Origin: a virus
Taxonomy: Duplodnaviria; Heunggongvirae; Uroviricota; Caudoviricetes
Length of the DNA stretch: 25,712 bases
Strand: one strand, 5' to 3'
Virus record (IMG/VR): IMGVR_UViG_2706794687_000008
Part shown: positions 1 through 25,712 of the stretch, in pieces
How the letters are laid out: each line of letters begins with the position of its first letter
Numbering within the stretch: position 1 is the first letter of the stretch
Program-made: the position numbers and the translations under genes
The notes under the pieces: generated by a model
Seen by the model: the letters and a program-made list of their open reading frames with translations, nothing else
The model's database searches: none
Told to the model about the DNA's origin: nothing

Positions 1-468
1 CAGCGCATAAATAATGTAAAGGCGTCCTTTTAGATATATCTTATCAAATGTTAATGACTTGAGTGGGAAATATGATTCCAGCAACTTATCATGTGGCTAC
101 TTTATAAAAATAATGCCCATATAAAACAACAAGCGAAAAGGATTACGGATAAAAAAGGAGCGAGATGTGCGAACTTGTTATTTTCCATGTTTAACCACCT
201 TAAATAATTGATGATGACGGGATGATTGCATCTGTAATGCTTTTATTGAAATGTTATGATAAAAAAGAACTTTTGCATAACATTAAAATGTAATTTATCT
301 AATCGTTTTTAATAATAAGTGTCGTATTTCTATCCTTGTACCAGCTATTTGATATGTAGTGTTTGTTCATGCTATGTGGGGCTTTACACCATAGCCAGTT
401 TATTTATACTTTATTCGTCAGCCTGAACAACTGGCATCTGCTGCGCTGCGCCATCGAGAGATTGAGAA

Positions 469-1068
469 ATGGCGCATATACAACTGGTCAAACAAACCTC
501 TTCTGGTTTACTTCTCCCGGCGACGCCGGAGAGTTGCGATTTTCTGCATCAAATCAAAATAGGTGAGTGGATACACGCAGACTTTAAGCGTGTGCGTAAC
601 TACGCATTCCACAAGCGTTTTTTCAAACTCCTGCAACTGGGATTCGATTACTGGACTCCGGTCGGTGGGGCGATCACGCCTCGCGAACGAGAACTGCTGT
701 CTGGTTTCGTTGATTACCTGTGCGAATCAGTTGGTCGGGAACACACGCCAGCCCTGAGTGATGCCGCAGAGCAATACCTTAACACCGTTGCGACTCGTAG
801 AACCCGGGATACGGCGTTGCTAAAGTCGTTTGAGGCTTTCCGCGAGTGGGTAACCATTCAGGCCGGATTTTACACCGAGCATATTTATCCGGACGGTAGC
901 CGTGGGCGTCGGGCAAAATCCATCGCTTTTGCGAATATGGACGAAGTCGAGTTTCAGCAGGTTTATAAATCTGTACTGAATGTGCTGTGGAACTGGATTC
1001 TGTTCCGTAAATTCTCCTCTCAGGAGGAAGTTGAAAATGTGGCCGCACAACTACTGGAGTTTGCGTAA
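469..1068 (+). CDS. DUF1367-family lambdoid nin-region protein (YbcN-like), function unknown
   Basis: 199 aa ORF with ATG at 469 and a GAGAG purine run upstream. Its stop overlaps the next start (TAATG at 1066-1070). The translation resembles DUF1367 proteins found between replication genes and Q in lambdoid prophages; this is from memory, not a search. Confidence 0.6.
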   Translation: MAHIQLVKQTSSGLLLPATPESCDFLHQIKIGEWIHADFKRVRNYAFHKRFFKLLQLGFDYWTPVGGAITPRERELLSGFVDYLCESVGREHTPALSDAAEQYLNTVATRRTRDTALLKSFEAFREWVTIQAGFYTEHIYPDGSRGRRAKSIAFANMDEVEFQQVYKSVLNVLWNWILFRKFSSQEEVENVAAQLLEFA

Positions 1069-1358
1069 TGGTGAATTTACGTAAAGCGGCTAAAGGCCAG
1101 ATGTGCCAGATCAGAATCCCTGGCTACTGCAATCACAATCCCGAAACCTCTGTGCTGGCGCATTACAGGCTGGCGGGGACGTGCGGAACAGCGACAAAAC
1201 CACATGATATGCAGGCGGCGATAGCCTGTAGCTCATGCCACGATCTAATCGACGGGCGGGTAAAAACCAGCGATTACACCAAAGAAGAATTGCGCCTGAT
1301 GCATGCTGAAGGGGTTTTTCGCACACAAGAAATCTGGAGAAAGAAAGGTCATTTATGA
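1068..1358 (+). CDS. DUF1364-family protein (YbcO-like, Cys-rich putative nuclease)
   Basis: 96 aa ORF coupled to both neighbours (TAATG at its start, ATGA at its end). Several Cys/His clusters (CQIRIPGYC, CSSCHD). Size and position match YbcO-like proteins of lambdoid nin regions. Confidence 0.6.
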   Translation: MVNLRKAAKGQMCQIRIPGYCNHNPETSVLAHYRLAGTCGTATKPHDMQAAIACSSCHDLIDGRVKTSDYTKEELRLMHAEGVFRTQEIWRKKGHL

Positions 1359-1897
1359 TTTACCCAACGAATACAGGAAAAAGCGGAGAACACCTTCGCC
1401 TCACCACGCTGGAAAGTGTCTGGATTCAGGGAAAACTACGTATGTGGGGGCGCTGGTCGTATATTGGCGGTGGCAGGTCAGGGAATATGTTCAATCAGTT
1501 GTTGGCATCCAAAAAACTGACGAAAACAGCCATTAATGAAGCCCTGCGCAGAATGAAAAAAGCGGGAATAGAGAAAGCTGAGCTGGAAGCGTTTTTGCGA
1601 GAGATGATCAACGGCAAGCAAAAGAGCTGGCTGGCGCATTGTACTGATGCAGAGGCGTTATGTATTGATCGAGTCATAAGTGAGGTGCTGGCAGAGCATC
1701 CAGGATTGATTTGCATTCTCCGGCAACGCTATGAAGGGCGGGGGATGACTAAGCGCAAAATGGCTGAATTGCTAAATGATGCACACCCAGAGTGGTGTTT
1801 TAGCACATGCGAAAAACGGATTGCTAATTGGTTAGCTGTTGCTGAGTATGCCCTATATATTCCCATGCGTGAATCATTTGCTGAGAAAATGGCTTGA
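1355..1897 (+). CDS. putative late-gene antiterminator Q-like protein
   Basis: 180 aa ORF coupled to the upstream gene (ATGA overlap). It is the last gene before a noncoding region with intrinsic terminator hairpins, and a lysis cassette follows, which is the canonical Q position. Family assignment is by context and loose recollection only. Confidence 0.45.
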   Translation: MIYPTNTGKSGEHLRLTTLESVWIQGKLRMWGRWSYIGGGRSGNMFNQLLASKKLTKTAINEALRRMKKAGIEKAELEAFLREMINGKQKSWLAHCTDAEALCIDRVISEVLAEHPGLICILRQRYEGRGMTKRKMAELLNDAHPEWCFSTCEKRIANWLAVAEYALYIPMRESFAEKMA

Positions 1898-1981
1898 TTT
1901 CTTACGTATAAACTGCTTCAATTTTGCTATGCTTCGCAAAGCTGTATCGCGAGGCGGATTGCAGACATGGACATCGTAAAA

Positions 1982-2004
1982 AAACCGCTTAATGCGGTTT
2001 TTTT
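1982..2004 (+). terminator. rho-independent terminator downstream of Q (tR'-like)
   Basis: Hairpin AACCGC-TTAAT-GCGGTT followed by a run of 7 T, preceded by an A-run, about 85 nt after the Q stop. Confidence 0.6.
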
Positions 2005-2042
2005 ACGTCAGGAAAGCAGGGGAGAATGCTGCTAGTTGGGCA

Positions 2043-2079
2043 ACTGGTCTTTCTGCTCCAAATTATAACAGAGACCAGT
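2043..2079 (+). promoter_or_regulatory. inverted repeat (8 bp stem, ~21 nt loop) followed by T-rich tract
   Basis: ACTGGTCT (2043-2050) pairs with AGACCAGT (2072-2079); a T8 run follows about 20 nt downstream. Role unknown. Confidence 0.3.
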
Positions 2080-2324
2080 TATAGTTTCGGTGCTGTGTTT
2101 TTTTTACAATATTGTGATAACACATTGCTGGCGGGAGTTTTGATATTTCTTGGCAGGGGCTGATGATGCGTTATCCTGATGTCGTCAACTCATATAAAAT
2201 GAGATGAGAGATCATTGCAGGGTGGTTTGTAATTCGCTGTTTAGCGGGACAATATGTTGTCTGATACAAGACACCCGACGCCTCAGATTACTATAATAAA
2301 GACGAAGCATCCTTTGTATTGACC

Positions 2325-2350
2325 AACCGCCTGTTTAGGCGGTTCTTTTT
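2325..2350 (+). terminator. rho-independent terminator inside the AT-rich spacer
   Basis: AACCGCCT-GTTT-AGGCGGTT perfect 8 bp stem followed by CTTTTT. Confidence 0.55.
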
Positions 2351-2882
2351 GGGCTGGTTTATTGTATGCCAAATGATTATTAAAAAGGTTGTGTTAATAA
2401 CAAGATCCGAAATAATATGCCTGCATATTTTTATCTTGCTTATATTCTGCATATTGTGCATAGCAGGCTCATCCCTGCAATCAAAACTGTATGATGAGTA
2501 TTTTTTGTTTTCCTTTTTTCCAGTCATCTGATGATGACCTGCTTCTTTTTAATCCGGATCGACATCAGTTTTTTAAGATAATTCCTGCGAGTTATATGCA
2601 TAAATGCCACAAACTCCGCATTTTATGTGGTTGGGAGTTGCCGGGCGCGCAGTGAGTTTGCTAAGAAAACTCCTGCATGGTGAATCCCCCTGTGCGGTGG
2701 GGTGATACCATTAACCTTTTCTGTCGCCGACAGGTATCACGAACATTTTGTTCACCGGGAGGCACCCGGCACCATGCACTTCAATAGATTCTCTCCACAT
2801 TATGGATATTCTTTCAGAATATCCCACGCAGACTTTGTGTAAATGTTAACAAATGTGCGTTTTATTTGATCTGATTCGCTGT

Positions 2883-2912
2883 TTGAGCGTCCAAAACAAC
2901 GGTATATATAAT
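2883..2912 (+). promoter_or_regulatory. candidate sigma70 promoter for the lipoprotein moron
   Basis: TTGAGC (2883-2888), 18 bp spacer, TATAAT (2907-2912), about 30 nt upstream of the ATG at 2942. Found by eye only. Confidence 0.3.
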
Positions 2913-2941
2913 CCTTTACTATATGACATATGTGAGGAAAA

Positions 2942-3370
2942 ATGGGTTTTCGTAGCGCATCAATTCTTACGTTGATTATTAGTGGGATTATTATCGGGTG
3001 CACTGATGCTGTATCGACAAATTATCATGACCGTACATCATATTACTCCGATAAAGCAATAGAGACACAGTATGTGAGTTCATCTGAACGTACTTCTGAT
3101 GTTAGTGAGGATATCCGTCTGTATGCCCATCAAATCAAGAGCGCCATCGAAAAACAGTTCGGGGATGCGAGTAAGTATTCAGGAAAAGAGTGTACACTGA
3201 GAATGCATATGGCCCCGAATGGCCTTCTACTGGAGGTTAAAAGAGAAAGTGGAGACCTCGATTTATGTCGTGAAGCGATGAATGCGATAAAGAATGCTGA
3301 TATACCTGCCCCCCCTTCGCCGGAAGTATATAAAGTATTTCAAAATGGGGTGCTGGATTTTAAACCCTGA
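2942..3370 (+). CDS. lipoprotein with TolA C-terminal (domain III)-like domain
   Basis: 142 aa. N-terminal signal peptide ending in lipobox IIGC with Thr after the Cys, so an outer-membrane lipoprotein is predicted. RBS GAGGAAAA precedes the ATG. The C-terminal ~85 aa resemble the C-terminus of E. coli TolA as I recall it. Confidence 0.65.
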   Translation: MGFRSASILTLIISGIIIGCTDAVSTNYHDRTSYYSDKAIETQYVSSSERTSDVSEDIRLYAHQIKSAIEKQFGDASKYSGKECTLRMHMAPNGLLLEVKRESGDLDLCREAMNAIKNADIPAPPSPEVYKVFQNGVLDFKP

Positions 3371-3520
3371 TATTTATTGTTTTGTAATAAACGGTTTCGG
3401 CTTAGGTTTGTTCTGACACAGCTACGGCACTGAGCTAAATTTAGCGGATAGTCAGCTCTGAGCCAGTGGCGGACGTAACAACTACTATTGCTGAGATTTT
3501 AATGGATTGAGGAGCAAGAA

Positions 3521-3916
3521 GTGGGATTAAAGAAAATCGTTATGTTGACTTTTTGGGTCGGTTTTGTTGCGGGATGCACACCTTTACACCCTTCAGATTG
3601 CCACAAAACTACTGCTACAGGTAGTTGCAGTTCAGGACGCTGGGATGATCAGGATGAATGGGGGGCGCAAGCGCGGGGAATCAGAGCTGCAATTAATGCC
3701 AAACTTGATGAGCCGCATAACTGGAAAGGGAAAAAATGCAGGTTGCATATGGAATTCTCTCAGGATGGCACGGCGTTAAAAATATCTACCAGTAACGGTG
3801 ATAAAGCCTATTGCGAAGCGATAAAGTCCGCAGCTCATAAAGCCAAATTTCCGGCCTTCAACAATCCGGAAGTCTACAGAGATTTTCAGAAATCTGGCTT
3901 TGACATGCGAGGTTAG
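3521..3916 (+). CDS. second lipoprotein with TolA domain III-like C-terminus (paralog of 2942..3370)
   Basis: 131 aa with GTG start preceded by GGAGCAAG. Signal peptide MGLKKIVMLTFWVGFVAGC with lipobox VAGC and Thr after the Cys. Cys-rich mature N-terminus. The C-terminal half shares the motifs GK.C.L.M, C.EA..A and PEVY..FQ with the upstream paralog. Confidence 0.6.
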   Translation: MGLKKIVMLTFWVGFVAGCTPLHPSDCHKTTATGSCSSGRWDDQDEWGAQARGIRAAINAKLDEPHNWKGKKCRLHMEFSQDGTALKISTSNGDKAYCEAIKSAAHKAKFPAFNNPEVYRDFQKSGFDMRG

Positions 3917-4041
3917 CTCTTCAATTACTATATCTCATTCATAGCAAACTGACAGATTTGATGATGTTCTATATACGAAACCTGTGATGTCAAGTCTGAG
4001 CTAATACAAATAAACATAATATCAGAGAAATACATTTTATT

Positions 4042-4065
4042 AGCTCGCTACGGCGAGCTTTTTAT
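4042..4065 (+). terminator. rho-independent terminator closing the lipoprotein unit
   Basis: AGCTCGC-TACG-GCGAGCT perfect 7 bp stem followed by TTTTAT, about 125 nt after the second lipoprotein stop and about 100 nt before the holin start. Confidence 0.6.
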
Positions 4066-4167
4066 ATTGCATCGTCTCCAGCATATATATCAATTAAGGC
4101 TCTGATTGATGTGTCTGAAAGCCTACACATAATAACTATGCCATCCGTTCCGTGCGGAGGTGAGGCT

Positions 4168-4383
4168 ATGAAATCCATGGACAAAATTTCAACAGGCATT
4201 GCCTACGGCACCTCCGCAGGCAGTGCTGGCTACTGGTTTTTACAGTTGCTCGATAGAGTAACTCCGTCACAGTGGGCTGCAATCGGTGTGCTGGGTAGTC
4301 TGGTATTTGGCCTGCTGACGTACCTGACAAACCTTTATTTCAAGATTAAAGAAGATAAGCGCAAGGCTGCGAGAGGTGAATAA
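4168..4383 (+). CDS. S: class II holin, phage 21 S21 pinholin type (dual-start antiholin/holin)
   Basis: The translation from [24 protein letters not shown] to [11 protein letters not shown] closely matches my recollection of phage 21 S21 (71 aa). Dual-start motif M-K-S-M and two TMDs are present. The six-frame ORF begins at 4111, but the homologous start is the ATG at 4168, preceded by GGAGGTGAGG. Confidence 0.85.
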
Positions 4384-4880
4384 TGCCTCCATCATTACGA
4401 AAAGTCGTTGCTGCTGCTATTGGTGGCGGAGCAATTGCTATAGCATCAGTGTTAATCACTGGCCCAAGTGGTAACGATGGTCTGGAAGGTGTCAGCTACA
4501 TACCATACAAAGATATTGTTGGTGTATGGACTGTATGTCACGGGCATACAGGAAAAGACATCATGCTCGGTAAAACGTATACCAAAGCAGAATGCAAAAC
4601 ACTCTTGAATAAAGACCTTGCCACTGTCGCCAGACAAATTAACCCGTACATCAAAGTCGATATACCGGAAACAACGCGCGGCGCTCTTTACTCGTTCGTT
4701 TACAACGTGGGTGCTGGTAATTTCAGAACATCGACGCTTCTTCGCAAAATAAACCAGGGCGATATCAAAGGCGCATGTGATCAGCTACGTCGCTGGACAT
4801 ATGCTGGCGGTAAGCAATGGAAAGGTCTCATGACTCGTCGTGAGATTGAGCGTGAAGTCTGTTTGTGGGGTCAACAATGA
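4383..4880 (+). CDS. R: SAR endolysin (phage 21 R21-type lysozyme)
   Basis: 165 aa. N-terminal Gly/Ala-rich signal-anchor-release segment ([18 protein letters not shown]) followed by a lysozyme-like domain. Start overlaps the holin stop (TAATG). Close to R21 as I recall it. Confidence 0.9.
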
Positions 4881-5430
4881 GCAGGGTAACCGCGATTATC
4901 TCCGCTCTGGTTATTTGCATCATCGTCTGCCTGTCNNNNNNNNNNNNNNNNNNNNNNNNNNNNNNNNNNNNNNNNNNNNNNNNNNNNNNNNNNNNNNNNN
5001 NNNNNNNNNNNNNNNNNNNNNNNNNNNNNNNNNNNNNNNNNNNNNNNNNNNNNNNNNNNNNNNNNNNNNNNNNNNNNNNNNNNNNNNNNNNNNNNNNNNN
5101 NNNNNNNNNNNNNNNNNNNNNNNNNNNNNNNNNNNNNNNNNNNNNNNNNNNNNNNNNNNNNNNNNNNNNNNNNNNNNNNNNNNNNNNNCGAAAGCTGAAA
5201 ATGATGCTCTGCGTGATGATGTTGCCGCTGGTCGTCGTCGGTTGCACATCAAAGCAGTCTGTCAGTCAGTGCGTGAAGCCACCACCGCCTCCGGCGTGGA
5301 TAATGCAGCCTCCCCCCGACTGGCAGACACCGCTGAACGGGATTATTTCACCCTCCGGGAACGACTGGTAATGATGCAGGCCCAACTTGAAGGTGCTCAG
5401 CAATACATAACCGAGCAGTGTTTAAAGTAA
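4877..5430 (+). CDS. Rz: i-spanin Rz (interrupted by N-run 4936-5188)
   Basis: Starts [19 protein letters not shown] (N-terminal TMD). After the gap it continues [27 protein letters not shown] and ends EQCLK, lambda Rz-like. The reading frame before and after the N-run differs, so the gap length is not faithful. Confidence 0.75.
4936..5188. other. run of 253 N (assembly gap or masked segment)
   Basis: Directly visible in the sequence; it interrupts Rz. Confidence 1.
5201..5371 (+). CDS. Rz1: o-spanin Rz1 lipoprotein embedded in the +1 frame of Rz
   Basis: [19 protein letters not shown] with lipobox VVGC, followed by a proline-rich tract [15 protein letters not shown], lying wholly inside Rz in another frame. 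Confidence 0.7.
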   Translation: MMLCVMMLPLVVVGCTSKQSVSQCVKPPPPPAWIMQPPPDWQTPLNGIISPSGNDW

Positions 5431-5495
5431 AATCTTAACTACAATATGATTCATTTTGATGATTGTTTCATAAGGAACAGTGAAGTAAGATCTAA

Positions 5496-5762
5496 NNNNN
5501 NNNNNNNNNNNNNNNNNNNNNNNNNNNNNNNNNNNNNNNNNNNNNNNNNNNNNNNNNNNNNNNNNNNNNNNNNNNNNNNNNNNNNNNNNNNNNNNNNNNN
5601 NNNNNNNNNNNNNNNNNNNNNNNNNNNNNNNNNNNNNNNNNNNNNNNNNNNNNNNNNNNNNNNNNNNNNNNNNNNNNNNNNNNNNNNNNNNNNNNNNNNN
5701 NNNNNNNNNNNNNNNNNNNNNNNNNNNNNNNNNNNNNNNNNNNNNNNNNNNNNNNNNNNNNN
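5496..5762. other. run of 267 N (assembly gap or masked segment)
   Basis: Directly visible in the sequence; it covers the predicted 5' end of trkG. Confidence 1.
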
Positions 5763-7037
5763 AAATCTGGCATTCAATTACGTACCCGTGATGGGTTTAT
5801 TATAATTGTAATGTTTTGGATTTTGTTTTCTGTTATTAGTGCATTCCCTTTATGGATTGACTCAGAACTTAATTTAACGTTCATTGATGCTCTGTTTGAA
5901 GGGGTTTCTGGAATAACAACAACAGGAGCAACTGTAATTGATGATGTTAGTTCATTACCTCGGGCATATTTGTACTATCGGTCACAGTTAAATTTTATAG
6001 GTGGTTTAGGAGTTATTGTTCTGGCGGTTGCAGTATTGCCATTATTGGGTATTGGTGGTGCAAAGCTTTATCAGTCAGAAATGCCGGGGCCATTTAAGGA
6101 TGACAAACTCACTCCCCGCCTGGCCGATACGTCACGGACACTGTGGATAACTTATTCTTTATTAGGTATTGCTTGTATTGTCTGTTATAGACTTGCAGGA
6201 ATGCCTTTGTTTGATGCTATTTGTCACGGGATTTCCACAGTTTCGCTTGGTGGTTTCTCAACTCATAGCGAGAGTATCGGATATTTTAATAACTATTTGG
6301 TTGAGCTGGTGGCTGGTTCTTTTTCCCTGCTATCGGCTTTCAACTTCACTCTTTGGTATATTGTTATTAGCAGAAAAACGATAAAACCTTTAATCAGAGA
6401 TATTGAACTTCGTTTCTTTCTGTTAATAGCCTTAGGGGTGATCATTGTTACCTCTTTCCAGGTCTGGCATATAGGTATGTATGACTTGCATGGAAGTTTT
6501 ATTCATTCGTTTTTTCTTGCCAGCTCCATGCTCACTGATAATGGTTTAGCTACGCAGGATTATGCAAACTGGCCCACGCACACGATAGTGTTTTTGCTGT
6601 TGTCAAGTTTCTTTGGGGGATGTATAGGTTCAACCTGTGGTGGAATTAAGTCACTTCGATTTCTTATACTTTTCAAACAAAGCAAACACGAGATAAATCA
6701 GCTTTCTCATCCCAGAGCGTTGTTGAGTGTAAATGTAGGAGGGAAGATAGTTACAGATCGTGTAATGAGGTCTGTATGGAGTTTCTTTTTTCTTTATACT
6801 CTCTTCACGGTGTTTTTTATACTGGTGTTAAATGGTATGGGATATGATTTTCTTACATCATTTGCAACAGTGGCTGCATGTATTAATAATATGGGATTAG
6901 GTTTTGGGGCTACTGCATCGTCATTCGGAGTGCTTAATGACATTGCAAAATATTTAATGTGCATAGCTATGATTCTTGGTCGCCTTGAAATTTATCCTGT
7001 TATTATATTGTTTTCAGGTTTTTTTTGGCGCTCCTAA
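5763..7037 (+). CDS. trkG: Trk-system K+ uptake protein TrkG/TrkH family (5' end lies in the N-run)
   Basis: Polytopic membrane protein. The frame is open straight from the gap edge (KSGIQLRTRDGFIIIVMFWILFSV) to the stop at 7037. The translation matches E. coli TrkG, the Rac-prophage K+ transporter, as I recall it, and the missing N-terminus would fall inside the gap. The segment is visibly AT-richer than the flanking phage genes. Confidence 0.85.
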   Translation, partial: KSGIQLRTRDGFIIIVMFWILFSVISAFPLWIDSELNLTFIDALFEGVSGITTTGATVIDDVSSLPRAYLYYRSQLNFIGGLGVIVLAVAVLPLLGIGGAKLYQSEMPGPFKDDKLTPRLADTSRTLWITYSLLGIACIVCYRLAGMPLFDAICHGISTVSLGGFSTHSESIGYFNNYLVELVAGSFSLLSAFNFTLWYIVISRKTIKPLIRDIELRFFLLIALGVIIVTSFQVWHIGMYDLHGSFIHSFFLASSMLTDNGLATQDYANWPTHTIVFLLLSSFFGGCIGSTCGGIKSLRFLILFKQSKHEINQLSHPRALLSVNVGGKIVTDRVMRSVWSFFFLYTLFTVFFILVLNGMGYDFLTSFATVAACINNMGLGFGATASSFGVLNDIAKYLMCIAMILGRLEIYPVIILFSGFFWRS

Positions 7038-7174
7038 TATATGGCTGATTTATAATTGTGAGTTTAATATTATGTTGACTCACTCATTGATCCAATACCT
7101 AACTTTACCAGCAACACCTCCGCCCCCAGTAGCACTGGCTGCTGGGGTGCGTTTTATTCATAAAGCAAGGCTGT

Positions 7175-7963
7175 ATGAGCGAGAAATTAAAGATAGTCTA
7201 TCGCCCATTACAAGAATTGTCACCGTATGCGCACAACGCCAGGACGCACAGTACTGAGCAGGTGGCACAACTGGTAGAAAGTATTAAGCAATTCGGCTGG
7301 ACTAATCCGGTGCTGATTGACGAAAAGGGCGAAATTATTGCGGGTCACGGTCGTGTTATGGCGGCTGAAATGCTCAAAATGGATTCTGTTCCGGTCATTG
7401 TTCTGTCTGGCCTGACGGATGAGCAGAAAAAGGCGTACCGCCTGGCAGATAATCGCCTGCCGATGAATGCTGGCTGGGATGAAGATCTGTTGCGGATGGA
7501 GCTGTCGGACCTAATCAATGCTGATTTTGATGTCTCCCTGACAGGCTTCATCCCGGCAGAAATTGATGAACTGTTGACGGATGTTTTGCCCGGTACAGGA
7601 AATGAGGAGGAGCCGTATACGACGAAAATTGATACGCCTGTTTATGAGCCGTCAGGCGGTAAACCGGATATCAGTGAACTGTACGACGATACGAAAACTC
7701 AGGAGCTGATCAGCCGGATACGTTCGGCGTCCCTTGATCCTGATATTGAGAAATTCCTCCTGTGTGCAGCAGAACGTCACACGGTGTTTAATTTCAGCAG
7801 AATTGCGGACTATTACGCTCATGCCCCCGCTGAAATTCAGTGCCTTTTCGAGGAGTCGGCGCTGGTGATCATTGATTATCAGCAGGCTATTGAAAATGGA
7901 TTTGTCCGAATGACGCAGCGCATGGTGGAGATCATGCATGGCGGGGAGGAGGAATATGCGTGA
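7175..7963 (+). CDS. ParB N-terminal domain-like protein (ParB/Srx-fold putative nuclease or DNA-binding protein)
   Basis: 262 aa. The N-terminus (KIVYRPLQELSPYAHNARTH, AQLVESIKQFGWTNPVLIDEKGEIIAGHGRVMAA) carries the hallmark ParB-box arrangement. Its stop overlaps the next start (ATGCGTGA). Confidence 0.7.
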   Translation: MSEKLKIVYRPLQELSPYAHNARTHSTEQVAQLVESIKQFGWTNPVLIDEKGEIIAGHGRVMAAEMLKMDSVPVIVLSGLTDEQKKAYRLADNRLPMNAGWDEDLLRMELSDLINADFDVSLTGFIPAEIDELLTDVLPGTGNEEEPYTTKIDTPVYEPSGGKPDISELYDDTKTQELISRIRSASLDPDIEKFLLCAAERHTVFNFSRIADYYAHAPAEIQCLFEESALVIIDYQQAIENGFVRMTQRMVEIMHGGEEEYA

Positions 7964-8888
7964 TGATTTTTGCGCCTTTATTCTGACTCACGGGCGACCG
8001 GACAAAGTTCTGACTTACCGGACGTTGCGTCGTGCTGGCTATACCGGGAAAATTTTTATCGTTGTTGATGATGAAGATAAGACACGGCATCAGTACATGG
8101 CTGAATTTGGTGAACAGGTGCTGGTATTTTCCAAAGCCGATATTGCTAGTCGTTTTGACGAAGCCGATAATTTTAGTGACCGCCGCTCAATTTTTTACGC
8201 CCGTAATGCCTGTTTCGACCAGGCAAAACTGGTCGGGTGTAAATACTTCATTCAGCTCGATGATGATTATCACGAGTTCCAGTTTCGGGTGGATCGCAAC
8301 TATGACCAGGCCTATTTCCCGATAAGGAAACTGGATGAGATCCTTTCTGAAATGCTTGCGTACTACGAATCAATACCTGCTCTTTCCATCGCTATGTCGC
8401 AGGGCGGGGATTTTCTTGGTGACAATGGCGGCCATGCTTCGTGGGTGAAACGCAAGGCAATGAACAGCTTTATCTGTTCGGTTGATCGACCGTTCTCATT
8501 CATGGGGCGCATTAACGAGGATGTGAATACGTACACGAATCTCGGTCGCTGTGGTGAATTGTTTATGACGATCGGTGCTGTCCAGTTAGGGCAGAAACAG
8601 ACGCAGAAAAACAGCGGCGGAATGACCGAGCTGTATCTGGATTCCGGAACCTACGTTAAAAGTTTTTACTCCGTCATGTATGCGCCGTCGTGCGTAAAAA
8701 TCTCACTTATGGGTGCCAGTCATAAACGCATTCACCATCAGGTCACCTGGAACAACGCTGCAGTAAAAATCCTTCACGAAAAATACAGGAAGAAGACACC
8801 CTGCATATCAATGGGGGTGACAAATGATTCCGTATTCGAAAGTCGAGTCTCTGGCAGCGTGCCGGATGACTGCACAACAAATCGCTGA
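7956..8888 (+). CDS. hypothetical protein, possibly GT-A-fold nucleotide-sugar transferase-like (two DxD-type motifs)
   Basis: The six-frame ORF runs 7938..8888; the ATG at 7956 (MRDDFCAFILTHGRPDK) overlaps the ParB-like stop. FILTHGRP and IFIVVDDED resemble the N-terminal strand and first acidic motif of GT2-type enzymes, and YFIQLDDDYHEF is a second DxD-like motif. The fold assignment is a weak inference. Confidence 0.35.
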   Translation: MRDDFCAFILTHGRPDKVLTYRTLRRAGYTGKIFIVVDDEDKTRHQYMAEFGEQVLVFSKADIASRFDEADNFSDRRSIFYARNACFDQAKLVGCKYFIQLDDDYHEFQFRVDRNYDQAYFPIRKLDEILSEMLAYYESIPALSIAMSQGGDFLGDNGGHASWVKRKAMNSFICSVDRPFSFMGRINEDVNTYTNLGRCGELFMTIGAVQLGQKQTQKNSGGMTELYLDSGTYVKSFYSVMYAPSCVKISLMGASHKRIHHQVTWNNAAVKILHEKYRKKTPCISMGVTNDSVFESRVSGSVPDDCTTNR

Positions 8889-9075
8889 CGTTCTGGATGT
8901 TGATCTGAACCGACTGAAAGAAAATCGGGAAGCAATGACAGATTTTTATGCGGCCATCCGTAAGGGCAGAGCGAAAGGTGAAGCCGAGTTACGAGCGGCA
9001 TTGTTTAAGCTTGCCAGAAAAGGGGATGCCTTTGCTCTGCGCGAACTACTCAGGGTGGATAAAAATCAGGACTAA
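8824..9075 (+). CDS. small hypothetical protein, possible HTH DNA-binding protein
   Basis: 83 aa ORF immediately upstream of the small terminase gene, with a helix-turn-helix-like segment (MTAQQIADVLDVDLNRLKE). It overlaps the end of the previous ORF by 65 nt, so the true start is uncertain. Confidence 0.35.
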   Translation: MIPYSKVESLAACRMTAQQIADVLDVDLNRLKENREAMTDFYAAIRKGRAKGEAELRAALFKLARKGDAFALRELLRVDKNQD

Positions 9076-9078
9076 CTG

Positions 9079-10173
9079 ATGAGCAGACCGGACTGGGGGG
9101 CGTTGCAGCAGGAGTATATTGCTGAATACACCCGCTCCGGTATATCTCCGGTGGCATGGTGTGAAGCAAGGGGACTGAATTACGCAACAGCCCGTCGTTA
9201 CATCAAAAAAACTCCGAAAAATGCGCAGACAGAAATGTGCAAAACTGCGCAAAAAAGTGCGCAGAAAAAATCTGCGCAGACTGCACAAAAGCGGAACGAA
9301 AAATCTCAGGAAAAAAAGCCAGTATTCGATGCGGGCCTGAATGAGGGCGACGCGGAGGAATTTTCGTTCTGTCCCGATGAATTCGGCATTTCTGACCAGC
9401 AGGCTAAGTTTGCGATGCTTGTTGCTCAGGGTAAAAAGCCGACAGAGGCGTACCGACTAGCCGGTTATGAGGGGCAAGGTGCGACAGCTAACAGCAACGC
9501 CAGTCGTATGCTTAGAAATGCCAGGGTTTTTCGCGCTATCAGCTACTTCCGCAATCAGTACCAGAAACGCTATACCGCAGACCTGGATTTACTAGTGAGT
9601 CAGTTGATGGCTATTGTCCTGGCCGACCCCAATCAGCTTGCACAATTTCGCCGTGTTAACTGCCGTTATTGCTGGGGCGAGAATCATCTCTACCAGTGGC
9701 GCGATATAGCAGAATTCGACAAGGCAGCGGCGCAGGCTTCCAGAGATGGCAAACCCGAACCGGAATATGGAGGCCTCGGCTTTGTTGATAACGCCATACC
9801 CAATCCGGACTGCCCGAAGTGCTGCGGTGAGGGAACGGGACAGCTTTATATGGCTGATACCACTCTGCTTGATGGGGATGCGCGGCAATTATATGCAGGG
9901 GCAAAATTCGGAAAATTCGGCGTTGAGATCCTGCTGGAGGATAAGGCTGCCGCCCGGCGTGAATTGTTGCGTTTGTTTTCTGCTGGCGGGGCTTTATGTG
10001 CAGATAAGCGGCTACGGGAACTGGAAATTGAACGGCGCAGAATGGAAAACCAGAAGCTGCGCAAAGAGATCGAAACGGTGGAAGATAATGAACATCCCCA
10101 GCCTGTGGCGATCAATATTAATGTGGTTGATGCCAGAGTAAGGAGTGATGAAGATGATCTCTCCGACGCTTAA
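9079..10173 (+). CDS. terminase small subunit (Terminase_2-like core with N-terminal HTH and Cys cluster)
   Basis: N-terminal HTH (ISPVAWCEARGLNYATARRYIKK). Central segment AKFAMLVAQGKKPTEAYRLAGYEGQGATANSNASRMLRNARVFRAI is typical of the small-terminase family. Cys-rich segment CRYCWGE...CPKCCGEG. Sits directly upstream of the large terminase gene. Confidence 0.65.
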   Translation: MSRPDWGALQQEYIAEYTRSGISPVAWCEARGLNYATARRYIKKTPKNAQTEMCKTAQKSAQKKSAQTAQKRNEKSQEKKPVFDAGLNEGDAEEFSFCPDEFGISDQQAKFAMLVAQGKKPTEAYRLAGYEGQGATANSNASRMLRNARVFRAISYFRNQYQKRYTADLDLLVSQLMAIVLADPNQLAQFRRVNCRYCWGENHLYQWRDIAEFDKAAAQASRDGKPEPEYGGLGFVDNAIPNPDCPKCCGEGTGQLYMADTTLLDGDARQLYAGAKFGKFGVEILLEDKAAARRELLRLFSAGGALCADKRLRELEIERRRMENQKLRKEIETVEDNEHPQPVAININVVDARVRSDEDDLSDA

Positions 10174-11455
10174 TGTGCCTCAGGCGCGATTTCTTTCAAT
10201 GCCCCATAAATTTAAAGCCTATATTGCTGGTTTTGGCTCGGGCAAAACATGGGTTGGGTGTGGCGGCATATGCAAGGGGATTTGGGAGCATCCAGGTATA
10301 AATCAGGGATATTTTGCGCCAACGTATCCCCAAATTCGCGATATTTTTTACCCTACAGTGGAAGAAGTTGCTGCTGACTGGGGATTGAACGTAAAAATTA
10401 ATGAGGGAAATAAAGAGGTTCACTTTTATTACGGACGCCAGTATCGGGGAACCACTATCTGCAGATCGATGGAGAAGCCACAAACGATCGTCGGTTTCAA
10501 AATTGGTAATGCGTTGGTGGATGAACTGGACATTTTGCCGAAGGAAAAAGCCAGAACGGCGTGGCGCAAGATAATTGCACGTATGCGTTATAAGATTGAT
10601 GGACTTCGCAACGGTATTGACGTTACAACCACGCCGGAAGGATTCAAATTTGTCTACGAGCAGTTTGTTAAAGCCGTGCGTGAAAAAACAGAGCTGGCCT
10701 CACTGTATGGTCTGGTGCAGGCATCTACTTTCGATAATGAAAAGAACCTGCCAGCAGATTACATTCCTTCGCTTCTTGAATCATACCCTCCAGAGCTGAT
10801 TAAAGCCTATCTTCGAGGACAGTTTACTAACCTGACAAGTGGTACTGTTTACCATCAGTTTGACCGGAAACTGAATAATTGCGAAGAAGTGGAGCAGCCA
10901 GGGGAGCCGATTTATATTGGGATGGATTTTAACGTTGGAAAGATGGCGGGAATCGTCCATGTGCTGCGTTTGGGGCTTCCATGTGCGGTAACTGAAATCA
11001 TCAATGCCTACGATACGCCGGATATGATCCGCATCATTAAAGAACGCTTCTGGCTGTATGATGGGAATGATTACCGGAAAGTGAGGGAAATTTATATTTA
11101 TCCAGATGCTTCCGGGGATTCCAGAAAATCAAGTAACGCAAGTACGACGGATATAGCCCAGCTTAAGCAGGCTGGTTTTAACGTTGTGGTGAACAGCTCG
11201 AACCCGCCAGTAAAAGATCGCGTTAACTCAATGAATGCAATGTTCTGCAATGCCAATGGTGAGCGTCGCTATAAAGTTAATGTGAAGCGTTGCCCGTTAT
11301 ATGCCGAATCTCTGGAGCAACAGGTCTGGGATGAGAAGGGGGAGCCTGATAAAAAATCTGGCAATGATCACCCGAATGATGCCGGAGGTTATTTCATCGT
11401 TAAGCAATTCCCTATTGTCAAACCGACCGGAAGAGTCACATCACTTCGGATTTAA
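10145..11455 (+). CDS. terminase large subunit (PBSX/Terminase_6-like ATPase-nuclease)
   Basis: 436 aa with a Walker A-like motif (AGFGSGKTW) near the N-terminus and acidic nuclease-type residues later. Gene order is TerS-TerL-portal. Start is approximate because the ORF overlaps the end of TerS. Confidence 0.8.
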   Translation: MMKMISPTLNVPQARFLSMPHKFKAYIAGFGSGKTWVGCGGICKGIWEHPGINQGYFAPTYPQIRDIFYPTVEEVAADWGLNVKINEGNKEVHFYYGRQYRGTTICRSMEKPQTIVGFKIGNALVDELDILPKEKARTAWRKIIARMRYKIDGLRNGIDVTTTPEGFKFVYEQFVKAVREKTELASLYGLVQASTFDNEKNLPADYIPSLLESYPPELIKAYLRGQFTNLTSGTVYHQFDRKLNNCEEVEQPGEPIYIGMDFNVGKMAGIVHVLRLGLPCAVTEIINAYDTPDMIRIIKERFWLYDGNDYRKVREIYIYPDASGDSRKSSNASTTDIAQLKQAGFNVVVNSSNPPVKDRVNSMNAMFCNANGERRYKVNVKRCPLYAESLEQQVWDEKGEPDKKSGNDHPNDAGGYFIVKQFPIVKPTGRVTSLRI

Positions 11456-11457
11456 TT

Positions 11458-12864
11458 ATGGCTGATATATCAACACCCAACCTCGACTATAACGATATGC
11501 TGGAGGCGTGGGATATTAACGACGCACTGATGGGCGGTACGCTTGAAATGCGCAGGCAGGGGGAAAATTATCTCCCAAAATGGCCTAACGAAGATGAAGA
11601 CGCTTATAAAAAACGCCTGTCTGTGGCTACGCTACTTCCTGTGTATGAAGAAAGCATCAAGCAAAATATTGGGCGCATATTTGCAGAGCCGACAGTATTG
11701 AGTGAGGAAACGCCGGCAAAAATCAGGGAATATGCAGAAAATATCGACATGGAGGGGAGCCGACTGGATGTGTGGGCGCAGCAATTTTTCAGCCTCGCAT
11801 TTCAGTATGGTGTGGCACATGCGCTGGTGGACTATCCACGAACGGATATGAAAGAGATTCGGACAAAAGCCGATGAAAACGCGACCGGTGGTCGTCCGTA
11901 CGTTACGATGCTGAATCCACGCCAGGTTATTGGATGGAAATCGAAAGTTGAAAAAGGGAAAGTTGTTCTCACTGATTTGCGTATAAAAGAGGTCATCATT
12001 ATTGATGGTGATGATTTCGGGCAGAAGAAGGTGGAGCAGATCCGCCATATTATGCCCCGTCGAGTTGAAATTTATCGACGTAGCGAAGGCACTAATGGCG
12101 AATCTGTCTGGACGCTTCATGAGTCATGGAATACCAGCCGTGATGATATTCCTCTGGTAACACTGTACACGAAGAAAACAGGATTTATGCGTGGTACACC
12201 GCCATTGCTTAATCTTGGCTTGCTGAATATCAAGCACTGGCAAAGCCAGAGCGAGCAGGACAATATTCTTCATGTTGCCCGCGTTCCATTGCTGGTGGCC
12301 TACGGGCTGGACAGGAATGAAGAACTGACGGTTGGTGCATCCACCGCTACGATTTTTGAGGACAGAACAAAAAATGGCCTCGAATATGTTGAACATAGTG
12401 GCGCAGCGATAGAATCTGGCGAAACATCACTTGAGAAGCTGGAAAATCAGATGCGTCATGCCGGCGCTAAACTTCTGCGTGCTGAAAATACATCCACCAA
12501 ATCTGTTGATCAGACTAATGAAGAGCGAATGCAGGAAAACTCGCCGCTTTATACAATGGCGAACTCCCTCGAAGATGCCCTCGATAATATTCTCCAGATA
12601 ATGGCGGAATGGATCGGAGAGAGTTGCGGTGGCAATGTGGATGTGCGCACTGAACTGGATGTATCTGCCCAGGTGTTTGACTCATCCTCCGCGCTGGCTG
12701 TTCAGTCATTGCGTCAGGGCGGTGATATACGTCAGATTGATGCGGTTCGGGTGTTGCAGGCGTTGAAATTTATCGATCAGGATTCCCGTCCAGAGGAAGT
12801 GATCGATGAATTAAAAAATCAGAGTGTAATGCTGATGGAAATCAATGATGCAAACCGTGAATGA
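11458..12864 (+). CDS. portal protein
   Basis: 468 aa ORF immediately after TerL (2 nt gap) and before a MuF-like head morphogenesis gene. Size and position are typical of portal proteins. Confidence 0.7.
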   Translation: MADISTPNLDYNDMLEAWDINDALMGGTLEMRRQGENYLPKWPNEDEDAYKKRLSVATLLPVYEESIKQNIGRIFAEPTVLSEETPAKIREYAENIDMEGSRLDVWAQQFFSLAFQYGVAHALVDYPRTDMKEIRTKADENATGGRPYVTMLNPRQVIGWKSKVEKGKVVLTDLRIKEVIIIDGDDFGQKKVEQIRHIMPRRVEIYRRSEGTNGESVWTLHESWNTSRDDIPLVTLYTKKTGFMRGTPPLLNLGLLNIKHWQSQSEQDNILHVARVPLLVAYGLDRNEELTVGASTATIFEDRTKNGLEYVEHSGAAIESGETSLEKLENQMRHAGAKLLRAENTSTKSVDQTNEERMQENSPLYTMANSLEDALDNILQIMAEWIGESCGGNVDVRTELDVSAQVFDSSSALAVQSLRQGGDIRQIDAVRVLQALKFIDQDSRPEEVIDELKNQSVMLMEINDANRE

Positions 12865-13960
12865 ACGGCTGCGTGATGAATCAATTGCTCATGCAGTCTG
12901 GATATCCCGCTATAGCACTGGCGTGGCTGCCAGAATGGTGAAAATACTGAATGACAGCGATGCGGAACTTACTGCTCGCCTGCTGATAGCACTGGACAGC
13001 CTCGATCCAGGTAGTTTTACCGTTAAGCGCCTGGAGTCACTTCTGGCGAGCGTCAGAGAGGTTAACCGCACTGCTATTAACAGCATGTTTACCAGTCTCT
13101 CCGGAGAGCTGAACGAGCTGGCAATTTATGAGGCTGGTTATCAGTTAAGTCTGTTTGATTCTATGCTACCTGATTTTGTTGCTGATGTTCACCCTCTGGT
13201 TGGTATCTCTCCTGATGCACTTTATGCCGCTGCAATGGCGCGACCATTCCAGGGACGACTGCTCAGTGAGTGGGCCTCAGATCTTGAGGCGGATCGGCTC
13301 AGACGCATAACAAATACAGTGCGTCAGGGTTTTTTGCTGGGGGATACCAATGAGCAGATCGCAAGAAAAATTCGGGGACATGTCAGTAAGGGATTTCAGG
13401 ATGGTGCATTGCAGATGAGCCGGGCTAATGCGGCCAGCATTGCAAAAACAGCGGTTGGACATCTTGCTGCTACTGCCCGTGAGAGTTTTGCCAGCGCGAA
13501 TAATGATTTGATTAAGGGTAAGCAATGGTTATCAACGCTTGATAATCGTACTACGCCACAATGTCGAATCAGGGATCGCCTCAAATATACGCTGAATAAT
13601 AAACCTGTAGGTCACAGCGTGCCTTATTTGCAGGGGCCGGGAAAAATTCATTTCTGCTGCCGCTCAACGGAAACGTTCATTCTGAAATCAGCGAAGGAAC
13701 TGGGTATTGATGTTCGCGATATTTCCCCGGCTGAGCGGGCCAGCATGGATGGCGTGGTGGCCGGAGATACAACCTACAGGGAATGGTTTTTGCGTCAGCC
13801 TTACACCAGACAAAAACAGATTGTGGGGGAAAGCCGAGCAAAGCTGATTCGGGATGGTGGTATGTCGCCAGATGAATTTTACACCGATAAAGGCGAATGG
13901 CTGACGCTGAAGCAGCTCCGTGAGCGTGATGCACAGGTATTCAGAAAAGCAGGGATTTAA
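12845..13960 (+). CDS. head morphogenesis protein (SPP1 gp7 / Mu F-like minor head protein)
   Basis: 371 aa ORF following the portal gene with a short overlap. Position and sequence character match the MuF-like family; from memory. Confidence 0.65.
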   Translation: MMQTVNERLRDESIAHAVWISRYSTGVAARMVKILNDSDAELTARLLIALDSLDPGSFTVKRLESLLASVREVNRTAINSMFTSLSGELNELAIYEAGYQLSLFDSMLPDFVADVHPLVGISPDALYAAAMARPFQGRLLSEWASDLEADRLRRITNTVRQGFLLGDTNEQIARKIRGHVSKGFQDGALQMSRANAASIAKTAVGHLAATARESFASANNDLIKGKQWLSTLDNRTTPQCRIRDRLKYTLNNKPVGHSVPYLQGPGKIHFCCRSTETFILKSAKELGIDVRDISPAERASMDGVVAGDTTYREWFLRQPYTRQKQIVGESRAKLIRDGGMSPDEFYTDKGEWLTLKQLRERDAQVFRKAGI

Positions 13961-13979
13961 ATAAATCATTTATTACAAC

Positions 13980-14008
13980 AGGCTACCTTCGGGTGGCCTT
14001 TTTTATTG
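13980..14008 (+). terminator. intrinsic terminator-like hairpin between head morphogenesis and scaffold genes
   Basis: AGGCTACC-TTCG-GGTGGCCT: 8 bp stem with one G-U pair and a UUCG tetraloop, followed by TTTTTTATT. Confidence 0.55.
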
Positions 14009-14064
14009 CTGCGATCCGGATGGTGAGCAGCGTAACTGTCGGAAGACTTAAACCAGGTACTAAT

Positions 14065-14784
14065 ATGAAACTGAAAACGGTCGAGATTAACGGAAAACAA
14101 TACGCAGAAATTGATACTGCTGGCCTGCCAGTTTATGTGCACGACGATGGTAAAGAAATTGGCTTCGATGCACCGCTGGCGACAAAAAAAATTACAGAGC
14201 TTAATGGCGAGGCAAAAAATCATCGCCTGGCTAAAGAAGCTGCAGAGGAAAAACTGGCTAAGTTTGCCGCTATCGAAGACCCGAAGAAGGCGATCGAGGC
14301 AGGACAGGTTGACCAGGTTAAGGCAGAAATTACGAAAAATTTTCAGCAGCAATTAGATGAAGAAAAGCAACGCTCTCAGATGCTGGAGAAGCAGCTTTAC
14401 GATTCTATGATTGGCGGTAGTTTTGCGGGTTCAAAATATATTGCCGATAAAATTGCGATTCCGGCAGATTTATTACAAGCCCGCTTCGGGCAGGCATTCA
14501 AAGTGGAAGAAGGGAGGATCGTTGCTTATGACGCTTCCGGCAACAAAATTTATTCCCGCGCGAAGCCTGGCGAACTGGCGCAGTTTGATGAGGCGCTGGA
14601 GTTCCTTGTCGAAAATTACCCTCAGAAAGACTACATCCTGAAAGCCAGTGGCAACAATGGCGGCGGCTCCCGTCCGACACAGCATGATATTGGTCAGAAA
14701 ACGATGAAACGCTCTGCTTTTGATGCACTGGATGTTGCAGGTAAGCAAAACGCATTGAAAGACGGTATCACAATCGTTGATTAA
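14065..14784 (+). CDS. putative capsid scaffolding protein
   Basis: ATG at 14065 (MKLKTVEING); the six-frame ORF begins earlier at a GTG inside the terminator. Charged, Ala/Glu/Lys-rich and predicted helical, and lies between the MuF-like gene and the major capsid gene. Confidence 0.5.
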   Translation: MKLKTVEINGKQYAEIDTAGLPVYVHDDGKEIGFDAPLATKKITELNGEAKNHRLAKEAAEEKLAKFAAIEDPKKAIEAGQVDQVKAEITKNFQQQLDEEKQRSQMLEKQLYDSMIGGSFAGSKYIADKIAIPADLLQARFGQAFKVEEGRIVAYDASGNKIYSRAKPGELAQFDEALEFLVENYPQKDYILKASGNNGGGSRPTQHDIGQKTMKRSAFDALDVAGKQNALKDGITIVD

Positions 14785-14882
14785 CACATTTGTCAGCTTC
14801 CGGATGGGAGCTGGTGTCAGGGCTGGATAGCTCATTACTCCATCTATTCACAATTACGCAAATTTTTAAGGAATATTTAATT

Positions 14883-16022
14883 ATGGCTGGAAATACCCTG
14901 ACCGGGTTGATCCCGACTATTTATACCGCCCTGGATGTTGTATCCCGTGAGCAGGTAGGTTTTATCCCTGCGGTAGCAAAAAACGCAAAAGCTGACGCCG
15001 CAGCAAAAGATCAGACGGTAACCGCGCCAGTTGCGCCTGAGGCGAAAACCGAAGATATCGTACCGGGGCCGTCAGCTCCGAATACCGGTGATCAAAATAT
15101 TGGCACTGTTGATGTAAAAATTACTAAATCCAAAATGGCACCGGTTAAATGGAATGGTGAAGAACAACTGGCTCTTGGCCCTTCAGGGACTTACAACACC
15201 ATTCTGGCTGATCAGTTCAAGCAGGCTTTTCGCGCCCTTGCAAACGAGGTTGAGGCTGATCTTGGTGCGTTGTATTTCGGTGCTTCCCGCGCCGTGGGAA
15301 CCGCAGGGACAACGCCGTTTGGTGTTAAAGATGATCTTTCTGATGCTGCTCTGGCTCGTCAGGTTCTGGAGGATAACGGCGCACCGACAACCGATCTGCA
15401 GATGGTGCTTGGCTCCACTGCCATTGCTAATTTGCGCGGAAAACAGTCTGTATTGTTTAAAGTGAATGAATCCGGCACTGAACAGCTACTGCGTGAGGGC
15501 GTGTTGGGGCGTCTGGAGGGATTCAATATTCACAGTTCGGCAGGTGTGAAACGAGCGCCAAAGGTTGCTGCAACTGGTTATCTCGTGAATGGAGAGAAAA
15601 AAGAAGGCGATGTTCTTATTTCCATTGATACTGGTTCGGGGAGTATTTCTGCAGGTCAGATTGTTACGTTCGCTGGTGATCCGAATCAGTATGTTGTGGC
15701 AGCAGCGACCAGCAATCTGATTACTCTTGCAGCGCCCGGACTGCGTCAGGATCTGGCCGATGATACTGCCATCACAGTTGTTGGGGCCTTTACTGCAAAT
15801 ATGGCGTTTGATCGCAACGCGTTTCTGCTGGCATCCCGTACTCCGGCAATGCCGGAAGGTGGCGATAATGCTGATGATGTAATGAATGTTACGGACCCGA
15901 TTTCAGGGATTACGTTCCAGATTGCACTGTATCGTCAGTATCGCCAGGTGCGCTATGAAGTTGGACTGGCATGGGGTGTTTCATCAGTGAAGCCGGCACA
16001 TGGTTGTCTGATTCTTGGTTAA
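14883..16022 (+). CDS. major capsid protein
   Basis: ATG at 14883 (MAGNTLTGLIPTIY) preceded by AAGGAAT; the six-frame ORF starts upstream at 14790. 379 aa, in the position after the scaffold gene and followed by a strong terminator hairpin. Confidence 0.6.
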   Translation: MAGNTLTGLIPTIYTALDVVSREQVGFIPAVAKNAKADAAAKDQTVTAPVAPEAKTEDIVPGPSAPNTGDQNIGTVDVKITKSKMAPVKWNGEEQLALGPSGTYNTILADQFKQAFRALANEVEADLGALYFGASRAVGTAGTTPFGVKDDLSDAALARQVLEDNGAPTTDLQMVLGSTAIANLRGKQSVLFKVNESGTEQLLREGVLGRLEGFNIHSSAGVKRAPKVAATGYLVNGEKKEGDVLISIDTGSGSISAGQIVTFAGDPNQYVVAAATSNLITLAAPGLRQDLADDTAITVVGAFTANMAFDRNAFLLASRTPAMPEGGDNADDVMNVTDPISGITFQIALYRQYRQVRYEVGLAWGVSSVKPAHGCLILG

Positions 16023-16032
16023 ACATTCAAAC

Positions 16033-16052
16033 GGGGCTTCGGCCCCATTTTT
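16033..16052 (+). terminator. intrinsic terminator hairpin after the major capsid gene
   Basis: GGGGC-TTCG-GCCCC perfect GC stem with UUCG tetraloop, followed by ATTTTTAAT, starting 11 nt after the capsid stop. Confidence 0.65.
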
Positions 16053-16064
16053 AATGGGGGGCAT

Positions 16065-16241
16065 ATGGCCGGATTAACTAAAGAGCAAAGAGCACAGCGT
16101 GAAGCCGCACAAAAAACGCAAATTGAGTTAGTGGTTATGGTGACCGATTATCAGATGTTTCCCGGCGCACCAACTATCGCTAATGTTCATCCTGATGAAG
16201 TTGACAACTGGAAGGCTATGGGCTGGAAAACTCAGGAGTAA
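16065..16241 (+). CDS. small hypothetical protein (~58 aa), absent from the supplied ORF track
   Basis: ATG at 16065 in frame to TAA at 16239-16241 (MAGLTKEQRAQREAAQKTQIELVVMVTDYQMFPGAPTIANVHPDEVDNWKAMGWKTQE). It fills the gap between the terminator and the next gene, which starts 4 nt after its stop. Confidence 0.35.
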   Translation: MAGLTKEQRAQREAAQKTQIELVVMVTDYQMFPGAPTIANVHPDEVDNWKAMGWKTQE

Positions 16242-16244
16242 CAC

Positions 16245-16640
16245 ATGATCACTTACGTGACCTGTGATGACGTTGATAATGCGTTTGGGAACGCCTGGAC
16301 GAGTGAGAACGCTAAAAATAAAGCTGTTTTAATGGCTAATGCCTGGCTTAATGGCTTCAACCTGAAAATTAACCCATCCCGTATTCCGGAAGAGGTAAAA
16401 CTTGCGGGAGCATATGCAGCCAGAATTGCCTCATTCGGTAAGTTGTTTCAGCAGAAAAATGATTCTGGCGTTGTTATCAGTAAAGCCGTGTCGGCTGACG
16501 GGGTCAGTGTATCGAAATCATTTTCTGAGTTGCCAGCAAACAGCACTGCATTGCTTGAACCCGATTTACAGCTTGCGATAGCACTGCTGAAACCGTACGG
16601 ACTTAGTCGCTCACAAGTCAGGGTTGTGAGGGGGGGATAA
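16245..16640 (+). CDS. putative head-tail connector / head completion protein
   Basis: 131 aa ORF, first of four tightly packed small genes between the capsid and major tail genes. Assigned by position and size. Confidence 0.4.
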   Translation: MITYVTCDDVDNAFGNAWTSENAKNKAVLMANAWLNGFNLKINPSRIPEEVKLAGAYAARIASFGKLFQQKNDSGVVISKAVSADGVSVSKSFSELPANSTALLEPDLQLAIALLKPYGLSRSQVRVVRGG

Positions 16641-17023
16641 TGGGGCTTCGTGAAGAGATTCAGTCAGAGGTTGCCGCTGCTTTTGATGAGGATTTAGCGG
16701 ACGCCGTGAGTGATTTTTCTGGTTCTTACGTTACGCACCGGCACTGGGATCCTGTGACGGAAACTGGCGGCGAATCAACCGCAATCTATACCGGGCGAGG
16801 CGTGTTGACACGTTATAAGCTGGGCAGAATTGATGGGATTAATATTTTGCATGGTGACCTTAAATTAACCGCTCTGGTATGCGAGGTTACGGATAAACCA
16901 GCTGTCGACCATATTATTGAGATTTATGATCCTGTATCAAGGCAGTTACAACGATACGAGGTAATTACAGCAAGTGTAGATCCTTCCGCATCAGTTTACT
17001 CTATCCAGTTAAGGAGAGCGTAA
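16640..17023 (+). CDS. putative head-tail joining protein
   Basis: 127 aa ORF coupled to its neighbours (ATGG overlap at start, TAAATG at end). Assigned by position. Confidence 0.35.
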   Translation: MGLREEIQSEVAAAFDEDLADAVSDFSGSYVTHRHWDPVTETGGESTAIYTGRGVLTRYKLGRIDGINILHGDLKLTALVCEVTDKPAVDHIIEIYDPVSRQLQRYEVITASVDPSASVYSIQLRRA

Positions 17024-17404
17024 ATGGCAAAGGCATGGGATATAGAACCGTCAATATTTGCCGGGATGATTGAGGAAGATGTAGGGCTGAAGATTCGCTA
17101 CATCGCTATGCAGATTCTTACTGCTATTGATATTGCTGCTCCGGTTGATACCGGACGTTTCAGAAATAACAACCTGGTGTCGTTACAGCATCCCGATTTT
17201 GGTATATCTGATAACGTGGATCCGAACGGTACGATTGCTGTTCAGCGTGGGATCGGGGTTATTTCGAAAGCTGCAAATTACGGGGTTATTTATATCCAGA
17301 ATAACCTTCCTTATGCAGAGGCTCTTGAAAACGGTCATTCACAACAAGCGCCAACTGGCGTGTATGCCAACGCTTTTCATGGTGTTTTACAGGCTTACAA
17401 ATGA
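17024..17404 (+). CDS. putative neck / tail-completion protein (HK97 gp10-like)
   Basis: 126 aa ORF in the head-tail joining block; the family is a tentative recollection. Confidence 0.35.
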   Translation: MAKAWDIEPSIFAGMIEEDVGLKIRYIAMQILTAIDIAAPVDTGRFRNNNLVSLQHPDFGISDNVDPNGTIAVQRGIGVISKAANYGVIYIQNNLPYAEALENGHSQQAPTGVYANAFHGVLQAYK

Positions 17405-17793
17405 AGTTTACTGAAATCAGAAATACGGTTATTTCCAGAATGACGGCACAGACGATTATTGATGGAAAAGACGTATTGTATCCGAACGGGCCAACGTTCG
17501 ATCCTTCCGGTAAGTTAATCTGGGCGCGGTTAAGTAATATTCCCGGGCAGGCTGGAGTTAATGAAATTGGCGCGGGGCCGGTTGTTTATCGCACGGGGAT
17601 AATCATTATTCAGTTATTTGTCCCCGCAGGTTCTGGTTCAAAACTCATTACTGAGACAGCCGATAAATTGCGGGAACTGTTTGAGTTTCAGGATGACGAT
17701 CGTCTCAGTTACCAGGCTGTTTCCTCAATAGCCGTTGGCGAAAAGAATGGCTGGTTCCAGCTTAATCTTCAAATTCCATATCGCGCGCTCTAG
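17401..17793 (+). CDS. putative tail terminator protein (lambda U-like N-terminus)
   Basis: 130 aa ORF immediately upstream of the major tail gene. The N-terminus MKFTEIRNTV loosely resembles lambda U as I recall it. Confidence 0.4.
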   Translation: MKFTEIRNTVISRMTAQTIIDGKDVLYPNGPTFDPSGKLIWARLSNIPGQAGVNEIGAGPVVYRTGIIIIQLFVPAGSGSKLITETADKLRELFEFQDDDRLSYQAVSSIAVGEKNGWFQLNLQIPYRAL

Positions 17794-17819
17794 CGCAATT
17801 AATGACATAGGAGGCTCCT

Positions 17820-18782
17820 GTGAGTTCAGGTGCAAAGGTTATCTCGGCATTTATCCGGGAGACGGTTGCAGGCACTACGCCAGCAAGTGGTGACTGGAGT
17901 TTATTAAAACGCACAAGCTGGGGAGTAAAACCCACCCAGAATAAAGGCGAAAATAATGAGATTGGTGGCTCCCGGATGGCTCAGGGGGCGACGCCTGGCA
18001 CTGTGGATGTCGGCGGTGATGTTGGTACCAAATTTCGCTGGGGTCAACATGATGATTTTCTTGCATCCTGTTTCGGCGCGGAATGGTCAGGCGATTCTCT
18101 GACAATGGGGAATGAGCGAATAACATTTTCTCTGGCGACCTATGCGTCCGATGTCGGAATTGCCTCTGTCGTCAGAGGAGCGCAGGTTGGCTCATGGAAA
18201 ATGCAGATCCCTAACGACGGCGATATTACAGCGACCGTAACCTTTGCCGGACTGGACTGGGAATCAAAGGCCGATGATACGAATTTTATCAAAGGCGAAC
18301 CTGTGGATAGTGCAGGAAAGCTACGTTATTCGTTTAAGGAGGTTTCAGCAGTAAGCCTGAATGGTGTTGCCGGAGGTAACGGTTTTTGTATCGACAGTTT
18401 TGATATTCAGTTCGATAACAAACTCCAGACACAGCGTTGTATCGGGACTGGCTCGCCTTATGCAGGAGCAAATATTCCGACTACTTTTACACCGTCCGGT
18501 ACGGTGACGCTTTCATGGTCTAAAGCCGCGTGGGAAATCTGGAGTAAAACACTGACTGGAGAAACAGTTCCGTTCAGCTTCACGCTTTCGAATGGAGAGG
18601 GGGCATACACTTTCAGTTTCCCGAAGGTTCAGGTGTCAGGTGAATGGCCTGATGGGGGTAATAGCGACATTATCCAGGTTCAATTGAGCATTACCGCAGC
18701 AGATGAAGCACCTACGATAACCAGAAAAAAAAATTCCCCGGCTGCCGTGATCGCAAAAGCCAGTGCTGAGGCGATTAGTTGA
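17820..18782 (+). CDS. major tail (tube) protein
   Basis: 320 aa ORF with GTG start preceded by AGGAGG. It lies between the head-tail joining genes and the G/GT chaperone pair. Gly/Thr/Ser-rich and not lambda V-like. Confidence 0.55.
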   Translation: MSSGAKVISAFIRETVAGTTPASGDWSLLKRTSWGVKPTQNKGENNEIGGSRMAQGATPGTVDVGGDVGTKFRWGQHDDFLASCFGAEWSGDSLTMGNERITFSLATYASDVGIASVVRGAQVGSWKMQIPNDGDITATVTFAGLDWESKADDTNFIKGEPVDSAGKLRYSFKEVSAVSLNGVAGGNGFCIDSFDIQFDNKLQTQRCIGTGSPYAGANIPTTFTPSGTVTLSWSKAAWEIWSKTLTGETVPFSFTLSNGEGAYTFSFPKVQVSGEWPDGGNSDIIQVQLSITAADEAPTITRKKNSPAAVIAKASAEAIS

Positions 18783-18830
18783 TTTTCCGTTATTCCTCCT
18801 GTGGTACTGCCCTACAGGGGGACGCATTGA

Positions 18831-19292
18831 ATGAGGTTATGGATGTTTATTCTTAATCAGAAAATTATCATTGGTGGAGAACGCTGGTTTACGCCAATGA
18901 AGGACTTAAAACCTGTAGACGGGTTAAAACTGTTGGTGGCAAGCAGCGATAACGATCAGTATCGCTCCCGTAATGCATTAATCCGTCGCCACATTGAGAA
19001 AATGGATGCCAGTTTGCACGTCGGAACGAAGGAGTTTGATATTTCAAAGGTTTCCGAGGTGGATTCTGTTGATGATTTACTCATTGATAATGCCGCTCGT
19101 TATCTGCTGAAAGACTGGAAAGGGGTTGGTGAACTGGTTAATGGTGTTGAGGTTGCACTGGAATATACGGCAGAACGAGGGATCGCGCTGCTTAAGCAGA
19201 ATCCAGAGTTGTACTGGCAGATCCTTGCAGAAGCAGCCAGCATCGCCCAGGGTAAAGAGCAGCAGAAGCAGGATACGATAAAAAAGCCATAG
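18831..19292 (+). CDS. G: tail assembly chaperone G-like (zero-frame product)
   Basis: ORF ending at TAG 19290-19292, directly preceded by the slippery heptamer A-AAA-AAG at 19280-19286. Alternative starts exist at 18843 and 18897. Confidence 0.6.
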   Translation: MRLWMFILNQKIIIGGERWFTPMKDLKPVDGLKLLVASSDNDQYRSRNALIRRHIEKMDASLHVGTKEFDISKVSEVDSVDDLLIDNAARYLLKDWKGVGELVNGVEVALEYTAERGIALLKQNPELYWQILAEAASIAQGKEQQKQDTIKKP

Positions 19293-19600
19293 CTGCCCAG
19301 CGGTGGTTATCGGAGTTCGGGGGAGAAAGGGGGGAAAAGGCAAGATGGAAGCGAGAAAAACTCAGGTTGCCACCGATACCGGAACCAGAAATAGACCCGG
19401 TGCTTAAGGAGTTGTTGTACGCCTATTCGGTAATATCCCGTGCCCGACGTTATGCTGGAATGGCTGGGGTGCCTTTGCCTTTATCTCTGACAGAGATAAA
19501 TGAATATTTAGCCACTCATCCGGTATTGATTGAGCGCGATGAATTTGAAGCAGTGATCTTTGCACTGGATGACCAGTATTTTCAGGAGCAGTGTGTGTAG
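18831..19600 (+). CDS. GT: tail assembly chaperone GT-like fusion via programmed -1 frameshift at 19280-19286
   Basis: After a -1 slip on A-AAA-AAG, the frame ending at 19600 is open all the way from the slip site (AIAAQRWLSEFGGERGEKARWKREKLRLPPIPEPE...). Same arrangement as lambda G/GT. Confidence 0.6.
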
Positions 19601-19720
19601 TTGTTAATTACGTACACTCTGTTACAGAGATGTGATGGTGTCTTTAATTAAATCGATGATGCTCCTGGAGAAAAGCATTGCGTGGCCTCGTAATCGCTAT
19701 ATCTACTATTATGTCGCCTG

Positions 19721-19750
19721 AAACCCACTTCGCGGTGGGTTTTTTGTTGT
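19721..19750 (+). terminator. intrinsic terminator-like hairpin just upstream of the tape measure RBS
   Basis: AAACCCAC-TTCGCG-GTGGGTTT stem-loop followed by TTTGTTGT, then AGGAG and the ATG at 19766. Confidence 0.5.
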
Positions 19751-19765
19751 CAGGAGTTTTAATAA

Positions 19766-22700
19766 ATGGCAGAGCAAACCTCGCGTCTCGCAATAATTAT
19801 TGATAGCACTGGAGCGAAAAATAATGCTGACAATCTGACCTCCTCATTAGTCAAAATGACGCAGGCTGGGGAAACTGCTGCAAATAGCGCAGGGAAAGTG
19901 ACTAAGGCAACAGAAGATGAGAAGAACGCGCTCGCAAAATTAAAAGCAGCTATTGATCCAGTTGGTGCCGCAATTGATACTGTCGGTCGACGCTATTCTG
20001 AATTAAAGAAATTTTTCGATAAAGGGCTTATTGATAAAGAAGAATATGAATTTCTTGTCCGTAAACTTAATGAAACCACAGAGGAATNNNNNNNNNNNNN
20101 NNNNNNNNNNNNNNNNNNNNNNNNNNNNNNNNNNNNNNNNNNNNNNNNNNNNNNNNNNNNNNNNNNNNNNNNNNNNNNNNNNNNNNNNNNNNNNNNNNNN
20201 NNNNNNNNNNNNNNNNNNNNNNNNNNNNNNNNNNNNNNNNNNNNNNNNNNNNNNNNNNNNNNNNNNNNNNNNNNNNNNNNNNNNNNNNNNNNNNNNNNNN
20301 NNNNNNNNNNNNNNNNNNNNNNNNNNNNNNNNNNNNNGGAGAGGCTCAGGCAGAGCGAGAAGCAGCAAAAGCGCATGATGAACAGGTTGTTGCTTTGCAA
20401 CGTCTGATTGCTCAACTTGATCCTGTCGGAACTGCTTTTAATCGTCTGGTAGAACAACAGAAACAGCTCAATGAAGCAAAAGCTAAGGGGATGCTTTCTC
20501 CTGAAATGTATGAGGAGCTTTCTGGAAAACTTCGTGCTATGCGGAGTGAGCTTGAGGTTACTCAATCACAATTAAGCAAAACCGGAATGTCGGCAAAACA
20601 AACGGCTTTTGCTATGCGCATGTTGCCTGTACAAATGACGGATATTGTTGTTGGGTTGTCCACTGGTCAGTCGCCATTTATGGTGTTAATGCAGCAGGGC
20701 GGCCAGCTAAAAGATATGTTCGGTGGGATTGGCCCGGCGATCAAAGGTGTAGGTTCTTATGTGCTGGGATTAATTAATCCTTTTACCCTGGCCGCAGCAG
20801 CCGTTGGGGTCTTAGGACTGGCTTACTATAAAGGCTCTCAGGAGCAGGACGAATTTAATAAATCTCTTATTCTTACCGGAAATCAGTTGGGGACAACCAG
20901 CGGGCAATTGGGCGATATAGCTCAACGTGCCGGGAATGCGGCTGATTCGACAACTGGTGCTGCGGCGGCAGTATTAAATCAGCTTGTGCGTTCGGGAAAG
21001 GTAGCGAGCAGTTCGCTGGAGCAAGTGACGACAGCGATAGTAAAAACGAGCGAAGTAACAGGAATATCAACCGAACAACTGGTTAATGACTTCAATGAAA
21101 TTGCAAAGGATCCTGTCAGTGCCATATCAAAACTTAATGATCAGTACCATTTTCTGACACTTGCGACTTATAACCAGATTAAGGCGCTACAGGATGAAGG
21201 GAACCAGCAGGAGGCCGCCCGCATTGCGACAGAAGAATACTCATCCTCAATGATCCAGCGCACCAACCAGATTAAAGAAAATCTTGGTTATCTTGAGACT
21301 GCATGGAAAGCTGTCGCAGACTCCGCAAAATGGGCATGGGATTCCATGCTGGATATTGGCCGTGAGGCCTCCCTTGATCAAAAAATCTCAGATGTTCTCC
21401 GTCAAATTGATGAAATAGAAAAAAATACCCGACCCGGAGTTTTCGGGTTAGGTGGCATTGGAGATGGCGGAGCTCAAAATAAAAGGCTGGCACGATTAAA
21501 GCAGCAATTGGGCGTACTTCAAGCAGAAAAAATTGCTCAGGACGTACTAAATTCATCAATAAACGATTACAACAAGCGACAACAGGAAGGAATTGAACTC
21601 AGACAGAGAGCAGATGCCTTTTCAAAACAATATCAGACCCGGGAGCAGCAGAGAGCTAGTGAACTTGCAAAACTGGAAAAGCTAAAGAATCAGTATTCAA
21701 AGGAAGAATATAATAATCTTATCGCTCAAATAAATGAGCGTTATAAAGATCCAAAGCAACCAAAGGCGAAAGGTTATTCTGATGATGCAGCCCAACGAAT
21801 GATTGATCATCTGAATCAACAGAATGCGTTACTAAGTTCACAAGCTGAGTTGACCGTTAAATTAAGTTCCTCTGAACAGGAACTGGTTAAGTGGCGTCAG
21901 CGGATTGCCGACCTAGAGTCACGACCATCATCGAAATTAACCCAGGATCAGAAATCGCTTCTCTTACACCGGGAAGAAATAACCACGTTGATGGAGAAAA
22001 ATGTTGCGATTGAAAAAAATAACAGGCTAATCAAGGAATCCGCCGAAATAACAGCATGGCGTGATTCATTGCAGGCTTCGATTGATAATCGTCAGCAGGG
22101 GTATGATATTCAGATTGCTGGTTATGGGGTTGGCGATAAAAATCAGCAACGCCAGCAGGAATTACTGCGGATTGAACATGGATATAACAATCAGCGTCTG
22201 CAACTTGAACGTGACTATGCAGATAAATCCCGTGGAATGTCAGATCATGTTTTTCAAGAGAAAATGCAGGCTCTGAATGATGCTCTGGAACGGGAAAAAG
22301 AAATTGTCAGACAGAAAAACGAGCAGCTCGATATTCAGGCAGGAGACTGGGTTAGTGGTGCCTCCCAGGGATTCAATAACTGGCTGGATGACACTAAGGA
22401 TATCAGTGAGCAGATAAAATCAACCACGACTCAGATGTTTGATGGGATGACCGATGCGCTGGGTGATTTTGTCACGACAGGCAAGGCAAATTTTCGTTCT
22501 TTCGCTACTTCCGTGATTTCGGATCTTAGTCGAATAGCATTAAAGGCTTCAATTACTGGGATTTTCGACAGCATTAGTAACAGTTCTTCTGGGGGGATTT
22601 TAGGAACTATCGGGAGTGCTATTAGTAAATTTATTCCGAATGCAAAGGGCGGTGTTTATGAGTCTCCGTCATTGAGCACGTATTCGAACGGTATTTATGA

Positions 22701-23004
22701 TTCCCCGCAATTTTTTGCTTTTGCAAAAGGGGCTGGTGTTTTTGGTGAGGCTGGACCGGAAGCCATTATGCCATTAACACGAACTTCCGATGGTTCTCTT
22801 GGTGTCAGAGCTATTAATAGTAAAAGTGGTAATGGAGGCGGAGATATTACCTATGCCCCTGTATACCAAATCACTATTCAAAATGACGGCCAGAATGGAG
22901 AGATTGGCCCTCAGGCAATAAAAGCACTTATGGGGATGGTTGATCAGCGGGTGCAGGGCAATCTGTTAAATATGCGACGTGATGGGGGAATGTTAAGTGG
23001 CTAA
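19766..23004 (+). CDS. H: tail tape measure protein (lambda H-like; interrupted by N-run 20088-20337)
   Basis: ATG at 19766 preceded by AGGAG. After the gap the translation continues as a long coiled-coil-rich protein. The segment [41 protein letters not shown] and the C-terminal end resemble lambda H as I recall it. The frame differs across the N-run. Confidence 0.85.
20088..20337. other. run of 250 N (assembly gap or masked segment)
   Basis: Directly visible in the sequence; it interrupts the tape measure gene. Confidence 1.
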
Positions 23005-23335
23005 TACGGAAGAATTTCACTGGTTACCAGAGGATGGAATGAAAACAGAAAATAAACCATCGATAAAAACTGTAAGATTTGGTGATGGTTATGAGCAACG
23101 AAGTCCAAATGGACTTAATCATTCTCTGCGCGTTTTCACCTGTGATTTCAAAGTTGAGGCGAATGAACGTGATTCATTTGAAAAATTTTTAGCCCGGCAT
23201 GAAGGCTATAAATCTTTTTTTTGGCGCCCGCCGGGTATTAACAGAAAAATCAGAGTGGTGTGTCGAACGTGGTCAGCGACAGAACATATCACCTATACCG
23301 ATTTTTCGTGTCAGTTTGACGAAGTGGTGATCTGA
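22997..23335 (+). CDS. M: minor tail protein M
   Basis: 112 aa. The motif [16 protein letters not shown] and overall length match lambda M. Overlaps the end of H. Confidence 0.85.
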
Positions 23336-24033
23336 TGCAGGACATACAACAGGAAACGCTGAATGAATGCATTCGTGCGGAGCAGTCGGCCAGCGTGGTG
23401 CTCTGGGAAATCGACCTGACCGAGGTAGGCGGGGATCGCTACTTTTTCTGCAATGAGCAGAACGAGAAAGGAGAGTCTGTCACCTGGCAGAGTCGGCAGT
23501 ATCAGGCCTATCCCATTCAGGGGAGTGGATTTGAGATGAACGGCAAAGGTGCCAGTGCAAGGCCAACGCTGAAAGTCTCTAATCTGCACGGCATGGTCAC
23601 CGGGATGGCGGAAGACCTGCAGAGTCTGGTCGGCGGAACGGTGGTCAGGCGTAAGGTTTACGCCCGTTTTCTGGATGCGGTGAACTTCGTCAACGGAAAC
23701 AGTGACGCCGATCCGGAGCAGGAGGTGATCAGCCGCTGGCGTATTGAGCAGTGCAGCGAACTGAGCGCGGTCAGTGCCTCCTTTGTACTGTCCACGCCGA
23801 CGGAAACGGACGGCGCTGTTTTTCCGGGGCGCATCATGCTTGCTAATACCTGCACCTGGACCTATCGCGGTGATGAGTGCGGTTATCACGGTCCGGCTGT
23901 CGCGGATGAATATGACCAGCCAACGTCCGATATCACGAAGGATAAATGCAGCAAATGCCTGAGCGGTTGTAAGTTCCGCAATAACGTCGGCAACTTTGGC
24001 GGCTTCCTTTCCATTAACAAACTTTCGCAGTAA
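23335..24033 (+). CDS. L: minor tail protein L
   Basis: 232 aa. The translation ([33 protein letters not shown]...SINKLSQ) is near-identical to lambda L as I recall it. Confidence 0.9.
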   Translation: MQDIQQETLNECIRAEQSASVVLWEIDLTEVGGDRYFFCNEQNEKGESVTWQSRQYQAYPIQGSGFEMNGKGASARPTLKVSNLHGMVTGMAEDLQSLVGGTVVRRKVYARFLDAVNFVNGNSDADPEQEVISRWRIEQCSELSAVSASFVLSTPTETDGAVFPGRIMLANTCTWTYRGDECGYHGPAVADEYDQPTSDITKDKCSKCLSGCKFRNNVGNFGGFLSINKLSQ

Positions 24034-24037
24034 TCCC

Positions 24038-24781
24038 ATGACAGAGACAGAATCAGCGATTCTGGCGCACGCCCGGCGATGTGCGCCAGCGGAGTCGTGC
24101 GGCTTCGTGGTGAGAACACCGGAGGGGGAAAGATATTTTCCCTGCGTGAATATTTCCGGTGAGCCGGAGGAGTATTTCCGGATGGCTCCGGAGGACTGGC
24201 TGCAGGCAGAGATGCAGGGTGAGATTGTGGCGCTGGTCCACAGCCACCCCGGTGGTCTGCCCTGGCTGAGTGAGGCCGACCGGCGGCTGCAGGTGCAGAG
24301 TGATTTGTCGTGGTGGCTGGTCTGCCGGGGGGCGATTCATAAGTTCCGCTGTGTGCCGCATCTCACCGGGCGGCGCTTTGAGCACGGGGTGACGGACTGT
24401 TACACGCTGTTCCGGGACGCTTACCATCTGGCGGGGATTGAGATGCCGGACTTTTATCGTGAGGATGACTGGTGGCGTAACGGCCAGAATCTCTATCTTG
24501 ATAATCTGGAGGCCACAGGGCTGTATCAGGTGCCGTTGTCAGCGGCGCAGCCGGGCGATGTGCTGCTGTGCTGTTTTGGTTCATCGGTGCCGAATCATGC
24601 CGCCATTTACTGTGGTGACGGCGAGCTGCTGCACCATATTCCTGAACAACTGAGCAAACGAGAGAGGTACACCGACAAATGGCAGCGACGCACACACTCC
24701 CTCTGGCGTCACCGGGCATGGCACGCATCTGCCTTTACGGGGATTTGCAGCGATTTGGCCGCCGCATCGACCTTCGTGTGA
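24038..24781 (+). CDS. K: tail assembly protein K (JAB/MPN plus NlpC/P60-like)
   Basis: ATG at 24038 (MTETESAILAHARRCAPAESCGFVV), 4 nt after the L stop; the six-frame ORF starts upstream at 23996. HSHP motif of the JAB/MPN domain and a Cys/His peptidase-like region are present. Lambda K-like. Confidence 0.9.
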   Translation: MTETESAILAHARRCAPAESCGFVVRTPEGERYFPCVNISGEPEEYFRMAPEDWLQAEMQGEIVALVHSHPGGLPWLSEADRRLQVQSDLSWWLVCRGAIHKFRCVPHLTGRRFEHGVTDCYTLFRDAYHLAGIEMPDFYREDDWWRNGQNLYLDNLEATGLYQVPLSAAQPGDVLLCCFGSSVPNHAAIYCGDGELLHHIPEQLSKRERYTDKWQRRTHSLWRHRAWHASAFTGICSDLAAASTFV

Positions 24782-25326
24782 AAACGGGGGCCGAAGCCAT
24801 CCGGGCACTGGCCACACAGCTCCCGGCATTTCGTCAGAAACTGAGCGACGGCTGGTATCAGGTGCGCATTGCCGGGCGTGATGCAGGCGAAAATGAATTA
24901 TCTGCCCGTCTTAATGAACCGCTGGCAAATGGTGCCGTGATCCACATCGTTCCGCGTCTGGCGGGTGCCAAAAGTGGCGGTGTGTTTCAGGCGGTGCTGG
25001 GTGCGGCGCTGATTGCGGTGGCATGGTGGAACCCTGTGGGCTGGCTGGGGGCCGCGGCTGTATCGGGTATGTATGCAGCAGGGGCCAGTATGATCCTGGG
25101 TGGTGTGGCGCAGATGCTGGCACCGAAAGCCAGGACGCCCACGGCAGCCAGTACAGATAACGGCAAACAGAACACGTATTTCTCGTCACTGGATAACATG
25201 GTTGCCCAGGGTAATGTTCTGCCTGTTCTGTACGGGGAAATGCGCGTGGGGTCACGTGTGGTTTCTCAGGAGATCAGCACGGCAGACGAAGGGGATGGTG
25301 GTCAGGTTGTGGTGATTGGTCGCTGA
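24679..25326 (+). CDS. I: tail assembly protein I
   Basis: 215 aa. N-terminal ubiquitin-like region and the C-terminal end match lambda I as I recall it. The 5' end overlaps the 3' end of K in another frame. Confidence 0.9.
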   Translation: MAATHTLPLASPGMARICLYGDLQRFGRRIDLRVKTGAEAIRALATQLPAFRQKLSDGWYQVRIAGRDAGENELSARLNEPLANGAVIHIVPRLAGAKSGGVFQAVLGAALIAVAWWNPVGWLGAAAVSGMYAAGASMILGGVAQMLAPKARTPTAASTDNGKQNTYFSSLDNMVAQGNVLPVLYGEMRVGSRVVSQEISTADEGDGGQVVVIGR

Positions 25327-25344
25327 TGCAAAATGTTTTATGAG

Positions 25345-25372
25345 AAACCGCCTGCGGGCGGTTTTGTCGTTT
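25345..25372 (+). promoter_or_regulatory. stem-loop between I and J (terminator- or attenuator-like)
   Basis: AAACCGCC-TGCG-GGCGGTTT perfect 8 bp stem followed by TGTCGTTT, which is an imperfect U-tract. Confidence 0.45.
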
Positions 25373-25386
25373 ATGGAGCGTGAGGA

Positions 25387-25712
25387 ATGGGTAAAGGCAG
25401 CAGTAAGGGGCATACCCCGCGCGAAGCGAAGGACAACCTGAAGTCCACGCAGCTGCTGAGTGTGATCGATGCCATCAGTGAAGGGCCGGTTGAAGGTCCG
25501 GTGGATGGATTAAAAAGCGTGCTGCTGAACAGTACGCCGGTGCTGGACAGTGAGGGGAATACCAACATCTCCGGCGTCACGGTGGTGTTCCGGGCAGGTG
25601 AGCAGGAGCAGTCACCGCCGGAGGGGTTTGAATCCTCCGGCTCCGAGACGGTGCTGGGTACGGAAGTGAAATATGACACGCCGATCACCCGGACCATCAC
25701 GTCGGCAAACAT
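25387..25712 (+). CDS. J: tip attachment / host specificity protein J (5' fragment, continues past window end)
   Basis: ATG at 25387 preceded by GAGGAA. The translation MGKGSSKGHTPREAKDNLKSTQLLSVIDAISEGPVEGPVDGLKSVLLNSTPVLD matches the lambda J N-terminus. There is no stop within the window, so the supplied ORF track shows only an antisense ORF here. Confidence 0.9.
   Translation, partial: MGKGSSKGHTPREAKDNLKSTQLLSVIDAISEGPVEGPVDGLKSVLLNSTPVLDSEGNTNISGVTVVFRAGEQEQSPPEGFESSGSETVLGTEVKYDTPITRTITSAN

Follow-up and report, generated by a model that had tools for sequence, protein, structure and literature searches.

Two adjacent genes lie on the plus strand of the analysed stretch of DNA (the window; 25,712 nucleotides, IMG/VR record IMGVR_UViG_2706794687_000008), and each encodes a short predicted lipoprotein that ends in domain III of TolA (TolAIII). 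Gene A (2942-3370) encodes 142 amino acids and gene B (3521-3916) encodes 131 amino acids, as assigned from the open reading frames, Pfam, PDB and AF2 models. The signal peptide of A, with its lipobox, occupies residues 1-20 (2942-3001) and is followed by a linker of low confidence in the model (residues 21-51) and by the TolAIII domain (residues 52-142; 3095-3367). The corresponding parts of B are a signal peptide with a lipobox (residues 1-19; 3521-3577), a conserved, Cys-containing linker (residues 20-45; PLHPSxCHKTTAxGSCSSGRWDDQDEW) and the TolAIII domain (residues 46-131; 3656-3913). A Shine-Dalgarno sequence, GAGGAG (3509-3514, plus strand), was read 6 nt 5' of the GTG of gene B (3521), and GAGG lies 4 nt 5' of the ATG of gene A (2942).

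The original prediction of two neighbouring reading frames with lipoprotein signal peptides was borne out. Both proteins have a positively charged n-region, a hydrophobic core and a lipobox of the form [LVI][ASTVI][GAS]C (MGFR...IIGC20 in A and GLKK...VAGC19 in B). Protein A begins with MGFRSASILTLIISGIIIGC, followed by TD, with the lipobox IIGC, Cys20 and Thr at position +2. Protein B begins with (GTG)GLKKIVMLTFWVGFVAGC, followed by TP, with the lipobox VAGC, Cys19 and likewise Thr at position +2. The lipobox was present in 120 of 120 B-type homologues among the matches listed, and in every full-length in-frame A-type allele; of 71 short representatives that consist of TolAIII only, 45 have one. 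The Thr of A and B does not trigger the Lol-avoidance rule of E. coli (Asp at +2), and position +2 is Ala or Ser in the plasmid and Enterobacter copies of the B type. With a residue other than Asp at +2, A and B are predicted to be lipoproteins sorted to the outer membrane. Linkers of 25-30 residues separate the signal peptide from the domain in both proteins.

The gene pair had been placed between Q and the lysis genes, and the flanking genes agree with this. A Q-like late antiterminator gene lies upstream (1355-1897; PF06576 DUF1133, 2.5e-107; PF06530 Phage_antitermQ, 8.6e-6), and a P21-type holin gene (4111-4383; PF04971, 4.5e-35; PGAP name essD) and a lysozyme gene (4383-4880; PF00959, 1.8e-45; PGAP name rrrD) lie downstream, all on the plus strand. 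The host element is a Rac-like prophage, and the slot is the usual moron position. Several candidate regulatory features were found on the same strand. A terminator-like hairpin of 8 pairs followed by a T run (2325-2344, consensus scan) may, from the lambdoid gene order, be the tR' of the late operon, with A and B downstream of it. The prophage sRNA STnc100 (2645-2831; Rfam RF02076, 86.6 bits, gathering score 47, E 1.5e-17) precedes gene A by 110 nt. It accompanies the A allele of the window and the 91% allele, and it is not conserved upstream of the 66% allele. The candidate promoter and the terminator that had been proposed for the pair are present, as consensus matches only: a sigma-70 promoter-like site for gene A, TTGAGC-18-TATAAT (2883-2912, 10 of 12 consensus matches), and an intrinsic-terminator-like hairpin after gene B, AGCTCGC-TACG-GCGAGCT then TTTTTAT (4042-4067, the hairpin being 4042-4059; consensus scan). 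The -10 hexamer at the promoter-like site reads TATGTA/TGTAAT in the 91% allele. A weak promoter-like site in the A-B spacer, CTGACA-17-TAAATT (3413-3441, 9 of 12 matches), is a pattern match only. Since the early region to the left of Q is missing in strain ECCHD184, the A/B pair may depend on its own promoter.

The resemblance to TolA domain III that the original prediction had proposed proved strong by profile, sequence and fold. Both proteins exceed the curated gathering score of PF06519 (25 bits): A scored 82.6 bits (2.4e-23, residues 49-140, profile positions 4-96 of 96) and B scored 54.6 bits (1.3e-14, residues 44-125). The phmmer comparison with the TolAIII chains of PDB gave 5e-28 for A and 5e-9 for B. 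The identity to E. coli TolAIII is 59% for A and 31-34% for B. The AF2 models of both proteins have a pLDDT above 90 over the domain, and their elements (H-H-E-E-H-H-E) follow the TolAIII order of alpha1, short helix, beta1, beta2, alpha2, alpha3 and beta3. In Foldseek, the predicted model of A matched 2x9a_B with a TM score of 0.96 and an rmsd of 0.6 Å, and that of B matched 3qdp with a TM score of 0.92 and an rmsd of 1.1 Å. A Cys pair equivalent to C363-C388 of TolA (C84/C109 in A, C73/C98 in B) is invariant in the alignments and is predicted to form a disulfide. The profile and structure searches were significant for both ORFs. [quoted passage not shown]

TolA (PF06519; PDB 1S62, 3QDP, 1TOL, 2X9A) shares with A and B the fold of three helices and a three-stranded sheet and the disulfide cysteines, and its alpha1 sequence QIKSAIE and C-terminal strand LDFKP are identical in A. 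In contrast to TolA, with its N-terminal TM domain I and helical domain II, neither A nor B has either part when the full-length architecture is sought. NF007065 (TolA, 387 positions) was matched only at positions 293-386 (A 107.8 bits, B 53.7 bits, cut-off 213), and the 75.6 bits of A on TIGR02794 tolA_full (cut-off 59.45) came from the C-terminal 98 model positions only. The gene for TolA lies within the ybgC-tolQRA-tolB-pal-cpoB cluster (in K-12, tolA is in the operon), whereas A and B lie outside it, between the phage Q-like gene and the holin gene. TolA transmits the proton-motive force, which A and B, with a predicted N-terminal lipid anchor in the outer membrane, cannot do. TonB C-terminal domain proteins have a distantly related fold; A scored 5.6e-5 on PF13103 TonB_2, and TonB C-terminal structures were weak Foldseek matches to both models (TM 0.4-0.5). 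Membership of the TonB family was rejected because the TolA match was far stronger and A and B had no TonB-box-binding signature.

A and B are 27.7% identical to each other over 141 amino acids (E 6e-13). Among the motifs that the two had been said to have in common, PEVY..FQ and GK.C.L.M were recovered, but the gap from M to G is 5 residues, not 3, and C.EA occurs in A only.

The A/B pair occurs in 771 of 5426 complete E. coli genomes (14%), and the exact A protein was found on at least 1000 contigs. A fixed two-gene system was rejected, as each gene is found without the other: other lambdoid prophages have A-type alleles and no B, and B-type genes occur without A on chromosomes and on about 600 plasmid records (PLSDB), including pO157. 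The A type is found only in prophages of E. coli and Shigella. The B type occurs as a lone chromosomal gene in about 30 further species of Enterobacterales, shows about 85% identity between genera and has flanks of at least 17 different groups. On IncK2/Z conjugative plasmids, it adjoins the relaxase gene nikB, 68 bp after it. Its chromosomal neighbours are mostly LysR regulators, transporters, redox enzymes and ordinary accessory or metabolic genes. Strong defence-gene (ATPase) neighbours were present in about 3 of about 30 B-type loci, and one locus has a GmrSD and HEPN pair; a defence-island association was set aside as weak on this count. PADLOC gave no match for A or B and has no model for these proteins. 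Short TolAIII-only lipoproteins fall into dozens of clusters below 50% identity. Only 1 of 50,697 phage genomes carries A/B genes, and no TolAIII fold was found among the viral structures of BFVD at E <= 0.001; TolAIII lipoproteins are therefore not a general phage strategy.

Both genes are under purifying selection, with a dN/dS of 0.06-0.13 for B and 0.12-0.35 for the domain of A. The linker of B is as conserved as its domain (0.91), and conservation within the B family peaks in the last 24 residues (0.95). No DNA similarity of A or B to K-12 tolA, or of A to B, was detected by blastn at word size 7. Given this result and the saturated dS, a recent capture of the 3' end of the host tolA was rejected. 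Phase variation at the C7 tract of gene A (3309-3315) was also rejected, as C7 was found in 82 of 82 loci and other alleles do not have the tract. Frameshifted variants at this tract exist in the databases and more likely reflect sequencing error or sporadic mutation.

The annotation of both genes is in systematic error. PGAP/RefSeq labels gene A as 'tolA, incomplete; missing N-terminus', a pseudogene; we reject this call because of the purifying selection and the conserved signal peptide. PGAP starts gene B at ATG 3542, which drops the GLKK n-region of the signal peptide. GAGGAG also precedes the internal ATG of the plasmid B copies, and its position, there as in the window, favours GTG 3521 over ATG 3542. 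Public databases already record the TolA similarity itself, under the name 'cell envelope integrity TolA C-terminal domain-containing protein' and as PHROG 5772 (function unknown). The statement that no characterised system of this kind was known agrees with our full-text literature search, which found no characterisation of A- or B-type proteins; the database names are all automatic. A prophage 'TolA' seemingly linked to ciprofloxacin induction (PMC11125564) is irrelevant, as that gene is a tail-fibre gene.

We compared the ligand-binding surfaces of TolA with A and B. The beta3 strand (L417, D418, F419, K420) and helix alpha1 of TolA form the site for g3p-N1, ColN and TolB, and side chains count little at this site (PMC4339652). 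A retains QIKSAIE (alpha1) and LDFKP (beta3) unchanged; B has diverged at beta3, with FDMRG in place of LDFKP. The colicin A site of TolA includes residues 375-380 and K396 (PMC3365938). It is partly kept in A (LLEVKR vs LLDIKP; K396 also) and carries the charge reversals K368E, D377K and K379S in B. Judged by sequence, A is a close mimic of the host TolAIII, whereas B has diverged further, is itself highly conserved and moves among chromosomes, I-complex conjugative plasmids, pO157 and the prophage. The beta3 and alpha1 sequences retained in A lend partial support to a plausible decoy function. The Kd is about 1 µM for ColN-TolAIII and ColA-TolAIII (PMC3365938, PMC4339652) and about 40 µM for TolB-TolAIII (PMC4339652), so that a modest dose of decoy could catch colicins without titrating TolB.

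Tentatively, we regard the interception of TolA domain III binders at the outer membrane, which would render the cell tolerant of group A colicins or of filamentous phages, as the likeliest function of A and B. The two proteins would be independent outer-membrane-anchored copies of TolAIII. After export by Sec and processing by Lgt and LspA, each would carry a lipid anchor, then the linker and then the complete TolAIII fold. Since A and B have no TolA membrane anchor and no long helical domain II, they cannot couple to the TolQR motor. We infer a location on the inner face of the outer membrane, ahead of the tip of native TolA, where they would act as tethered competitive binders and capture the TolAIII ligands that dock by beta-strand addition. 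Such ligands would be the translocation domains of group A colicins (N, A) and the N1 domain of filamentous-phage g3p. An unenergised copy would hold its ligand, import would stall and the carrier cell would become tolerant. The carriage of A and B as single-gene cargo on elements that benefit when their host is protected (the prophage moron slot and the IncK2/Z plasmids) was counted in favour of the decoy. The filamentous phage If1 adsorbs to I-type pili, which IncK2/Z-type plasmids make, and the binding of If1 g3p to TolAIII is documented by PDB 2x9a.

A wider form of the decoy proposal is possible, and we hold it with more doubt than confidence: short lipid-anchored or secreted TolAIII-only proteins would make up a class of receptor-mimic immunity that is widespread in Enterobacterales and beyond but has gone unrecognised. 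Carried by prophages, I-complex plasmids, pO157 and variable chromosomal sites, these decoys of the periplasmic import hub would protect their carriers against Tol-dependent bacteriocins and TolA-dependent filamentous phages, and on plasmids against phages that use the plasmid's own pilus.

Several observations weigh against the decoy proposal. B has only 31-34% identity to TolAIII, with the charges of the colicin A site reversed, and purifying selection this strong is unusual for an arms-race protein. As B is about 85% identical across genera in which TolA is expected to differ, one conserved partner is likelier than host mimicry. The neighbourhoods of the B type are mostly ordinary genes, PADLOC has no model for the proteins and the prophage itself is unconnected with pili. 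The single carrier among 50,697 phage genomes and the lack of any BFVD relative stand against a decoy as a general phage strategy.

The main competing explanation, which we consider unlikely yet worth weighing, is that A and B modulate the Tol-Pal system. The tethered TolAIII domains would bind the N-terminus of TolB and compete with energised TolA; less Pal would be mobilised, and a looser outer membrane would lead to more vesicles, to leakage or to easier lysis. Within the prophage, A and B would act with the holin, endolysin and spanin upon read-through of the late operon. TolB uses the very beta3 site that A keeps exactly, and A and B belong to the late transcription unit that depends on Q, where they immediately precede the holin gene. 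A review of the Tol-Pal system states that altering the TolB-TolA or TolB-Pal contacts could regulate vesicle production, and B varies little between genera, as would be expected if its partner were a conserved cellular protein such as TolB. However, TolB has a low affinity for TolAIII (about 40 µM), so A and B would have to be highly expressed, and the B type is stable on chromosomes and conjugative plasmids, where a tol-like defect would be costly. A role in lysis leaves these plasmid and chromosomal copies unexplained, and the gene is almost absent from sequenced phages, whether lytic or temperate.

The linker segment SSGRWDDQDEW of B loosely resembles the TolB box, DG(S/T)GWSSE. We rejected this likeness as evidence, as it is too loose. 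As a more speculative idea, this segment and the TolAIII domain might together form a two-site trap for TolB.

We judge it rather improbable that A and, chiefly, B are envelope proteins with a conserved periplasmic or outer-membrane partner of their own, unrelated to invaders, and that the mobile elements are ordinary carriers. Consistent with such a role, B is a chromosomal singleton in its roughly 30 Enterobacterales species, where its neighbours are mainly LysR regulators, transporters and redox enzymes; its dN/dS is low, its linker is conserved to the same degree as its domain, and short TolAIII-only lipoproteins are diverse, with their dozens of clusters. Against it, the 17 or more flank groups combined with about 85% identity point to horizontal spread rather than a core function, the gene's repeated acquisition by mobile elements (the prophage, pO157, IncK2/Z plasmids) suggests that it is useful in conflict or colonisation, and no candidate partner is known. 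Finally, that the genes are functionless, decayed remnants of a captured tolA, as the RefSeq pseudogene label and the score of A above the TIGR02794 cut-off (albeit from the C-terminal positions only) might suggest, is extremely improbable, given ORFs that are intact with Shine-Dalgarno sequences and a new lipoprotein signal peptide kept even in 66% alleles, a domain under purifying selection, an exact A protein on so many contigs, and the lack of DNA similarity to E. coli tolA with saturated dS, which excludes a recent fragment.

The decoy proposal has precedents in the laboratory. An unenergised periplasmic TolAIII, or a TolAIII ligand (g3p-N1), competes with native TolA and brings about colicin tolerance and phage resistance. 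In 1993, Levengood-Freyermuth and colleagues reportedly made constructs that export soluble TolAIII to the periplasm. Such TolAIII and g3p-N1 constructs are artificial and overexpressed and cause leakiness, whereas A and B are natural, lipid-tethered, under purifying selection and on mobile elements; their phenotype is only predicted. Cor (phi80/N15), Llp (T5), Bor (lambda) and TraT (F) are, like A and B, small lipoproteins carried as single-gene cargo of prophages or plasmids, and they are thought to block phage or colicin entry or serum killing at the outer membrane. No sequence or fold relation of A and B to these proteins was found; the Pfam and PHROG matches were TolA, TonB_2 and phrog_5772. 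The Cor/Llp/Bor/TraT class masks outer-membrane receptors such as FhuA, whereas A and B would imitate the periplasmic import hub.

Group A colicins and filamentous phages, including CTXphi in Vibrio, share TolA domain III as their point of entry. If the decoy proposal is true, a natural, mobile, outer-membrane-tethered copy of this domain would be the first known defence that imitates a periplasmic import hub instead of masking a receptor. Part of the difference between E. coli strains in their sensitivity to colicins and phages could then be explained, as the pair is in 14% of complete genomes and the B type in about 600 plasmid records; so could the retention of the B type next to the relaxase gene on I-complex plasmids. 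If A and B instead tune the Tol-Pal system, they would be natural tools for studies of TolB-TolA coupling and vesicle formation.

The two genes of the original prediction were present on the + strand with exactly the boundaries proposed. Gene A (2942-3370, +) is an ORF of 142 aa with an ATG start and a GAGG 4 nt 5' of it; gene B (3521-3916, +) encodes 131 aa from a GTG that lies 6 nt downstream of GAGGAG (3509-3514). Both N-termini read as lipoprotein signal peptides, MGFR-SASILTLIISGII-IGC20-TD in A and GLKK-IVMLTFWVGFV-AGC19-TP in B, and the +2 residue is Thr in each. Under the +2 rule of E. coli, the outer membrane is the predicted destination of A and B. The proposed resemblance to TolAIII, the C-terminal domain III of the Tol-Pal protein TolA, was borne out. 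The Pfam TolA C-terminal profile PF06519 matched A over nearly its full length (2.4e-23) and B at 1.3e-14, and phmmer against PDB TolAIII chains (1S62, 3QDP, 2X9A, 1TOL and new full-length TolQRA entries) returned 5e-28 for A and 5e-9 for B. AF2 pLDDT was >90 across the domain (A residues 51-142, B residues 41-131), and confidence was <50 in both signal peptides and both linkers. The top Foldseek PDB matches of these models were 2x9a_B for A (TM 0.96, rmsd 0.6 Å, 59% identity) and 3qdp for B (TM 0.92, rmsd 1.1 Å, 31% identity); TonB C-terminal domains were weak fold matches only. Both cysteines of the TolA disulfide are retained in A and in B, and the PDB alignments of A extend to the final residue of TolA. 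A and B belong to the TolA_C domain family, sharing every feature tested. They are not TolA: their architecture and operon are not those of TolA, and both align to the last ~95 positions only of the NCBIfam TolA models. The two proteins are 27.7% identical. No DNA similarity was found between A or B and K-12 tolA, or between A and B, and dS against tolA was saturated; they are old lineages and not recent host-gene fragments.

Selection on both genes was purifying in pattern. B-type genes, the homologues of B elsewhere, gave dN/dS of 0.06-0.13 at dS 0.5-1.1 (window, pO157, IncK, Enterobacter, Citrobacter and "Serratia" copies). Among A-type alleles, dN/dS was 0.12-0.35 in the domain and 0.4-0.7 in the signal peptide and linker. 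Conservation in the B family peaked in the C-terminal 24 residues (loop, alpha3, beta3; 0.95), was nearly as high in the Cys-containing linker (0.91) and was lowest in the signal peptide (0.56). These data rule out pseudogenes and point to a functional beta3 face. On the same data we consider two RefSeq/PGAP calls wrong, namely A as a "tolA" pseudogene "missing N-terminus" with only the last 261 bp annotated, and B starting at the ATG at 3542, by which the charged n-region of the signal peptide is lost (A 6411-6671 and B 6843-7217 in the annotation of comparison locus L001). Plasmid copies of B are annotated with 12 codons too many at the N-terminus. Together, these mistakes obscure that the family consists of lipoproteins. 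A also carries a C7 homopolymer (3309-3315) just 5' of the alpha3-beta3 coding part, and C6, C8 and C9 frameshift variants with an altered C-terminus (RRKYIKYFKMGCW...) occur in public protein sets. Phase variation was considered and rejected, as the tract was C7 in 82/82 loci examined and is missing from other A alleles; the likelier source of the variants is sequencing error or sporadic mutation.

We compared the docking sites of TolAIII in the three proteins. Helix alpha1 and strand beta3 (L417, D418, F419, K420) form the binding site of the N1 domain of filamentous-phage g3p (g3p-N1), of colicin N (ColN) and of the TolB N-terminus; binding is by beta-strand addition, in which the backbone counts more than side chains (PMC4339652; PMC7391070). 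In alpha1, the QIKSAIE of E. coli TolA is QIKSAIE in A and GIRAAIN in B; in beta3, LDFKP is LDFKP in A, as its identical C-terminus, and FDMRG in B. Colicin A (ColA) uses the opposite edge, 375-LLDIKP-380 with K368, K379 and K396 (PMC3365938). This strand is LLEVKR in A and ALKIST in B, and the three lysines correspond to H, K and K in A and to E, S and H in B.

The gene order of the window matches a Rac-like lambdoid prophage. A Q-like antiterminator gene (DUF1133, 1355-1897), a DUF1367 gene and a YbcO nuclease gene lie upstream of A, and the downstream order is P21-type holin, lysozyme, Rz, trkG, ParB-like gene, TAGT glycosyltransferase and terminase. Strain ECCHD184 lacks the early region, since hokD is bordered directly on its left by ordinary chromosomal genes. 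A promoter and a terminator had been proposed for the pair; consensus matches to both were found (promoter-like TTGAGC-18-TATAAT, 2883-2912; terminator-like hairpin, 4042-4059), and such pattern matches are not evidence of function. Another hairpin known by consensus match only (2325-2344) could be tR', and with the promoter-like sites at 2140-2177 could form a pR'/tR' unit. Directly 3' of the Q-like gene, 1931-2004 (+) matched isrK, a Hfq-binding RNA of Gifsy-type prophages, below threshold (21.6 bits against a gathering score of 50). The sRNA STnc100 was found at full length at 2645-2831 (+), 110 nt upstream of A (Rfam RF02076, 86.6 bits, E 1.5e-17); it is conserved with an A allele of 91% identity and absent upstream of one of 66%. 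STnc100 has been related to the PasD sRNAs of Stx phages in a 2026 preprint. The lysozyme/endolysin (4383-4880, +) has an N-terminus resembling a signal-anchor-release (SAR) domain, which, with the P21-type holin, suggests a pinholin and SAR-endolysin lysis system. Masked N runs at about 4935-5160 and about 5495-5770 break the Rz/Rz1 region and the 5' part of trkG, and ORFs across them read as strings of X. Flanked by trkG and the small terminase gene, a ParB_N-domain ORF and the PF20691 ORF that follows it (TET-associated glycosyltransferase, 4e-34; 7175-8885, +) may be a phage DNA-modification module.

The A-B pair occurred at ≥99% identity in 771/5426 complete E. coli genomes and in one of 50,697 sequenced phage records (mEp460_ev081). 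B followed this A allele in 77/80 IMG/VR contigs (L024-L103), the other 3 ending right after A, and the spacing was fixed at 154 nt in 76 of the 77. The remaining contig has a spacing of 1353 nt, suggesting a ~1.2-kb insertion, possibly an IS element. The 91% and 66% A alleles are solitary, without B, in other lambdoid prophages, with a Q gene (of differing families) on one side and a P21-type holin or late-region remnant on the other. The 66% allele (L016-L019, 3826-4539) follows a prophage AraC-family regulator gene (PF12833) and a TfpB-like gene at a distance of ~460 bp; its upstream region is unrelated to that of the window, and its regulation may differ. A-type genes are essentially confined to E. 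coli and Shigella. A tandem system had been proposed; A and B also occur apart, and are instead two stackable single-gene modules, independent in distribution.

B belongs chiefly to the chromosomes and plasmids of Enterobacterales and is not a phage gene. B-type proteins formed 368 clusters at 90% identity, all of 124-161 aa, with a lipobox in 120/120 among the matches listed. About 600 plasmids carry a B-type gene at 87% DNA identity. On pO157 (L003) its neighbours are the hok/psiAB leading region on one side and toxB on the other. It is a fixed feature of the IncK2/Z (MPF_I) conjugative plasmids examined (L004 4995-5426; L138, L139, L140), placed between the relaxase gene nikB, 68 bp upstream, and trbC; from this fixed place it is probably co-transcribed with nikAB. 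Two contigs labelled as Lachnospiraceae and Treponemataceae MAGs (L105, L106) carry nikA, a relaxase gene and, at 89% identity, a B-type gene; they are almost certainly fragments of enterobacterial IncK-like plasmids that were mis-binned. In a species-dereplicated genome scan, B-type genes were found in 34 species representatives, with genera including Enterobacter, Klebsiella, Citrobacter, Leclercia, Lelliottia, Pantoea, Raoultella, Rouxiella, Kluyvera, Yokenella, Pluralibacter, Buttiauxella and Serratia; a lambdoid late region surrounded just one copy, that of Shigella. Their flanks fell into at least 17 groups, mostly LysR regulators, transporters and redox enzymes. A strong defence ATPase was a neighbour in only ~3 loci, and one locus had a GmrSD and HEPN pair. 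The latter, in a 'Serratia marcescens' assembly (L013, L014 6957-8736; GmrSD PF03235), was the clearest defence-island-like neighbourhood seen. An exhaustive HMMER search seeded with A gave 333 matches. Among the best 150 of these 333 representatives (50%-identity clusters), 71 are 100-190 aa, 45/71 with a lipobox; others have plain signal peptides. TolAIII-only proteins are thus a broad class.

The observation behind the original prediction was confirmed, and its interpretation was supported in part only. Our best explanation, a tentative one, is that A and B are tethered decoys; the data show domain identity, fold, lipobox, selection and distribution, and from these we infer outer-membrane location, ligands and phenotype. 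Lipid-anchored TolAIII would sit just beneath the outer membrane, where incoming colicin translocation domains or g3p would reach it ahead of the native TolA tip and be held unproductively. TolAIII affinities are ~1 µM for ColN and ColA and ~40 µM for TolB (PMC3365938; PMC4339652), so interception could occur without titrating TolB. Both proteins lack TolA domains I and II and, on this domain content, cannot be energised by TolQR. The decoy reading counts in its favour a mirror-image laboratory result, in which periplasmic TolAIII or g3p-N1 reportedly gave colicin tolerance (work attributed to Levengood-Freyermuth et al. 1993 and Boeke et al. 1982). A and B would function like the protective lipoproteins that mobile elements carry (Cor, Llp, Bor and TraT), to which they are not homologous. 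I-complex plasmids make pili used by the filamentous phage If1, whose g3p is bound to TolAIII in PDB 2x9a, and the plasmid location of B-type genes fits tethered decoys. It is rather doubtful that A and B modulate Tol-Pal by binding the TolB N-terminus, giving a looser outer membrane with more vesicles or easier lysis; the late-operon position of the pair and the conservation of B across genera agree with this, but the weak TolB affinity and stable carriage on chromosomes and plasmids speak against it. We regard as unlikely, too, an envelope protein with a conserved partner of its own, a proposal that concerns chiefly B. A tolA remnant is extremely improbable, being refuted by the dN/dS and conservation data.

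Full-text literature searches found no published study of A or B. Every database name of the two is automatic, and their family, PHROG 5772, is listed as "unknown function". Since public databases already annotate the TolA_C domain, and laboratory constructs lead one to expect the decoy phenotype, the finding is not categorically new. If the decoy reading is true, A and B would be naturally occurring, mobile decoys of a periplasmic import hub, which would be new within envelope-level exclusion.

What the first reader, a model, noticed from the sequence alone, without database searches (positions are those of the whole stretch)
7175..8888. Overlapping ParB-like and GT-A-like genes just upstream of the terminase: possible DNA-modification or anti-restriction module
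A ParB N-terminal-domain protein is translationally coupled (ATGCGTGA overlap) to a 310 aa protein with two DxD-like acidic motifs in a context resembling GT-A nucleotide-sugar transferases. ParB/Srx-fold proteins next to packaging genes are often parts of phage DNA-modification systems. This pairing would be an unusual candidate for glycosyl-type DNA hypermodification or another protective function. The GT assignment is tentative.
Basis: partly seen in the sequence, partly recalled or inferred. Interest (0 to 1): 0.6.

Follow-up and report, generated by a model that had tools for sequence, protein, structure and literature searches.

The report
Phage glycosyltransferase with obligate ParB-fused partner
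Just upstream of the terminase genes, this E. coli Rac-type prophage carries two overlapping genes, a sugar-transferring enzyme and a ParB-like partner protein; the same pair recurs in viruses of many bacterial phyla and of archaea, and it probably puts sugars on phage DNA, although none of the known precursor pathways is present.

Summary
ORF 7175..7963 (262 aa) has a ParB/Srx N-domain. It overlaps ORF 7956..8888 (310 aa) by the 8 nt ATGCGTGA. The second ORF is a GT-A glycosyltransferase of Pfam family TAGT (PF20691, E 3.7e-34), with invariant R14, DDD102-104, NED187-189 and HH260-261.

The window is an intact Rac-type prophage. K-12 keeps only an 87-aa YnaK stump and has lost the GT.

New here: the GT's constant partner is not the ParB domain. 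It is an unannotated ~125-aa C-terminal domain (CTD, residues ~140-262) with no Pfam or PDB match. A CTD gene directly precedes this TAGT subclade in 58/60 species-level genome loci, and a TAGT gene lies next to the CTD gene in 80/80 IMG/VR loci found by a CTD search. No third gene is conserved.

- ParB-fused partners sit just upstream of terminases of at least four TerL families.
- CTD-only partners sit among primase, helicase and clamp genes.
- No TET/5mYOX or hydroxymethylase gene accompanies the module.

Best reading (about 0.5): a two-component, post-replicative phage DNA glycosylation module with an unknown acceptor. It parallels the recently shown ParB-activated phage thymine dioxygenases. 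The function is untested.

The parts
5580..7037 (+). trkG, a low-GC moron between the lysis genes and the module. It is not part of the module; its 5' part is N-masked in the window.
   Evidence: Pfam TrkH 4e-134; RefSeq annotation of the 100%-identical locus L001; GC 0.35-0.41 against 0.47-0.50 for the pair.
7124..7157 (+). Terminator-like hairpin (10-bp stem, 7 GC pairs, T-rich tail) that closes the trkG moron, 17 nt before the ParB-like start codon.
   Evidence: Consensus scan. Function is inferred.
7175..7963 (+). Full-length ynaK: a ParB-like partner protein of 262 aa, made of ParB N-domain, disordered linker and CTD.
   Evidence: ORF; phrog_620 1.7e-90 over the full length; homologues at 39-42% identity in Lactobacillus phage c5 and Haloarcula virus HHTV-2 (26-34% in the Porphyromonas and Nocardia phage homologues).
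7175..7579 (+). ParB/Srx (ParB-CTPase fold) N-terminal domain, residues 1-135. NAR21-23, GHGR57-60 and DN92-93 are present.
   Evidence: Pfam ParB_N. Model pLDDT is ~77-94 except one block at 69; Foldseek matches Noc, ParB-CTP, PadC, KorB and Srx. Conservation among 49 homologues: N21 49/49, G57 48, R60 40, N93 48. The same domain is fused to adenine MTases elsewhere.
7616..7657 (+). Conserved linear motif YTxKIxxPxYEPxG (residues 148-161), predicted disordered when the protein is modelled alone.
   Evidence: Y148, K151, P155, Y157 and P159 are invariant or nearly so in 59 CTDs; pLDDT <50.
7658..7960 (+). Helical core of the CTD (residues 162-262), an unannotated domain that always accompanies this TAGT subclade.
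   Evidence: No Pfam or NCBIfam hit beyond ParB_N and no PDB sequence relative. There are 1374 clusters at 50% identity, with the CTD always C-terminal. Adjacent to TAGT in 58/60 and 80/80 loci.
7945..7963 (+). Translational-coupling junction: SD GGAGGAGG (7945-7952), GT start ATG 7956, partner stop TGA 7961-7963.
   Evidence: Sequence. Gene overlaps of 4-44 nt are typical across homologous loci.
7956..8888 (+). TAGT-family GT-A glycosyltransferase, 310 aa (RefSeq name 'GREB1-related protein').
   Evidence: Pfam PF20691 3.7e-34, phrog_842 7.5e-104. AF2 model plus Foldseek against PDB gives only GT-A enzymes. BFVD best hits are phage TAGT proteins, TM 0.74-0.81.
7977..8621 (+). Catalytic GT-A/TAGT domain (residues 8-222) with R14, D38-D41, D102-D104 (DxD) and N187-E188-D189.
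   Evidence: Pfam envelope; invariant columns. The pattern matches the R...DDD...ED active-site signature reported for phage GT-A DNA glycosyltransferases (bioRxiv 10.1101/2023.12.21.572611).
8622..8810 (+). Clade-specific conserved C-terminal extension (residues 223-285: GGMTELY..GTYVKSFYSVMY.PSC..RIHH), outside the Pfam domain. Candidate partner-binding region.
   Evidence: Highly conserved but pLDDT 43-56 when modelled alone. The binding role is inferred.
8824..9075 (+). 83-aa ORF (RefSeq start 8866) resembling part of a small terminase. It overlaps the non-conserved tail of the GT.
   Evidence: phrog_309 8.3e-23; annotated as hypothetical in L001.
9079..10173 (+). Small terminase subunit (context).
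   Evidence: Pfam Terminase_2, phrog_51.
10145..11455 (+). Large terminase subunit (context).
   Evidence: Pfam Terminase_6N/6C.

Best explanation
The two genes form a two-component phage glycosylation module that most likely acts on the phage's own DNA after replication.

The 310-aa protein is a catalytically intact, metal- and nucleotide-sugar-dependent GT-A enzyme of the TAGT family. The upstream protein supplies an obligate ~125-aa partner domain (CTD). I infer that the CTD binds the GT's clade-specific C-terminal extension. In the Rac version the CTD is fused to a ParB-type NTP-binding N-domain, which I infer tethers or activates the enzyme on double-stranded DNA. This would resemble the ParB-like activators of phage thymine dioxygenases and the ParB_N-methyltransferase fusions that occupy the same genome slot.

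The pair is read with the late genes just ahead of the terminase, so it would mark progeny DNA before or during packaging and protect it from host nucleases on the next infection. Partner variants without the ParB domain do the same job from within the replication module.

Shown: the fold, the catalytic motifs, the obligate gene pairing, the two DNA-transaction contexts and the absence of a hydroxymethyl-pyrimidine pathway. Inferred: physical complex formation, DNA as the acceptor, the protective role and the timing. The acceptor atom is unknown.
For: 1. GT identity. Pfam TAGT 3.7e-34, GT-A fold, and invariant R14/DDD/NED/HH. This matches the signature of characterised phage GT-A DNA glycosyltransferases. 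TAGT includes the T2/T6 enzyme that glucosylates glucosyl-hmC DNA (PMC13216743).

2. Obligate pair. A CTD gene sits directly upstream of TAGT, usually overlapping it, in 58/60 species-level loci spanning many bacterial phyla and an archaeon. The pair is also present in Haloarcula virus HHTV-2, Lactobacillus, Nocardia and Porphyromonas phages, and TAGT is adjacent in 80/80 IMG/VR CTD-only loci. No third gene is conserved.

3. Two independent DNA-transaction contexts.
- In 48 loci with enough downstream sequence (mostly ParB-fused partners), the first large downstream ORF is usually a terminase, from at least four TerL families (Terminase_6N 19, Terminase_3 13, TerL_ATPase 3, GpA 2 of 48).
- CTD-only forms lie beside primase-helicase, DnaB, SNF2 helicase or a beta-clamp, and beside DnaB, DnaA_C, ERF and YqaJ genes in the IMG/VR lineage.

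4. The same ParB N-domain is fused to adenine DNA methyltransferases at the same genome position (phrog_498 6e-51, PADLOC MTase_II 1.5e-38, tblastn hits). One partner is an MTase-like+ParB+CTD fusion.

5. Precedent. ParB-like proteins lacking an HTH are required activators of phage thymine dioxygenases on dsDNA (PMC13229309).

6. The GT is basic (median pI 8.9) and the partner acidic (pI 4.6).

7. A UDP-galactopyranose mutase gene directly follows the GT in one locus, and a second TAGT is adjacent in another. This resembles known DNA-glycan clusters.

8. The pair has the GC content of the late genes, unlike the trkG moron.
Against: There is no experimental evidence of any kind for this pair, and no report of modified DNA in c5, HHTV-2, NTR1 or Rac-type phages was found.

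Canonical DNA offers no hydroxyl on a base, and every characterised DNA GT of this family uses 5hmC, 5hmU or a sugar already on them. No TET/5mYOX, dCMP or dUMP hydroxymethylase, or C5-MTase is present in the 38-kb Rac locus or the whole 31.8-kb c5 genome, and none appears among the 25 most frequent Pfam families (of 86 found) in 142 neighbouring proteins.

The TAGT family also contains a protein O-GlcNAc transferase, GREB1 (PMC7968844). The ParB N-domain is dispensable in many homologues, and its box-II arginine is missing in 9/49. The complex between the two proteins could not be modelled here. The CTD model is of low confidence, so its fold and role are unknown. An acidic upstream partner with a basic downstream enzyme also fits an inhibitor-enzyme pair.
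Confidence: 0.5

Rival explanations
1. The GT glycosylates a protein rather than DNA. The most likely acceptor would be its own partner, at the invariant Tyr/Thr/Ser of the disordered YTxKIxxPxYEP(S/T)G motif (glycogenin-like or GREB1-like). Otherwise the acceptor would be a packaging or replication protein.
For: The TAGT-family member GREB1 O-GlcNAcylates a protein. Glycogenin, collagen GalT and ppGalNAc-T are among the structural matches. The only universally co-occurring protein is the partner, which carries an invariant, disordered, hydroxyl-rich motif. No hydroxylated base pathway is present.
Against: Terminases, capsids and replication proteins differ between loci, so no other common protein acceptor exists. 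The link to the ParB N-domain, which is otherwise fused to DNA methyltransferases, and the placement in two DNA-handling modules are better explained by a DNA target. Fold-search matches to protein GTs reflect only the shared GT-A fold (TM 0.25-0.45).
Confidence: 0.2
2. The pair is a toxin-antitoxin-like or regulated-toxicity pair, or a prophage defence module. The acidic upstream protein would neutralise a basic, potentially host-toxic GT that is released during infection or stress.
For: The arrangement is antitoxin-like: a small acidic protein upstream and a basic enzyme downstream, with overlapping genes. The location is a prophage moron hotspot next to trkG.
Against: No PADLOC defence model matches the GT, and the partner's only hit is its ParB N-domain against a type II methyltransferase model. 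The pair is present in phages with no integrase gene (c5, HHTV-2) and is embedded in core replication or packaging modules. Its GC content matches the late genes, not the moron. It is conserved at 40-45% identity across domains of life as a syntenic phage gene pair.
Confidence: 0.07
3. The ParB-like protein works in partition or packaging (pac/cos recognition or nuclease), and the GT is an incidental neighbour. Alternatively, the GT modifies a cell-envelope glycan for lysogenic conversion, as TarP or Gtr enzymes do.
For: Database names read 'ParB-like partition protein/nuclease'. The position next to the terminase fits a packaging role. TarP, a prophage GT-A, is a reported structural relative of phage GT-A enzymes.
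Against: The partner has no HTH domain, there is no ParA gene, and it scores below the partition-ParB cutoff (TIGR00180 38.1 against 58.45). The ParB N-domain is absent in many partners while the CTD-GT pairing is invariant. These loci have their own small terminases. The module occurs in viruses of Gram-negative, Gram-positive and archaeal hosts, whose envelopes are unrelated, including phages with no integrase gene (c5, HHTV-2).
Confidence: 0.06
4. The enzyme is a conventional TAGT that glycosylates 5hmC, 5hmU or glucosyl-hmC. The precursor would be supplied by an unrecognised phage or host enzyme.
For: All characterised DNA-acting TAGT relatives use such acceptors. Many phage 5mYOX enzymes escape the Pfam TET_JBP model.
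Against: No candidate was found in the complete 31.8-kb c5 genome, in the 38-kb Rac locus, or among the 25 most frequent Pfam families of the 142 neighbours scanned. No third gene co-occurs with the pair. E. coli makes no 5hmC or 5hmU.
Confidence: 0.07

Closest known systems
TET/5mYOX-associated GT-A DNA glycosyltransferases of phages (TAGT, PF20691), base-J glucosyltransferase and GREB1
   Same: Same Pfam family, well above the cutoff (118.9 bits against 27.5). Same GT-A fold and the same R...DDD...ED catalytic signature.
   Different: No TET/5mYOX, C5-MTase or thymidylate-synthase-like hydroxymethylase nearby. It carries a conserved C-terminal extension outside the Pfam domain and an obligate CTD partner gene. 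I found neither described for those enzymes.
T2/T6 beta-glucosyl-HMC-alpha-glucosyltransferase (Ggt)
   Same: Both match PF20691, with structural similarity to a T4-like phage Ggt (E 1.6e-7). PHROG and RefSeq transfer this name to the Rac-clade proteins.
   Different: T6 Ggt scores only 35.8 bits and gives no profile-profile match. It sits next to dCMP hydroxymethylase with alpha-GT in the genome and has no CTD neighbour. Its acceptor, glucosyl-hmC, cannot exist in Rac-type phage DNA.
ParB-dependent phage thymine dioxygenases (5mYOX176/ParB176; PMC13229309)
   Same: A ParB-like protein with a nucleotide-binding N-domain, a disordered linker and a C-terminal domain, with no HTH. It is encoded next to a DNA-modifying enzyme that carries a subclass-specific C-terminal extension, and these clusters are often near terminases.
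   Different: The partner enzyme here is a glycosyltransferase, not a dioxygenase. The CTD here also occurs without any ParB domain and is always tied to TAGT. Homology between the two CTDs could not be tested because the sequences are not held.
ParB_N-DNA methyltransferase fusions of phages (PF02195+PF01555; phrog_498)
   Same: The first ~140 aa are 47-62% identical to the N-domains of such fusions, which occupy the same slot at the genome start or next to the terminase.
   Different: Here the MTase domain is replaced by the CTD, and the catalytic activity is supplied in trans by a separate GT.
Canonical partition ParB/Noc/KorB
   Same: ParB-CTPase fold; the box-II Gly/Arg and box-III Asn are retained.
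   Different: No HTH DNA-binding domain, no ParA, no parS context, and a score below the TIGR00180 cutoff. The GERR glutamate is replaced by His or Asn.

Membership tests
TAGT (Pfam PF20691) GT-A glycosyltransferases | Match to the family HMM above the curated gathering score | tested here: met
   118.9 bits against a cutoff of 27.5, E 3.7e-34, residues 8-222.
TAGT (Pfam PF20691) GT-A glycosyltransferases | GT-A Rossmann-like fold | tested here: met
   AF2 model with pLDDT >90 over most of residues 1-215. All significant PDB matches are GT-A enzymes. BFVD best hits are TAGT proteins, TM 0.74-0.81.
TAGT (Pfam PF20691) GT-A glycosyltransferases | DxD metal/donor-binding motif and the R...DDD...ED signature | tested here: met
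   R14, D102-D104 and D189 are invariant across 8 very divergent homologues, including archaeal-virus and Bacteroidota-phage members. E188 is nearly invariant, being Asp in two of the eight.
TAGT (Pfam PF20691) GT-A glycosyltransferases | Genomic association with TET/JBP (5mYOX) or another hydroxymethyl-pyrimidine source | tested here: not met
   None in the 38-kb Rac locus or the whole c5 genome. No third gene is conserved. None appears among the 25 most frequent Pfam families of 142 neighbours.
TAGT (Pfam PF20691) GT-A glycosyltransferases | Transfer of a sugar from a nucleotide sugar to DNA | not testable with these tools
   Needs biochemistry or LC-MS.
T-even beta-glucosyl-HMC-alpha-glucosyltransferase (the name carried by RefSeq/PHROG homologues) | Orthology to T2/T6 Ggt, and presence of hmC plus alpha-GT in the genome | tested here: not met
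   tblastn finds no T-even phage; hhalign finds no match; T6 context differs; the prophage has no hmC pathway.
ParB/Srx N-terminal (ParB-CTPase) fold | HMM match and fold | tested here: met
   ParB_N 29.3 bits against 26.3. Foldseek matches Noc, ParB-CTPgS, PadC, KorB and Srx.
ParB/Srx N-terminal (ParB-CTPase) fold | NTP-binding residues (box II GxxR, box III N) | tested here: inconclusive
   G57, R60 and N93 are present in the window. R60 is lost in 9/49 homologues, and the GERR Glu is His or Asn. NTP binding itself is not testable here.
Canonical partition ParB (ParABS) | HTH parS-binding domain, ParA partner, full-length family model | tested here: not met
   TIGR00180 38.1 against a cutoff of 58.45. 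No HTH in the model. No ParA in the locus.
ParB-dependent DNA-modification pairs (5mYOX/ParB type) | HTH-less ParB-like protein encoded next to a cognate DNA-modifying enzyme that has a subclass-specific extension | tested here: met
   Architecture and adjacency. The GT has a conserved extension outside the Pfam domain.
ParB-dependent DNA-modification pairs (5mYOX/ParB type) | The partner enzyme is a 5-methylpyrimidine dioxygenase, and ParB activates it on dsDNA | tested here: not met
   The partner is a GT, so this is an analogue and not a member. Activation is not testable here.
Type II toxin-antitoxin pair | Small acidic antitoxin upstream of a toxic enzyme; match to a known TA or defence model | tested here: inconclusive
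   The charge pattern and gene overlap fit, but there is no PADLOC match for the GT and the genomic context is core phage modules.

The most novel reading that the evidence does not exclude
The module installs a sugar on canonical, non-hydroxymethylated DNA. The site could be an exocyclic amine of a base (chemically plausible, since from my own knowledge GT-A arginine-GlcNAc transferases such as NleB/SseK glycosylate nitrogen) or another site such as the backbone. An unannotated adaptor domain would couple the enzyme either to a ParB-type clamp at packaging or to the replisome. That would be a new class of DNA modification, present in about 30% of complete E. coli genomes' Rac-type prophages and in viruses of many bacterial phyla and of archaea.
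Probability: 0.3. Interest if true: 0.9.

Novelty: new variant of a known kind. Interest (0 to 1): 0.62.

Why it matters
A 2026 survey noted that 288 of 753 GT-encoding phage genomes carry 'solitary' TAGT homologues with no known acceptor pathway and left them unexplained (PMC13216743). This analysis shows that one large subclade of them is never solitary. It always comes with a previously unannotated partner domain, usually fused to a ParB-type module, and it sits in packaging or replication gene blocks.

If the pair glycosylates DNA without a hydroxymethyl precursor, it would define a new DNA modification chemistry. It would also extend the newly discovered 'ParB as activator of DNA-modifying enzymes' principle from dioxygenases to glycosyltransferases.

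The question is directly testable in E. coli. K-12 is a natural null, because its Rac remnant kept only 87 codons of ynaK and lost the GT, while hundreds of sequenced strains carry the intact pair.

There is also an annotation consequence. The genes are currently labelled 'partition protein', 'pseudogene' or 'beta-glucosyl-HMC-alpha-glucosyltransferase', and all three labels mislead.

Tried and rejected
- Defence-system models (PADLOC): no match for the GT, and only an MTase N-domain match for the partner.
- NCBIfam: nothing for the GT, and only sub-threshold ParB models for the partner.
- PDB sequence search with a 59-sequence CTD profile: only noise, E >= 0.013.
- AF2 of the partner: the CTD came out at low confidence, so no fold search was meaningful for it.
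- hhalign of the Rac-clade GT profile against T6 Ggt: no match.
- Search for natural CTD-GT fusions as Rosetta-stone evidence: none in about 140 loci or in the 150 best representative clusters.
- Search for a conserved third gene: none.
- Hypothesis that CTD-only modules always neighbour a beta-clamp: only 1 clear and 1 weak case among those examined; helicase or primase neighbours are the commoner pattern.
- Literature searches for the pair, for ynaK function, and for DNA modification in HHTV-2 or related phages: nothing relevant.
- Iyer et al. 2013 (NAR 41:7635), which named TAGT and proposed that ParB directs DNA-modification machinery during packaging, is not held. I could not check whether it already lists this ParB-TAGT pairing.
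- The first genome-contig scan, with too divergent an alignment, failed. The afdb50 library was unavailable.
- Complex prediction was not possible with the tools offered.
Full report
**What is in the window**

The window is 100% identical to many E. coli chromosomes over 7000..9100. In the annotated twin locus (L001, strain EC2) it is an essentially intact Rac-type lambdoid prophage. The gene order is: recE...kilR, sieB, replication genes, lysis genes essD/rrrD/rzpD, trkG, ynaK, 'GREB1-related protein', small and large terminase, portal, head and tail genes.

The 2.1-kb region matches 1610 of 5426 complete E. coli genomes, and 867 of them hold at least 80% of it. In K-12 MG1655 a deletion joins codon ~87 of ynaK to ydaY. 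It removes the rest of ynaK, the GT and all packaging and head genes.

**Checking the observation**

ORF 7175..7963 (262 aa) and ORF 7956..8888 (310 aa) are real. They overlap by ATGCGTGA, and the second start is preceded by the Shine-Dalgarno sequence GGAGGAGG.

The first protein matches Pfam ParB_N. Its modelled N-domain (residues 1-135) superposes on Noc, CTP-bound ParB, PadC, KorB and sulfiredoxin.

The second protein matches Pfam PF20691, 'TET-associated glycosyltransferase' (TAGT), with E 3.7e-34. Its AlphaFold2 model is confident over residues 1-215. In the PDB it matches only GT-A enzymes: collagen GalT, GnT-I, GpgS, SpsA, ppGalNAc-T, glycogenin and LARGE1. Among viral models its best matches are phage TAGT proteins with TM 0.74-0.81.

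With R14, N187-E188-D189 and H260-H261 they are conserved even in archaeal-virus and Bacteroidota-phage homologues. They reproduce the R...DDD...ED signature described for phage GT-A DNA glycosyltransferases (bioRxiv 10.1101/2023.12.21.572611).

Both genes are intact in thousands of database sequences. They evolve under strong constraint: dN is 0.14-0.30 with dS saturated.

**The pair is a conserved module, and the true partner is an unannotated domain**

tblastn against GenBank phages finds the GT and the full-length partner side by side at roughly 40-45% identity in several unrelated viruses:
- Lactobacillus delbrueckii phages c5, phiLdb and PMBT4 (LL-Ku and Ld17 gave GT hits only in these searches)
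- L. gasseri phages phi jlb1 and JNU_P11
- Nocardia phage NTR1
- a human gut phage
- the haloarchaeal virus HHTV-2

The pair in Porphyromonas phages is more distant, at about 26-28% identity.

A scan of one genome per species returned 60 loci. They come from Pseudomonadota, Bacteroidota, Bacillota, Actinomycetota, Planctomycetota, Saccharibacteria, Ignavibacteria, Cloacimonadota, a Bdellovibrio relative and an archaeon.

I built HMMs for the GT, the ParB N-domain and the C-terminal half of the partner. With these, 58 of the 60 loci have the GT gene directly preceded by a gene carrying that C-terminal domain ('CTD', window residues ~140-262), usually with a 4-44 nt overlap. The two exceptions are a contig edge and a truncated GT.

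Of the 59 partner ORFs classified, 11 are CTD-only, with no ParB domain; 3 of these are cut off at contig ends, and the other 8 are 131-153 aa. One of them is the previously unannotated 139-aa gene upstream of the GT in the 191-kb Vibrio phage pv27.

A CTD-profile search found 3643 proteins. The best hits are stand-alone proteins of about 130 aa with no Pfam domain. Two of these were looked up and overlap a TAGT gene. In 80 IMG/VR loci retrieved with a CTD-only profile, a TAGT gene is adjacent in 79 and lies 260 nt downstream in the eightieth.

Against 1.84 billion representative proteins the CTD family has 1374 clusters at E <= 1e-3. The CTD is always C-terminal. Among the 150 best clusters, 33 are under 200 aa and 109 are 230-320 aa (ParB-fused). 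None is fused to a GT.

The CTD has no PDB relative by sequence. Its conserved signature is YTxKIxxPxYEPxG...KxFLxxAAxRHxVFNYxKIAEYYAHAxxExQxLMExSALVIID.

All-against-all clustering of neighbouring genes finds no third conserved gene.

**Context**

In the 48 loci with enough downstream sequence, the first large ORF after the pair is usually a terminase, from at least four TerL families: Terminase_6N 19, Terminase_3 13, TerL_ATPase 3 and GpA 2. In 4 more it is a small terminase. A few are portal proteins. In c5 the pair is ORF1 and ORF2, right after cos. In NTR1 it abuts TerL. The position upstream of the packaging genes is therefore kept across unrelated terminase families.

The CTD-only variants sit in replication modules instead:
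- primase-helicase | CTD | GT | SNF2 helicase
- GT2 | CTD | GT | beta-clamp
- CTD | GT | DnaB
- SAM-MTase | CTD | GT | clamp-like ORF
- primase and exonuclease ... CTD | GT | helicase, in Vibrio phage pv27

In the IMG/VR CTD-only lineage the recurrent neighbours are DnaB, a DnaA_C HTH protein, ERF and YqaJ.

One locus has UDP-galactopyranose mutase immediately after the GT. One partner is a 516-aa MTase-like+ParB+CTD fusion. Its MTase part stands alone upstream of a CTD-only gene in another locus.

In the window the pair has the GC content of the late genes (0.47-0.50). The preceding trkG is a low-GC moron closed by a strong hairpin terminator at 7124-7147.

**What is absent**

No TET/JBP-type dioxygenase, dCMP or dUMP hydroxymethylase, or C5-methyltransferase is annotated in the 38-kb Rac locus. 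None is found anywhere in the complete 31.8-kb genome of phage c5. None appears among the 25 most frequent Pfam families of 142 neighbouring proteins (only the first 25 of 86 families were displayed).

T6 Ggt, the characterised T-even TAGT, is only a distant relative. It scores 35.8 bits on PF20691, gives no hhalign match and has no CTD neighbour. The label 'beta-glucosyl-HMC-alpha-glucosyltransferase' on c5, HHTV-2 and other homologues is therefore a transferred name, not a function.

**Mechanistic reading**

Shown:
- The GT is a catalytically intact GT-A enzyme.
- Its coding gene is inseparable from a CTD-encoding gene.
- The CTD is usually fused to a ParB-CTPase-fold domain. That domain is the N-terminal module of adenine DNA methyltransferases in other phages at the same genome position (phrog_498, PADLOC MTase_II, tblastn hits; also PMC12704722).
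- The module lives only in DNA-packaging or DNA-replication gene blocks.
- The GT is basic (median pI 8.9) and the partner acidic (median pI 4.6).

Inferred:
- The CTD binds the GT. Two segments are strongly conserved yet poorly modelled in isolation: the CTD motif and helices, and GT residues 223-285, which lie outside the Pfam domain. This is what co-folding interfaces look like.
- The ParB domain tethers or activates the enzyme on dsDNA.
- The product is glycosylated phage DNA that resists host nucleases.

The closest experimental precedent is the 2026 demonstration that HTH-less ParB-like proteins are required, cognate-specific activators of a subclass of phage thymine dioxygenases on dsDNA. 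Those dioxygenases carry a subclass-specific C-terminal extension (PMC13229309). [quoted passage not shown] I have this only as cited in PMC8256090; the original paper is not held.

The box-II arginine and box-III asparagine of the ParB fold are mostly conserved (R60 40/49, N93 48/49). They are not universal, and the hydrolytic Glu is replaced. So NTP dependence is open, as it is in the dioxygenase system.

**Weak point and rivals**

Canonical DNA has no base hydroxyl, and all known DNA-acting relatives need 5hmC, 5hmU or a sugar already attached. Three options follow:
- The module makes a new kind of linkage on DNA. This is the most novel reading, at about 0.3.
- A precursor enzyme has gone unrecognised. 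This is unlikely given the complete c5 genome.
- The acceptor is not DNA.

The strongest rival is protein glycosylation (0.2). The TAGT relative GREB1 O-GlcNAcylates a protein. The only universally co-occurring protein is the partner itself, with its invariant, disordered, hydroxyl-bearing motif.

A toxin-antitoxin-like or defence reading, a partition or packaging role for the ParB-like protein, and envelope glycan modification are each poorly supported. The reasons are given under the rival explanations.

**Novelty and verdict**

The GT is a bona fide TAGT-family member. The idea that ParB-like proteins accompany DNA-modifying enzymes is already published. I did not find the following described in the papers I could search:
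- the obligate CTD partner domain
- its optional fusion to ParB
- the split between packaging and replication contexts
- the complete absence of a hydroxymethyl-pyrimidine pathway

A 2026 paper explicitly lists solitary TAGT homologues as unexplained (PMC13216743).

I classify the module as a new variant of a known kind and give it moderately high interest. The functional claim remains an inference, and it can be tested directly in E. coli K-12.

Noticed in passing
window 7175..7963; L001 18176-18433; L232 3378-3641: RefSeq/PGAP marks ynaK as an incomplete pseudogene ('missing C-terminus') in strains that carry the full 262-aa ORF. The reference K-12 YnaK is itself an 87-aa deletion remnant, so the intact gene is mis-annotated and the remnant is treated as the standard.
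   Followed up: yes
window 5580..7157: trkG is a low-GC (0.35-0.41) moron inserted between the lysis genes and the ParB-like/GT/terminase block. It is closed by a strong terminator-like hairpin at 7124-7147. Its 5' end is N-masked in the window.
   Followed up: partly
window 4936-5188, 5496-5762, 20088-20337: Three runs of N (253, 267 and 250 nt) mask parts of the window, including the Rz-like region, the trkG start and part of the tail-gene region.
   Followed up: no
window 8811..9075: The Rac GT has a C-terminal tail of about 22-25 aa that is absent from homologues (285-290 aa). The tail overlaps an 83-aa ORF (8824..9075; RefSeq start 8866) that resembles an internal piece of a small terminase (phrog_309). 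That ORF lies directly upstream of the 364-aa small terminase, which may mean a split or two-part TerS.
   Followed up: partly
L113 2970-6196: In a Bacteroidaceae MAG contig, two TAGT genes flank the CTD-only gene and are followed by a DNA polymerase III beta-clamp homologue. This suggests sequential glycosylation linked to the replisome.
   Followed up: partly
L134 1743-4527: A UDP-galactopyranose mutase gene overlaps the 3' end of the GT gene in a Pseudobdellovibrionaceae contig. This hints that some modules use a furanose donor.
   Followed up: no
L112 189-1739; L138 122-967: One partner protein is a 516-aa fusion of a SAM-methyltransferase-like region, ParB_N and the CTD. A homologous methyltransferase stands alone just upstream of a CTD-only gene in another locus.
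   Followed up: partly
(E. coli hits such as P0200, P0220, P0230, P0027): Many E. coli database entries are chimeric ORFs that join part of ynaK or the GT to Lom, tail-fibre or terminase fragments. They record independent deletions in decaying Rac prophages, like the one in K-12.
   Followed up: no
L103 (Virgibacillus sp. plasmid pCBA3643-01, 50 kb): The module also occurs on a 50-kb replicon annotated as a plasmid, with a terminase downstream. This may be a phage-plasmid.
   Followed up: no
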